Assembly: GCA_964057225.1 (NCBI GenBank)
Contig: OZ059899.1
Span: forward strand, 7,564,001-7,628,000
From: Auanema rhodensis
Taxonomy: Eukaryota > Animalia > Nematoda
Length of the DNA: 64,000 bases
Direction of reading: 5' to 3'
Part shown: piece after piece, positions 1 to 64,000 of the stretch
Layout of the letters: every line of letters starts with the position of its first letter
How positions within the stretch are numbered: the stretch's first letter is position 1
Translations under genes and position numbers: made by a program
Notes under the pieces: generated by a model
The model's database searches: none
What the model was told of the DNA's origin: nothing
The model's input: only the letters and a program-made list of their open reading frames with translations

Positions 1-33
1 AAATGAACATAAACATTTTTAAATTACAAAATT

Positions 34-2740
34 ACCTCTTGGCATTCCTCAGGAGTCCAAGCACCTCCTAGTGAACGAGCAACTTTTTCCCAATCGCTAT
101 CGCGTCTGATTACGGTGGCAGCAAGAGCCAACTACAGCAAATTATTAATATATTGCTTTGATTAGGTTACCTTGAGTCTATCAATATCTGCCTTTTTCCA
201 GCTATTTTTCTTTCTTTTATAGCCATGACCAAGTTCCTTGGGGTCATTCTCCTCTTGCTCTTCATTCGAACTTTCGTCACTAACTAAATCCGATGTTCGC
301 TTCGATTGATGTTTGGCCTTCTTGCTCATTTTTTTTCTCGCTATAATAACAAAGTAAAGGTATTTTCTAACTGTGTAAATATACCTTTTATCATAGACAT
401 TTCCCATTCTCCACCATCGTCGGATACTTCAGTTTCAGTACTTTCGTAATTGTTTTCAGTTCTACGAAGTCTCTCTTGTTCTTGCATTTCCAAAAAGTCA
501 TCATCCAATTCCCGAGCTTTTTTCTTCTAAAAGTTTTATGAGTCATAGCTATGTCGACCTATAAGCAATACCTTCTCCTTATTTATTTTACTTCTACGAG
601 TTGCTTCCATAGCTCTTCTCTCCATTTCTTCAAGGAATCGCTGCCTTTTCGCAAGCCTTTTCTTCTCTTTTCTAATAACGTCTTTTCTCATCTGTTCAAG
701 TTCCAACAAAGAGTCATCTGAATCATCCGATTCAATCTAAACTTAATCTTCTTTTTTTCAATAAAGCAGGTAACCTACACATCGGCGCTTAGATTTAGTC
801 TTTTTCTTAATTACGGGACTGTCTTCATAAGAAATCTCATTCAAAGTATTAATATATGGATCATTTTCGTCATCATCGCTAAGAGAGGAATCGCTATAGG
901 TTACCTAAAGCATATATATATATGTAATCAACATTCCATCACAGGAACAAACCAAAGTCTTCCTCTTTCTTTTACGTGAACTATTTTCCACTGCTAAAAC
1001 TGCACCGCGTTGAGAATCTCTCTCGACCGCTCTAGATTGAGGTACTTTGAAACCATATGCACCAGCCACGTTATTCTAAAAATATTTATTAAACCAAAAT
1101 AGTATAACAATCTATATCTAACAATCTGTCCCGTGTGATTAGTATGAACAGTACGAGTAGAGACATCTTCTACCCCGACGGCTTCACCTTCGTTATTAAA
1201 ACGAACTCGTTGGCCAGCCCAATAAGCCAATGGTTCATGCACTAGTCGGCCACTAGAGGTACGTCGAACTTTATCTGTTAAAGAACTATCATAATGAAAG
1301 TATTTAATCAAACAAAACCATTGAAAGGCATTAGAGATGTGTTATGTTTTATTGGTTGACTGACGTTTCTTCGATCAGAACCAGCTTTAGACATCATAGT
1401 CTGATTACGCCAATGTGACTCATTGCCAGTATCTCTATATGGTTGATATGGCAAAGAAGAATCACTTTCAGGGTTATCATATCCATTCAAGCGGAATGAA
1501 ATGGTACTGAATAAAAAAAACAAAATGAGCTCTAAACTTTATAGAACTTACGAGTGAATTGATCGCAAATCATTTCTCCAAGAAACAGGAAATCCATTAA
1601 CGAATTTATCAACGATATCTTTAGGGTATCCGAGTTTAGCAGCTGCCTTTTCATGGATGACTCCTTGTACTGAGTACACCTTTCCATTATATGTTTGAAA
1701 CAATGTTTTATCTAATACTTTTAAAATAATGGATGTACACCATTCACCGTTATAATTCGACGATCTGAATACAATTCGTGTACAGACATAGAATATTACG
1801 CGACTCACAGATTCTTTCCAAATAAAACAAACGGAGGATAATCTTTTGTAGGAATTTGATCATTAGGTGGTACGAATGAGAAGCACCAATTTGACAAAAC
1901 AACAGCTTCGGAGCGTAAGCGATCTGAAACGAACTCAATGACATGAAAACAAACACTGTTTTCACACTTATTCGTGAATTTGGTTGATTGGCTTTAGGTA
2001 ATTCCTTCTGTGGTATTTTGAACGTGGGAAAACTGAAATTACATAAATTAACAACATTCTTGCAATCTATATACTTTTCATCATCAGAAATTCGAATTTC
2101 TAAAACTGCTTTCGGAGCTATGAATGGAACTAAAGCTAAATCGGAATCAGGAGGAGCAGCACTGTTGGTTGGCTCAAAATTTACAGAAGATTTGCATCTT
2201 GGAGACTTTCTCGGGATTATTTTAGGATTTTCTTCTTTTTTGGTCTCAATTACGTTTTCTGGCTTTCTGAAATTGTTAAATATTATCGCGAATGAACTCC
2301 GTGCAATACTTAAGAAATGGCGGTAAGCTTCTACGCCCTTTTGGAGTTTTTAAAGGAGTAACTGCTTTTTCCTCTAAAACTGGTCTTGCTTCGTTTTCTT
2401 TACCAACAGCTTTAGTTGTAGTTTTAGATGTCGGAAGCTTAGGCAAAGATTTCCGTCGAGTGGGAGTAGGTTCAGGCGAAGCAAATTCCAGTATAGTCTA
2501 CAAAAGTTTCCCCGTAGAAATATAATTATACTACAACGTATTTGATTATAAAATGCAAACAAAAAATTAAAACATAAGAATTAAATTTTGTACAAACCTT
2601 GGACTGAATTCTGGGGCTGCGTCGAAGTTGAGAAATCTAAAGAATATGTGTTATGGTTAGTAACCAAAATAAGTTCTTACGTCCTGCAAAACCCTGGACA
2701 TTTGAGGGACTCTAATTGGTGTTCCTACATCATCTTCCAT
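34..2740 (-). CDS. knl-2: KNL-2/Mis18BP1 centromere licensing factor (multi-exon; 3' end continues beyond window start)
   Basis: Spliced translation gives a SANTA domain (VLSNWCFSFVPP...GEWCTSIILKVLDKTLFQTYNGKVYSVQG...GYPKDIVDKFVNGFPVSWR), a CENP-C-like motif (RRTSSGRLVHEPLAYW) and a C-terminal SANT/Myb start (WKKADIDRLK/LALAAT...DWEKVARSLGGAWTPEECQE). ATG at 2740 is preceded by a TTTCAG acceptor. Confidence 0.88.
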
Positions 2741-3094
2741 TCCACTTCTGAAATAAATCAAGCTGAACTTACAGAAAACGCAACGCACTTCTAAAAACAT
2801 TCAAAAAATCTAGCTTGGCGGCTTTACAGGCTTGGCATTGTACAGTAACGCGTGTTCACGTACATATTTATGGATGCACGGCCTCTATTGTTTTAATTCT
2901 TGAATACTTTTTATTAATAATTTGGAATTGTAATGAAGTTCTCTTTGTAGTTTGTAGAAAAAAATTTTAATATTCTATTATTAAATTTTTGTTAGAGGAT
3001 CAATTATTTATAAGTCTTCTTCTTAATTAGTAAATATTGAAAGAAAACATGCAATAAATAGAGTTCTTAAAAAGAAACAGTTTTAGAGTTTGAA
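2741..3094. promoter_or_regulatory. Probable shared bidirectional promoter of divergent knl-2 and vps-52
   Basis: Only ~355 bp between divergent start codons, with a CpG-richer core at ~2810-2885 inside AT-rich flanks. Confidence 0.55.
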
Positions 3095-6000
3095 ATGCCC
3101 CAAAAAGAAGTTGAACGCTCTCTTGAAGAATGCTTATTGGAGTTTTCAAAGGCTGATGATCGAGTTGTTAGAGATGCTCTAGCTGCTGGGCATGATTTAC
3201 GTGATTTCTCTGGTCTGTGTGAATGTTGTGATAATTTTAACTTTTTATACTTCAAGTGCAAGTTAAAGATGAGTTAACAGAAGCCCATAAATCTGCAGTG
3301 AAGGAATGTATTGCAAATGCTGATAAACTAACAGAATTGCACAATCAAATCGTGTCCTGTGATTCTGTTTTTGAGGTAGAAATTACTATTGTGAGCTTGT
3401 GAATTTATTTTCCTGAATATAGAGATTGGAAAAAATGTTGATAGGATTTCAAAATGATTTGGGAGCTATAAGTGATGATATGAAACGATTGCAGGATCAA
3501 TCAGTTTCAATTCATCAGGTAAATATAGTTTTACGTATTGTGGTCAAAAGGCATTGTAATGTGTGTCACAGGAGTTGGATAATCGACAAAAAGTGCGTGG
3601 AGAACTGAGTCAGTTTGTCGACGATATAGTGGTTCCCCAAGGAATGATCAAGTCAGAATGAATATAAATCCACGTGTAAAACTTTTCATTCAGAACCATA
3701 ATGGAAACTGATGCAAGTGATTTGACGTTCTTAGAGCAATTGCATGAGCTTCAACATAAATTGCAATTCATACGTTCTCAGGAATTTAAAGAAGCAAGAG
3801 CTGTTAGTGATGTTGTTGGAATTTTAGAAAGTTTGAAGTACAAGGCAATAAAGGCTCAAATACTTAAACACAAAATAATGTTTCAATTTATAGGCTATTG
3901 AAAAAATAAGAGAATGGATTATGCAAAAGATATATGTTTTTCGCAAAGCTCTCTCTAATTACCAGGTTTTTTTTAATCGTTGCTGTATACAATTATAACC
4001 ACGTTCAAGGTTCCACAACACCAACTTCTGAAGTATCGTTTTTTTTATGAATTTTTGCTTGCAAATGAGCGAAATATAGCTGGAGAGGTTTAAAATAGAT
4101 AGAAAAAATAATAAACTTCTAATTTTAGGTTCAAGATGAATATATCGATACAATTGGCAAAATATTTTTCTCCTATTTTAAGGCATACATATCACGACTA
4201 TTTAAGCTTTTGGTATTGTAACATACAATGTTTGAAGCTCAGTATATTTCTAGATGGTTGATTCTGCATCGAAGGACGACTTACTCGGGGCCGAAGACAT
4301 TGTAAAAACTGGAGCATTAGGTGGATTTTTTTCCTCTAAACCACAAGTATAACATGCTCAACAATTTGGAAATTTCTAGATATATTTTTGTTTAGGTTCG
4401 TAATCGTGCCACTGTATTTACATTAGGTAGCCGCCAAGCGCTACTTACTAATGAATTCACTTCTCCATTGATAGTACCACATGCCGCACAAGAACAAAAT
4501 CAGAAGGTAAATATTTTTGTTTTCGAATATCAATATTTTGTTATAGTTTCAATTTGAATCCTTATTTCGTTCCATACATCTGGCCTTTGTTGACCACTGT
4601 AGCCATGAGTACTTGTTTCTCACAGATTTTTTCGTCATGGAGAAACAAGCGACTATAGATCTACATGCCAAGGTTTCACTTTTTTTTTTAAGTTTTTTAA
4701 CAAATTAAGTTTCAGATCATGAGTAGAGCAGTGACTCTACTAATACGTTCGTTGGATGAGCGTATAGCATTCAACTTTGATGCAATTTCCTTATACCTTT
4801 GCATATGTTTATGTGATAAATTTCAATCACTTTTGCAGGAACGTGATATTCCTACAATGGCGGGGTAAATCTAAACAGTGATTTGTGTGTGTTTTTGTTT
4901 TATCTGGTAAAATTTTCAGTTATTGGGACACAATTCGTCTTCAATTATGGATCAGATTAGAACAAGTTATGAACATGCATAATGAAAGCGTTAAACAGTT
5001 AGATACCAGAAAAATGGCTAGCCCGATTGATACAAGACCGCATTATGTTTATAATTTATCTCTTTGATCATTTTTTGATCTTTTTAATCTCAGATCGTTC
5101 GACGCTACGCTGAACTTACATGTGCTTTTCTCGTAATCACCGAAGCTAATGCTCATGAAGTAAAACCATTAAGTGAACAACATGTGATATATATTTTTTA
5201 GATCGATCCCCGAATGAGTAGAATATTAGAAAAAGGTGAAGATACGATTGAGCAACTTTTGAATAGAATGGCAGCAACACTACCTAATCAACGCGATCTT
5301 CTTGTTTTTCTCATAAATAATTATCATATGATAATTAATATAATTGATGTGAGTTAATTCGACATATTTCTTGGTATTCCTTTGATATAGGAAAGAGTTG
5401 TACAGGATAGCCGAATACATTCAATAATTCACGAATTGGAACAGAAATCAATTGGAGAATTCGTAGAGGTTCTCTAGAAGCTTAATAAATAAAATAGTTT
5501 CTTCGTTTCAGACAACCCTTTCACCTCACTTTAAACAATTAATATCGTTTGTAAAAGAATGCGAACCTCTCATACAACAAGGACACACACATTTATTAAT
5601 AAGATATCAAGGTTAGTTTAGTAATTTTATAATTATGATGTCATATGGTCCTCGTTCTTATTACTTGAAAAGGCAAAGTGCATCAGCGTAAAAGCAAGAT
5701 CTACCGAAGTTTGTTTAGAGAAAGGTCTTTAAATTCTGATAGTAATATCTAGGCAATACAGTGAAACTTGATTTCTGATAGTTTGAAATAGGCGGGGAAA
5801 GGCGTAGTATATATAACAGGAGAATGCTGATCTTATTACACCTTCAACAAACTATCATGCCTTCTATTATTCGGTTCTTCTTATTCTTTATCTACTTCGT
5901 CGCAATTGCTTCTGCCCAAATTAATGGTTTGCCCTACTTTTTTGGTGGACAATCAGGAAACACAATGGGCAATGTATATGCTGGAAACGAATTAGCCGGT

Positions 6001-6526
6001 ATTTACCTCTTATGCAATGGAATCGGATGCCCAGGCCGCGGACGTTGAATATAACCATCTATGAACTTGCTTGTATAGTGATACCTAATCAATCATATAT
6101 CATCATAACTATAAATAAATTTAATAAAAATACTGCACCTTTACTGTTGTTTGAACGAGGAATATGACATCAAAGAATATAGTAAAAATATGATTGAAGA
6201 TACTTATGTTGACTTTAGATAAATTGACATCTGTAGTTCAGTCGTTTTCAACTGGCTGGAAGAAATCTATCGATGCCATAAATGGGGAAATTGTTAAATC
6301 ATTTACAGACTTTAAACATGGAACAAACATATTGCAGGTCAGTAGAAACTAATTTATATAATATACGATATTGTTCCAGAGTGCATTCACTCAGCTTGTT
6401 CAGTACGTGCAGCGATTCTCAAAAATTGTCGCTCATGAAGTTTTTCGCGATAATGAAGCAAAAAATGACATGGTTAATATCCATCATATCATGGTTGAAC
6501 TCCGAAAGTATAAACCAGTTTATTAA
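3095..6526 (+). CDS. vps-52: Vacuolar protein sorting 52 (GARP/EARP subunit), multi-exon
   Basis: Spliced translation matches Vps52 motifs: ALAAGHDLRDFS, LHNQIVSCDSVFERLEKMLIGFQNDLGAISDDMKRLQDQS, KAIEKIREWIMQKIYVFRKALSNYQVPQHQLLKYRFFYEFL, DTRPHYIVRRYAE, VNIHHIMVELRKYKPVY*. Confidence 0.95.
5734..5816 (+). promoter_or_regulatory. Putative promoter of the nested peptide gene (two TTCTGATAGT GATA-type sites plus TATA box)
   Basis: Identical TTCTGATAGT at ~5734 and ~5773; TATATATAA ~45 nt upstream of the ATG. Confidence 0.5.
5857..6048 (+). CDS. Small secreted Gly-rich peptide precursor (63 aa), single exon, nested in vps-52 intron 5612-6218
   Basis: Signal peptide MPSIIRFFLFFIYFVAIASA followed by QINGLPYFFGGQSGNTMGNVYAGNELAGIYLLCNGIGCPGRGR*. 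TATATATAA at 5808-5816 and AATAAA at ~6113 and ~6123. Confidence 0.8.
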   Translation: MPSIIRFFLFFIYFVAIASAQINGLPYFFGGQSGNTMGNVYAGNELAGIYLLCNGIGCPGRGR

Positions 6527-6713
6527 TCAGATATAATCAAATTTAATATAATTTATATTGTATATAGTTATTTCCACGCGGGTTGTGTTTATGCTTGTTT
6601 AAATGTTAATATAAGTTTGATTACATGGTTGTACATGTATAATTTGATCTAAAATGATCATCCGTATGCACCACACTAAAACTAAGATGAGATTGAAATT
6701 TTTAGAGTCAAGC

Positions 6714-8791
6714 TTACTCTGCAGCTGTAGAAGCAAAAAACCAATATAATCCGGCTAATAAAAAAGTGGCAATTAAATCTCCTATAGATGTAATAATCGG
6801 TATTGAATGTAAATCTGGATCAATTCCTCGTGACCAGAGTAATGTGACTACGAGCTGACATATATATAATAAAACAGCAACCTGAAAAGTTTTTCTAAAT
6901 ATTTTAATCATATTTTTGTCAACCTGAAGAAATACTATCAGTATATACCCTAGTAGAAAAGGCCATTTCAAGGTTAAAGGAGTACCCACGACTTCAGATA
7001 GACCATGTGATGTTAACAGAAACACAAGCTAGAATATAAAAACTGGGAAAACAATCGGGAAAGCGTGAGAAATACTTGAAAAGGAATGCACGTGAATAGC
7101 AAAAGTCGTGCTGCTTGTGATTCATTATCTGGATAAGAGGTGAAATATTTTTCAACAAACGTTTTAACCATTATGTAGATAATATTTGAAAGGGTTCAAT
7201 CGTATTTTGAATTTAATTGGATTATGCGATTTAACCATTAAGAAAGAAGATATGCGTGACGCATGCAATGCAGCTCTGTTGCCACAAATACCTATTCTAA
7301 AGTCGAAACAAAAAAAAATGAATGCTCAAAACCTGCGATTAGAGGCAGATATACTGTGAACTCCGGATATATCCGGAACGCATGTTCTTGCACGAATCCG
7401 GCACCACTGAATATGGCTTTTAAACATACAGTCGAAATCTCTACCTGGAAAACATGGCTGCCAGTACTAAGGAGGGCCACTGCGTTTTTGCTGCTAGTAG
7501 ACTACTGTCATCTTTACCTCAAAATAATATATCATAATTACTAAACGGCGACTCATACTAGCTATATTCAAAAAGAATGGTATACTCAGCAAAGCAATAA
7601 CTATGATTATACCAGCATATATCATTCGATGGGAGCCAAGAGAGAATATTAAAGCTCCAAGAGATATCTAGTACGATATAGAAACTTATAGCTTTAAACA
7701 AAAAAATGATACCAATGATATGATAGTGAGGAAATCTCCTAGAGAAGCTGACAAAGGCGTGGCTATATTGTCCGGATTAATTTTACGCTTAGTTGAGTAT
7801 AATATGATGAGAATCATTGCTTAAATATCAAATATTGAGTAAGGTAAAAGGGTAAAAGGTGAACAAACTGCTAGACATCAAAAGTCCTGACACAAACATA
7901 GTCACAATGGTCACGGCACCTAGAAGGATAAATTCTCGTACCGGAGCTGGACACCCAAAGGGAATTCTTTTAACTAAGTCTAATGCAAAACAAAATATAT
8001 TCATGAAAACAGATAAAGTTATAGATTGTGCCTTAAACAATAGAAAAAATTTAGTGTGATTATTGGGATTACCTGAACAAGGGCAATGTTTCTTACAAAT
8101 ATATTCAGTATTTTCCCTGGCTGTAATCGGCCTCGGTGTGCCTTCAGGCAAGAAACGTAGAATACATTTTTATTTTTCAAAAAGAAATAATACCATTGTT
8201 GTCAGACGAGAAGTCAGTGTTAAGTCTAAATTTCCTTTCATACCCTGTATTGGAGGCGCAACAGACAAAAATTGTGGAACAGCTAAGCATGATACCATAG
8301 AAAAATCTTCCAAATGAACTACCTCGAACAAGGTAAGTCGTCTGAGCAAAATGAACTAATAATCCTGCTCCGATGGAGCCGAACCCAGCCATTAAAAATG
8401 GTATCATACTCTAAAAAATTAAATATTCTCGATACTTCTCTGCTAATATGATATCAACTTGGAACCAAACATCTCTAGCTTTTTCACCATCTACCAGAAC
8501 CAACCACCCATCCAAGCTTTCAGCAGTTGGTGCATCTTCCTTAAAATCATAAAAAAATAAGTTGACGTTACATATATCTTTACACTATCTTGAGTTGAGT
8601 TACTGTTTACTTGTTCTGAAAATATTGTTCTTTCGTCGTTCTTTGAATTATAAATGATCGGTCATCCAATTATTTCAGCATTTCCAACACGTTATAAGAA
8701 ACAAAGTTATTATACCTTCCCCACTGTTGTTTAATTGATGTTGGCTGTGTCCGGGGGGACGTTCCATTCTAGATGTTTCTACTTTAGTCAT
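6714..8791 (-). CDS. SLC41A/MgtE-family divalent cation (Mg2+) transporter, multi-exon
   Basis: IPFLMAGFGSIG, PPIQGMKGNLDLTLTSRLTT, KINPDNIATPLSASLGD and the second repeat WSRGIDPDLHSIPIITSIGDL are SLC41 signature motifs. Confidence 0.92.
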
Positions 8792-11700
8792 TGACGTGAT
8801 ACCGTGCTATATTTTATAGTGATTGGAATAGAACTAGAAATAAAAATAATGAATCTCACATAATATCAAATATAATGAAATGTGATATACAAAAGAGAAA
8901 TAATTTCGCGTCACTAGTGCTTTAAAGATAGTTTAAGAATAACCAAGAATAATTCTCATAACTAAAAACCGGTTAAAGAAAGATCTAAAAATATTTGATT
9001 CTTTGATTTCTTAACTTATCCGTAGTATGGAAAGAACAAAAACCGTAACAGAAAACGAAAAAACATAAACAATTATAAATCTACGAATCTTTATCACTTC
9101 GGGACCTTTAAAAGAATAGTTCAAAATTCAAAAATTTTTTGTTCGTTTGAATATGATTGTTTCCAAAGAGCAAAAAAAGAGTAATATTATTACTATTATC
9201 TATAATTATTTCCACAACAGGCTAAATAATTAGTTATGAAAGAGTGAAAGTCATGTCAATGCTACTAAAAATAAAAATATTTTTAGCCCATGTATATATC
9301 CTCAACTTTTTAATTAGTTTAATTAGACTCAAATAAAAAATCTTTTTTTTAACTATAATGTAGTATCTTATTTAAAACAAGCCAACATTTATCTGTATAT
9401 ATATATACTTTTAAGTATCGCAGTTATTTTTTAGTCTTAAACGATCTTACTCGAATTTTTATGTTTACTCTTTATAATGTTGTTTTAAATGGCGAAACCA
9501 TTAAAAAATCTGCGACAGCAATAGGTGGTGTTTTCATTGTTTCTACGTAATTTTGGAAGTATGAAATGCTGAAGTGCATCCTCTTTTTAAATTTGTACTC
9601 TTATAGTAGTGTGTACGACGCATATCAAGCAACTAAAACATTGTCTCATGTTTTGTTTCTTCTCCAATGTTATTTTATATTTTCGTTATTACGCGCTGAC
9701 TAACACAACGTTTTCAGCGGCCCAAAACTAAATCCTCATGTTATGAGAAATAAATATTTGTAACCTCAATGCCATATCTTAACGAAAACGCTTTTTTTCC
9801 CTGGTGTCCTTGATATGGCATATAATGTGCTCTGATCTATCAGATTTGAAGCTTAGAAAAACTAATTTCTCATGCTCAATGGAAATAAGACAACCTTGAG
9901 TACGTTGAAATTTGTTTTTAACTCGACTGCTGTGTCTGCTACCAGACATCTAGAGTCTAACAAACAATAATTTATGAATCAACTCTATCATTTCTTCTTG
10001 ATAAAAGTTTAAATTGGTTATGAATGCATCTCGGAAGTGTTAAAATTCATATTTAGTCGACTACTTTAACATTTGAATAGCACATAAAATGCTTATTTCT
10101 TTCGTGAATAAAAATAATTCAAGGATATCATCCACTTATCTGTTTACAAAAATGTATCACTGGGTCTGTTGTTGAATGCTAATTTTTCGCCAGCTATCTG
10201 CTTTCCTCGTTATATTGTGTGTTTGTCAGCCTCTCTTTCCTCGTTTCGTTTATACGAAGCAGGCGTTTTTTGAATGGGCGGAGAATACGAAACACTCGTC
10301 TTCGCCGAGTTCTCCACTCTGCTATGTCTATTGCACCATCATCATCCTCATAGTTCCACAATCTAACATAGAGACTGGTAAAATGAAAGAGAATTCGAGA
10401 AAGCTTTTCTTTCTAGTCTTCATTGACGGAGTGTGTTGTGTGCCGCGGTTTTTTATGCTTGCTATCGTTGTCTATAGCCCTCTACGCATACAAAGCTATT
10501 TCGCATGTATGCGACCCCCAGGCTCGTTTTTTTCAGCATCAGCGATGAAAAAAACGTCTGTCTACCCTCAGCCAGCAGACAAAAGCATACACACACAAAT
10601 ACGAAGTTACACAACAAAAAATATAGCAGAGCCACTTTTTAGCTTTCCTTTTCAGAATCCATGCTGAGGTATTTAGTTCCTATGGACCATTTCAAGAGTT
10701 GATAAGCATTGCATTATTGTTTATCAGACAAAACAATGTCTTACCCACACATTCTTTTGATTCTTATGATTTTAACAGTTCATATCTTATCTCATTCCTC
10801 TTTCATGTAGTCAATTTCTTTTATCTTCACAGTTCTTATTCTGATGATGGGTCACACAGCGTGGCACTGCAGCAGTTTTTTTACCCGGCACGGCCTCGCT
10901 TGCCTGAAAAAACGACTGAACGAAGACATAGTGCGATAAAATTTTCTATGTCCCGCTCTAGCATTCAGCGTTCTTTCTCGTGCCGTTCATTTTTTTGCTT
11001 TTCTTTCTTTTCCTCTTTTTGTGTGAAGGCTCACATAGTATTCTCGGAGTTTGAGAGACTCAGTGATGTTCTCATTCATGTTCTTACGAATGCTGTGCTA
11101 CTGATTTCAATTCCGAGATTAGTGATGCAGTTATCTAATAATCCTATGTAGTTTACATTTCTTTGCAATTGATTTTCTTATACATGACAATAGTAAGTAA
11201 AGAATTACAATTCTTCTAGATATTTTCTTGAATATCTTGTTTACTCTTAGTCATTCTTGATTTCTGTTTCTTGATTAAGATATTCCTAACTTTAGGGGTA
11301 TTTGACTTTTCCCATCTAATGAAGAAAACAGTGTGATATCATTATACAAGATCAAGGATATGGAATGTTGGATTCTAATCTAATTTCTTTTTTCCATCAC
11401 GTACATGTATGTTTTAAAAGAACTTTATTGACTATGTATGCTCGTTGGTTTTAGAAATTTATGTGCGATTCTCAGAGTTTTTAGAAGCTTGAAGAAAACC
11501 AAAGCAATAGGTAAGATTGTTCGAAAAATGTTCCCATCCAACTGCTATTTTACAGCTATTCATACTACATTGTGGATTGGTTATTCACAATGATGTCTTC
11601 AACGAGAGTATCTGCATTGGTCGTCAAACTTTTTTTTTTCAATCCGTTTTTAACAACGAATGAATACCAAAGCAGCGTATAGGTCCGTTTATATCTGCGT

Positions 11701-13726
11701 ACTTTTTTATATTGTTCTTATTCTGTTTCCTTCTTACATTTAACATACTCCCAGTTTTAATCGGTCGAAACGTATTACTTTTCTTTTGCTTTTCTTCTTT
11801 TACTTACTTTGAGGTTTGAGAAAGAAATCAGCTGAAAGTAAGAACGTAGTAGACGATTTCGGTACCCGTTCCACGGACACCCTATTTTATATTTATTCAG
11901 TAACGCAAATGTTTGGCTAGCTTGTTTTTTTGTGTATTTCTCTGAATTATCAAAGAAAGTTTTGGAATATAATCACAGTTTGGCTAAACAATTTGCAATT
12001 ATTGTCCAGGCATCACAGCTGCCTATAAAACTTAGTTCACCCGTTCAACATGCACCCAAGGTGTAATTAATTCCCTTAGTGAAAATTCACGTTTTGTGAT
12101 TCTATTTTTCTAAGTCGTTGTGATACTTTTCTCTTTCCTATGAGTTAAAACAACAGTTTGTTCCAGAAACATTAGAAAAGCTTTTAGTATCTCTTCAAAT
12201 GTTATATACAAACTTGTTTTAAATCTAAGTCTATAGAAACAGGTTAGACTTTATAATGATATAATTTTTCTATTCTCATATTTATATGTCTACTTCTTTC
12301 TAAATATCCTTTATATAAGACAATATGCTTAATACTCAGAATCTTTATTATATTGAAAACACTAATATGTATTTCATTATTCAATAGAATTGCATAAATA
12401 TTAGTTTTCGACATGTTCATGGGCCAACTATAACAGAATAATATCAGAACTAAATACACAAAACAGATAACCTACTATATGAATAGCTTTGTTCTAGTAA
12501 ACTATGGGAAAGGAGTATTAAAAATTTTTTGTGATGCTTTCATAAGTTACCAAGGGTTTGAGTGATATCATAACTCATAATAACCAGAATTAAGAAAAAT
12601 AAAGTAAGACAGCAAAATTCAAACTAATCAGAAAACATGTTTATGTAATTGGTAACTTTCTTATAAATGTAGATAAGTCATTAAAATGAAACAAATAAAT
12701 TTCAATATAAGCATGTCATAGTAACTGACATGATCATATTATATTTTGTGGTCACTGTGTATTCTAATGATTACTATCCTCTTTTAAAACATAAAACTCT
12801 ACAAGTTAATCAAGATTTACTACTTTCAAATTCATAGCCAATTTTAAAGTAGATGTATAATAAATACAAAAAGAAGAGTGCTAGGACTTAGCATGAATTT
12901 TTGATTCGACATAAACTAGCAAAACAAATGAAAACTAAAATCTAATTTATGGCAGATGTAAACCTAAGCTTAAAAAAAATTAATTTTTTGATGTGCAATA
13001 CGCAGCCTGTTTTGCGTACATGCTACAAATGACTGAAATATAGGTTTAAGTTTTGATACTTTCTTGTAGACCTACTAGTTTTTTATTATGATATTACAAT
13101 ACCAATGCGTTCATATTTTTTTACTAATATTCCAGAGATAATTTCGTATTCGGTTGTTAAATATATAAGTATAGATTTGTCAAGCATTAGCGACTCAGAA
13201 GTCGCGTTCAAAAATCTTTTAGTACGGTAGTTTAGTAATAATGTAAAGTACGTGATCTGATGTCAGTACGCAGAACAATTTGTTGTTGTACTGAGCTTGT
13301 GTGGTGCCTATAGCTTAAACTATTAGGATATTCACCAAGAATGTCTTTATGCAGATACTAATTGCTAACCATTTTAAATTAATGTGATAAAAAATGAGTT
13401 GTATATGTTTATGAAATATTATAAACAAATAAGTTCATGATAACACTCATTTGTATTGCAAGCTCAAATAAGGAAATTGAAGATTTCCGCGGTTGTGTAG
13501 AAATAATTGTATGAATAAAAAATTGTAATCGTTTAATACAAGTTCTGGTTGAAAAGTATGTATAATTTGTATAAAACAATTGTATGACATGTTAATCTTG
13601 GATTCAATGTATTATATTTAACAAATTGATATTGAAATTTCGTATTGACATTTTTTTAAAACTTGATTGTCCCAACGGTTATTATTTTCTTAACTCGAAT
13701 TCTTTTAGTTGTAAAGAACAATATTA

Positions 13727-14777
13727 ATGACGAAATGGAAAAAGGCACTTTACATTCGACAACCATATCCCGACAACTATTCCGGAGGAGATGAACAATT
13801 TTTAAAGGAACTCCGAAAGAATGGTACCGATACGTTTCATTTAATACTGTAAAAATATAATTCTAGTATCGGTGGTTTCATATACATACAAAGAAGCCGT
13901 GATAGGTTCTGCAAATCTTATGTACCATTTGAATAGCGTTGTTCTCTTCTACGTATTATATGAAAATGTACATTTAGTTGTTCATTTTTATTTGAACTAT
14001 TTATTATAGATTCAAGAAAACAATTGGTTCACATCTACATTGGTTTTTACTCTCATGAGCTTGTTCACAATTTTGTACATAATATTTGTAATATTTTTAT
14101 CTCCTCTGGATATAGATTTTGGTGATCATCTATACACCATAGTTACCTTATTATCTTTTGGGTACGGTTTAACGCCACTAATAAGGTTACCAACTTTAAT
14201 GTTTAAATCTCACAGAATAATATATTACAGAACATTAACAGATACCATCAGTACGGATACAATATATGCACTCTCATTTTTAGCAGCTTTAATAAGCTGT
14301 ATATTTCATGACTATGGCTTAAATGCACCAATGTATCTCACTTTTTGGTATTTGCCAACAAATTTAGTTTCAGTGTTTCATTTCCCCTATCTTTAAGTAG
14401 CGGATTGTGCTCAGCTGTTTTTCTTCTATCTCGGATGAAAGATAATGCTTCCGCTTTTGTTATGCTGTCACTCGCGTTTGTAGTGCATGCAAGTTCATCT
14501 ACATTCAGGTGGTCTTTTAATTATTTTGCAGTTTCTAATTTTTTTTTCCAGGAACAATTTATTTGTGAAATATCCTGTTTTTGCGCTTTTCTCTTCTCTA
14601 TTTCTTGGATTTCTATCCATAAAGCTCTTAGATGATCTGTCATATCCTGAACTATCTTTTCTTTTTTTTCTTTTGCATTTATTTGTTCTCATCATATGTC
14701 CATGGGTATTAGTTGAAAAGCAGAAAGATAAACGGAATATTCATGGTCCATGGGATGAAGCTGTTCCGTCAAATTGA
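13727..14777 (+). CDS. pigc-1: GPI-GlcNAc transferase subunit PIG-C/GPI2
   Basis: N-terminal [15 protein letters not shown], internal [19 protein letters not shown] and FHDY, and C-terminal [11 protein letters not shown] are PIG-C signatures. Confidence 0.95.
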
Positions 14778-14907
14778 TTACATATTTTTAAGATTTTGAT
14801 TAAATTGTTTTAAAACTCTATATGTGTTCGTCCACGTTGTTCGTATATTATTTACTGTTAATTTCTTACGTACATCACTCATTTTTCTATTTTCAGTTGC
14901 TAGGACC

Positions 14908-17900
14908 ATGTATGAGGAAGACAGGTTTTTGGTTTTGTGTTTTGTTTTAGTTGTAGATTATTAGTTTCAGAACCTCTGGTCCCCCTGTAAAACGTTTCCG
15001 CAACGACGATCCAAACGTAGATCCCATAAACCCAGACCCATCTGTTGTAGTGCATGTTAGGAATTTAAATCATAAGGCTAGTTAACTTAAAGGAATGAAT
15101 ATTCAAATTCTACTTTATAGGCTACGGAAGCCGATCTTTTAGAAGCTTTAGGACCTTTTGGTCCAATCGCATATGCCTTGGTACGTAGAGCTCAAAGCAT
15201 GGCCCTTGTTGAGTTTGAAACTCTTGATGGTTTGTTTCCATAATCTTATTGTTTTTATTTCAATATATTTTAGGAGCCAAAGCATGTGTTGAGTTTGCTG
15301 GAAACAATCAAATTTATGTAGCTGGACAACCTGCTCAATTTAATTATTCAACATCAGAGAGTATTCAAAGAATGGGTCATGAATCGGCTACTCCAAATCA
15401 TGTTCTTGTACTTACTGTAACAAATGTTCAATATCCAATAACAGCTGATGTAAGCATTTCTAATATTATATATTTATGACATACACTCTCAGGTAATTCA
15501 CGAAATTTGCAATTCTCACGGAGAAGTTAAACGAATATGCATTGTGAAAAGAACTCATGTTGTTGTAGCCTTAGTTGAATTTGATTCTAAAGATATTGCA
15601 AAGGTAAGGCGTAAACTCCTTTGCAATATCTATGTATTCTGTTTAGAGTGTAAAACATGCAATTAATGGTGCCGACATTTATTCTGGCTGCTGTACACTG
15701 AAAGTTGAATTTGCTGGGGTATGCTAGTAGTTTTTGATCTCGTTTAGTTTAACTAATAATTATATTTTCAGACTGATCATGTCCGTGTTACCAGGCAAGA
15801 TAATGACCAAAGAGATTATACTGGTAGTTTGGGTTAGTTTTCTTTTCTATTTTTTTGTTTGGAAAATTCATATTTAATATATTTATATGTATATTACATA
15901 TAATAATTATAACAAGCACGATAATCTATATATTCATAACAACTTGTGGATAAAACACGGGACCACCGAGAAAGCAATTTGTAATTTATACAAACATTGT
16001 ATTGATGAGTTAGAAGTATCGAGACCGAGCAAGAAGACAGATCAGATGAAATGATCCCGGAAATATACAGACGACATAGAAATCGCAAACAAGAAGACTA
16101 TAAAAGCAGAAAATCACAAAATTAGTGATAATACTGCTCTTTTTCATGTGCAGAAGAGCTGGAACATGGATGCAGTTGTAGTTTGGAGAAACTACTGGTC
16201 ATGTTTTGGAACAAGCTTTTGCCGTTCTTACATTTTGTTAAAATTTAGGTTATGGACTGGGTAAGTTTAGCATGCTTGCTTGGGTGGTCCTGTTTTGTTT
16301 TTAGTATCACATTATTCATAAATGTGAATGTCCTAGAAGAATCATTTGTTTCAGACGTTATAGTGCCGTCTCAAAGAAAAACTCTAATTCCTGCTCCATC
16401 GGAACCACATGGTATGAAACTATTTTTAATGAAAATAGAGTAATCTTTTCCAAAAAATTGTAGCATCTTATGGCCAACAGACTGACTATCCAGCTGCGTA
16501 TCCTCCCGCTCCAGCTTATCCCTCACGGCCATCATATCGAGGAGGACCTCCACCAGGACCTGCGAGGTATGTCATGTTATATTATAGTCAATAGTTCTTA
16601 ATTTCAGCTCTCGGCCTGTGTATCCTCCCAATGATCATTTTGCAAGAGATTCATACACTACTCGAGAGTCTTATGGTTTGCTGCCTTATTATCAATACTT
16701 TTTCATTAACTTAATTTTTAGATACTTACTCCTCTCGTGAAAATTATGATCGTGGATTTTCCGGATCAACAGATCGTAACTATAGATCGGATGATCGTGG
16801 TTTAGATGTAAGTTTGATATTCTTTTTTAACAGAAAGTTGGAATATTTGAGGGAGGTGATGGATGTGTGATTATGGTGTACGGACTTGATCAAGCCAAAA
16901 TCAACTGTGAAATGCTATTCAATCTATTTTGCCAATATGGAAATGTTCTCAGAATCAAGTTCATGCTAGCTAAGGTGGACACTGCTATGGTCGAGATGGG
17001 ACTTCCAGAGCATGTATGTTCCGTTTTATTTTGTTATTTCTTGATAAACTTGTTCATGGAAATGATTGTGTTTTGATGTTGTCTTTTATTCTACAATATC
17101 TATCTCTAGGTAACAAATGTTATGGGATACTTACAAGGTGTTACTTTATTCGGAATGACTATTGAGTTAAAACCAAGTTTTCAAGCTGGTGTTAGGGAAG
17201 TGAAGTATGACATTTATTTTTTTGTATTTGATTAATTAATTATGTATAGGGAACCGTTTGACATGCCCGATGGTACACCATCTTTTAGAGACTTTACAGC
17301 CTCTCGTAATCAAAGATTTAGCACTGCTGAAGCAGCATTGAGAAATCGGCTGACTGTTCCAACTCCTGTCATTCATTGGTATAATGCACCTCCTGAGATG
17401 GATGGTCAAAAAATTATGGAGGTTACTTTGATCTTTATTTACGCTATTTATGATTTTCTGTTTAGTTGTTCACAGAGCGAGGAGCCCCACTCCCCATTAG
17501 CACTTTCATTTTTCCTAGTCGTACTGATAGATCTTCATCGGGAACGGCTGAATTTGATTCATTGGAGAAGGCTACTGAAGCCTTGGCGCTTGCCAATCAT
17601 ACACCTGTTGTAAGCCCAGCCGGAAAAGTAAGTGAAACTAAGTTTTTAAAATTACGAATTTGCTTGTTTGAAGGCTCCTTATATTGTCAAAATGGCTTTT
17701 ACTCACCCGAGACCGCGCGCATCTGCTTCTGAGGATCCATCTGAAAGCAATCCAGATATTCAGGATACTTATGAAGATTTGGGAGAAGGTGGATATCGGG
17801 CTAGTTTTGATAGAGGAAGCTTCCGCCCAAGAGGAAGGTTTGTTTAATTTGGGAATTGATAGTTACAATGAATGGTTTTATAGAGGAAGGGGAGAGTATC

Positions 17901-18016
17901 GTGGTTCACGTGGTGGGTTCCGGGGATCCCGTGGTGAATATAGAGGCAGAGGACGCAGTAGAGGCCGTGGCGACTACGGTGGCTCAAGAGATAATTATAA
18001 TAGTGGATATTACTAA
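14908..18016 (+). CDS. hrpl-1: hnRNP L-like RNA-binding protein (4 RRMs, C-terminal RGG tail)
   Basis: PSVVVHVRNL...ATEADLLEALGPFG, PNHVLVLTVTNVQYPITADV, INGADIYSGCCTLKVEFA, VIMVYGLDQAKINCEMLFNLFCQYGNV, RDFTASRNQRFST, IHWYNAPP; RG-rich end. Confidence 0.93.
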
Positions 18017-18323
18017 GAATCGATCTCTGCTTTCCTTGTTTTTCGTTGTCGGTCTTGACCTTCTGAATGGCATTTCTTCTTTGTTTATTTCTTTGTGCGT
18101 TTCTTTATGTTCCAAGTTTCTTACAGTAGATCATGAGTAGATTTATTGGTTTTAGGCACACTACATATTTCTCTAAAAATATTCAAAGGTGCTTACGTTG
18201 TTATTTGTGTTAATAAGTATACATGTAATATAGCGTGATTTCAGCTCAACAAATTGTTGCTATCAGTTGACTTACCTTTTTTATTCAAATTGGCTTGTTA
18301 TATGAAATATTTACTACAGCAGG

Positions 18324-19136
18324 ATGTCAAAAACTCAAGAAATAAAATCTCTAATAACTGAAAGAGATGAAATTGACCGACAAATTGAAGAACAATTATT
18401 AATTTTGGAAGCTGTCAGTACTTTTCGTTATGAAACTTTTCAAGTTTTAAGATTCAGAATAATTGTACTATGGAAAATTCTCTTGTTGATGAGGAAGGAT
18501 ATCCAATAGCTTCAATTGATGTGTATAATGTTCGACATGCCCGAACTGCTATTATTAGATTAAGGTATTGCCTAGTGTGAAGCATATACACAGTTGTTGT
18601 AGAAATGATCGAGTTGCACTGATGGAAAAAGTAGCTGAAGCTATAGTTGATGATTCTGTATTAGGGGAAGGAAATAAAATCTTGTCGATGGAGGTTTGCA
18701 CTAAAAGGTTTATTTCCTGATATTCTTATTTTCATCAGGTTGATGGAAATGCACCCACAGTTCATCGCACATCGAATACTCCTTTCGCTAAAGTTATTTG
18801 AAATATATATCGATTACTTAAAACTCATTATAGGTAACCTCTGTAGTTCCGGAGTCGCCTGCTGCAATTGATGGCTTTAAAGAAAACGATGAAATAATTC
18901 AATATGGTCCAATCCATCATGGAAACTTTATAAATATGCAAGAATTCTCTGAAGTGACTAACAACAATCAAGGAGTTAGATAACTAGGGAAATTATTATT
19001 AAATATGTATTAATTTCAGAGTATCATTCGAGTAACAGTTATTAGAAATCTTCGGCCAGTACGTCTCGAAATTCGTCCTCGTCAGTGGAATGGAAAAGGG
19101 TTACTTGGATGTGCTGTTGTTCCTATTTCTGCCTAA
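18324..19136 (+). CDS. psmd-9: 26S proteasome assembly chaperone PSMD9/Nas2 (PDZ-like)
   Basis: LVDEEGYPIASIDVYNVRHARTAIIRLRND, PFAKVTSVVPESPAAIDG, RPRQWNGKGLLGC. Confidence 0.95.
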
Positions 19137-19317
19137 TTTTTTTTTAAACTTTTTATATTAAATTACCGGTTTTTTTTAATATTTATTCAAATTTATTATT
19201 TAAATTATATAAATATATCGTTTTCCTGATTATATTATTCTGTTAGCAAACGTTAAACTTCTTTCCTATCTGCAAATTTGTGTAAAATACTTTTAAAAGC
19301 AACTTGTGGGTTAAGGA

Positions 19318-20466
19318 ATGCCCAATATTGCTTCCACCTTGGTACAATATGATCAGCTAATCGGGGGATTAAGTAGTGGGTTGGTTAGTACCCTCGTGTG
19401 CCATCCTTTGGATTTATTGAAAACCAGGTTCTCAGGTATACAAATCACTAATGAGCAAGTTAAACTTCTACCTTCAGCTAACGATGGAAGCTCCTTAAGA
19501 CCCGTTTATAGAAGCTATTGGCATGCTACATGTTGTATTGCTAAGGCTAATGGATTTCGAGGATTGTATCAAGGGTTTACTCCAAATATGACTGGAGCAA
19601 CTCTCTCTTGGGGTCTATATTTTCATTGGTTATATAACCCAGGAAATAAAGCAATGATTATGTAAATTTAGGTATCATAAGATTCGTGATCTCTTCCCAA
19701 CATCTAATTATTATCAAAATTCCATCAATTTTGCAACGGGTATGATTTCTGGTACTTGTGTTATGGCATTTACTAATCCAATTTGGGTTTCAAAAACTAG
19801 GTTGGTTGAGTCAAAAAAGTTAATAGTTCTGTTGTTTTAGGTTGTTTTTGCAATACGAAACAAATACAGGAAAAAGGCGTTATACGGGAATGTTAGATTG
19901 TTTATATAAAATTGCGAAAGAAGAGGGAGTTCCGGGACTTTATAGAGTAAATATAATGATTTTCATATTTTTACAGATTTTTTATAGGGGTTCTTTATTG
20001 GAATTATTGGAAGTGTCCACGGAGCATTACAGTTTATGATCTACAACTTTATGAAAAGTGAAATATATAAGGCTAGAAACATAACTGAAGATTCAGCTCT
20101 GGTTGGTGGTATTAAAAAAGCTACTTTTCCAACCAAATTTTAGAGTAATTTTGAAACAACTTATTGTTCCATTGCTTCTAAAGTTATAGCAACCACTGCA
20201 ATTTTTCCCTATCAAGTTTTACGGACTCGTGTTCAAGTATACCTATTTTTCTTATAAGCAACGGTTTTAAAACAATTTCTTAGGATCACAATACCACTAA
20301 TAATGGAATTCTTATAACTTGCAGAAGCATAATACGTAAAGAAGGTATGAAAGGGTTTTATAAAGGATGCTTAATGGCTAACCTACGTCTTTTGCCTGCA
20401 GCAGTAGTAACATTTTTAACATATGAGAATGTTAGGCACTATATAAAACAGTTAGATATAGAATAG
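19318..20466 (+). CDS. slc-25A32: Mitochondrial folate/FAD carrier SLC25A32-like
   Basis: Three carrier repeats: HPLDLLKTRF, TNPIWVSKTRL, FPYQVLRTRVQ; also GLYQGFTPNMTGATLSWGLYF and VHGALQFMIY. Confidence 0.9.
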
Positions 20467-20896
20467 GTTATTATTATATTTATTTAAATATATATAAATA
20501 TATATATATTTATATATATATATATATATATGGATGTCTAGTCTTAATTATCTAGTTAATTTTGTAGTTTATTCCTTCGAAACTTCAGAAGTGGAAAAGT
20601 AGTATTGTAGTAGTCAATGTTTTTTGTTGTTCCTGTTTTCGTTGCAAACTTTTTTGTTTTTTTTTACGCAGTTTTCAAAATTGGTTTTCTGATAAAAAAT
20701 GAAATAGTATGTTCTGATTTATTTGTTTTAACAAGTAATATGCATTTCATTTTCAAGAAAGAAAGATGAAACTTATTCGATAACATTCATTTAAAAACCC
20801 ATTCATTTAAAAACAAATGGCAACGGCTAATATCAAATGATTTAGAAGAAAGTTTAAGTGAAATAGTAAAATATGTCTGAAAAAAAGTACTCGTAA

Positions 20897-23023
20897 CTAT
20901 TTTTCTCGTCTAGTACTACTGGTTTGAGTTGTGCAAGATATCAAAGAAGGAGCTTGAGTTAGCCCGAGAGACAAATCATCATCTTCGTTGTCTGTATTAA
21001 GCAAGTCTGAAAAGAATGATATAAATTTATAGTTTAGATTTCAACATACTCATGGGCATGCTTGTTGTAGTTATTACAGGAAAATCACATTCATCATGCA
21101 AATCATCAATAGAAGAAGATGTAGACGATTTCCCCACTCGGCTAGTTAACGACGACATCCAAATTGACCATCTTAACAACCAGACGCGAGTTCGGGCCTA
21201 ATAAACATATAAATAATGGAAACTGTAAACATATATTAACATGGACCTACATGGAAGTAATAATTGAGATAAGAAGTAAGAGCATCTCCGAGTAAGAACA
21301 ATGGTTTTAGTACTAGGAATGTCGAAATTGATGTACTAGGTACAACATCACCCAAACCAACAAGGAAAACAGTTATAAAAAGCAAATATATTGAAGTACT
21401 AATATCCAAATTCTCTAAAAACTGAAAATAATAGTTTCAATTGGCACTGCAGTAAGAAAATAACATACTCCAACAATAAACGTAACAGCCACAAAATATA
21501 CACAGATGAACAGGGCAAGTGTACAGGCAAGCACACTGTCTCGTGGCCGCTTTGTTTTATCGTATCTAAGATTCAAAATGACAAAAATTCCAAAATATAA
21601 TCTTAGCTTTAAATATAAAACCTTTTCTTTTTAAAACAATACCACAACTTTTGTAAGTGTTTCCCACATCTTATTACAATTTTCGTAGCTAATCGACCAA
21701 ATTCTACCTAAGCACAAATATATAAAATTACGAAAGCGAAAGCTATAACTTTAAAAGTCATGAACTGCGGAATCCAAAATAAAATGAACAACATTGTAAA
21801 TAAGCGGCCAAGTGTTGTGTGTGGATACTATAATAATAATTTTTGTATAATTATTAATTACAAAATCAGAGTTTACGGTATTTCCATAGCCAATTGTTGT
21901 ATACAGTGACCATGCGTACATAAATCCAGTGGCAGGATCATTAATTTTAGATCGGCTAAAGATAGATAAAAATTATTAAAACGATCGCTTTTATAGCTAA
22001 CTTTCGTATACAATCCTCCACTACTTTTAAAGTAAAGTTAGCTGCCCAACCATACTCCTCCACATCTTTATACGCTGATAAAAAACAATTATCTCTTGGT
22101 AAAATATCATCTCCGTCCTTTTCAATTATCTAAAGTTGGTTATAAATAAATAAGAGGAAAGTATAATATTTCATACATATATAGAAATGCCTCCAAGAAA
22201 AGTAGCCAAAAATACGGAAATAAATGTTGTCAAAAATGATATCAATCTGGCACTTGTGTTGACTGTGACAAAGTTCTCATCATGTGAAGCCGGCTTTTCT
22301 CTATGAATATTTGAAATGGTTAATATAAAATCATTTATATTTTTCAAAAAATATTTTTAATTTTAGAATGTCGTACGAATTTGCTCAATAATACCTTAGT
22401 AAATTAACTGTTGTACTCCAAATATTTGTTTCTTCGACAGTACTACCCATAAGCCATTAGCAAGATAAAATGAAAACTGATTAGCATATCTTGGTATTGC
22501 ACACCAGCTTGCCACGTGATATATATATGCGCTATCTTTGCCAGGGACTATACTAGACTCCATTAAGTTTTTGTTTACGATATAATGACATTTCTAAATC
22601 TTATATGAATTTCAGATAAAGAACAGTGCGAAAAAACGGTTTTGTTGCAGTTTCGACAAAAAAAGATGGTCAATAAGAGGTCCATGGATTAATACCCGGA
22701 TATCAATTTAACTATTTAAAATAAGAGTTTTGTTTCAATTGTAATTCGTGAGGGGTGGCAGAAAACGTAATGCCACCCAAAGAAAACAATGCAAATACAA
22801 ACGTTTACGAAAATTAATGTTTTTTGGATAATTTGTGTTTGAAATCTTACTTCAATTTTTGATAAAGATATCCTCCAATAGTTAGTTTACGACGACAATT
22901 GCAATCATAATCACCAGTCAAACCATTTTTGTCTTCTTCTTCTTCAAGGCAAGGTGTTCTTGAAGTAACTGTAAGCTCATTTGCTTCTTGATGGCTTAGA
23001 TGGTACCAGTGAGGGGATGTCAT
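20897..23023 (-). CDS. TWK/K2P two-pore-domain potassium channel with two alternative first exons (ATG 23023 or 22450)
   Basis: Pore 1 GFMYAWSLYTTIGYG..PHTTLGRLFTMLFILFWIP; pore 2 IYLLFITVFLVGLGDVVP; four TM segments; ends ...STRREK*. Confidence 0.88.
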
Positions 23024-24941
23024 CGATAGTATAATGATTCCAGTTTATCTAGAAGCAAAAATATTTATATAAACATACAGGGAGAGCCAAATAGAGCAAT
23101 TTAATGAAACATAAATACAGATAAAGTATAAAATTTTGATTAACGGTGGGCCAAATGAAATTACAGAAATTGGGAATCTCAAATAGAATTGTAGGAGGAG
23201 TTAAAACTGTTTCGAATAGTAAGAATGAGGGAAAAACCAGCACCTGTTGAATCTTTTTCTGGCTTTTTTTCTAGAACACCGAAATTCACAGATGTTTCAT
23301 GCGATGCACCAAATCAAAGACTAAAGAAGCAGAATTTGGTAAAATAAAAACATCTAAATGTTTTTTAGCATCATATCTTTATAAATAGCAAAGAATAAAT
23401 CGTAAGGGTATGTAGGTTTGATCAAGGATCTTAAATCTGACTGAAAACCGCCTGTTTTATTCGAATTTAAATGACTCATTGATAGTCTGAATATAATAAT
23501 ATTAGAATGCCCTCTACTCAAAGAAGAAGGATAGCGATGATAAGGTCAAAAAAAGGCAATTGGATTAGTCAGAGGTGGATATTTTCTCTTTTCAAGTGTT
23601 ACCTCTAACATACTTTACAAATATCAACTATTTTGATATAACTATATGATGAATTTTTCAATAATCCCCTTCAGGAAATTTGAAATAGTAATTGTAAAAC
23701 TGTGATAGTGTCTCCTTTTACAAAAATTGAAAATAAGGACTGAAGCACAATTTCATTTACTATTATATCTTATTTTCCTCTATGTTAGCATTGTTTTGGT
23801 TGATGATGTATCGTATTCACAGTGGAAACATATACACGAGTTTCAGAAAAAAATTGTTATGGTTATCTTTGGTCTTTGAAGAACCATAGAGAATACGAGA
23901 GCATCATAAAGTAGAAAACAAAAAGCTAAGTTACTTTGGATAGAAAAAATGAACTAACAAAAATTTGATGTTGGTACTGTTTATCAAACAAAATTTGCTT
24001 AATACGACAATAAGATTGACGAATTGTCTATCTGTACTTAACCAGATGTGAAAGGAAGAGAAGAATGGTTAGAATAACGAATGTGTGAAAAAGAGTGGGC
24101 GCATTGTTTTACTGGTGTGATAAAACTTATTTTAGATAACATCTTTTTTTTGTTTTAATTCTATTGGTTTTAGAAAGAAACACGCGTGATCGTAAGAAGG
24201 AAAAAGCCACGATGTTCTGCGTTGAACTACGCTAACGACACAAACAGTAGCAACATTTACAGCTGAAATTTCCGTTAGTTGAAGATGATACATTGTGATA
24301 AATTGAATCATCAGAACCTAAAAAGCAATCGCTTAATACTCAAAAGTATGAGAAGGTTTCTTACTTATTTATATTTTTATTTTTTTTAAATTGACCATTA
24401 ATAATGGTAATGAAGTATGAATATCATATTTTTATGCCATTAAGTAATATTCACAGAAGAGATAATGTATTATAATATGTATCACTTCATATCGTGTAAA
24501 AATGAAATCCAAATTGAATAAGATCATAATTTTACTCAGAATTTACAGTATTATTTATGAAAAATAAACAAATCAATGGATGATTGCATATTTTTTTCTT
24601 AATACTTATTACTTACAACATTCAACAAAGCAACAAATCCAATTATTGTAGAATGTGATTGCATACTACTACTTCCTTTTTTATTATTTAATATCACAAT
24701 CTATATAGCTGATATTCTATATTCGCTTTATTAATTTAGTCACATAGGAGAAATAAAACGGAGCAATAAATCTCCTCCCTCTTATTAGATTGGGGAACAA
24801 TGTAGAGATCGACAAACTTCAAACTTCAATCAAGTGAACTTCGTCTGTTTTTCATTAAGTGAAACTTTACTTTTTGGTTTTCGTTCATAGCTCTTAGCAG
24901 TCTCTTATTTTGATTGAAAGTTATATTCCTCCATAACAGAA

Positions 24942-26714
24942 ATGATCGATCTCGTTGGATTAGGTAAAGTTTATTTATTTGAACAGATAATTACCTGTTT
25001 CTGATATTCTTTTCATAATTTTCATATATTATAGGAAATATAACAAATGAAGAAATTTCTTCTCATCTTTATTATAGTCAAGAAGTACCATTCGCTATAT
25101 TCATTTTTCTGTATTCATTAGCTACCTTACTGCTTTATCTAATGGTTTTAATGGTACTCTGATATTCTATCATCAAATGTTTGATGTCATAAATCGCTTT
25201 AGGCTTTAAGAAATGATTCTGAATTCAAAGATCTGATGGCATATCAGATAATGTTTCATATTGGTATTGCCGATTGTATTCAACTAACCATACATTTCAT
25301 AGCTGGAATTTATGTTCTTGATGGATCTGAAAGATATAGTATTCTTGAGCGAGTAAGAAAATAAAATACTCATAATTTTTATTTTTAATTGTTTAATAAT
25401 ATTTTTTTAAAGAAGGGAAATTTTAGATTATTGGAGCTATTATGAACGGATCATGGGTTACTATGCTTATCTTAAGCATACTTTTAACTGTTAATCGATT
25501 TTTTAGTATTGTTTTACATTTCGAATCAAAACAAATTTTTTCTAAATTCATGACACGAGTAAGTAACTTCAAAGATATGAAAAATAATTTATACGAAGCT
25601 AGATATATTTGGCTGTATGTTGGCTAATTTTCTTTCTCGTTTTCTCATTGAATATAAGTCCTTTAAGTCGATTCTATTACGTAGTACCTACATATACATT
25701 TCATTATGAGGTTGAATATTAATCATAAATTTAAAATATCTGATTATCTTCAGGCTGATCATCCTCTGTCAGGAATACTTCGAACCATTAGTGCTAATAT
25801 ATCATTAGTTTCAGTTTGTGTAGCCGTTTTAAGTTATGCTTCCATTTTCCTTTATATATATTTTGTAGGTCATTTGACTTGTTATCTGTTGATTATATAT
25901 TTTTTAAGAAAGCTGCTATACTGAGTAAGAGGGAATTATACCTTACCATCCAGGTTTGTTATTTAATTATATTATAAATGAGTATTTGTTTAACTGATTT
26001 TGCAACATTTTGCAAGTTCTTGACAATATCATGTGAAAATGCTTATACTGGGCATGATAAGATAATTCTTTTTTTATGCATTATGGTGAAGCCCAATATT
26101 AATTATTTGCTTTTTGATTCTATAGGTTTTGCTGACCGCTTCATTTCATGTTCTTTCGTTCTTAATATGGGAGTATCTCACGCTCCCCGATCATCCAATC
26201 GCTACCTTTTTCGGACATTTTGTATGGATGGCTTGGAATTCTATACCTGGAATGCTTCATGTAATAGTTAGCCCGTAAGTTTGTTTTGTTCATAAATGGT
26301 TGACTGATACTTGTTGTCACACCACAAATCACAATAGCACGGATAATATGTAATAAAATTAATCAGCGATTCAATTTTGCGCTAGTAACTAAAGCAATTT
26401 TACCTGATTATGTATGGGAAATTCCTACAATATTTATAATGTTATTAATCTCAACTCCGTCACCAGATTACGTTACCTCAGTTGAGCACAAAAAGTATTT
26501 TAATAAGTGAACTCGAATTGACAAAGGGTTTCGATTGGAAATTTTTGAATATGCTTAAATTATTTGATATGTATATCACTTAATAACCAGGACATTTTAA
26601 TCTCAGCATTTGCAGAAGGATTCGCCAAAATCTTTACGAAGTTATTGGTATGAAAACAGCCCGAAAAGATTCAACTCTCAATTCTAAAAAAGTTGGTTCG
26701 GTTATGACAGTATA
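24942..26714 (+). CDS. Nematode serpentine chemoreceptor (Srt/Srx-like 7TM GPCR)
   Basis: AYQIMFHIGIADCIQLTIHF, LLTVNRFFSI, SKRELYLTIQ, WMAWNSIPGMLHV; seven hydrophobic segments across short introns. Confidence 0.85.
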
Positions 26715-27050
26715 ACTATATGTATTTATACCATATAAATTTATATATATTTATTCATTCGAATTAGAAAAATATATTTATTACGGGAAATAATATTTAG
26801 TTTTGTTATTAAGCGTTATTTTTAGACTTGAAATAATTTTTTTTTCGTTTACATTAGGATGGTATTAGAACTTGAATGTCATTGTACTGAGTCTCAATTA
26901 CTATGTTTTTATAAAATATGCACATATATGAAAATAATTCTTTATAAATTTATTTGTATGAAAGACCAATAAATACAGATACACTTTGGTTGTTTAAAAC
27001 TTAAAACATTTGGAGAAGCATTCAACTGTGTTCACTTTTCTCATTATCCT

Positions 27051-30000
27051 TTAGATAGTGAATGCACGGGCAACTTTTTTAGATTCAGCAGCACCAACTG
27101 AAGCATAAGCCATAATGTAGCTGTAAAAATATAATAAGAAAAGTAGATTAGAAAACGAAATGACAATTAGTGTTATTATTTCAATATTTTCTCTTTTTTT
27201 TTGGAATAAATTTGGCATTGAATGTTTGCTTAGTTTCCGTAATTTGCAGGCAAGTTTCTGATTGGTAGCTTGTTACTATCGAAAACGTGTCCACGATACA
27301 GTTCTCGCAGTTTTTTTTCAGATTTCCGCTTTTATGAATAATAACAGAAGTTATTCGACATTTGACATCAACTGGAATGCTTTTGAATACTTGGATAGCA
27401 GTCCTAAGTTCGTCGTCCTTGATATGTGCTACTTTTAAGAGGTATTAAGGGTAGAAGTTGAAGAATCTATCATTAAAATCTTATGGCTGGCTAAATGCAT
27501 TTGACTAGAATCAGTACAGCGAAAACCCGCTAAGAGAAGAACAAGAAAGAAACAGATTATCGGAAATCGGATAAACAGATTTTGCTTTCTAACCTAATCA
27601 AAGTACGATAGGATTTCGATGCCACCGGCCTTATTATTGGAAAATGACATGATGAAAGTTGAGATAAAAAATAAAAAGAAAGGACAAGCGAAATTGTTCT
27701 CTGATTCTTTTTTTTTTATTTTCAAATACTTTTTTCTTTCTTTGTTTCGTTTTCTTTATAACTTACCGGCCATTCAGTTCAACTTTACAAACAAGATCAT
27801 CCTTATAATTAACTTTCTGAGCGAAATCATCATATCCAGCAATAGTTTCAAATGGAGTGTTGAAAGTTTCTTCAAGACGTTTCTGAAAAAATCGAAATGA
27901 CATAATCGGATCAAGATTAAAATAGCTTTAATTTTTTGTTTCTTTTCACTCACTTGGAGAATATTGACCAAGGCTTGTACATTGCAAGTATGGAATTTTG
28001 GTCTATTTTCCAGTTCTTGATAGGTTTTGACCATTATGTCATTCAAGAGTTCATTACAACAAATATATCCTTAAATATTGAATTAAATATGTTATTTGTC
28101 TCTCACATACCGCTAGGATTATAGAAACATTCTTCAGGTTCTGGTTCTGGTGCATCATAAGGATTTGGTGTTATGGGCTCCGTAATTGGATCATAAGCTT
28201 GAGTCTAAAATAAGTTGATACAATGCTTTCTAAAAATACAATTTTACTGTGGTGATAGGAGGTAAAGTTTGTGGCGGTTGTGTACTTGGAACAGGGGATG
28301 GGTAGGTGATGGGCTCAACAGTTACCGGAACATAAGGTTCTTCAATATACTGCTGCAAAAGATATTTTATTTTATATTAAAAAATGAATTTTATACTGAA
28401 AGTTCTGGGGCACGAGCGGGAATAACTGGAGCAGTTACGGACTCAACAGCTGGATTCACTTCAATTTGCTTAGTAGGCACATACTGTTCATCAACAATAT
28501 GAAGATTTGTTTGAGGTTTATGTGGAACAGAGACTGGCTGAGCTACGAAAATAGGTTGTGCAATAGGAACTGGCTGAGCTACAGGCTGTGGGCGATGCTG
28601 CACAAAGGGCTTTCCTGTAGTCTGAAATTTATTTAATGCTTTTGTTTTATCAGTTTCTGAAGTTGTTTAATCAATAAACTCTATATTATTATCACAAATA
28701 TGTGTAATTCGAACGTTGATTACAACTTATAATTCAAAAAAGTAACATACGATAATTCTCTGATAAGGTTGAGCTGGACGAACTTCAGTCACAGTGGGGT
28801 TAACCTGAACAATAAATATGCAATATATACATATATATTATGGTTGGATTGTACCTGAGGACGTTGTTGATAAATGGTTGTCCTTTCTTCATAAACTTCA
28901 GTTTTCTTACAAATAAATACTTTGAAAAAAAAAAGATAATAGAGCACTTACTCCAGCATATGGTGTTTCTTGGTAAGAACCTTGGTGAACATGCTGTTGT
29001 ACTGGCAAACGTGATGGAATCTTGAGCAAAAACGATCAAATAAACAAAAGCACTTATGAAACTTTGTACCTGTTGAACGACAACATTTTGTTGAGGGATC
29101 TACGTATAATATCATTAGTTATATATTAATTTAATATAATACCTGCACTTGTTGATGATTATTTATGTTTCTTGGTTGTGATACTATCGTAGGAACCTAT
29201 TACAAGTACATTTTACCCAATATTGATAATGAAATAACCTGTGTATTTTGACTTTGTTGTTGGTATACAACTTGTTGTTGAGCTGGCTGATAGTAGTTCG
29301 TAGTACTCTAAAAAATTTCAATTGAGCAGCTAACAACATTCACTCATAAAGTAAAAAAGTTCTTTATCTTATTCACCTGTTGAGGATGAGTTTGAGGATG
29401 AGTTTGTGGCTGGGCTTCATATCCTTGTGGAGGGATTAGCTAAAAACCAAGGTCATTCCCGATAAACTTGATTTCTCTTTTTTTTTGAAGAAGAAGAAGG
29501 TTAACGATAAAAGTTGATTAGTTTGTTCACTAAACTTGTTGTTAGTATTGCCCTTTAATTACAAGCTGATTAATCAAATTTCTTTTCGAAAATGGAAAAG
29601 TGGCAGACCTGTTTTCCTTGTTGAATAAGATAAGGTGGATATCTTGGATCATGGGGAAGTTGAATATATTGTACAGGTTGTTGAATCTAAGAATCCAAGC
29701 AAATAGAATTGAAAGTATTTTTTAATTTTTATTGAAATTATGGGTTTAATAAAGATAACTTAAGAAGCATTAGTAGATGGTAAAAGAGAGATGTATTGAA
29801 AAATAAGTAAAAACTTTGAAAAATAAATTATGTTTTATCTTATATGAAAATGCTGAATACTAATAAGCTTAATTGCATAGTTCACTAGTGTTTTAAATAT
29901 TTAAAAATTTAAATATTTTATAATTTTCATTGTACTTACGTATGGTTGCTGTGGAATTGAAACATAACCTTGTTGTTGAGGATAATATGGTTGAGATGGT

Positions 30001-30382
30001 TGAGTATATTGAATCTGAAGAAGACAAAAATATTTAAAATGTTTTATACAAAATGGTTATGATTACTGATTGTGGATATGTTCCGACATTTCGTTTGGGT
30101 CTGCTTTGAGATCTCTTCGCCTGATAAAAAAAAATAAAATGTCGACATAATCATAAACACAACCTTCTTGCTGGGAGCATCATTTTGATCTATTTGAATT
30201 TGATAACGGTGATCACGGGGTGGGTGAATTGGGCCATGTGGCAGTAAATTTGCTAAATTATACCTGTTTTCTAGATTGAATATGTTTTTATATATCTTAC
30301 ATGCAATGCGTAGATTACGTTGTTGTTGGGCTACGCTCACAAGAACTGATGTGAGCGCCAATAAGGCGAAAAGTTTGAACAT
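27051..30382 (-). CDS. Hedgehog-related ground-like (GRL) secreted protein with Q/P/Y-rich N-terminal region
   Basis: Signal peptide MFKLFALLALTSVLVSVA. C-terminal ground-like domain CFYNPSGYICCNELLNDIM...FHTCNVQALVNILQKRLEETFNTPFETIAGYDDFAQKVNYKDDLVCKVELNGRYIMAY. Confidence 0.9.
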
Positions 30383-31584
30383 CTATAGTATTGTTTATTA
30401 ATACTATTTATTAATACATAACAGAGAAAATGCAAAATTAATGAAGAGTTCAAACGAAAACAAGAACAAACAGAAGTTATACAGTAGCTAATAGAACACC
30501 CATTTTAACTTAAAAGAATTCTTTAGAAACAGATTAAGGCAATCACGAAAAAATACAGTGTCGATCTTTAGCTCGAAAGGGCGTGAAGGTAGCTTCCGTC
30601 CTAATGAGATGTAGCGAAAGCGCTGCTGCGAAAACCGGCCAAGGAAGAAGGCAATGTCGAAACAAGCTGGATGCATTGGCTGGGAATGTTCAGCATTATA
30701 GAATAAGAAATTCGTTTCAAGGCTAAATACAGTAATGAGTTAACGTCATCGTGGGGCAAAGCTTTCCATGGCTTCTGGCAAATCAGATCAATTCGTCTGG
30801 GCGTGAACTACGAGTCAAACTAAGATTGGTAAGAGAAAAAATGATTTCCTGTTAAATTCATCATATATTGGTTTGAATCTGAAAAGCGAGACATACAATT
30901 GAATTAATTGTTTTCTTGCTTAAAGTTGCTTTTTCCTTATCCATTATAGACGTCAGATTATTTAGCGATTAAATTGAAAACGATTTCGCATGAACAAAGC
31001 AGCTTTGCTAAGATCATATGCACTAATTAAAGAAGTGTAACAATAAATCGGAATTAGTTAATTTATTTAGTAGATTAATACAATATTTTAGTTATGTTTA
31101 CTGTTAAATGTAAATAAACTAAGAGATACTACCGGAAACTAATTGAGATCTTCCTAAATTCAAAGTTTTTATACTCATCTTGTAAATTTAATGTTTGAGT
31201 TCACATGGTTTATTTATTTAAGCTTATTTGGTATACAATAAGCCAACATTTTGATTTAAACATAAGCCCGCATTTTTCTCATACTGTAAAATATGACTTT
31301 TATAATATTCATAACATATTTTATAATGAAAATGTTAAATTTATTTAATGAAAAAAATACTTTTATTACTAATAAATACTTTGAGATCAGTTTTAACATC
31401 ACAATATACCCATATGTTAACTGGTGAATATAAAAAAAAATAAAAAGACACCTATGAATACCAGCACAGACAATATGTTTGAGTAGTTTAAGCATTATAA
31501 ATGGTAAGAAAAGGAAACCCTATTTTTAAAACATATAACAGATAGAATTAAGTCTCGAACAGATAGAATTAAGAATCGGATATT

Positions 31585-33462
31585 TTAGACTCTAACAAGA
31601 GGCAACCAATTTTCTAATTTTGTGGTATGGCGGCGTTTTTTGAAATACTGTTTCATTTCCTCAGAATAAGGATCACAATCACCAGTAAAACTAAAAATAA
31701 ATAATATATTATTTTTAAAAGATGAGTCATACCGTCCTGGTCTACAGTAAGCCTTCTCGAATTCTATGTAACGAAGTTGTAAATCCCATGTTGAGTTATA
31801 CTTAAAACTGTTAATATTAACTATATCCAATTCTTCAGGAATTATGTAGAGGCGGCATCCTTTATACATAGTTGATACAATCCCATTATAAGCAGTTCTT
31901 GGCATACCTCCCTATATTATAATAAATAATAGAATAAAAATAATTCTAACTTACTCTTATATCTACCATGATACCTAGAATATTACCTAAGTTGTACCAA
32001 GTACGAACATTGTCATAAATAATTCTAAAATTGAATAATTTTGAAAACCAAAACTAAATTTCTACAGACTTATATGAATGAGTACTATCCCATTCCATTT
32101 TTCTTATGATGTCAGTGGATGTTGCGTTTACACGAAAAGTTTGAGATTCCGTTAATGATTTACTAAGAAGTTGGTCAAATCTGAAAAAGCAAAACAATAA
32201 AGATTTCTTTAAATTATTCAAAATTACCGTTCTTTCACCATGTTGTTAACAGGAATAAGATCAAAATTCACAGGAACACTTGAATGTGCAATTTGCTTCA
32301 AGATTTGTTTATATAATCCACTAAACGTAATACTTTCAACATTATAAAACAATATTTATTTGAGCATACCCACTGGATCCTTTACCGGCTAGCTCCATAT
32401 TATGCGACGTTCTGGGAATTTCAGGTCGAATGCAACTACGACCTTTGCGAACATCAGGTTTTCTCATCCAATCATCCCAATAAGCATCAGGCCAACCGGA
32501 CTCTAACTCTTGCCATACTTCACGAGAAAGAAGCCAACCTTAAAATACAATATATTTCAGATAAAATTAAAAACAAACCTAAACCAGGAAAGAAGTCCGT
32601 TCTCCACAACAAATCAGGTGTTCTACTATCAATACTACCATGCAGGCCATTATCGTTCCAGGCTGATATGCACCACAATGTTGAATCAGCCAATAGGGCC
32701 CTTTTTCCCCAAGAAAAATAAGAAAAAAAATCAGCTGATATTTCCAAATCATCTATATTAATATGATTGGTATATTTGTATAATCGCTTTCAAGAACCTT
32801 CAGTAACTATAACATAATCATAGTTCATTTCGTTGAAAACTTTTTGAAATGCCCATTTGTAATGTGCTGTTATAAGTGGATAATTCTTAGCTGTTCCTTT
32901 AGTAGGTGCACGTTCATGCTAAATGAATGGTTTAAAAGAACACAAATTCCAACAACCTGCATATACGTAATGTTATTATAGGTGGAAACATATTGAGAAA
33001 TGGCATTTTTCACAGAAGCCAAATTCCCATCTTGAGATACGACGATAGGGAAGCTTGTGTTAGAAGGACGATATCTATAAGTAGTTAAAATACTGTTAAT
33101 CTAAAAATTTTTCATAACAAACTTTGTTAAAAGTTTTAAATGATTGTCAATAGCATGTGCTCTAGTTGCGCACATAACTAAAATAGCTGCTACGAAATCA
33201 TTTTTTATCTAAAATAGAACCAATAATAAATGTTTCTCTGTCGATGTACATACGCCTGTTTTATGAAATGTTTTCTTGGGGCTCAATGATTTCAGGAACA
33301 AAGAATTTTCATGAGTATTGATGTCATACTAAACAAAGATAGTTTGCGTATTACGCATTAAAGTGAAAAACTTACACTACGAGCAAAGATTATAACATAA
33401 ATAATTGAGAAAATAAGAGCCAAAGCTACTAACTTTAAAAGTTCTTCTAGGCGACATCTCAT
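31585..33462 (-). CDS. Alpha-1,3-mannosyl-glycoprotein beta-1,2-GlcNAc transferase (GnT-I/MGAT1, GT13; gly-12/13/14 family)
   Basis: Type II TM anchor, PIVVSQDG, HYKWAF, VTEDDLEISADFF, WCISAWNDNG, RTDFFPGLGWLL, WPDAYWDDWMR...RSCIRPEIPRT, GMPRTAYNGIV. Confidence 0.93.
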
Positions 33463-35225
33463 TACAACAGGATGAAGAACATGACGCCGAAGCTTTGCCA
33501 GCATCTACTTTAATTTCCTAAACGGTAAATACAATAGTGATTGTTCAATGATAAAAGATCAATCTTCAAATCTCACAAGATACTAACACCCTGTAAGACA
33601 CAAGTGCCTACTTGAATAAGCAATTTGGCAATGCTTATAAAATGTTTCCAGGGATACGGATACGAAATGAGGAGATTCAGGAAAGAAGTGAAAAAAGTGG
33701 TGTATTCATTAAAACGTAAAAGAACGAGAAGATGTCATTGAAGTCAAATTTTGAGAAAAAGGACGAAATACGAGCTTTTGAGCCTCACTGAGAGAGAATC
33801 ATTCATTATTCTTCATAGAATTGGATGGGAAGAGAGGCGGATCATGATTATTGGCAATACAAATGCATTTCTAATGAAACACAGCATTTGGAGCTCTGCC
33901 TGGGTGTGTTTACTTAATCGAATATACATGACACTCATAACTAAAACCAAACTTAGCAAAAAGTTGAAAAACGGATATCAAAATCCAATATTTTAGTGAT
34001 ATGAAGTTCATCTTTCTGATTCATGTATTATTATGAAGGCTATGAAATATCCATAATGCTGTGGGAATCGGCTTCGAAGCCAAGATACAAGAGCTTGGCA
34101 ACAATTGTGTCATTGTTGTTTTCAACAGAAATTGCTATTGATTTTTACTTTACGTGGATATCACGTGTAGACAACATATATGTCTTCACTTCACTACTAT
34201 TTTAAGGAAACAGTAAAAGATATATTAATTATTTTAGTGATGCAATCAAATAGTAATTGATGTACTTAGAATTGATAAGATATCTTATAAACAATATAAT
34301 TAATTACACAAACAGAATTCAGAATATGTTCATAAGACATTTATTTAAAAGCTGATAAGCCAAACTTTACATTTAATTTAACAAAATGAATAGTTTGTAG
34401 TTTATCATGACAAACAAAATTAAAAGGTTTCAAGAAAACATAAGTTTTCAGTACATGTCTACTTTCCACATAATACTATATATCAAATCTACAAAAGATA
34501 ATCCGTTGATCTTCCAGATATTTTTACATGAAGTACTTATAATATATTTATAAGTATCTAAATTTGTACGAGCAAAATACAATCATAATTTTATTTTTTT
34601 GAACCTAGAACTTTTAGATAAGAAATATGTTATAACAAGAAATAATTTATGATAGGTTTAACATGTGAGTTTCAGCATGAAAGTATGTGAAACAGTTATC
34701 TCACAGAGACCAACGGGAGTTTAATTCTGCTAACATCTGTTTCTAAATGTCAAAACTGCGTACTATGCGTAACATATTTTTATTTCGACGGATATTTGAA
34801 TCTTAAATCCTCCGTATTTTTAGAAATGACATATATCTTTGAGAGATTGACGGTTGAAATAAAGTACTTTTCAAACTGTTTCTAATTTAAGGAAGTAAAA
34901 GTTATTTTTCCTAGGAGCAATTAGTAGCTTTTTTGTAAAAAGAAATCTTCAGAATTCAACAATACAGAGAATCTAGGAATACAATATTTAAAATAAAATA
35001 TATATTATTATATATGCTAGAAACTGTCTCGTTTCTCTAAAAAAAAAGAATAAAAAACAAGAACTAACCTTCAACAATTATCAATTCAATTTTATAAAAG
35101 ATTATTGCCTAGGTCAAAATTGTTCATTTCATTAGTAAAAATCGACATATCATACCAAATGAAATAAAAAACTGTATGTAATTTTTTATTTATTAAGAAA
35201 TATATAATATTAATTCTGACATTCT

Positions 35226-35757
35226 CTAGCAGAATTTCTCACAACATTTACGGGGGTCCATACGATTTTTAACATAATCAATCATTTTTGGTAATTCCTC
35301 GTGAACAAGTGATTCACAGAACTCCTTCTTGGTCTTATCATTTCCAAAGATTCTATTACATACTTTGTCTAGTACTTGCTCTTCTCCAACCTAGAAAAAC
35401 AATACACCAATGAAAAAGCAATTATGTTTCTTACAGCATGGTCAATGATCATCATTTTTGTAAAATACACAACATCTTTGCATACTGGACATGCACATCC
35501 CAGGCTATCAGAAGCCTAAATTTATAGTTTTGATATTTTAATCTTCATATTAAATATAAACCCTCATACAATCAGGCTTCTGAAGCTTAGCCTGACCAAA
35601 CTTGTACATTTTGGTTTTAAGGGCGAAATCATTGAATGGCTCTTCACAAGCAACTAAGGTGACTAAAACAATAAATGGAAAAAAATTGTGAAAAAAACCA
35701 CTTACTCAATACAAATGTAATGAAGAGGGAAGTAGAAAATGAAATTTTAAAAAGCAT
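35226..35757 (-). CDS. Saposin-B domain protein (spp/caenopore-like), 4 exons
   Basis: Signal peptide, pro-region, then CPVCKDVV...LDKVCNRIF...EFCESLVHEELPKMIDYV...DPRKCCEKFC*, which is the SapB Cys pattern. Confidence 0.88.
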
Positions 35758-36391
35758 TATTGTTAACAATGCTGTGTTTATTAGCGAGTTCTCTCAAATA
35801 AGATCTGTGGTTGTTCCTGAATGGATTAACAGTAGCAGGCTGGATATGAATAAGTGATATCCTGATGATATCGGAAGACGTGTGTCTGACCTAGATTTTT
35901 GACCTCGAACATGTGAAACACACAAGAAAACTCAGAAAACTTGCCTTTTCCTATGAACGAGTTCTTTGAAGAACAAGTGTTCTTCCTGGAAGAAGGACGA
36001 CTGCACTAATTATTGTTTATTAACAGGTTTAAATACAAATATTATAACAAATATAATATTACAAAAAAATCATAGCAAAAGGGTGAAAATAAGCATATTG
36101 GTATATGTAATATTCATACCAAATGAAAAACTATAAAAAATTGAAACTAAAAATCTACATATACAAAACAATTAATCTCAGATTCAGTTTCAATAACATA
36201 TGTCCTATGATTTTTGATATTATTCTTTTGTTGGAAACAATAGGTTGATGTTACTCATTTTTACATAATCATTAAGCTTTTTCAATTAAGCTATCTAATT
36301 TCAAATTTGCATTACAAATTTAATTAGGTTTAATAGCTGGTACCGTATGGCTCCGTTTGCCTCAGCAGTGAACGTCATATCAGGCTTGAAC

Positions 36392-37892
36392 ATGGCTTCC
36401 GAGTATTACGCGCCAGGTTTGTGAAGTTAAATAATATATTTAAGTTCGTTAATCTCAATACTTAGGTGCAACTATGAAGACAATTGCACAGAAAAGACGA
36501 CAAATGGAAAATCGAGAATTTTTTGAATTAGCTAAGGAACTCCCATTATCAAGAGCAATAAGCGCCCAGCATATAGATAAGTTAAGTATTTTCACTTATT
36601 CATATAAATGTTTTTTAATTTCTTTATTATCCACAGTAAGTTGTATTCTTTCCGTTTCAATACATGCAAATGTTACTGAAAAAATACAAAATTTTATCGT
36701 TTTTAGACTTCAATGGTAAGATTAGCTGTAACATACATTAAGCTTCATACTGTTCTTCCGCCGAACACGTTAAGCTATTCCAGTTAGTTGTACCAAACTG
36801 CAATTACAGTGATTTTTAAATTTTAGATTTTGATGCATTTTGGAGTTCGAATCCTCTTGATGTCAGTGATATCATATAATAGTTTAAAATAAAATATATT
36901 ATTTTAGTTAATGGATAGTTTTTTAATGGTATTAGATACAAAGGGCGATATTCTTTATGTCAGTGAAACTATTAGTATATATTTAGGATTATCTCAGGTA
37001 TATGAATTATAATAAAATTGCCGTTTTTCTAAGTAAGATATTTCATTATTCAGGTCGAAATGACTGGAAGCGCAATTCATGAATATATTCATGGAGATGA
37101 TTGGCAAAAGTTTCAATTGGTAATTTCATTGTTTACAAAAGTTTCTAACAAAATTGATGTAGGCTTTTCAATATTCATTAAATTGGATTGATTCTTGTAA
37201 TGTTCGGGTTAAATCTAGCTTAACTAAAAGAGCAAACAAAGACTCGGGAAGTTCATCACCAGGATACAAAGTAACATTCGCTCTTGAAAGAAATCTGATT
37301 TATAACTATATTAGGTTTTGAAAATGGATTTTATTGGACATGGCAATAGTCGACTTTTGCATTGTTTTCCATTACCATCACTTATTCTATCAACTGTCTC
37401 AATTCAACCGTATTCTTTTGTATTAACAACTACAGTTGATCTAGTTGTTATAAGTTCTGATGAAAAGTAAGATTATAATGTATTTAATTAATTTTTTTAT
37501 ATATTTAAGAGCTGATGAGTTCCTTTGTGACTTTTTTGCTCGAGGCTCGGGTTTAAAAGGATTATCTTTTTATTCATTAGTACATATCTCTGATTTAGAT
37601 ACTATTAGAAAAATGCATTACGAAGGTAAATCTAACAGTTTAATGAAAGTTTGATTTGAAACTAAAATTTCTTCTTAACTTTTTAGTTTTTGCTCTTGGA
37701 GCCTATCGTACTCCTTATTTCCGAATGATTCTTCGTCAACAATGCCAGACATTCTTTGTTGAGGTTTGTTCTATCAAAATATAAAATCAGATCATTAACT
37801 TTTCACCAATTCAGTCGACTGTGTACCGATATTCATCATCAGCAAATAAAACTACCGTTGATACTATAACTATAATTATTAATTGCTTATAA
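36392..37892 (+). CDS. hlh-34: bHLH-PAS transcription factor (Sim/NPAS-like)
   Basis: [93 protein letters not shown]...GAYRTPYFRM. Confidence 0.85.
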
Positions 37893-38216
37893 ACTTTCTA
37901 CATTTTTCTTTATTTTAATTCCTTTTTCTTCAAAAAACTTCATTATTGTCTTGAAAAACTTTGATATATCCTACATCATAAAACTTTAATTTGACCATCT
38001 GTTCCTCATTGTGTTGTTTTCTAAAAAATTTTCAACTGAATTGCTAGATATCTGTCTTGTGCTGAGAAGAAGTCAGTTTCCAGTGATCATATAAGATTAC
38101 ACTTTGCCAAAGTATTCGTCGATTGTGGCTGCAAATTCACTTAACTTGATTGCATTCTTTCTTTAATTTTTAATTATTTAAATTAATAAATTATTACTTT
38201 TACGAATTTGCTGAAG

Positions 38217-40439
38217 ATGACGCCAAGTACTGTTCTTTCTAGATTAGGAAAGTCTGTTGGCTTAGAAATTTTCAGAATAAATGTATGTTGACTTAAAGTA
38301 TGATGAGTTTGTTTCTTTTGAAATACTTTCAGAAATTTGAACTAGAACCTGTGCCTAAACAACAATTTGGTGTATTTTATACAGGAGATTGTTATGTTTT
38401 GCTAAATGTGATACTGATCAAAGTAAATATTTTGAAAGCTTTCACTTTAAGACAAAGAATAGTACCGAGTGGGATGTTCATTTCTGGCTGGGAAACGATG
38501 CTACCAGTGATGAGATTGGAGCTGCTGCGATCTGGGTAAGTTGAAAATCCGACTTTCGATCCAAAAACAGAAGATATCTTCCTAGACTGTTGAAATTGAT
38601 AATTCATTGGGTGGTTTTCCAGTTCAACATAGAGAAACACAGCATCATGAATCCCCACTCCTCTTATCGTATTTTCCCGATGGATTGAGGTTTTCATTAA
38701 CAAAAAAGAGAACATAACTTTTCTTCTCTTCCAAGATATTTGGATGGTGGATATGCCTCAGGATATCATCATTGTGAGAATCCCTATGATAACTGGAAGC
38801 CAAAGCTTTTCCATTGTAAAGGAAAAAGAAACATTCGGTGTACCCAGGTAACAAGAAATCAATTGGTATGCAATTTTTAATGAAAAATATAGGTTAAATG
38901 TGCTAAGGAATCATTGAACCGTGGAGATGTATTCATTTTGGATCTTGGAAAAGATTTATATGTTTGGATGCCACCAGAGAGTGGTCGATTAGAAAGAATT
39001 AAGGTTGGATAAAATAATTAACAAAAACTTAAACATTTCTTAGGGAATGGCTCGTGCTAAAAATATTGCTCTTGTTGAAAGACATGGTGAAGCTCAAGTT
39101 CATATTCTTGGTGAGATTAAAACATATCAATCAATTTTTAAAATAAATTAGCAAGATTTTTTTAAAGATAATGATGATTGGAAAACTGATGCCAAGTTTT
39201 GGTCATATTTCGGTGGAAAATCCGTCATACCCAATATAGCAACAGCTAAGGATGATGATGAAGACTTCTGGAAAATACATACCAAACTTCTGTCTCTCTG
39301 GAAGTAATATTTCGTTTAACATAAAAAATAAAATAAAATCCAATTGTTAGGGTATCTGATGCTTCTGGTGACATGAAAGTCTCAATTGTAGCAGAAGGAG
39401 AGCTTAATCAAAAATTACTTGATTCCAATGTATATTATAGGAAGTGATATTACTAATATTGTTTTGATCTTCAGGATGCTTTCATTCTTGATGCTTCATC
39501 TGGAGGAGTTTTTGTTTGGATTGGGAAAAACTGTACAATTGCTGAAAGACAGAAAGCTGTAACTTGGGGAGAAAAATATCTGAAGCAACGTGTATGTTTC
39601 TTTTTCAGCTATCAAATGTTTTTTGTTTGTTAAAACTTTGAATGTTTTTCATTGCAAGGGTCAGTACATGCCAGCTGTTCAACAACAGATAATAAAAGAT
39701 AAAATCAGCTTTTTTCAAGCAACATATAAGATCAAAATATATTTTTAATATAAGTTAATTCATCGGGTTTATTAATTATTTAGAATCTTCCGGAATGGAC
39801 CCAGGTTACTAGAATTCTTGAATCTACTGAACCTCAAACGTTTACTCAATGGTGAGAACTTTTTCAAAAATGTTTTTTCAATTACGTTTTCTGTTCTTTA
39901 AAGGTTCTTGAACTGGGTAGATTCAAAAAAAGACAAATCATTTCACCCACATCTATATCAAGTTTCTGATGAAAGTGGTAAGATTGTTGTTGAGGAGGTT
40001 GCAAACTTCACCCAAGAGGTTCAAATCAACACAAGATCTTTTAGTATCTAATAATTTTTTTCAAGAGCCTTGATGGAGATGATGTGATGATTTTGGATGC
40101 CTTAAACTTGATCTATGTCTGGGTTGGAAGCGGTGCTACTCCGAATGAAAAGAAGGGAGCTCTGGATAAAGCTAAGGTGCAGCAATACCTCAGTGAACGC
40201 AGTTTAAAAAAACGAATTCAGAAATTTTTGGAGCAAAGTCAGCTTCCTCGTCACAAGAAGGCAAACATTGACACCATTTATCAGGGGCAAGAAACACCTA
40301 CTTTTAAGAAGTTTTTCCCATCCTGGGATGAAAAGCTTTTCAAAAATGTAAGTTTCAATCAACTACTTTATAAGCTATTTAAAAATAATTTCAGCAAGTA
40401 CGCTCGGTAGCTAATATGCGAAAGCTTCTGTTCCAATAA
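38217..40439 (+). CDS. gsnl-1: Gelsolin-like actin-binding protein (4 gelsolin repeats)
   Basis: [73 protein letters not shown], ends [12 protein letters not shown]. Confidence 0.93.
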
Positions 40440-41684
40440 TGTCAAATATAGATTGGTGATTCTTTTTTTTTGTCAAATAAATACCTGTATCACTTTTGTA
40501 TTAAGAATAAATTGTTTAGTGTTTTTAAATTTATTCTAAACTAAACAAGATTTTATGCCAATGACGCTTTTAAATTCTGGCTTTAAACTGAAGGTAAAAC
40601 AAGATGAAAAATAAAGATAAATCTGACTAAATCCGGTTGATAATAAGTTTCATTTTCATTTTATTCAACAACAAACAAGCAAACTAAAAAGATGATTTGA
40701 CCAGATTCTCAACCTCCTTAGTTTCTGTCTCATGTCCAGTATTTCTCTACAGTTAGTCATGTCGACTGGTAGTGAGTATATATTTCTCATATATTATTCT
40801 TTATTCTTCTAAGACAAAACGAAAATTTATAATTTTTAAAATATATTTGTTCTTCTTTATATTGAAATCAAATCGTTCAATGAAAAAAATGTTCATTGAA
40901 AGTTCATCTAATCTTTGAATACATCTTATTTCAATGTTTGATTTGTTATTCTTGAATACTAACTGTAATTTGTAACAATTTTTTAATATTTTTGTTTATT
41001 TAGAGAAAAAGAACATAAGTTTATTCATTGAAACATATACTTTCACTAGCTAAGTTGTTGAATGAAGACGTTCTGATTTTTGAAATCGAATTCGACGATT
41101 AGCAAGCAATGGTGAAATAGAATAAATTTTCATTTCATTTCTTCATATACATTGCCGTTTCTTAGAATTAACTCGTATATCGTCTTCTCACTACAACCGA
41201 ATTAAGTGAAAGAGAAAATGAGGAGGATATATAGAGAGAAAATTGAAAGAGAGATGAATAAATAACGATAGATATCTACCGAAAAGAGAGAAAGAGAAAA
41301 CATCGAAGAAAGCTGAAATGAACAAGGTGATGGTGAGCTCATCTCAACATGTTCGACCGGTTGCTCCCATTTAAGGCTGTCGACAGATGTAGTCGTTTAT
41401 AAGATCCGTAAGAAAGATATGTTCAACCTCAGCTACCATCGATCCTATCGTCTTTGTCCGCGCAATTGCTCATCTTCTATATCCTCGTTAGGTCTCATTT
41501 TCTGTTTTATTTCTTATTCAATTTTCCACTTAGCTGATTGTATACATAGTTTTCCATTTATTCGTATTGTTTCAAATCTAACTTCACAGTTTTCTCTTAC
41601 AAAGTACTGTTGTATGAACAAATGATTCTTCTTTATTTATTCTTTATATACATATATACTTATTGAAATTCAATATTTAAAGAA

Positions 41685-43016
41685 ATGGAGCTCTCAATCT
41701 CTAACCTTTTTGCCATGTATACATCCAATATCATCTGGAGCTTATTTTTGACTTCGACAGCAATACATGCAGTTGCATTGATCACGAGTCCAATGTGAGA
41801 GTTTTAACCTTTTTCTTTAATGAAATTCTATTTTGATTCTTATTCAAGTGTGAAATTGAGAAACTTAACTAAACTAAAGAAAGTTTCATTTTAAAATACA
41901 AATTTCCTGTTATTCTATGAACACTTTTATAGTTTTTATTATTCAGACAAGCTGTGTACAAATGGTTTAGACGAAAAAGTAGTGATAGTGATACATGCCT
42001 GCCATATATATGTGCTGTTATGGGGTAATAAGCATTTTTATTTCAGATTTTAATCTGGTATTGTGACAATCTATAAATCTTTTTTACTTTTCTGCTAATA
42101 TGTCCAAACCATTTAGATCATCACTATGGCTAAAATATTCGATTTTCTTACGCGATGTAAAGCTAATCCTGCTTCAAACTTATGCTGTTTCAATGCAAGC
42201 AGTTTTTCTTGTAGTACTCTTGTACTATAGATCAAAAAAGGTGAATAAAACTTGGAAAAAATAAATAAAATAATAATATTTAAGAGAAAGCTTTCCAAAG
42301 GAGTTCTTGGAATGGTAGTAGGGTTAAGCTTGTTATTCTACTATATTGACTGTTTAAATGAAGAGGATGGCAAAGAGGTTTGTAGTTTAAAATCTGAATA
42401 CTAACATATTCTATATAAATCTAGTTTTCTTTCTTTTTTATTCGATCTATTCAATTTCATTATATCTCAAGCATTTTTGAAACTTCCGGGTGTATAAGAC
42501 TTTTTTTTTCTGAATTGAATTCTTGTATATACTAATATATATCGACATATATATATATTTTACCTAATATATTCTATAACTTATATATTTCAAAATAATA
42601 TTGAGTATTTAGTTGACGGGACAAATAGCATCAGGTGCGCAAATTGCTGGATCACTTGTGTGTCCATGGCTAATTGTAATATTTGATATATGTATATATA
42701 TATATATATCTATATAAATATGATAATATATTATTTATAATTTATTTTAGTATAAAGCTGTGTCATCAAAATGCATAGATTTTGTTCCGTTGGCTCCTGT
42801 TGCATTCACATGGGTAATGGAAGCACATGCTATTATCTACAGTATTGGAATTGATGATTTCTACATGATGGTAAAGAATATATTATAAGTTTGAAAAAAT
42901 AAAATTATATATTTCAGTTAGCAAATACAATTTTTTTCTGTATGGATGGATCATTACTAGCGTGTTTCTTTATATTTCCAACACAGAAGTCTTTACTTAA
43001 AACTCAAATTAAATAG
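41685..43016 (+). CDS. SWEET (MtN3/saliva) sugar transporter
   Basis: FLTSTAIHAVALITSPIQAVYKWFRRKSSDSDTCLPY, GSSLWLKYS, IYKAVSSKCIDFVP, DDFYMMLAN; two MtN3 repeats. Confidence 0.9.
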
Positions 43017-43535
43017 TTAGGAAGCAAGTTCAGTGATAATAGATGAAATTTGTTTTTTCTTGTTTTGGAAACACAAATTCCATAATTGGAATAAACACGG
43101 GTGTATTTACTCAGTAATAAAATTCTTTTTCTTTCAAAGTATTTTATGTTCATAATTCAGAAATTTAAATAAAATAATGAGAATATGTATGTGAATAATA
43201 TGATAAAACGAAAAAAAAAACATTTTTTTTATTAAACATAACGACCCGCAAAAAAGACTGTTGTCGCATCTTAAGTTCGTAATAAAATCGAAAAAGTACA
43301 TTATAACAAGTAAATTATACGAGGTTTTACATAACATCATACATACATATATATCACAGATTTTGTGGAAACAGATTGATGAGGAGAAATATTAAGGACA
43401 TTTGTTGAATACTTTACATATTACTTATAGATATTTAGTAGGCAATGATTGACATATACATATAGTTAAAGTAAAAAACAAACAATTTAATTTACTGTTA
43501 TATAGAAATATATGTAATATATGGCTTTTATTTGG

Positions 43536-44120
43536 TTATATCCTATCTCCAGCATCACTTTCAGATTCCTTGATTACTGTTAATTTCTCAATTAAAGCTT
43601 CAGCTGCTGGTGCCGATGTTGTATTCTTTCTTGGAACATCACGCCTATAATTATTTAGAATATTATGTACTTCAATTAAAATAAATATATTATGTTCATA
43701 CATATTTTAAATGAAAAATATATGATTATTAGTATTCACTTCTTTTTTAATTTCTATGTACTTCGTCTCTTTCTTCAATTGTCCGTTTTTAGCGAAAAAG
43801 GATAGGATCTAGACATGTATTTCTCTTGAGAAAGCAGATTAAATTCGAATTCTAAGTGGATAGCGGTCAAAGATCTTTTGTAAGTTCGAGTAGCAATTTA
43901 ACGTTGATAGTTGTACATATGAGATAAAAAAAATTTAAAAAATGACTGAGATGAATAATATTTTTTGAAATTTTTTAAGTTTCAATCAATAAAATAATGA
44001 TTGCTTACCTTAAACTTCCTTCATTTTCTTTGCTTGAGCTCCGTCTGCTTGAACCATTTCTACCTCTAAGAGTAGAATTTTTTGTTGATCTATGATACAT
44101 AAATATAAATAAATTCTTTA

Positions 44121-44158
<38 letters not shown>

Positions 44159-46614
44159 ATTGAATATAATATAGTGTTTAAAGTTACCTAGTATATAGAG
44201 ATATAGGTGTTGTTGGTTGTCCTTTAACCCGAGGTGGTCGAGTTATTTTCTGACATGTAATAACATGAGCACATATTCGACGAATATCAGGATTAATAAG
44301 GCAGTAGAAGTAGAAATTTAATGCAAATTTAGTAAATTCAAGAAGATTCACAATAGCTCTCACAATCTAAAAATGAATAATAATAGAAAATATTGGCAAA
44401 AATGCCTTTTATTACTTGAAAATCAAAATTATTTGAACGATTATCAGCAACCAACATAGTTAATGGTGCTGCTGGTATAGTACATAGGAAGAAAACTATA
44501 ATAATAGCAAATAGCAGAATAAATAATCGTTTTTCTTCCTGAAAATAGTTTCATATGAATACATAATGCTTGTTGAAAATTGTTGAAAGACCTTTTCACT
44601 TTTCTCGTATACAAATCGTTTTTGTGAATTCGATAGTCGTTCCATTCGATCTTTTTTTGTGTTTCTAAAAAAAATTTTAATTATTTCTATCTATAAATAA
44701 GAAATAAATTATAATTACCTATAAGTTATTAATATTCTAGCATTAAAGAAAGCTACAAGAAAGAATGGAAAGATTCGACTGATTAATTCTCGAATAGCCT
44801 CATAGATTACAAACCAATCTGGTCGTATTGTGTCACATACTACATATGGGCAAACATCTTCGGGTATTAAATGCTAAAATATATATTTTAAATTAAAATT
44901 AAATATTATATATTATAATACCTGTTCAATGTAATCATGTAAATTATGTACATTTTTCTTAATTGCCCATGGAGCATATATAACAAAGTTGAATAAATAT
45001 GCTAGACAGAATAAAAGAAAGCATATTTTACTAAAATAATTTTATTATTATATAGATAATAAATGAAAGTGAAACATACCGAGACCTCATTCCATATGCA
45101 AAAGGTTTACATACTGCAATATATTGAGACAATGTTAGAAAAACAACAATCCAAACGGAGGCACCCATTAATCCATTTGCCTATAAATAAAAATAAATTT
45201 GTTTAATATTATTGTATATATCTTCAAATATTTGTAAGTTCTTAAATATATATATATATATATATATATAGCTATATATATATACACGTACATACATATA
45301 TATGTGTTCACATTATTTTTTACTATACAAAGAGTTTTATATCAAAACTCAATCAAATACATCGGAGGAAATATGTTTAAATTCAAAATGAAATAAGGAA
45401 TTTAGTCAAGTAGCTGGATTGATTTTAGATTTCTTCTCATCTATAAATCACTTCATGATGAAACTACGTTATACAATTTATTAAATAAATGAATACGTAT
45501 ACTTATTTTAAAAAAATTGTTTGTTTATAAGATATAATAGTTTTAAAATATTTGAATACTTACTAGAGGAAAACCAATATGTGCATAGAAAAAAGCTGAA
45601 AAGGATGAACATGCTCTAAGATCCAACAACCACATAATCATTGGTATCACAGAAATGTGTGTGAACTGTAAAATAGAAATTAATTAATCAGAATTACTGA
45701 TAGTTTTACTTTTTTTGTTTTTTCAATTTCTCTACATATCTCTCTCCCTCTCTACATATCTCTCTCTCTCTCTCTCTACATATATATCTCTCTCTCTCTC
45801 TCTCTACATCTCTCTCTCTCTCTCTACAACCCTCTCTCTCTCTACATCTCTCTCTCTCTCTCTGTATATATGTATATTTTTTACTCTCGTTCACTATATC
45901 TAATCTCTATCTTATTTCAATGGAGAAGAGTATGAGTTCCTCTTCAATATCAGTTAAAGCCATTGCAAACTTCTGGCCTACTTGGCCTCAAAGTCAAGTT
46001 TTCTCAATTTTAAGCAATTTCAGTGTGATTGTACTTCTTGAATTTTGCTGCTTGAGTTTAGAAATGAGGCTTTACCCTCCAATGTCTATGCTTAATAAGA
46101 TCAGCAGTGCTTGCGCTTCAGCAAACCAAATGAAGAGCCAGTCAAAAACACAACGTAGTGTAAACGAGAGAATTGAATTAGTTACGAGAATACGATGAAA
46201 CATACCATGTTCCAATAAAACAAAAGAAGAAGAATTAGATTTACAGTAAAGATTATATGCATAATAATTTTTATATTATATCGTATTGAACGTTAACTAC
46301 ATACCAAATCTGTCATAGCTAGAAGTGTGAGATAAGTATAGATTATTGAACTTTTGCGTAGTAATGGATGAGTTAATGTTATAACAGTTAGAACATCACC
46401 CACAATACCAAATGTTATAATTAACGGAGCTATATAAGCATATGTTATCTGAAACAAGTGATTTTGAAGAAGTATGTACTTCAATAACTTCACAAACCAT
46501 ATTAAGATTTGACAACGGCATCTCAGTAGTACGATCATTGAGAACAGATATCCAATTAACAGAACCATTATGTGCTGATCTTATAGTTTCGCACAGAACA
46601 TGACTTGAAGGCAT
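43536..46614 (-). CDS. Class A neuropeptide GPCR (FRPR/FMRFamide-receptor-like)
   Basis: APLIITFGIVGDVLTVITL, IYTYLTLLAMTDL, ANGLMGASVWIVVFLTLSQYIAVCKPF, EEKRLFILLFAIIIVFFLCTIPAAP, NLLEFTKFALNFYFYCL. Confidence 0.9.
44126..44154. repeat. (TA)n microsatellite
   Basis: Perfect TA run. Confidence 0.9.
45729..45863. repeat. (CT)n microsatellite interrupted by ACAT units, intronic
   Basis: Directly visible; it generates the spurious RE- and SL-repeat ORFs in the track. Confidence 0.95.
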
Positions 46615-47750
46615 TTTGTAATTGGAGATGAATAGAACACGAAGGAACACTCAGTCAGATCAATGAATATCAGATGACTATTAGTAGTATTAGCTGTAGA
46701 ATTGGAGCTAGACCATCATTCAGTTGACGATGTAAGGGAGAGAATATAAGCTGAAGACTCTGTTGAAAAAAAAACTGTCAGTGAGTGAAGTGATGTCGAA
46801 AATTCGGAAAAGGAGGTTTCCAGAAAATCTGAAACATCTTTGAGTTGTTCTGATCATTAAAAAGTTGTTTGAAACATAACCACAGACATTGAACTCTTAT
46901 AGTGGATATGTTTCAAGTTCATGAACTTTGGTTAAATATTTGAGAAATAACAGGAAAAGGGATAAAAAATAGAAAGGAAACAAAAAGTGAAATTCGAACG
47001 GAACCAAATGAAATAGATAAAAGAGCAGTGGGATACAAAACTGAATACAATAAGGTGAATGTAAAGATGCCTAACGAATGCTTTAGGAAGCTTCGACGTA
47101 GTAGAAGATGACAGTAAAATTGATCATGTGGTCGGGTGGAGGAGAATATCCAAATGACAAAATCAACGAAGCGAGCATCATCAACATAAGGAAGATGTTC
47201 AGACGATGAAGGCGAAAACGATGAAGAAGTATAAGACTGGAGACAACGACATCGAGTCTCGATGAGCACTGATTGGCTTTCGGGAGAGGGAGAAGAGAAT
47301 CAAAGGCTCACCACTACTCACTCAGCCATTTCATCAGATGAAGAAACAGATTGAGTATAAAGAAGGAAGCTGTGAGGGATAGGCAGACGAGATGAAGAGA
47401 AATGAAAAGAGAGTATAATAGAAAGAGAAAATGAATAGTATGAGAGAGAAAAAGGAATAACGAAAGAGAAGACGCGATGAGGATGATTGTGAGTTTTTAT
47501 ATGATGATGCTGATAAATTGAAGGAAATCTTTCAAAAACAAGTAAGTTGGAAAACTTATTGTTAGGTAGACAAGTTCAGAAACAAAGAAATGAATTGGAA
47601 AGTTCTGGACATTCTCAAGAAAAATTCAGATGGCAACGAGAAATGACGGAAGACATCTTAGTTCCGATTGGATTCCGAATGACAAATCGTAACAAGTTAT
47701 GAGAACTTTTAGTACATGTTTACATCTTTTGTTTTAATATAAAAATATAC

Positions 47751-50700
47751 CTAGTTCAATTGTAAAAATAGTACAGACACGTTGTCTTTACTTTGACGTT
47801 CAAGGGCTAATTGTACCAGATATGTGGAAATCCGATGCCAATCCTGCTTGCCTTCCTTTGATCTGAAAAATAAAGTATTGAAGTTTCAATTTCATTTAAA
47901 CCAAATGTTTTTTTGAACGTCCTTAGAACTTACTTAAGATATTCGTTAGCTAACTTTATTGCTTCTGAGTTACTTACAACGTCCCAAAAGCCGTCAGTTC
48001 CCACAATCAGAAATCTGAAAAAGAAGTTAAAAGATTTGAATGGATAAACAAGAAGATGTTGGCATGGCGGGCGTTAACTACGACAAGTTTGAACTATCTT
48101 CGAACGAAAATAACGAACTTCAATGGTTTTTTATGTAAATCAATGCGTTGTACGTCGGGTCGAGCTGTCAGAACACCGAGACGTTTCAGAAGTGTATCCC
48201 CAAAAGCCCTGAAATAAGAAATAATGTAACACAAAATAACAAATAACATGAAGTTTAAGGATATCAAGCTTTTTCGTTTTTTGCAATCAACATCAATACA
48301 AAAAAAGTAAAACATGAAAGCTACAACAGTGAACAAAAATTTTTTTTTTAATCTGGAAATTTTATTAACTTGGCTCAATGAAATATATTTATAAGTAGTA
48401 GTATATCGGTGCTAGCCGGACCACCTAATCATCCTTATTTAAAAATACTGCATTTCAAACATTTTTCGTAACAAAACAACTATTTTTTTTCCATTTAAGG
48501 TTTTCAAAGACTGAGAGTCTAGCTCGCATGACACCCAAAAAAGACTATTTTTAACAGTTTTCTAACGTTTTTCGACGCCCCAATAAGCCAAAAACCTTGA
48601 GCCATAAATTGCGCTACGCTAAATCACCCTTCCACTCTAGCCCAACGCGTTTGCGTGCGAATAGATCAACTGGAGCAAACGTGTTGATTCTCATTCTACG
48701 TGAATTAATTCCATTTTTGTGTGCATTTATTATTCTTCATTATTCTCTCAGTACGCCATTGTTCTCATCAAAATATTCTACCAATAGTCATTACGTCTCA
48801 ATTTGCGTGGTAAACCGACGCATGTGGATAGTACGCGAACTTTCCGTTAACGAGCTCAAAAGCAATCAAATCGTGTGCTTCAGAGAATGCTTGTACGACA
48901 GCCTAAAAAGCAAAACTAGTTCAAAAAAATGAAAAAGAACCTCGTATTCGGTTCAATTACGTTGTACAAGGTAATTTTTGTTTTTCAATTGGGTGTAAAT
49001 CAACAACGCATGCCGACGTGGAAGAACGGAATCGTATCGGAAGAATATGGTATGTCTAATTTTTTAACTTTACAGATATTAACTGTTTGATCATTTAATA
49101 AGGGGCTTTTTATTTAAATTCTGTTAACGCAATTTATGACTCGTGTCTAAAAATTTGTGATAATTGAGAATTATGTTCACACACCCTTGTTTGCATCATT
49201 TCCACGGTTTTCCTAACAACTTTTCCAACTTTCTCTCTTCTTCTATCGTGTAAAACTCTATTCTTTTTTCTTATAAGCTTACAACTAAATAACTAATAAT
49301 AATCTTTATTTACTAATAAATGCCTGTTTAGATGACGATGGAACGATTGACAGCGAAGACACTCGAGGCCTTACTCTTCACGACGTCCAAACCAAATGAC
49401 AACTTGCACTTGTGCGTGGTAGCAATCAACGAGAAACACGCCATTTCTTTCCAAGATGGTCCCCATTCGATGCTCAAGAAAGGCGATAAAATTACCTTGT
49501 ACAACGTAATTGAACCGACTATTCAATACGAGGTTCTTTTTCATTTTTTTGAACTAGTTTTGCTTTTTAAGCTGTCCTACAAGCACTCTCTGAAGCACAC
49601 TATCTGATTCCTTTGAGCTCGTTAACGGAAAGTTCGCGTACTATCCACATGCGTCGGTCCCAATGTTTTGTGGTGAAAGTTACAAGCAATTGGGTGTATA
49701 TCAACAACGCATGTCGACGTGGAAGGACGGAAGCGTTTTGGAAGAATATTCTTTGTCTAAGTTTTTAACTTTACAGATATTAACTGTTTGATGCAGGTGG
49801 ATTTTACGTGGGAACTTCTCATGGAGAACGTGATGACTCGGGCTCTGGCGTCTTTGATTCGTCTGGCCGCATACTTGGTATTTCTGTTGGCAAGAAAATC
49901 TTCACTTTCGACGATGCCTTTCGGTGAGGTGGCTGATCATCAGCCGGACACGAAAATAATCAGTTCTGCCACCATTTCGGTAATCATGGGCATCGTCGAT
50001 TGAGATGTAAGTAGATTTATTTAGATATTTCGTTTAATTGTTATGTTTCATCCTTTTGTGCCGCAACAAAAGTACGTTCGAATGGAAATAATTTTGGAGA
50101 TCTTTTACTAGCCTTGAAAACGGAAATTTTGTTTTGTGAATAATTTTCTCGTTTCTATGTAAACTCTTTTCGTATGGGTCGAATAAGCTTTTATTTCTGA
50201 ATTGTGAAAATGGTATAAATATCTAAAAACACCTCACAAGTCGTTGATTTTTAATTATTTTACAAGGAACTCTCAGGTCTTTTCGGAAGGTGATCATTTA
50301 ATAAGGGGCTTTTTATTTAAGTTCTGTTAGCGCAATTTATGACTCGTGTCTAAAAATTTGTGATAATTGAAGGTTTTTGGCTTATTAGAGCGTCGTAAAA
50401 CGTTAGAAAACTGTTAAAAATAGAAAGCATCTTCTTTTGGGTGTCATGCGAGCTAGACTCTCAGTCTTTGAAAACCTCAAATTTCATAGACTTCTACGAC
50501 CCCAGGGGATCTAACGAAGGACTTTGATTCTACCAACATTTTTGAATCGCTTTCACAATTTATTCGATAAAATAATTGTATTTATAAATGAAAAAAATAC
50601 TGAAGCTGTGTCAGTAAGTTTCCAAAAACATTCTTTTTTAGAAGACGCAATGCAAGCAAATCAGACGTTCTAGGAATCAATGATTTTGATATTCACTTCA

Positions 50701-52093
50701 TGAAAGGATCTTCTTCGGATTCACCTGTGAATTATAGTGAAGAAGATCTAAAGAAAATGAAAAGAGATAAAGTTCGTAGAAAAGCGGTAATGATTGGAAG
50801 TGAATTGAGAAAATATATCATCAAATCTAGAGAAATCCAAACTATGAGAAAACAAGAAATGATTGATTTCATTATGAAGTTTAAAGACGTGTTTACAGAT
50901 TAAACACTAGAAACTTCGTTTTGATCTGAGTGTGTGAATTCACAAACACTTCTAGAAGGCTTGCTTTCGCTGATTCTGGAATTTGGATTTTTTCTTTAAA
51001 TTTTTTTTCTATATAAAACGGAAGCCTTGACTTCTTCAAGAATTTGAAAAAGTAATATTTTCTACTCTAGAGTAGCTTAACATAACAAGAAAGTTAAACA
51101 ATCAGATCAACTTCGTAAGGACGTTAGAAGAATATATAAAGCTAAAAAATTAATAACTAATGATCAGATAACAAAAATGAAGGTGGAAGAAATGAGATAA
51201 TTCATACATACAGAAGTATTCTACAAGTGATACGGAAGATAAAGATAATAAAATTTCCTTAAAAAACTGCTTATAGGAATATGAGTGATAAAAATATTTT
51301 ATCGAACATTTTCCACACAATCGAAACTAATTGCATTCCTTTTTACAATACTCTTGTAAAAACGAATCTTACTTCTTTCTAAAAAAAAAAGAAGAAGAAT
51401 TTAGTATTAAATGATATCTTCAAAGATTGTGATGTTTGAACAATGTTTCGTCTGGAATGTAATAAAGCTTTTAGATCTAGTAGTGATATACATAAATATG
51501 AATATATTTCTTTCGACTTTGACGTCACAAGTGAAATTCAAATTCTAAGCTCTGGAGAAAATAGAAATACGTTTTATCAGAATATCATTCAACGTTTGAT
51601 AAATAAAGAAATAAAGTAAAAAAAAATCAGTCAAAATACTCAAGTGCTTTGACTTCCCAAAAATCGGAGGGATTTGGTCAAGTATAAGATGAACATTCAG
51701 ATTATTTTATAATTAATGCTTACTTCTCACTTTTTTTCAAAAAAGTATTGTAAATGACTGACTTCAGAGAATGAAAATGTGTCTAAAACGGCTGAGATGT
51801 CGAAATGGTATTGAAATGATATTATAATCCTTCTCTACTATACTACTTTTATACATAGATACGTTCGTATCTTAAAAAAAAGTCTGATATCATAAAGATG
51901 AAGATTCAATAAATCTTTTTTTTTTTAAATTTTGACTCATAGATTTATGGATATATGGCAATCAATACAGAATTCAGATTAAATTGTAATCAATCCCCTC
52001 TGGGCAAAAAGAGCATGAGTGAAAATGAGGAAAGTTATATGTAAAATTTTTTTTCCAAAAGATAGGGAACAAAAATTGAAAGTTTATTTCAGA

Positions 52094-52129
<36 letters not shown>

Positions 52130-55100
52130 AGTTTAGAGAATGAAATAGAAAATTCCCAAACTTGAATGAAATTAATCACAAGATTTCATTAAACACAGAT
52201 AAAAGAAGAGACTTTAAATTGCAAACCAAGGTTAATAGTGAATGATGCTTGGAAGTGATAAGTCCATGAAGAAGAATTCAGAATTTAAATTTCTGGAAAA
52301 GGAGTCATCAAGAGCTGAAGTGCGAGAGAGACATGGGGGCAAAAGAAAATATCATCTTTGTAATCACATATTTCTCTTTTTTATATTTTTATTTCAACTC
52401 TTTATATCTATTTTTCTTTTTCACTCTTATTCGTTTATACCAATATAATATATAATTTGTATGAAAGAAATAAGAAGAGTGACAAGCATTTTGGTATAAT
52501 ATAATAGAATATAATTAGTTAAACCTTGATTATTTGATCCAAAACCATCAGTTAAATCAAATCTTGAAAACAATACTAATTGTCACTATAGTTTTTAAAT
52601 AATTTGTTTCTGTTGGGTGTTTAAAAAACAAATCGCTTTGATATTTGGAAAAATAAGAGTTGACAGATTATTAGTTAAGATATGACAAAAGTTTTGAAAT
52701 TATCAGATTAAAAATTTCATATACTAAGTTTTAATATAATAATAAAGGTAAAGGTTTGAAAAACTAGTAGAACACAGATATTATCAGTTTATAAAGAAAA
52801 AAAGTTTGGGTTAAACTGATTTAATAATAAGTAATATATATCATGTGGTATAGAAATTGTTTATTTCCCCTCTTCTCAATCAATTTTTTTAAAATTTGAC
52901 AAAATGTTTTGTCATTATCTAATAAAACTATAGTTTATTCCTTTTATTTAGACTTTGAACATGATGTTAGCTTTCTATTAGTGAGATGTTTAAACACGAA
53001 AACAACAAAACTGAAATGTCAGCTGGAACATTGTGAATTCAAAAAATTTCATCTCAACTTGATTATTTGAAGATGTTGAAGTGAGCATGAAAAAAAAAGA
53101 ATGATTTCAAAAGAATATCAGCTGAAAACAACTTTGCTTGCTATATTGTAGTACATTGTAAGGCCTTCTCGTAGTGACCAAATGTTGGGAAGTTGGTATA
53201 TTCAAGCTGAAGCCCGGATAAGTTTCTGATTAATTTGTATGTATCATGAAATAGCTGACGTCATCATGAGCAGTAATAATGTAGACAAGAAATTTTGAAG
53301 AAGACCAATGAGACAATGAACATCGATAATATGAGATGACAATCACACTACAACCTTGATATGTTTTGAAAAAAAAAGTAAAAGCTGAGTAAATTATAAG
53401 AAATGAATGTAAATTCAAACTTCTTGATGTATATATTTATATATTATATTAAAAGCAGCTCAAAAACTTGTCATCAAGAAGTTAACGAAAAGAAAAGAAA
53501 ACGTGGGGTAATTCAAAGTCAAGAAAATATTCCATTTGAACAGTTCAAAACATTAAATAGAAAAAGCTTTAATGATGAAGATTCTGAAATAAATGGAAAC
53601 AGTGAATGAAGAGATTAGAGACGAAATACTAGAAATAGAACTGCTGTTTTACATGCAAGACTATAATACGAAATGAAAATGATTCTGCCATTGTTCTGCA
53701 TTTGAGTATACGACGTCATGACAAATAAAATACGTGAAATTCAAAAAAAATACAATGAAAGTATATATACTTTCATATATATATATAACTGAATGTATAT
53801 AAACTAAATGGTTAAATAATCTATTTGTTGAAGTATTCTATAGATTTGCATAAATTAAGGAAAAAGTTATTGGACATGAGGAAGATGAAGTGAAAATCAG
53901 CTGCTAACAAACGTGCTCCAATTTGGCTCAAGCGAGAATTGTTAAAAAAAAATCCAAAAATACATGAAAAGCTGAAGAGAGAGGTGATTATATAAGATGT
54001 TCATAGGAAAACATTTCTTTCGTTTTTTTCAATTCATAAGGTTTTGATGTTTTTTTCTTTTATTATGTCTTTGAAGCTGAGGAAATGTTGTTAAAACATA
54101 CTGACATATCTGCTGAGTGTGAAGTTTGAATATGATTAGCTCAACTAATTTCAAATGTATAAAATGAATACATATCTAAGACAAAATACCACAAAATATG
54201 ATAAAACTTTAAAATAGTTGGAATAGAAGGAGAGACAAGACTGGACAGGACGAGAAGGTTGAAACGAAGAAACTTATTTATAATAGTATAAAAAGGCTAT
54301 TTCTCATATGTACTCATAACATCTCAGCAAAAATTTCAATAAAAACTGCAATGGAAGATGAGAAAAAATGGAGAAAATATACTATTTCTAATAATTGACT
54401 TTTCATAGCATTTTTATATTTTGAAAACCAAAATAGTTTTGCATCACTTCGATGAAAAAAAAAATTAAAATCTTAGAATAATAATAATTTAATTAATCAA
54501 TTGAACGTTTCAAATCGTTCATCAAGACAAGATCAAGAACCAGTTTGTTTTTGTAAATTATTGGTTTAGAGATCACATAGTAAATAATATATTATATAAG
54601 ATTATATGTAATATAATAATAAAGTATAAAACGTATAATAAAGTAAATAAAAATTTGATCTAAGTAACTGAAAGCATATCATTTCAGAACAAACTTTTGA
54701 AATTCCACTTTGAACTATATAACCTTCTTTTTGTATTTCAAATGATTAAATACCATTACCATGCTAATATAAAACAGAAAAATATTTTTTTAGTAATAGA
54801 AAATAATTCTCTTAATTGTATTTTAGTAAAAAAAAAGTACCTGGATACAGATAAAATGCCTTGAATTCGTGGCGAACCGTCGTCGCAGTCAACAAATCCT
54901 CCTGCGACCTCAACACGCCTTCTTTCTTCTTTCTATAAGTCAAAAAATGTTTGCATATAAAATATAATTTTAATAATAATTCAGAATTGGTTATTTTGGT
55001 TTAATTTTTCTGATTTTATCGACTTTCCTATGATTTTGCTGCAGCTGCTGAAAGCTACATCCTCAGGCTTGAAATGCGATTAAGCAAGTTCAAAAGAGTG

Positions 55101-58100
55101 CATATTTGGAATATGATTAAACAATTGAGGAAAACTATTGAAAATAAAAAAATAATAATAATTTAAATATATAATTAATATGAATACATACATATTATGT
55201 ATGTATTTAGATAGAATTACATGTATTTGAGATATATATGAAGATAACCAACGAACGAGTATAAGACGAAATGATGAAGTAACAGAAAAAAAGGATAGGA
55301 TTTGGAAGATGGGGTTGAAAAGGAGAAATTGGTGCTCAATGAAAGGCACAGAAATAGTCCGATATCACATAAGAAGAAAGCCTCAATTAAGTATTGAATT
55401 ATAATTATATATAGATATTTAGCTAACTATATATCTTTCTATATATAACTATATATATAGTTATATATATATGTATATATTTTAATTTAAACATTTTTTT
55501 TGTATTATACTACATGATCATGGATGATCAAACCAAATGAAGAAAAGCGAGATAAGTCCATTTCATTTTATTATCAATCGCGTCCATCTGGTTTAAATGC
55601 TCATCGTTGTGAATCTTGATAGCCCGGAGGCATACTTACAGCTGCAGGGATTTCGAAAACCTAAAGGCAATCGAAGCAATTATTATATGAAATGATTTTA
55701 GGCTTTTTCAGTTCTTCATCAGCCTTTTTTTTGCATTAACGCTCAACATGCATATGTTTTCGAATGAATCTTGATTTTAGATTCAAATTAACTATAAGGT
55801 GTAATTGGATAGCATAGTTTTGCTTAACAATAGATCGAGAGTTTAAATTGAAATTGAGATTAGAGCTATGAGACAACAACCTTTTTTTTTTTGTTTAAAC
55901 TTATATTATCAGAAATTCAAACAGAATATCAAATTTTCATACGTCTAGTCAGCAACATGCAAAAGGCAAACTGTGATAATGAATTGAATCCAAAACTACT
56001 TGATATAGGTGAAAAATTAATAAAAAAATTTAAAAGTCACTTTAGAAATAGTGAACATAAGTTGTATCAAATATTTTTCTTTAAAAAACAAAAAAAAAGT
56101 TTGTTAACTATACAATGGCTCTATTTTGAAAAAAAAAAGAAAATATGGCTAAAAAGTTTAACATAAAGCTTTAACTAAATTATACTTAAACTGCTTTTAA
56201 GAACAACTAAAACTGCTGGGAATATGTTCAAGGATATAACAAGGAAGTTATTTATCAAATAACTCAAAAAGAAATAAACCAAAATAGTAGATACATCGTA
56301 TTCTTTAAGAGAGAGAGAGAGAGAAGCGAGACAAGATGGTAAAGAGAGAATAGGAATAAGAATATTGAAGATAAATACAAGCCCATCTATAGAATTTTGG
56401 GTTTGCTTATGATAAAAAGGGAAAATTTAATCACACTTTTCTTGTTGTTGAGGATATACATACATATCCTATTTAGATGAAGATATAGCATATAGAATTT
56501 GAATTGTCAATTATAGTTTGAAAATGATGTGAACAAATGTTCCTAAAAAAGTTGACTGAAACTCCGTGACCATATGAGAAATATGTATTTGAGGGTGTAA
56601 AATCAATTTTGATATATAATATTATTATCAGTTATTGTACTATTAAGATAATATATTTTTTAAATGATAATATACTTTCTGTTTCTTTTTTTTTCATTTT
56701 TTGAATTATAAAAAAAGGAAAATATTTAAAAGTCAATAAGCAACGAAAATTAGACTTATTTCATATAATAGTACAATAAATATATCATATACTTAATAAA
56801 ACATTGAAGAACGATTACAAAATTATCATTTAAAGACGAAAAACGAGTTTAAAGTAGAGAAAACTGTGTCTGATATTCATGAAAACTATTAGAAAACAAC
56901 AAATAGACAACATGAAAAAACGTCAGTAATCTAATGATCTTAAATGAAAGGAAAAGAATATGTCAATATGTACGAAATATTCGTTTTTATAAGTGAAGAT
57001 GTTAAATTTCAATGAAATGATATCTATTTAATAGTTCTAGATTTGTTCTTATAAACTGCAAAGCAAGACTAGTTTAACTAACTGACCATTGCTTCTCCTT
57101 CACCTCATTCACCTATATCGCTGTCCCTTCTACTTTTATCTTCTCTCTTTCTTTTTTTTTCGTTTTTTTCTCTTATATAAGCAATATATTTCTTTGCTGT
57201 TCTCTTACAACACAATTTGTAGAGGGAGGGATTAGATAGCGGAAAAGGAAGTCAGCACCAATGCACATTGGCTGAACCTCAAAATTTTGTTTGAAAGAAG
57301 TTTTAAAGACTACTACATCAACTTCAAAAAGTTGAAATCGCCCGTCAATTTTTTATTGAACTTGAAAAATCAGAAAGGGCACAGGGAATTGCATAATATT
57401 GCTATGATTTTTTAAATTTTAAATTCAAAACTTACATCATCAGGCTTGTGATCTATACTAAGAGGAACAGCTCGATTATGAAGATCACAAGCGACAGCTC
57501 TAGAATCTCCAACATTAATTATGGTCAAATAACGATTTTTCTCCAAAATAGCGCAGATAAGAGTAGATCCTGAAGTGTTTGAGATTTTTGAAAAAAAAAC
57601 AGAATACTTAATTTATTTATTTACCTGTTAATGAAGTATATTTACAATCTAATCGTGAAATTGCATCATCAAGTTCATATACTTGAGTTATAACAGCCTG
57701 GAAGAATATATGTTATTATTAGAAAATAAATTGCGAATATGATTTTTCTTTTCATTTAAATAATTTTATTATATATTCATTCTTTCATATTTCAATTACA
57801 AAAGAATAAGAATAATAATAATTATAAACTGATGACGTAAATCAAAACATATTATATATAACAATAGAATATATATATATAAATGAATTAATATATTTTA
57901 GAAAAATATTTTTTTATTTAATAAATTTAATTTTTTTTAATATTTTTTCTTTTTTTTTTGAATTATTCTATATTTCATATGCATAAACACGTGGCTGTAC
58001 TTGAAAACTGAATCGGATTATATAAAATATATTTGATTTAACAACATGTAGCGATTAATCTGATCGAAACTGAACATCAATACAAACATGTATATATTCA

Positions 58101-59018
58101 GTTATTTTATTGAAATTTATAATTTATACATACCTCAGCTATAGGATCATCTGCAACTAATGAACTTGATTTATTTATTTTTAATTTTTGTTTAAGCCTC
58201 ATTAAACGATGTCGAAGTGAGACCGCAAAATGACATTCCAAATAATCTGATATATACTGAAATATTTGAATTAATTTATTATAGAGTTTTATATATATAT
58301 ATATATATATAAATATATGTATGATTAATGAAATATATAAATATGACAAGAATTCGAGTGTTTACCATTCCCCCATGTCCATCGAAAATTCCAAAAATTG
58401 CCAAATTCAAGTTAGGATCATACATATAATGCATGCGATCTTCCATATATGGTCGAAAACCTTGAGCAGCAGCATAAGTAAACTTCTCATGCATGATCTT
58501 CCATAAGTTTTCTGAAAATAAGTTTAAAACTTGAAAAATATGAGCTTGAGGTCTTATTTTTTCTGAAAAAAAAGAAAGAAAATAGGAACGTTGTGATGAG
58601 TTATATCATATTATTAAATCACAAAGATAATTTTAAAAGTTTAACATGCACTTTCAAATTTTTTTTTCGAAGGAAAGATCACATTTAAATTTTTTTTTCA
58701 ATTTACAAAAAGTATTTCATAATTGATTATAAAAGAAAAATGATACAAACCATCTTGCAATACATCACTGAATCCTTTATCAATAAACTCTGGTAAATCA
58801 TACTTGTGACGATGTACAAGATCACGAGGTCGAAGATTTAAACCTCGTATTCTTGGTATAAGGTATTGTAATGTTTCTTTTATATAGTAATAAATCCATA
58901 TAATCAGAAATGCAAAACAAAATGTTTCCTTTCTTTGAGATAAATACCGTAAATTTCGATTGTTATATAATAAACAACTGGTAAGAACCAGTGTTATACC
59001 AACAATCTTGCATTGCAT
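47751..59018 (-). CDS. PP2C/PPM-family phosphatase with N-terminal hydrophobic anchor (PPM1L-like); large introns
   Basis: QGFRPYMEDR, IFGIFDGHGG, GSTL, NVGDSRAV, LSIDHKP, ERRRVEVAGG, GILSVSRAFGD, FLIVGTDGFWDV, SKDNVSV are all PP2C motifs, in order. Confidence 0.92.
48814..49167. pseudogene. Second, rearranged partial copy of the protease gene (inverted block plus direct blocks)
   Basis: 48814-48978 is an inverted copy of 49488-49658; 48986-49091 is a direct copy of 49687-49792; 49088-49167 is a direct copy of 50291-50370. Confidence 0.85.
49332..50003 (+). pseudogene. Three-exon intracellular chymotrypsin-fold serine protease pseudogene inside the TIR element
   Basis: Exon 3 reads GGFYVGTSHGER(D)DSGSGVFDSSGRILGISVG (GDSGS-type nucleophile loop). 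Lesions: acceptor AG>AA at 49570, a 1-bp deletion at ~49611, lost GT donor at ~49751 and an apparent late frameshift. Confidence 0.75.
50588..50903 (+). CDS. Small basic protein (~95 aa if spliced; 67 aa from ATG 50700) with Rho-N/HeH-like motif, antisense in a PP2C intron
   Basis: ATG 50588, phase-compatible GTAAGT...TTTTTAG intron at 50614-50641, open to TAA 50903. YSEEDLKKMKRDKVRRKAVMIG...MRKQEMIDFIMK has a protein-like amphipathic pattern. Confidence 0.5.
52096..52125. repeat. (AT)n microsatellite
   Basis: Perfect AT run. Confidence 0.9.
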
Positions 59019-59973
59019 GACGATCTAGAATTTTGTGACTTTTCAATCGTCCACTTTATAATGTTCTGAAAAAAAAGAAAAGATGAAAAATTATTCTTAT
59101 TCCTAAAACTTGAAAAGAAAATCACAATAATAGAAGATTTTTAAAAATATTTAAATATAAACTGAAAAACTTGAACACAAACCCAAAACTTTATATTATT
59201 CTATTTTTTGTGAATTAAAAACAAAAAAAAAATAATACAATTCTTCAACTTAATTGGTTTTGTACAATATTAGTTAAGAAACAAGTGTTCTATATGCTCT
59301 ATCGAACGAACGAACATATGCTCGAAAGTAAAACTTGATTGTTTTTTACCTCAAGTTGATAATATGCTCAAAGGCAATATTTCTTTTACACCTTGAAACT
59401 TAAAAGAAATTGAGAAGTTATATTTTAAAGAAAAAAAAATATATATTACATATTTAAAGATAAAATAAACAAACCTCTAAAAATCCTCGTTGATATAAAA
59501 TATATTGTTTTACTTGCTATAAGTGATGTCGTTCGCTATACAATGATTATAATTATTTCATTATAAATAATAATAAACTAAGAAATAACAAAATAATATT
59601 ATTTTAAAACCAAATAAATATATTAAATTAATAATATTAATATTTTAAATGAAAATTAGAGAAAATGCAAATATTTTTATGAAGATCGGCTTCATGATCT
59701 CGAAGGTTTACATAGCTGAAAAGCTAAAATCCTAATGATGTGCTGAGACAGCTGGTCTATCACTAACCAATATCTTTCTGTAAGAAAGATTTAACAGAAA
59801 AACTGACCACATCTAACTACATGATTTGGAAGAGAAAAATATATTTATTAGTATAAATTACAAATAAATTCAATATCAAAATAAATATTTATATTTTATA
59901 AAAAAAAAAAAATATTATATTATAATTACAAATAAATTAATATTTGAAAAAAAATTTTAATCATGAGATCAAA

Positions 59974-62859
59974 TCACAAGATCGAACACACGGGTGATCT
60001 GACGTGATGAGTAGCTTTGTCCTCTCCTACGCCATCCTAAAATTAAGAAAAAACTTCTTTGCAAAAGATAAATAGATTATTATATAAAATTGAAAAATGA
60101 AAATACTTGGATTTTTAAAAAAATAAATTCAAAGTTGCTAACCTTATTGGCATTTGTATTATTTGCAGTACCATCTTCATTATAAATTGACATATCATGT
60201 AATTCCATATATCCATCAATTGTCTGATCACCAGCTTGAAGAATATTATGAATTATTTGAAATTTTAGAAATTCTAACCTCTAGGTCTAGCACATAATTC
60301 CCATACCGATTTTCGATCATTTCTCTCCAAGAAATATGTATACATAATTCCTTTTCCCTATGTTTATATATAATTATAATAAATTTTAATATAATTTACT
60401 TTAATTTCTGTATTTCCTCTATCAACAAATACAAAACTTGTATTGGCAATTTGACCATTAGCTTTAGCTGGTTCACTAACATGAATCTTACATGGTATAC
60501 CAGAAGCTTCCATTTTATTAGCTACATTTACCGAATCACCAAATAGACAATATCTAAATATTTCAATTTAATTTTTAAAAATTATAATTAAAGACTTTAC
60601 CTCGGCATTTTCATTCCAACAACACCAGCTACCACGGGTCCAGAATGAACACCAATACGAATCTTTATAGGTTTCTGTGTAATAGGTGAAAGAACTAATT
60701 TAGATTCCATTAACATTCCTAAATAATAAAAATTATTTATAAAATTTTATATTATAAATACCAATTGATACATTTAATACTCTTTCACCATGATTTGTAC
60801 AGACTTCTGGTACTCCACCAACAACCATATATGCATCACCAATAGTTTCAACTTTATAAACATCATGCTATAAGATAATATAACAAATTCCTTTCAAATA
60901 AAATAATAAACTTACTAATCCAATTAAACGATCAAATCGTAAATATAAATCATTTAACAATGTTACAACATCATATGGAGTACATAATGCACAAATGTTT
61001 GTGAATGTCACTATATCTGTGAATAGCAATGTACAATCGGCAAATTCGCCTGAAAATTTGATTCAAAATGTTGACAGATTTGCAATGTTCAGCATACTAG
61101 CTTCTATCATCTTTCCCTGACGTAACGAATCGGCTACAGAAGCCGGCATTAGCTCACAGAGCAGCTCATCTGTTTTTTGCTTTTCGACTTCCAATTCCGC
61201 AGCCATACGTTTTAAACTTTTTGTTGTTTCTTCTAATTTTCGACTGAAAATGAAGTTGAAAAATGAAAAGCTAACTCATTAAATTTACTTTAATTCAACT
61301 TGTGTCATACGACTTTGGTTTAACATAATCAAATCTCTTGTGCCATCGTGTCGTTGCATATCACTGATATGAAGATCACGCTCAATCAACTCACGAACTG
61401 TTGTCACATTGACAGATGAAAGATAAAGAATATAATTTCCACCATCAATGAGTATCATTGATCCTTTAAAAAATAAAAATTAAAAATATATTGATTAAAC
61501 ATACCTTTTAGAAGAATTGGTTTTAATTCTTCTTTTTGATTATGAACAATATCACCAATACCTTTTAGTTTAAATATAAATAAACTATTTTTAAAAGCTA
61601 ATATTGATTCATATGAAAATGGAACCTAAAATATAATTCAATTGTTAATAATAAAAATAAAAAATTATACTTCAGGATGTATTAATTCCAAAATATCAGT
61701 AACTCTCGTTTCTTGTTGAACAGCCATTGGATAAGATTTCCGAATAAAATTACCAAAATGCTCAAGAAATAGATCTTTGTCAAAGCATATATGATATGGA
61801 AAAGCTTGTGAGAAGTCATTAGCTGAGATATTGTATGTTGCCTATAGAAATCAATATAATTTATAATAAAATATATATTTAAACTTCATGTTTCTCTATT
61901 TTTGATTCAGCTTTACTTGTAATTGATTTTTGATTACTCGCTATACCAGCTTCAACTTGACTGATCATAAAAACCACGTGTTCCGTAACAAAAGCATCTT
62001 GAATCAAAAATCAAAATAAATTTTTGTATCTAATTTATAGTTAGTTCTAATAATTTTTACCTAAATGTTCTTGTTTACGTTCCTGAACTTTCATTATAAC
62101 TTCAGTATCATATATTCTTCGAGATACTTCCCGTACAACACCTGAATTTCTATTATTATTAGGTTAAAAATTATTTAAGCCATATGATATACGATGCAAA
62201 TAATTTGTAGTATTAACATATTTTGATAAATATGTTTTTAAAGTTATCAACGTGCTTAATAGATCAGTTCATGTTTTAACATCGTATGTGTTTTAAACTG
62301 GTAATGCTGGACAGAAACTTTTTTTTAATTTTCCAGATGCATTTTTAAAAAATCAGTGAATTGATACAACATCTTTCCTTCAATCCTCGCGCGTATTTCT
62401 GAGTTTTATTCGAACATTTTGGCGCCTAGGTTCTCTATCCCGCATTTTCTAGCATTTCTTTGTTCTTTCCATTTGAATAAGAACACGAAAAATAGACAAA
62501 AACGAATTTTCAGAATACGTTTCCCGCTCAGATTGACCTCTCTCCAGCTATGTTCATGTAAGTTTCACGGTTTATATAGAAGCATTCTCATTCCATTGTT
62601 CACGTTTGCTTAACTGAGATTTTTGAAATTATTTATGCTTTAGAACTTATCATCTTATTTTAATCACATTTTGTTTCTTTAATAATTTAAAAGTATTACC
62701 TTTAACTATAGGATATAATCCACTTCTTTTAGAATAATAATGTAAAAGTAATGTTCCATCTATCTGTACTTCACAACGAAAAGATGGACCTCTTAGTTTA
62801 GTTTGATATACAACATGATCAATGAAGTAGTGAAGAGCATCCAACGAATCCAAAAAACC
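59974..62859 (-). CDS. gcy-37: Soluble (gas-sensing) guanylyl cyclase with C-terminal CAAX; 5' H-NOX exons lie beyond the window end
   Basis: [27 protein letters not shown]...[29 protein letters not shown]...[13 protein letters not shown]; [31 protein letters not shown]; ends SPVCSIL*. Confidence 0.88.
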
Positions 62860-63439
62860 CTAAATATACCTTTGTGATAATCAAATATTTCTATTAATAG
62901 TTCTCTCTCTCTTTCTTTCTCTCTCACGTTCTCTGTTTATGAACATTGTACCTCTAATGTTGCCTCCTTCGTTCCCTTAGTCTGTCTAGCCTATAGCCTC
63001 CCCACTCAATCGATCGATGCTGATCTGCACTACACACATTCCAATACAACTATTATTTCTTTGATTTTAATGAAAACTTAAGCGTTTTGAAGCTTTGTTG
63101 TATCGGAAAAAGGGAAAATTTCACATATAGGTTTCTCATCATGCTGATCATCCACATCATGTAGATTTGACGTAGATAACTATGATCACGTTAACAAGTA
63201 ACGTGATCGTAGCTCTTAACTACACTCCCAATTTGGAAGACTGATAGTAAATACCTTTATCAGGTCCCTACTATCTTCTTTTGGGATAATTTCGATAATT
63301 TGTGGGCTTTACACATGATCTCAGCTACGTTCCTAAACGGCTGGAGAAAATGGTTAAAGCCATCCGATCAGTCAATCGACCGAACCAGGCTGTGTCAATG
63401 CGCCGTATCTCATATGCGTGCACGACAAAGTCTCGCTCG

Positions 63440-63676
63440 TCTACCAATCTGATAACAACCGTTTCGGTCGCAATTGACCGTTGTATTGCGATATATTCAC
63501 TATGTTTTGGCTTTAATATAATTCTAGTTAGTTCTCATAACCTATACATGCTGATAACATGTGGTATATGCACGAGAATGACTGTTTTTCTGCGTCAATG
63601 TGATCAAATATGGCAGGCTATTTACATGATTAACTGTATTATTACCATTCGTTTACTGAGCAACTTAACAATATAG
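63440..63676 (+). pseudogene. Possible GPCR remnant (TM3-TM4 region), antisense in gcy intron
   Basis: LITTVSVAIDRCIAIYS resembles the class-A TM3 'DRY' region and is followed by hydrophobic CFGFNIILVSSHNLYM; no complete gene visible. Confidence 0.4.
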
Positions 63677-64000
63677 TTTGATGATTATCATTATTATGTA
63701 AATTTTGAAACAGATGAAGCTGAGTACTTAAAAAGCATCAAGTAACCCGTAAAACATACGGCGCACAGCTTTTCGCGCGCTTCATCTCAGCTGGCTCACC
63801 GAAAGTTTCTATTAAGACGTTTTAAATGTATTTCATGAAGATTGGATAGTATATTTGATAATATTTATGAAAAGATTATATCGTTTCTTATAATCTAGTA
63901 CGTTGCCTTCAAATCGTATCAAATGCACATTCAGTTCTAAGCTTTTATGATTCACTTATACGCCTTTCGTAAGACGCATTACTATCAAACAAAAACCAAA

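What the first reader, a model, noticed from the sequence alone, without database searches (positions are those of the whole stretch)
48495..50480. TIR-bounded element whose only cargo is an intron-containing, signal-less chymotrypsin-like protease (wosp-like mobile cargo)
Seen: ~100 bp TIRs (GG...CC termini, TTAA/TCAA flanks) enclose no transposase, only a three-exon gene whose last exon encodes G-T-S-H-G-E-R-(D)-D-S-G-S-G-V-F-D-S-S-G-R-I-L-G-I. There is no signal peptide. Established: nematode wosp proteases are chymotrypsin-like cargo of Mavericks, move horizontally, and gave rise to the msft-1 toxin of a C. briggsae toxin-antidote element. TTAA target sites with RR...YY ends are typical of Kolobok-type elements. 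Inference: this is a small Pack-type vehicle spreading a wosp-like protease, possibly a relic of a selfish toxin module, and apparently not a Maverick (no 6-bp TSD).
Basis: partly seen in the sequence, partly recalled or inferred. Interest (0 to 1): 0.85.

Follow-up and report, generated by a model that had tools for sequence, protein, structure and literature searches.

The report
Dead wosp protease in Maverick remnant
A broken copy of a roundworm protease gene, resembling the cargo of Maverick virus-like transposons, sits in an intron of a host gene, likely inside a collapsed Maverick remnant and not in a spreading mini-transposon, so it is probably one more dead example of a known cargo.

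Summary
The ~100-bp inverted repeats, the TTAA/TCAA flanks and the wosp-like three-exon gene are real. The reading is only partly right.
(1) The gene is dead: two triad positions are lost, there are two frameshifts and both introns have a damaged splice site. Its intact relatives are ~200-aa HtrA-fold proteases, mostly of nematodes.
(2) The full inverted repeat has only these two arms in four runs (depth 1.8-2.2x single copy), so no spreading family is shown. No empty site was seen, but that test was weak.
(3) The interior is a patchwork of duplicated pieces.
(4) Against 'not a Maverick': a 3,454-bp envelope (48394-51847) begins AGTAGT, ends ACTACT and is flanked by a perfect 6-bp repeat (TTTATA). 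This is the published Maverick end signature (chance about 0.2-0.5%). It lacks long TIRs and core genes.
(5) Everything lies in one 6.6-kb intron of a host PP2C gene. Pieces inside the envelope, but not the inner repeat, are shared with another species at about 87% identity.
Best reading: a collapsed Maverick remnant with dead cargo (0.5). Interest 0.3.

The parts
48209..54840 (-). 6,632-nt intron of a host PP2C phosphatase gene that holds the whole locus (cargo is antisense to the host gene)
   Evidence: PP2C Pfam hits on both sides; GILSVS-R / RAFGD exon junction with GT and TTTCAG sites
48388..48393 (.). left copy of a 6-bp direct repeat TTTATA (candidate Maverick target-site duplication)
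48394..51847 (.). 3,454-bp envelope beginning AGTAGT(AGT) and ending ACTACT; candidate collapsed Maverick remnant; arms alike for only 7-9 nt
   Evidence: end motif as published in PMC8097293; extended arm match not significant, 93 of 1000 shuffles
51848..51853 (.). right copy of TTTATA
48493..48598 (+). left arm of inner inverted repeat (TTAA 48495-98, GG at 48499)
   Evidence: single-copy contig
50370..50482 (-). right arm of inner inverted repeat (CC ends 50476, TCAA 50477-80); the 32 nt 50452-50483 have one more exact copy elsewhere in the genome
48623..48657 (.). GC-rich 35-nt motif present in several other contexts in this genome and in the other species; possible promoter or subterminal motif (inferred)
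   Evidence: tables 2, 4, 7, 8
48814..48978 (-). inverted duplicate of 49488-49658 (end of exon 1, intron 1, start of exon 2); 3.7% substitutions
48986..49091 (+). direct duplicate of 49687-49792 (end of exon 2 and intron 2); 9.4% substitutions
49088..49167 (+). direct duplicate of 50291-50370, joined to the previous piece through a 4-nt overlap; its source ends exactly where the right arm begins; 2.5% substitutions
49166..49331 (+). upstream non-coding region of the protease gene, ending in an acceptor-like TTTAG just before the ATG; about 87% identical to a record of another organism
   Evidence: records 5, 13, 27
49332..49532 (+). wosp-like pseudogene, exon 1 (profile positions 1-65); the triad His position (about 49455) is changed
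49571..49750 (+). exon 2; intron-1 acceptor damaged, triad Asp position (about 49601) changed, frameshift near 49610, intron-2 donor (about 49751) damaged
49797..50003 (+). exon 3 with the catalytic Ser motif (Ser codon 49838-40, Gly two residues before it changed); frameshift near 49915-49925
50604..51300 (+). multi-copy AT-rich DNA inside the envelope, with a 99-aa stop-free frame (weak SAP/HeH look-alike only); a part is shared with the other organism at about 90%
   Evidence: SAP cluster 0.79, a lead only; no homologue

Best explanation
A broken wosp-like protease gene lies in an intron of the host PP2C gene, inside a 3.45-kb stretch bounded by AGTAGT...ACTACT and a 6-bp direct repeat, which is likely what remains of a Maverick that inserted here and then lost its core genes. 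Inferred history: (1) a Maverick carrying this protease as cargo, probably received horizontally, integrated at TTTATA; (2) it collapsed by deletion, one break falling within about 12 nt of the left end; (3) repair with template switching copied pieces of the cargo region into the gap, direct and inverted, and the ~100-bp 'TIR' pair is likely one of those pieces and not the ends of a second transposon; (4) the gene then decayed. It now makes no active protease and has no means to move. Shown: the repeats, lesions, intron position, two-arm copy number, end motifs and cross-species sharing. Inferred: steps 1-4.
For: The end motif 5'-(AGT)2//(ACT)2-3' with a perfect 6-bp TSD is the commonest vertebrate Maverick signature (PMC8097293 passages). 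Only 2 such motif pairs enclose the gene within the intron and 1 of 2 has the repeat; 1 of 64 pairs in the whole window has it, and it is this one. Null: 3 of 4164 enclosing pairs, and 3 of 558 possible 6-mer end motifs, carry such a repeat. wosp genes are known Maverick cargo lying next to a TIR, and most nematode Mavericks are pseudogenised (10.1101/2022.07.12.499685). DNA shared with another organism (49166-49390 at about 87%, 50742-50888 at about 90%, 48623-48657) lies inside the envelope, whereas outside it only 45 nt of a PP2C exon match (run X11). The inner repeat has two arms only: core unitig depth 2.06, 2.13, 2.18 and 1.84 x single copy. It is absent from the other organism. Its divergence (3.0%) matches that of the inverted duplicate (3.7%) and of the 80-nt duplicate (2.5%), and its inner edge abuts the latter's source at 50370. 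Lesions. 11 of 16 aligned relatives keep the full H-D-S triad.
Against: The envelope's arms match for only 7-9 nt (extended alignment reached by 93 of 1000 shuffles), whereas Mavericks have long TIRs. No Maverick core gene was found among 71 + 120 frames scanned with Pfam or 10 frames with PHROGs. 48394-48494 is single-copy in run X8, so no sibling left end was seen. I looked for the motif after seeing AGTAGT in the flank, and the motif is documented here for vertebrate, not nematode, Mavericks. The inner repeat does show RR...YY next to TTAA, as Kolobok does. One duplicate (48986-49091) is more diverged (9.4%, p = 0.015 against the other three pooled), so the pieces may not all date from one event. 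The DNA beyond 51300 was not covered by the read calls.
Confidence: 0.5

Rival explanations
1. Nested capture: the Maverick envelope is real, and inside it a genuine non-autonomous TTAA-type (Kolobok-like) DNA transposon enclosed the wosp-like gene, as a MULE did for msft-1; it died before spreading.
For: 100-bp arms at 97% with GG...CC and TTAA/TCAA; Kolobok is defined by RR...YY and TTAA and occurs in nematodes (PMC9587614 passages). Another single-copy locus shares 50350-50394 (5 differences in 45 nt) and a third place shares the 32-nt tip. Single-copy Pack-TIRs are the rule in animals (PMC8277862 abstract and passages).
Against: No other full arm at 80% identity or more (8 of 8 laid records listed for X1 and for X5). 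The TSD is imperfect. The third copy of the tip ends in TCAAATT as well (chance 2.5e-4), which suggests TCAA is not a mutated target site. No transposase is present to assign a superfamily.
Confidence: 0.2
2. Stand-alone dead Pack-TIR: the inner element is a real transposon that carried the protease into this intron, and the outer AGTAGT...ACTACT/TTTATA pattern is chance.
For: The inner repeat is long and clear while the outer one is 7-9 nt; no Maverick gene nearby. A transposase-less, pseudogenised msft-1 copy between MULE TIR fragments is on record.
Against: The outer pattern has a chance level of about 0.2-0.5%. Cross-species DNA also lies outside the inner repeat but inside the envelope (50742-50888). 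No family of arms.
Confidence: 0.17
3. No transposon ends at all: a wosp-like pseudogene and other mobile debris accumulated in a large intron and were scrambled by local duplication; both the TTAA and the TTTATA patterns are chance.
For: Four duplicated pieces with microhomology joints; neither end pattern has siblings.
Against: It needs two coincidences and gives no vehicle for the cross-species sharing.
Confidence: 0.1
4. A working or recently working toxin-antidote element like msft-1/tlpr-1.
For: Family resemblance only (HtrA fold; His-Asp spacing of 36 as in MSFT-1).
Against: Seven lesions in this copy. No second gene inside the inner repeat. No N-terminal ubiquitin-like domain in this copy's pieces or in the 16 aligned relatives.
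Confidence: 0.03

Closest known systems
WASP/WOSP proteases as Maverick cargo in nematodes (Widen et al., bioRxiv 10.1101/2022.07.12.499685; main text parts 1-5 of 7 read)
   Same: HtrA-like fold of relatives (top Foldseek hits DegS/HtrA), intron-containing, GC-richer than its surroundings (44% against 26-32%), patchy spread over Caenorhabditis, Auanema, Mesorhabditis and Panagrellus, non-coding DNA shared across species, His-Asp spacing 36
   Different: No N-terminal ubiquitin-like domain (about 200 aa against 325); Asp-Ser spacing 64 against 72; small residue, not Glu, 17 after the Ser in most relatives; no Maverick core gene within 6 kb; this copy is dead. Not compared directly with named WOSP sequences.
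Maverick/Polinton elements (PMC8097293, passages)
   Same: 5'-(AGT)2//(ACT)2-3' ends and a perfect 6-bp target duplication
   Different: 3.45 kb only, no long TIRs, no pPolB, integrase, ATPase, protease or capsid gene detected
msft-1/tlpr-1 in a MULE, and its transposase-less pseudogenised Chr. V copy (same preprint)
   Same: wosp-type gene between inverted repeats; a dead copy without transposase
   Different: MULE TIRs are 870 bp and enclose a transposase and an antidote; here 100-bp arms, no antidote candidate, no evidence of toxicity or movement
Kolobok superfamily (PMC9587614, passages) and animal Pack-TIRs (PMC8277862, abstract and passages)
   Same: RR...YY next to TTAA; single-copy, gene-containing TIR structure with microhomology joints
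   Different: TSD imperfect, no family of arms, no transposase, no parental TIR element identified

Membership tests
WOSP proteases | HtrA-like chymotrypsin fold | tested here: met
   For relative P0006 (48% identical to the window pieces): AlphaFold2 pLDDT 85.7, best PDB matches DegS/HtrA, E 6e-9, TM 0.63. The window copy itself was not folded.
WOSP proteases | His-Asp-Ser triad | tested here: not met
   Met in 11 of 16 aligned relatives; in the window copy only the Ser remains
WOSP proteases | N-terminal ubiquitin-like domain | tested here: not met
   The 16 aligned relatives start at or near the protease domain; no Pfam hit in the upstream 125-aa frame; a diverged upstream exon cannot be fully excluded
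WOSP proteases | Sequence homology to, and tree position among, MSFT-1 and the 235 named members | not tested
Own tree of 26 rows leaves the window copy unresolved, nearest to C. japonica/C. bovis/C. sp. 36/C. nigoni proteins
WOSP proteases | Patchy nematode distribution with cross-species DNA similarity | tested here: met
   13 of 20 looked-up proteins carry a species name: 11 nematode, 2 Bradysia; about 87% over 225 nt, mostly non-coding, in a run whose main organism lacks the host flanks
Maverick/Polinton | (AGT)2//(ACT)2 end motifs | tested here: met
   48394 and 51847; motif from PMC8097293, documented there for vertebrates
Maverick/Polinton | Perfect 6-bp target-site duplication | tested here: met
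   TTTATA both sides; null 3 of 4164 pairs; no empty site seen to confirm it
Maverick/Polinton | Long terminal inverted repeats | tested here: not met
   7-9 nt only; 93 of 1000 shuffles reach the score; none among the 25 longest of 532 inverted pairs
Maverick/Polinton | Core genes (pPolB, integrase, ATPase, capsid, protease) | tested here: not met
   No hit in 191 frames with Pfam (frames under 40-42 aa near the locus and under 72 aa elsewhere not scanned) or 10 with PHROGs. Hence 'likely remnant', not a filed member.
Kolobok | 5'-RR...YY-3' termini | tested here: inconclusive
   GG...CC if the boundary is set at 48499/50476, but the inverted match runs 6 nt further and a third copy shares the outer TCAAATT
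Kolobok | TTAA target-site duplication | tested here: inconclusive
   TTAA / TCAA, 3 of 4; no empty site in six runs laid, and the four carrier runs show no sequence difference, so the test is weak
Kolobok | DDD/E transposase of the Kolobok type, in cis or in a family member | tested here: not met
   None in the element or the scanned window frames; the rest of the genome was not available
Multi-copy Pack-TIR | Several dispersed copies with the same TIRs | tested here: not met
   Core unitig 1.8-2.2x single copy in 4 of 4 runs; members sharing under about 31 nt would be missed
Toxin-antidote element | Active toxin plus linked antidote; drive in crosses | tested here: not met
   Gene broken, no second gene inside the inner repeat; crosses not testable

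The most novel reading that the evidence does not exclude
A second, independent case of the msft-1 route frozen half-way: a Maverick delivered a wosp-like protease, and a different cut-and-paste superfamily (TTAA-type, Kolobok-like) enclosed it inside the Maverick remnant. That would make hand-over of Maverick cargo to host DNA transposons recurrent, and it would involve a ubiquitin-less ~200-aa branch of the family that still moves between species.
Probability: 0.2. Interest if true: 0.6.

Novelty: new member of a known kind. Interest (0 to 1): 0.3.

Why it matters
As it most likely stands, it adds one more dead wosp-like gene in a Maverick relic, which Widen et al. describe as common. Two side results are useful. 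There is a ubiquitin-less ~200-aa branch of these proteases across several nematode genera. This genome also holds at least two other copies, one nearly matching a copy in another species, which points to recent horizontal exchange worth mapping. If the inner repeat proved to be a real transposon end, it would show that the capture step behind msft-1 has happened more than once.

Tried and rejected
No genome was held, so no genome-wide BLAST; contig depth stood in for it. Summed depth overstates copy number (1911 at a place with 2-3 copies), so my first count of '17-18 copies' for 48623-48657 and 50725-50966 was dropped in favour of 'several'. Exon 3 alone found no homologue (12 candidates). 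The 66-aa right-flank frame found none (31 candidates; atlas best 0.87; viral contigs 0 of 22). No locus with a relative of the protease in viral contigs (could not form a pattern), prokaryote genomes or phages, so the context of relatives is unknown. A 19-nt TIR pattern gave 3 metagenome hits that extend to at most 23 nt: chance. A 19-nt envelope-end pattern gave 2 viral hits that do not extend: chance. The 25-nt internal motif gave 0 viral hits. No Rfam match. A joint 48793-49166 at depth 4.6 in X9 would suggest that the patchwork is a later insertion, but X9 shows chimeric loose ends starting GATC, so I give it little weight. Other TSD lengths at the GG/CC boundary (2-12 nt) gave no perfect repeat, so MULE, Merlin and Harbinger (target lengths recalled) are not supported. 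My first reading of the Asp-Ser spacing as equal to MSFT-1's was a miscount; it is 64 against 72. In one search one piece was in the wrong frame and three columns were mis-numbered; one search corrects this, though its alignment left a gap at the Asp column, which I read. The tree's bootstrap had not settled and does not place the copy. Literature searches listed no paper on a TTAA-type element carrying wosp; the library lacks most subscription papers. Earlier-findings look-ups returned nothing for this locus.

Full report
What is there. Two inverted arms lie at 48499-48598 and 50370-50476 (97 matches, 3 mismatches, 2 gaps), with TTAA before the left GG and TCAA after the right CC. The inverted match continues to 48493/50482. 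Within the window the region matches only itself. Between the arms no stop-free frame exceeds 125 aa, so there is no transposase. The interior is a patchwork: 48814-48978 is an inverted copy of 49488-49658, 48986-49091 a direct copy of 49687-49792, and 49088-49167 a direct copy of 50291-50370. The whole locus sits in one intron, 48209-54840, of a minus-strand PP2C gene.

The cargo. Exon 1 alone found 34 proteins at E <= 0.001 among 1.84 billion representatives (one, P0032, is an unrelated 2519-aa hit). Of 20 looked up, 13 carry a species name: 11 nematodes (Caenorhabditis, Auanema, Mesorhabditis, Panagrellus) and 2 Bradysia records; a profile search added C. bovis, C. sp. 36 and C. auriculariae. 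Ten of 22 scanned hit Pfam Trypsin_2 at E <= 0.01, four above its cut-off. A model of P0006 (pLDDT 85.7) matches DegS/HtrA best, as reported for MSFT-1 (bioRxiv 10.1101/2022.07.12.499685, main text parts 1-5 of 7 and passages; supplements not seen). His-Asp spacing is 36 as in MSFT-1, Asp-Ser is 64 against 72, and the 16 aligned relatives have no N-terminal ubiquitin-like domain. So it works like a WOSP protease family, but membership against named members was not tested. The N-terminus has no hydrophobic stretch.

This copy is dead. The family profile covers positions 1-196 in four separate stop-free stretches. The triad His and Asp positions and the Gly before the Asp-Ser motif are changed, there are frameshifts near 49610 and 49915-49925, and the intron-1 acceptor and intron-2 donor are damaged. 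Eleven of 16 aligned relatives keep the triad. Read with X at each break, the pieces are 48-50% identical to the C. japonica and C. bovis proteins; the tree does not resolve their place.

Is the inverted repeat a family? On the right arm, the 43-nt unitig common to both arms has 2.06, 2.13, 2.18 and 1.84 times single-copy depth in X1, X5, X8 and X9. All 8 records laid for X1 and all 8 for X5 are listed; they are the two arms, their flanks, one other locus sharing 50350-50394 (5 differences in 45 nt), and a 32-nt unitig 50452-50483 at about twice single depth (for X8 8 of 9 and for X9 8 of 10 records are listed). So there are two full arms, and no dispersed family at 80% identity; members sharing under about 31 nt would be missed. 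The third copy of the tip runs on through TCAAATT, which argues that TCAA is not simply a mutated TTAA target, unless that copy came from this locus. No joint skips the element in the six runs laid, but the four carriers show no sequence difference, so they may be one strain and the test is weak.

A larger envelope. AGTAGT begins at 48394 and ACTACT ends at 51847, and TTTATA stands directly outside both. I recalled the motif and then checked it: 5'-(AGT)2//(ACT)2-3' with a perfect 6-bp duplication is the commonest end signature of vertebrate Mavericks (PMC8097293 passages). One of 64 such motif pairs in the window has a 6-bp repeat, and it is the one that encloses the gene. Taking every 6-mer as a possible end motif, 3 of 558 motifs and 3 of 4164 pairs do so, a chance level of about 0.2-0.5%. 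Against it: the arms match for 7-9 nt only (93 of 1000 shuffles), no Maverick core gene was found in 191 frames scanned with Pfam or 10 with PHROGs, and 48394-48494 is single-copy. I put the envelope at about 70% real.

Cross-species sharing. In run X11 the window's own species is present only as traces (depth 2-3), and of the host flank only 45 nt of a PP2C exon align (6 differences). Yet a record at depth 91 matches 49166-49390, mostly non-coding, with 29 differences and 8 gap letters in 225 nt; another matches 50742-50888, and a third 48623-48657. All three lie inside the envelope; the inner arms have no cover. Run X8 shows at least two further copies of the protease gene in the window's species, one sharing 10 of 11 listed differences with the X11 record (list cut). 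This is the pattern expected of mobile cargo exchanged between species, but these runs are mixtures and I could not read the full contigs.

Mechanism. Most likely a Maverick with this cargo integrated at TTTATA, lost its core by deletion, and was patched by template switching. The inner arms (3.0% diverged), the inverted duplicate (3.7%) and the 80-nt duplicate (2.5%) are of similar age, and the source of the last ends exactly where the right arm begins, which fits one contiguous segment 50291-50482 being split and copied in two orientations. One duplicate is older or from a sibling (9.4%; p = 0.015). The rival that the arms are true transposon ends remains open at about 0.37 in total: RR...YY with TTAA defines Kolobok, which occurs in nematodes (PMC9587614 passages), and single-copy Pack-TIRs are common in animals (PMC8277862 abstract and passages). 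A live toxin-antidote element is excluded for this copy by its lesions.

Verdict. It is a new, dead member of a known kind: wosp-like cargo in a probable Maverick relic. Eight literature searches listed no report of a TTAA-type element carrying wosp, so the nested-capture reading would be new if true (probability 0.2, interest 0.6). Overall interest 0.3.

Noticed in passing
window 48209-54840: The host PP2C gene has a 6.6-kb intron; the envelope explains 3.45 kb of it, and the rest (51854-54840, GC about 26%) has no recognised content.
   Followed up: partly
window 50452-50483: A 32-nt piece spanning the inner repeat's tip and 7 flanking bases has exactly one more copy in the genome (depth 1.5-2x in four runs), with unrelated neighbours.
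   Followed up: partly
window 49166-49390 (runs X8-X11): A paralogue in this genome (contig depth about 2x) shares 10 of 11 listed differences with the copy held by the other organism over 49289-49360; the list was cut, so this is a lead for recent horizontal exchange.
   Followed up: partly
proteins P0031, P0011: Two family members are filed under the fungus gnat Bradysia odoriphaga on long contigs (3.7 Mb, 0.86 Mb): either nematode DNA in that assembly or transfer to an insect.
   Followed up: no
proteins P0001, P0016, P0027: Some relatives are tandem fusions of two or more protease domains, with some domains lacking triad residues; 5 of 16 aligned relatives lack the full triad, while a second His three residues after the triad His is invariant in 16 of 16.
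   Followed up: no
window 50604-51619: A run of short plus-strand frames, two with helix-extension-helix-like spacing (my reading by eye), may be one decayed intronless gene; multi-copy with indel variants.
   Followed up: partly
window 1-64000: Ordinary nematode-type host genes elsewhere: SANTA domain (about 1700), Vps52, MgtE, GPI2, RRM protein, mitochondrial carrier, ion channel, GNT-I, bHLH, gelsolin; a GPCR-like gene (44300-46600) and a soluble guanylyl cyclase-like gene (60000-62900) read by eye.
   Followed up: no
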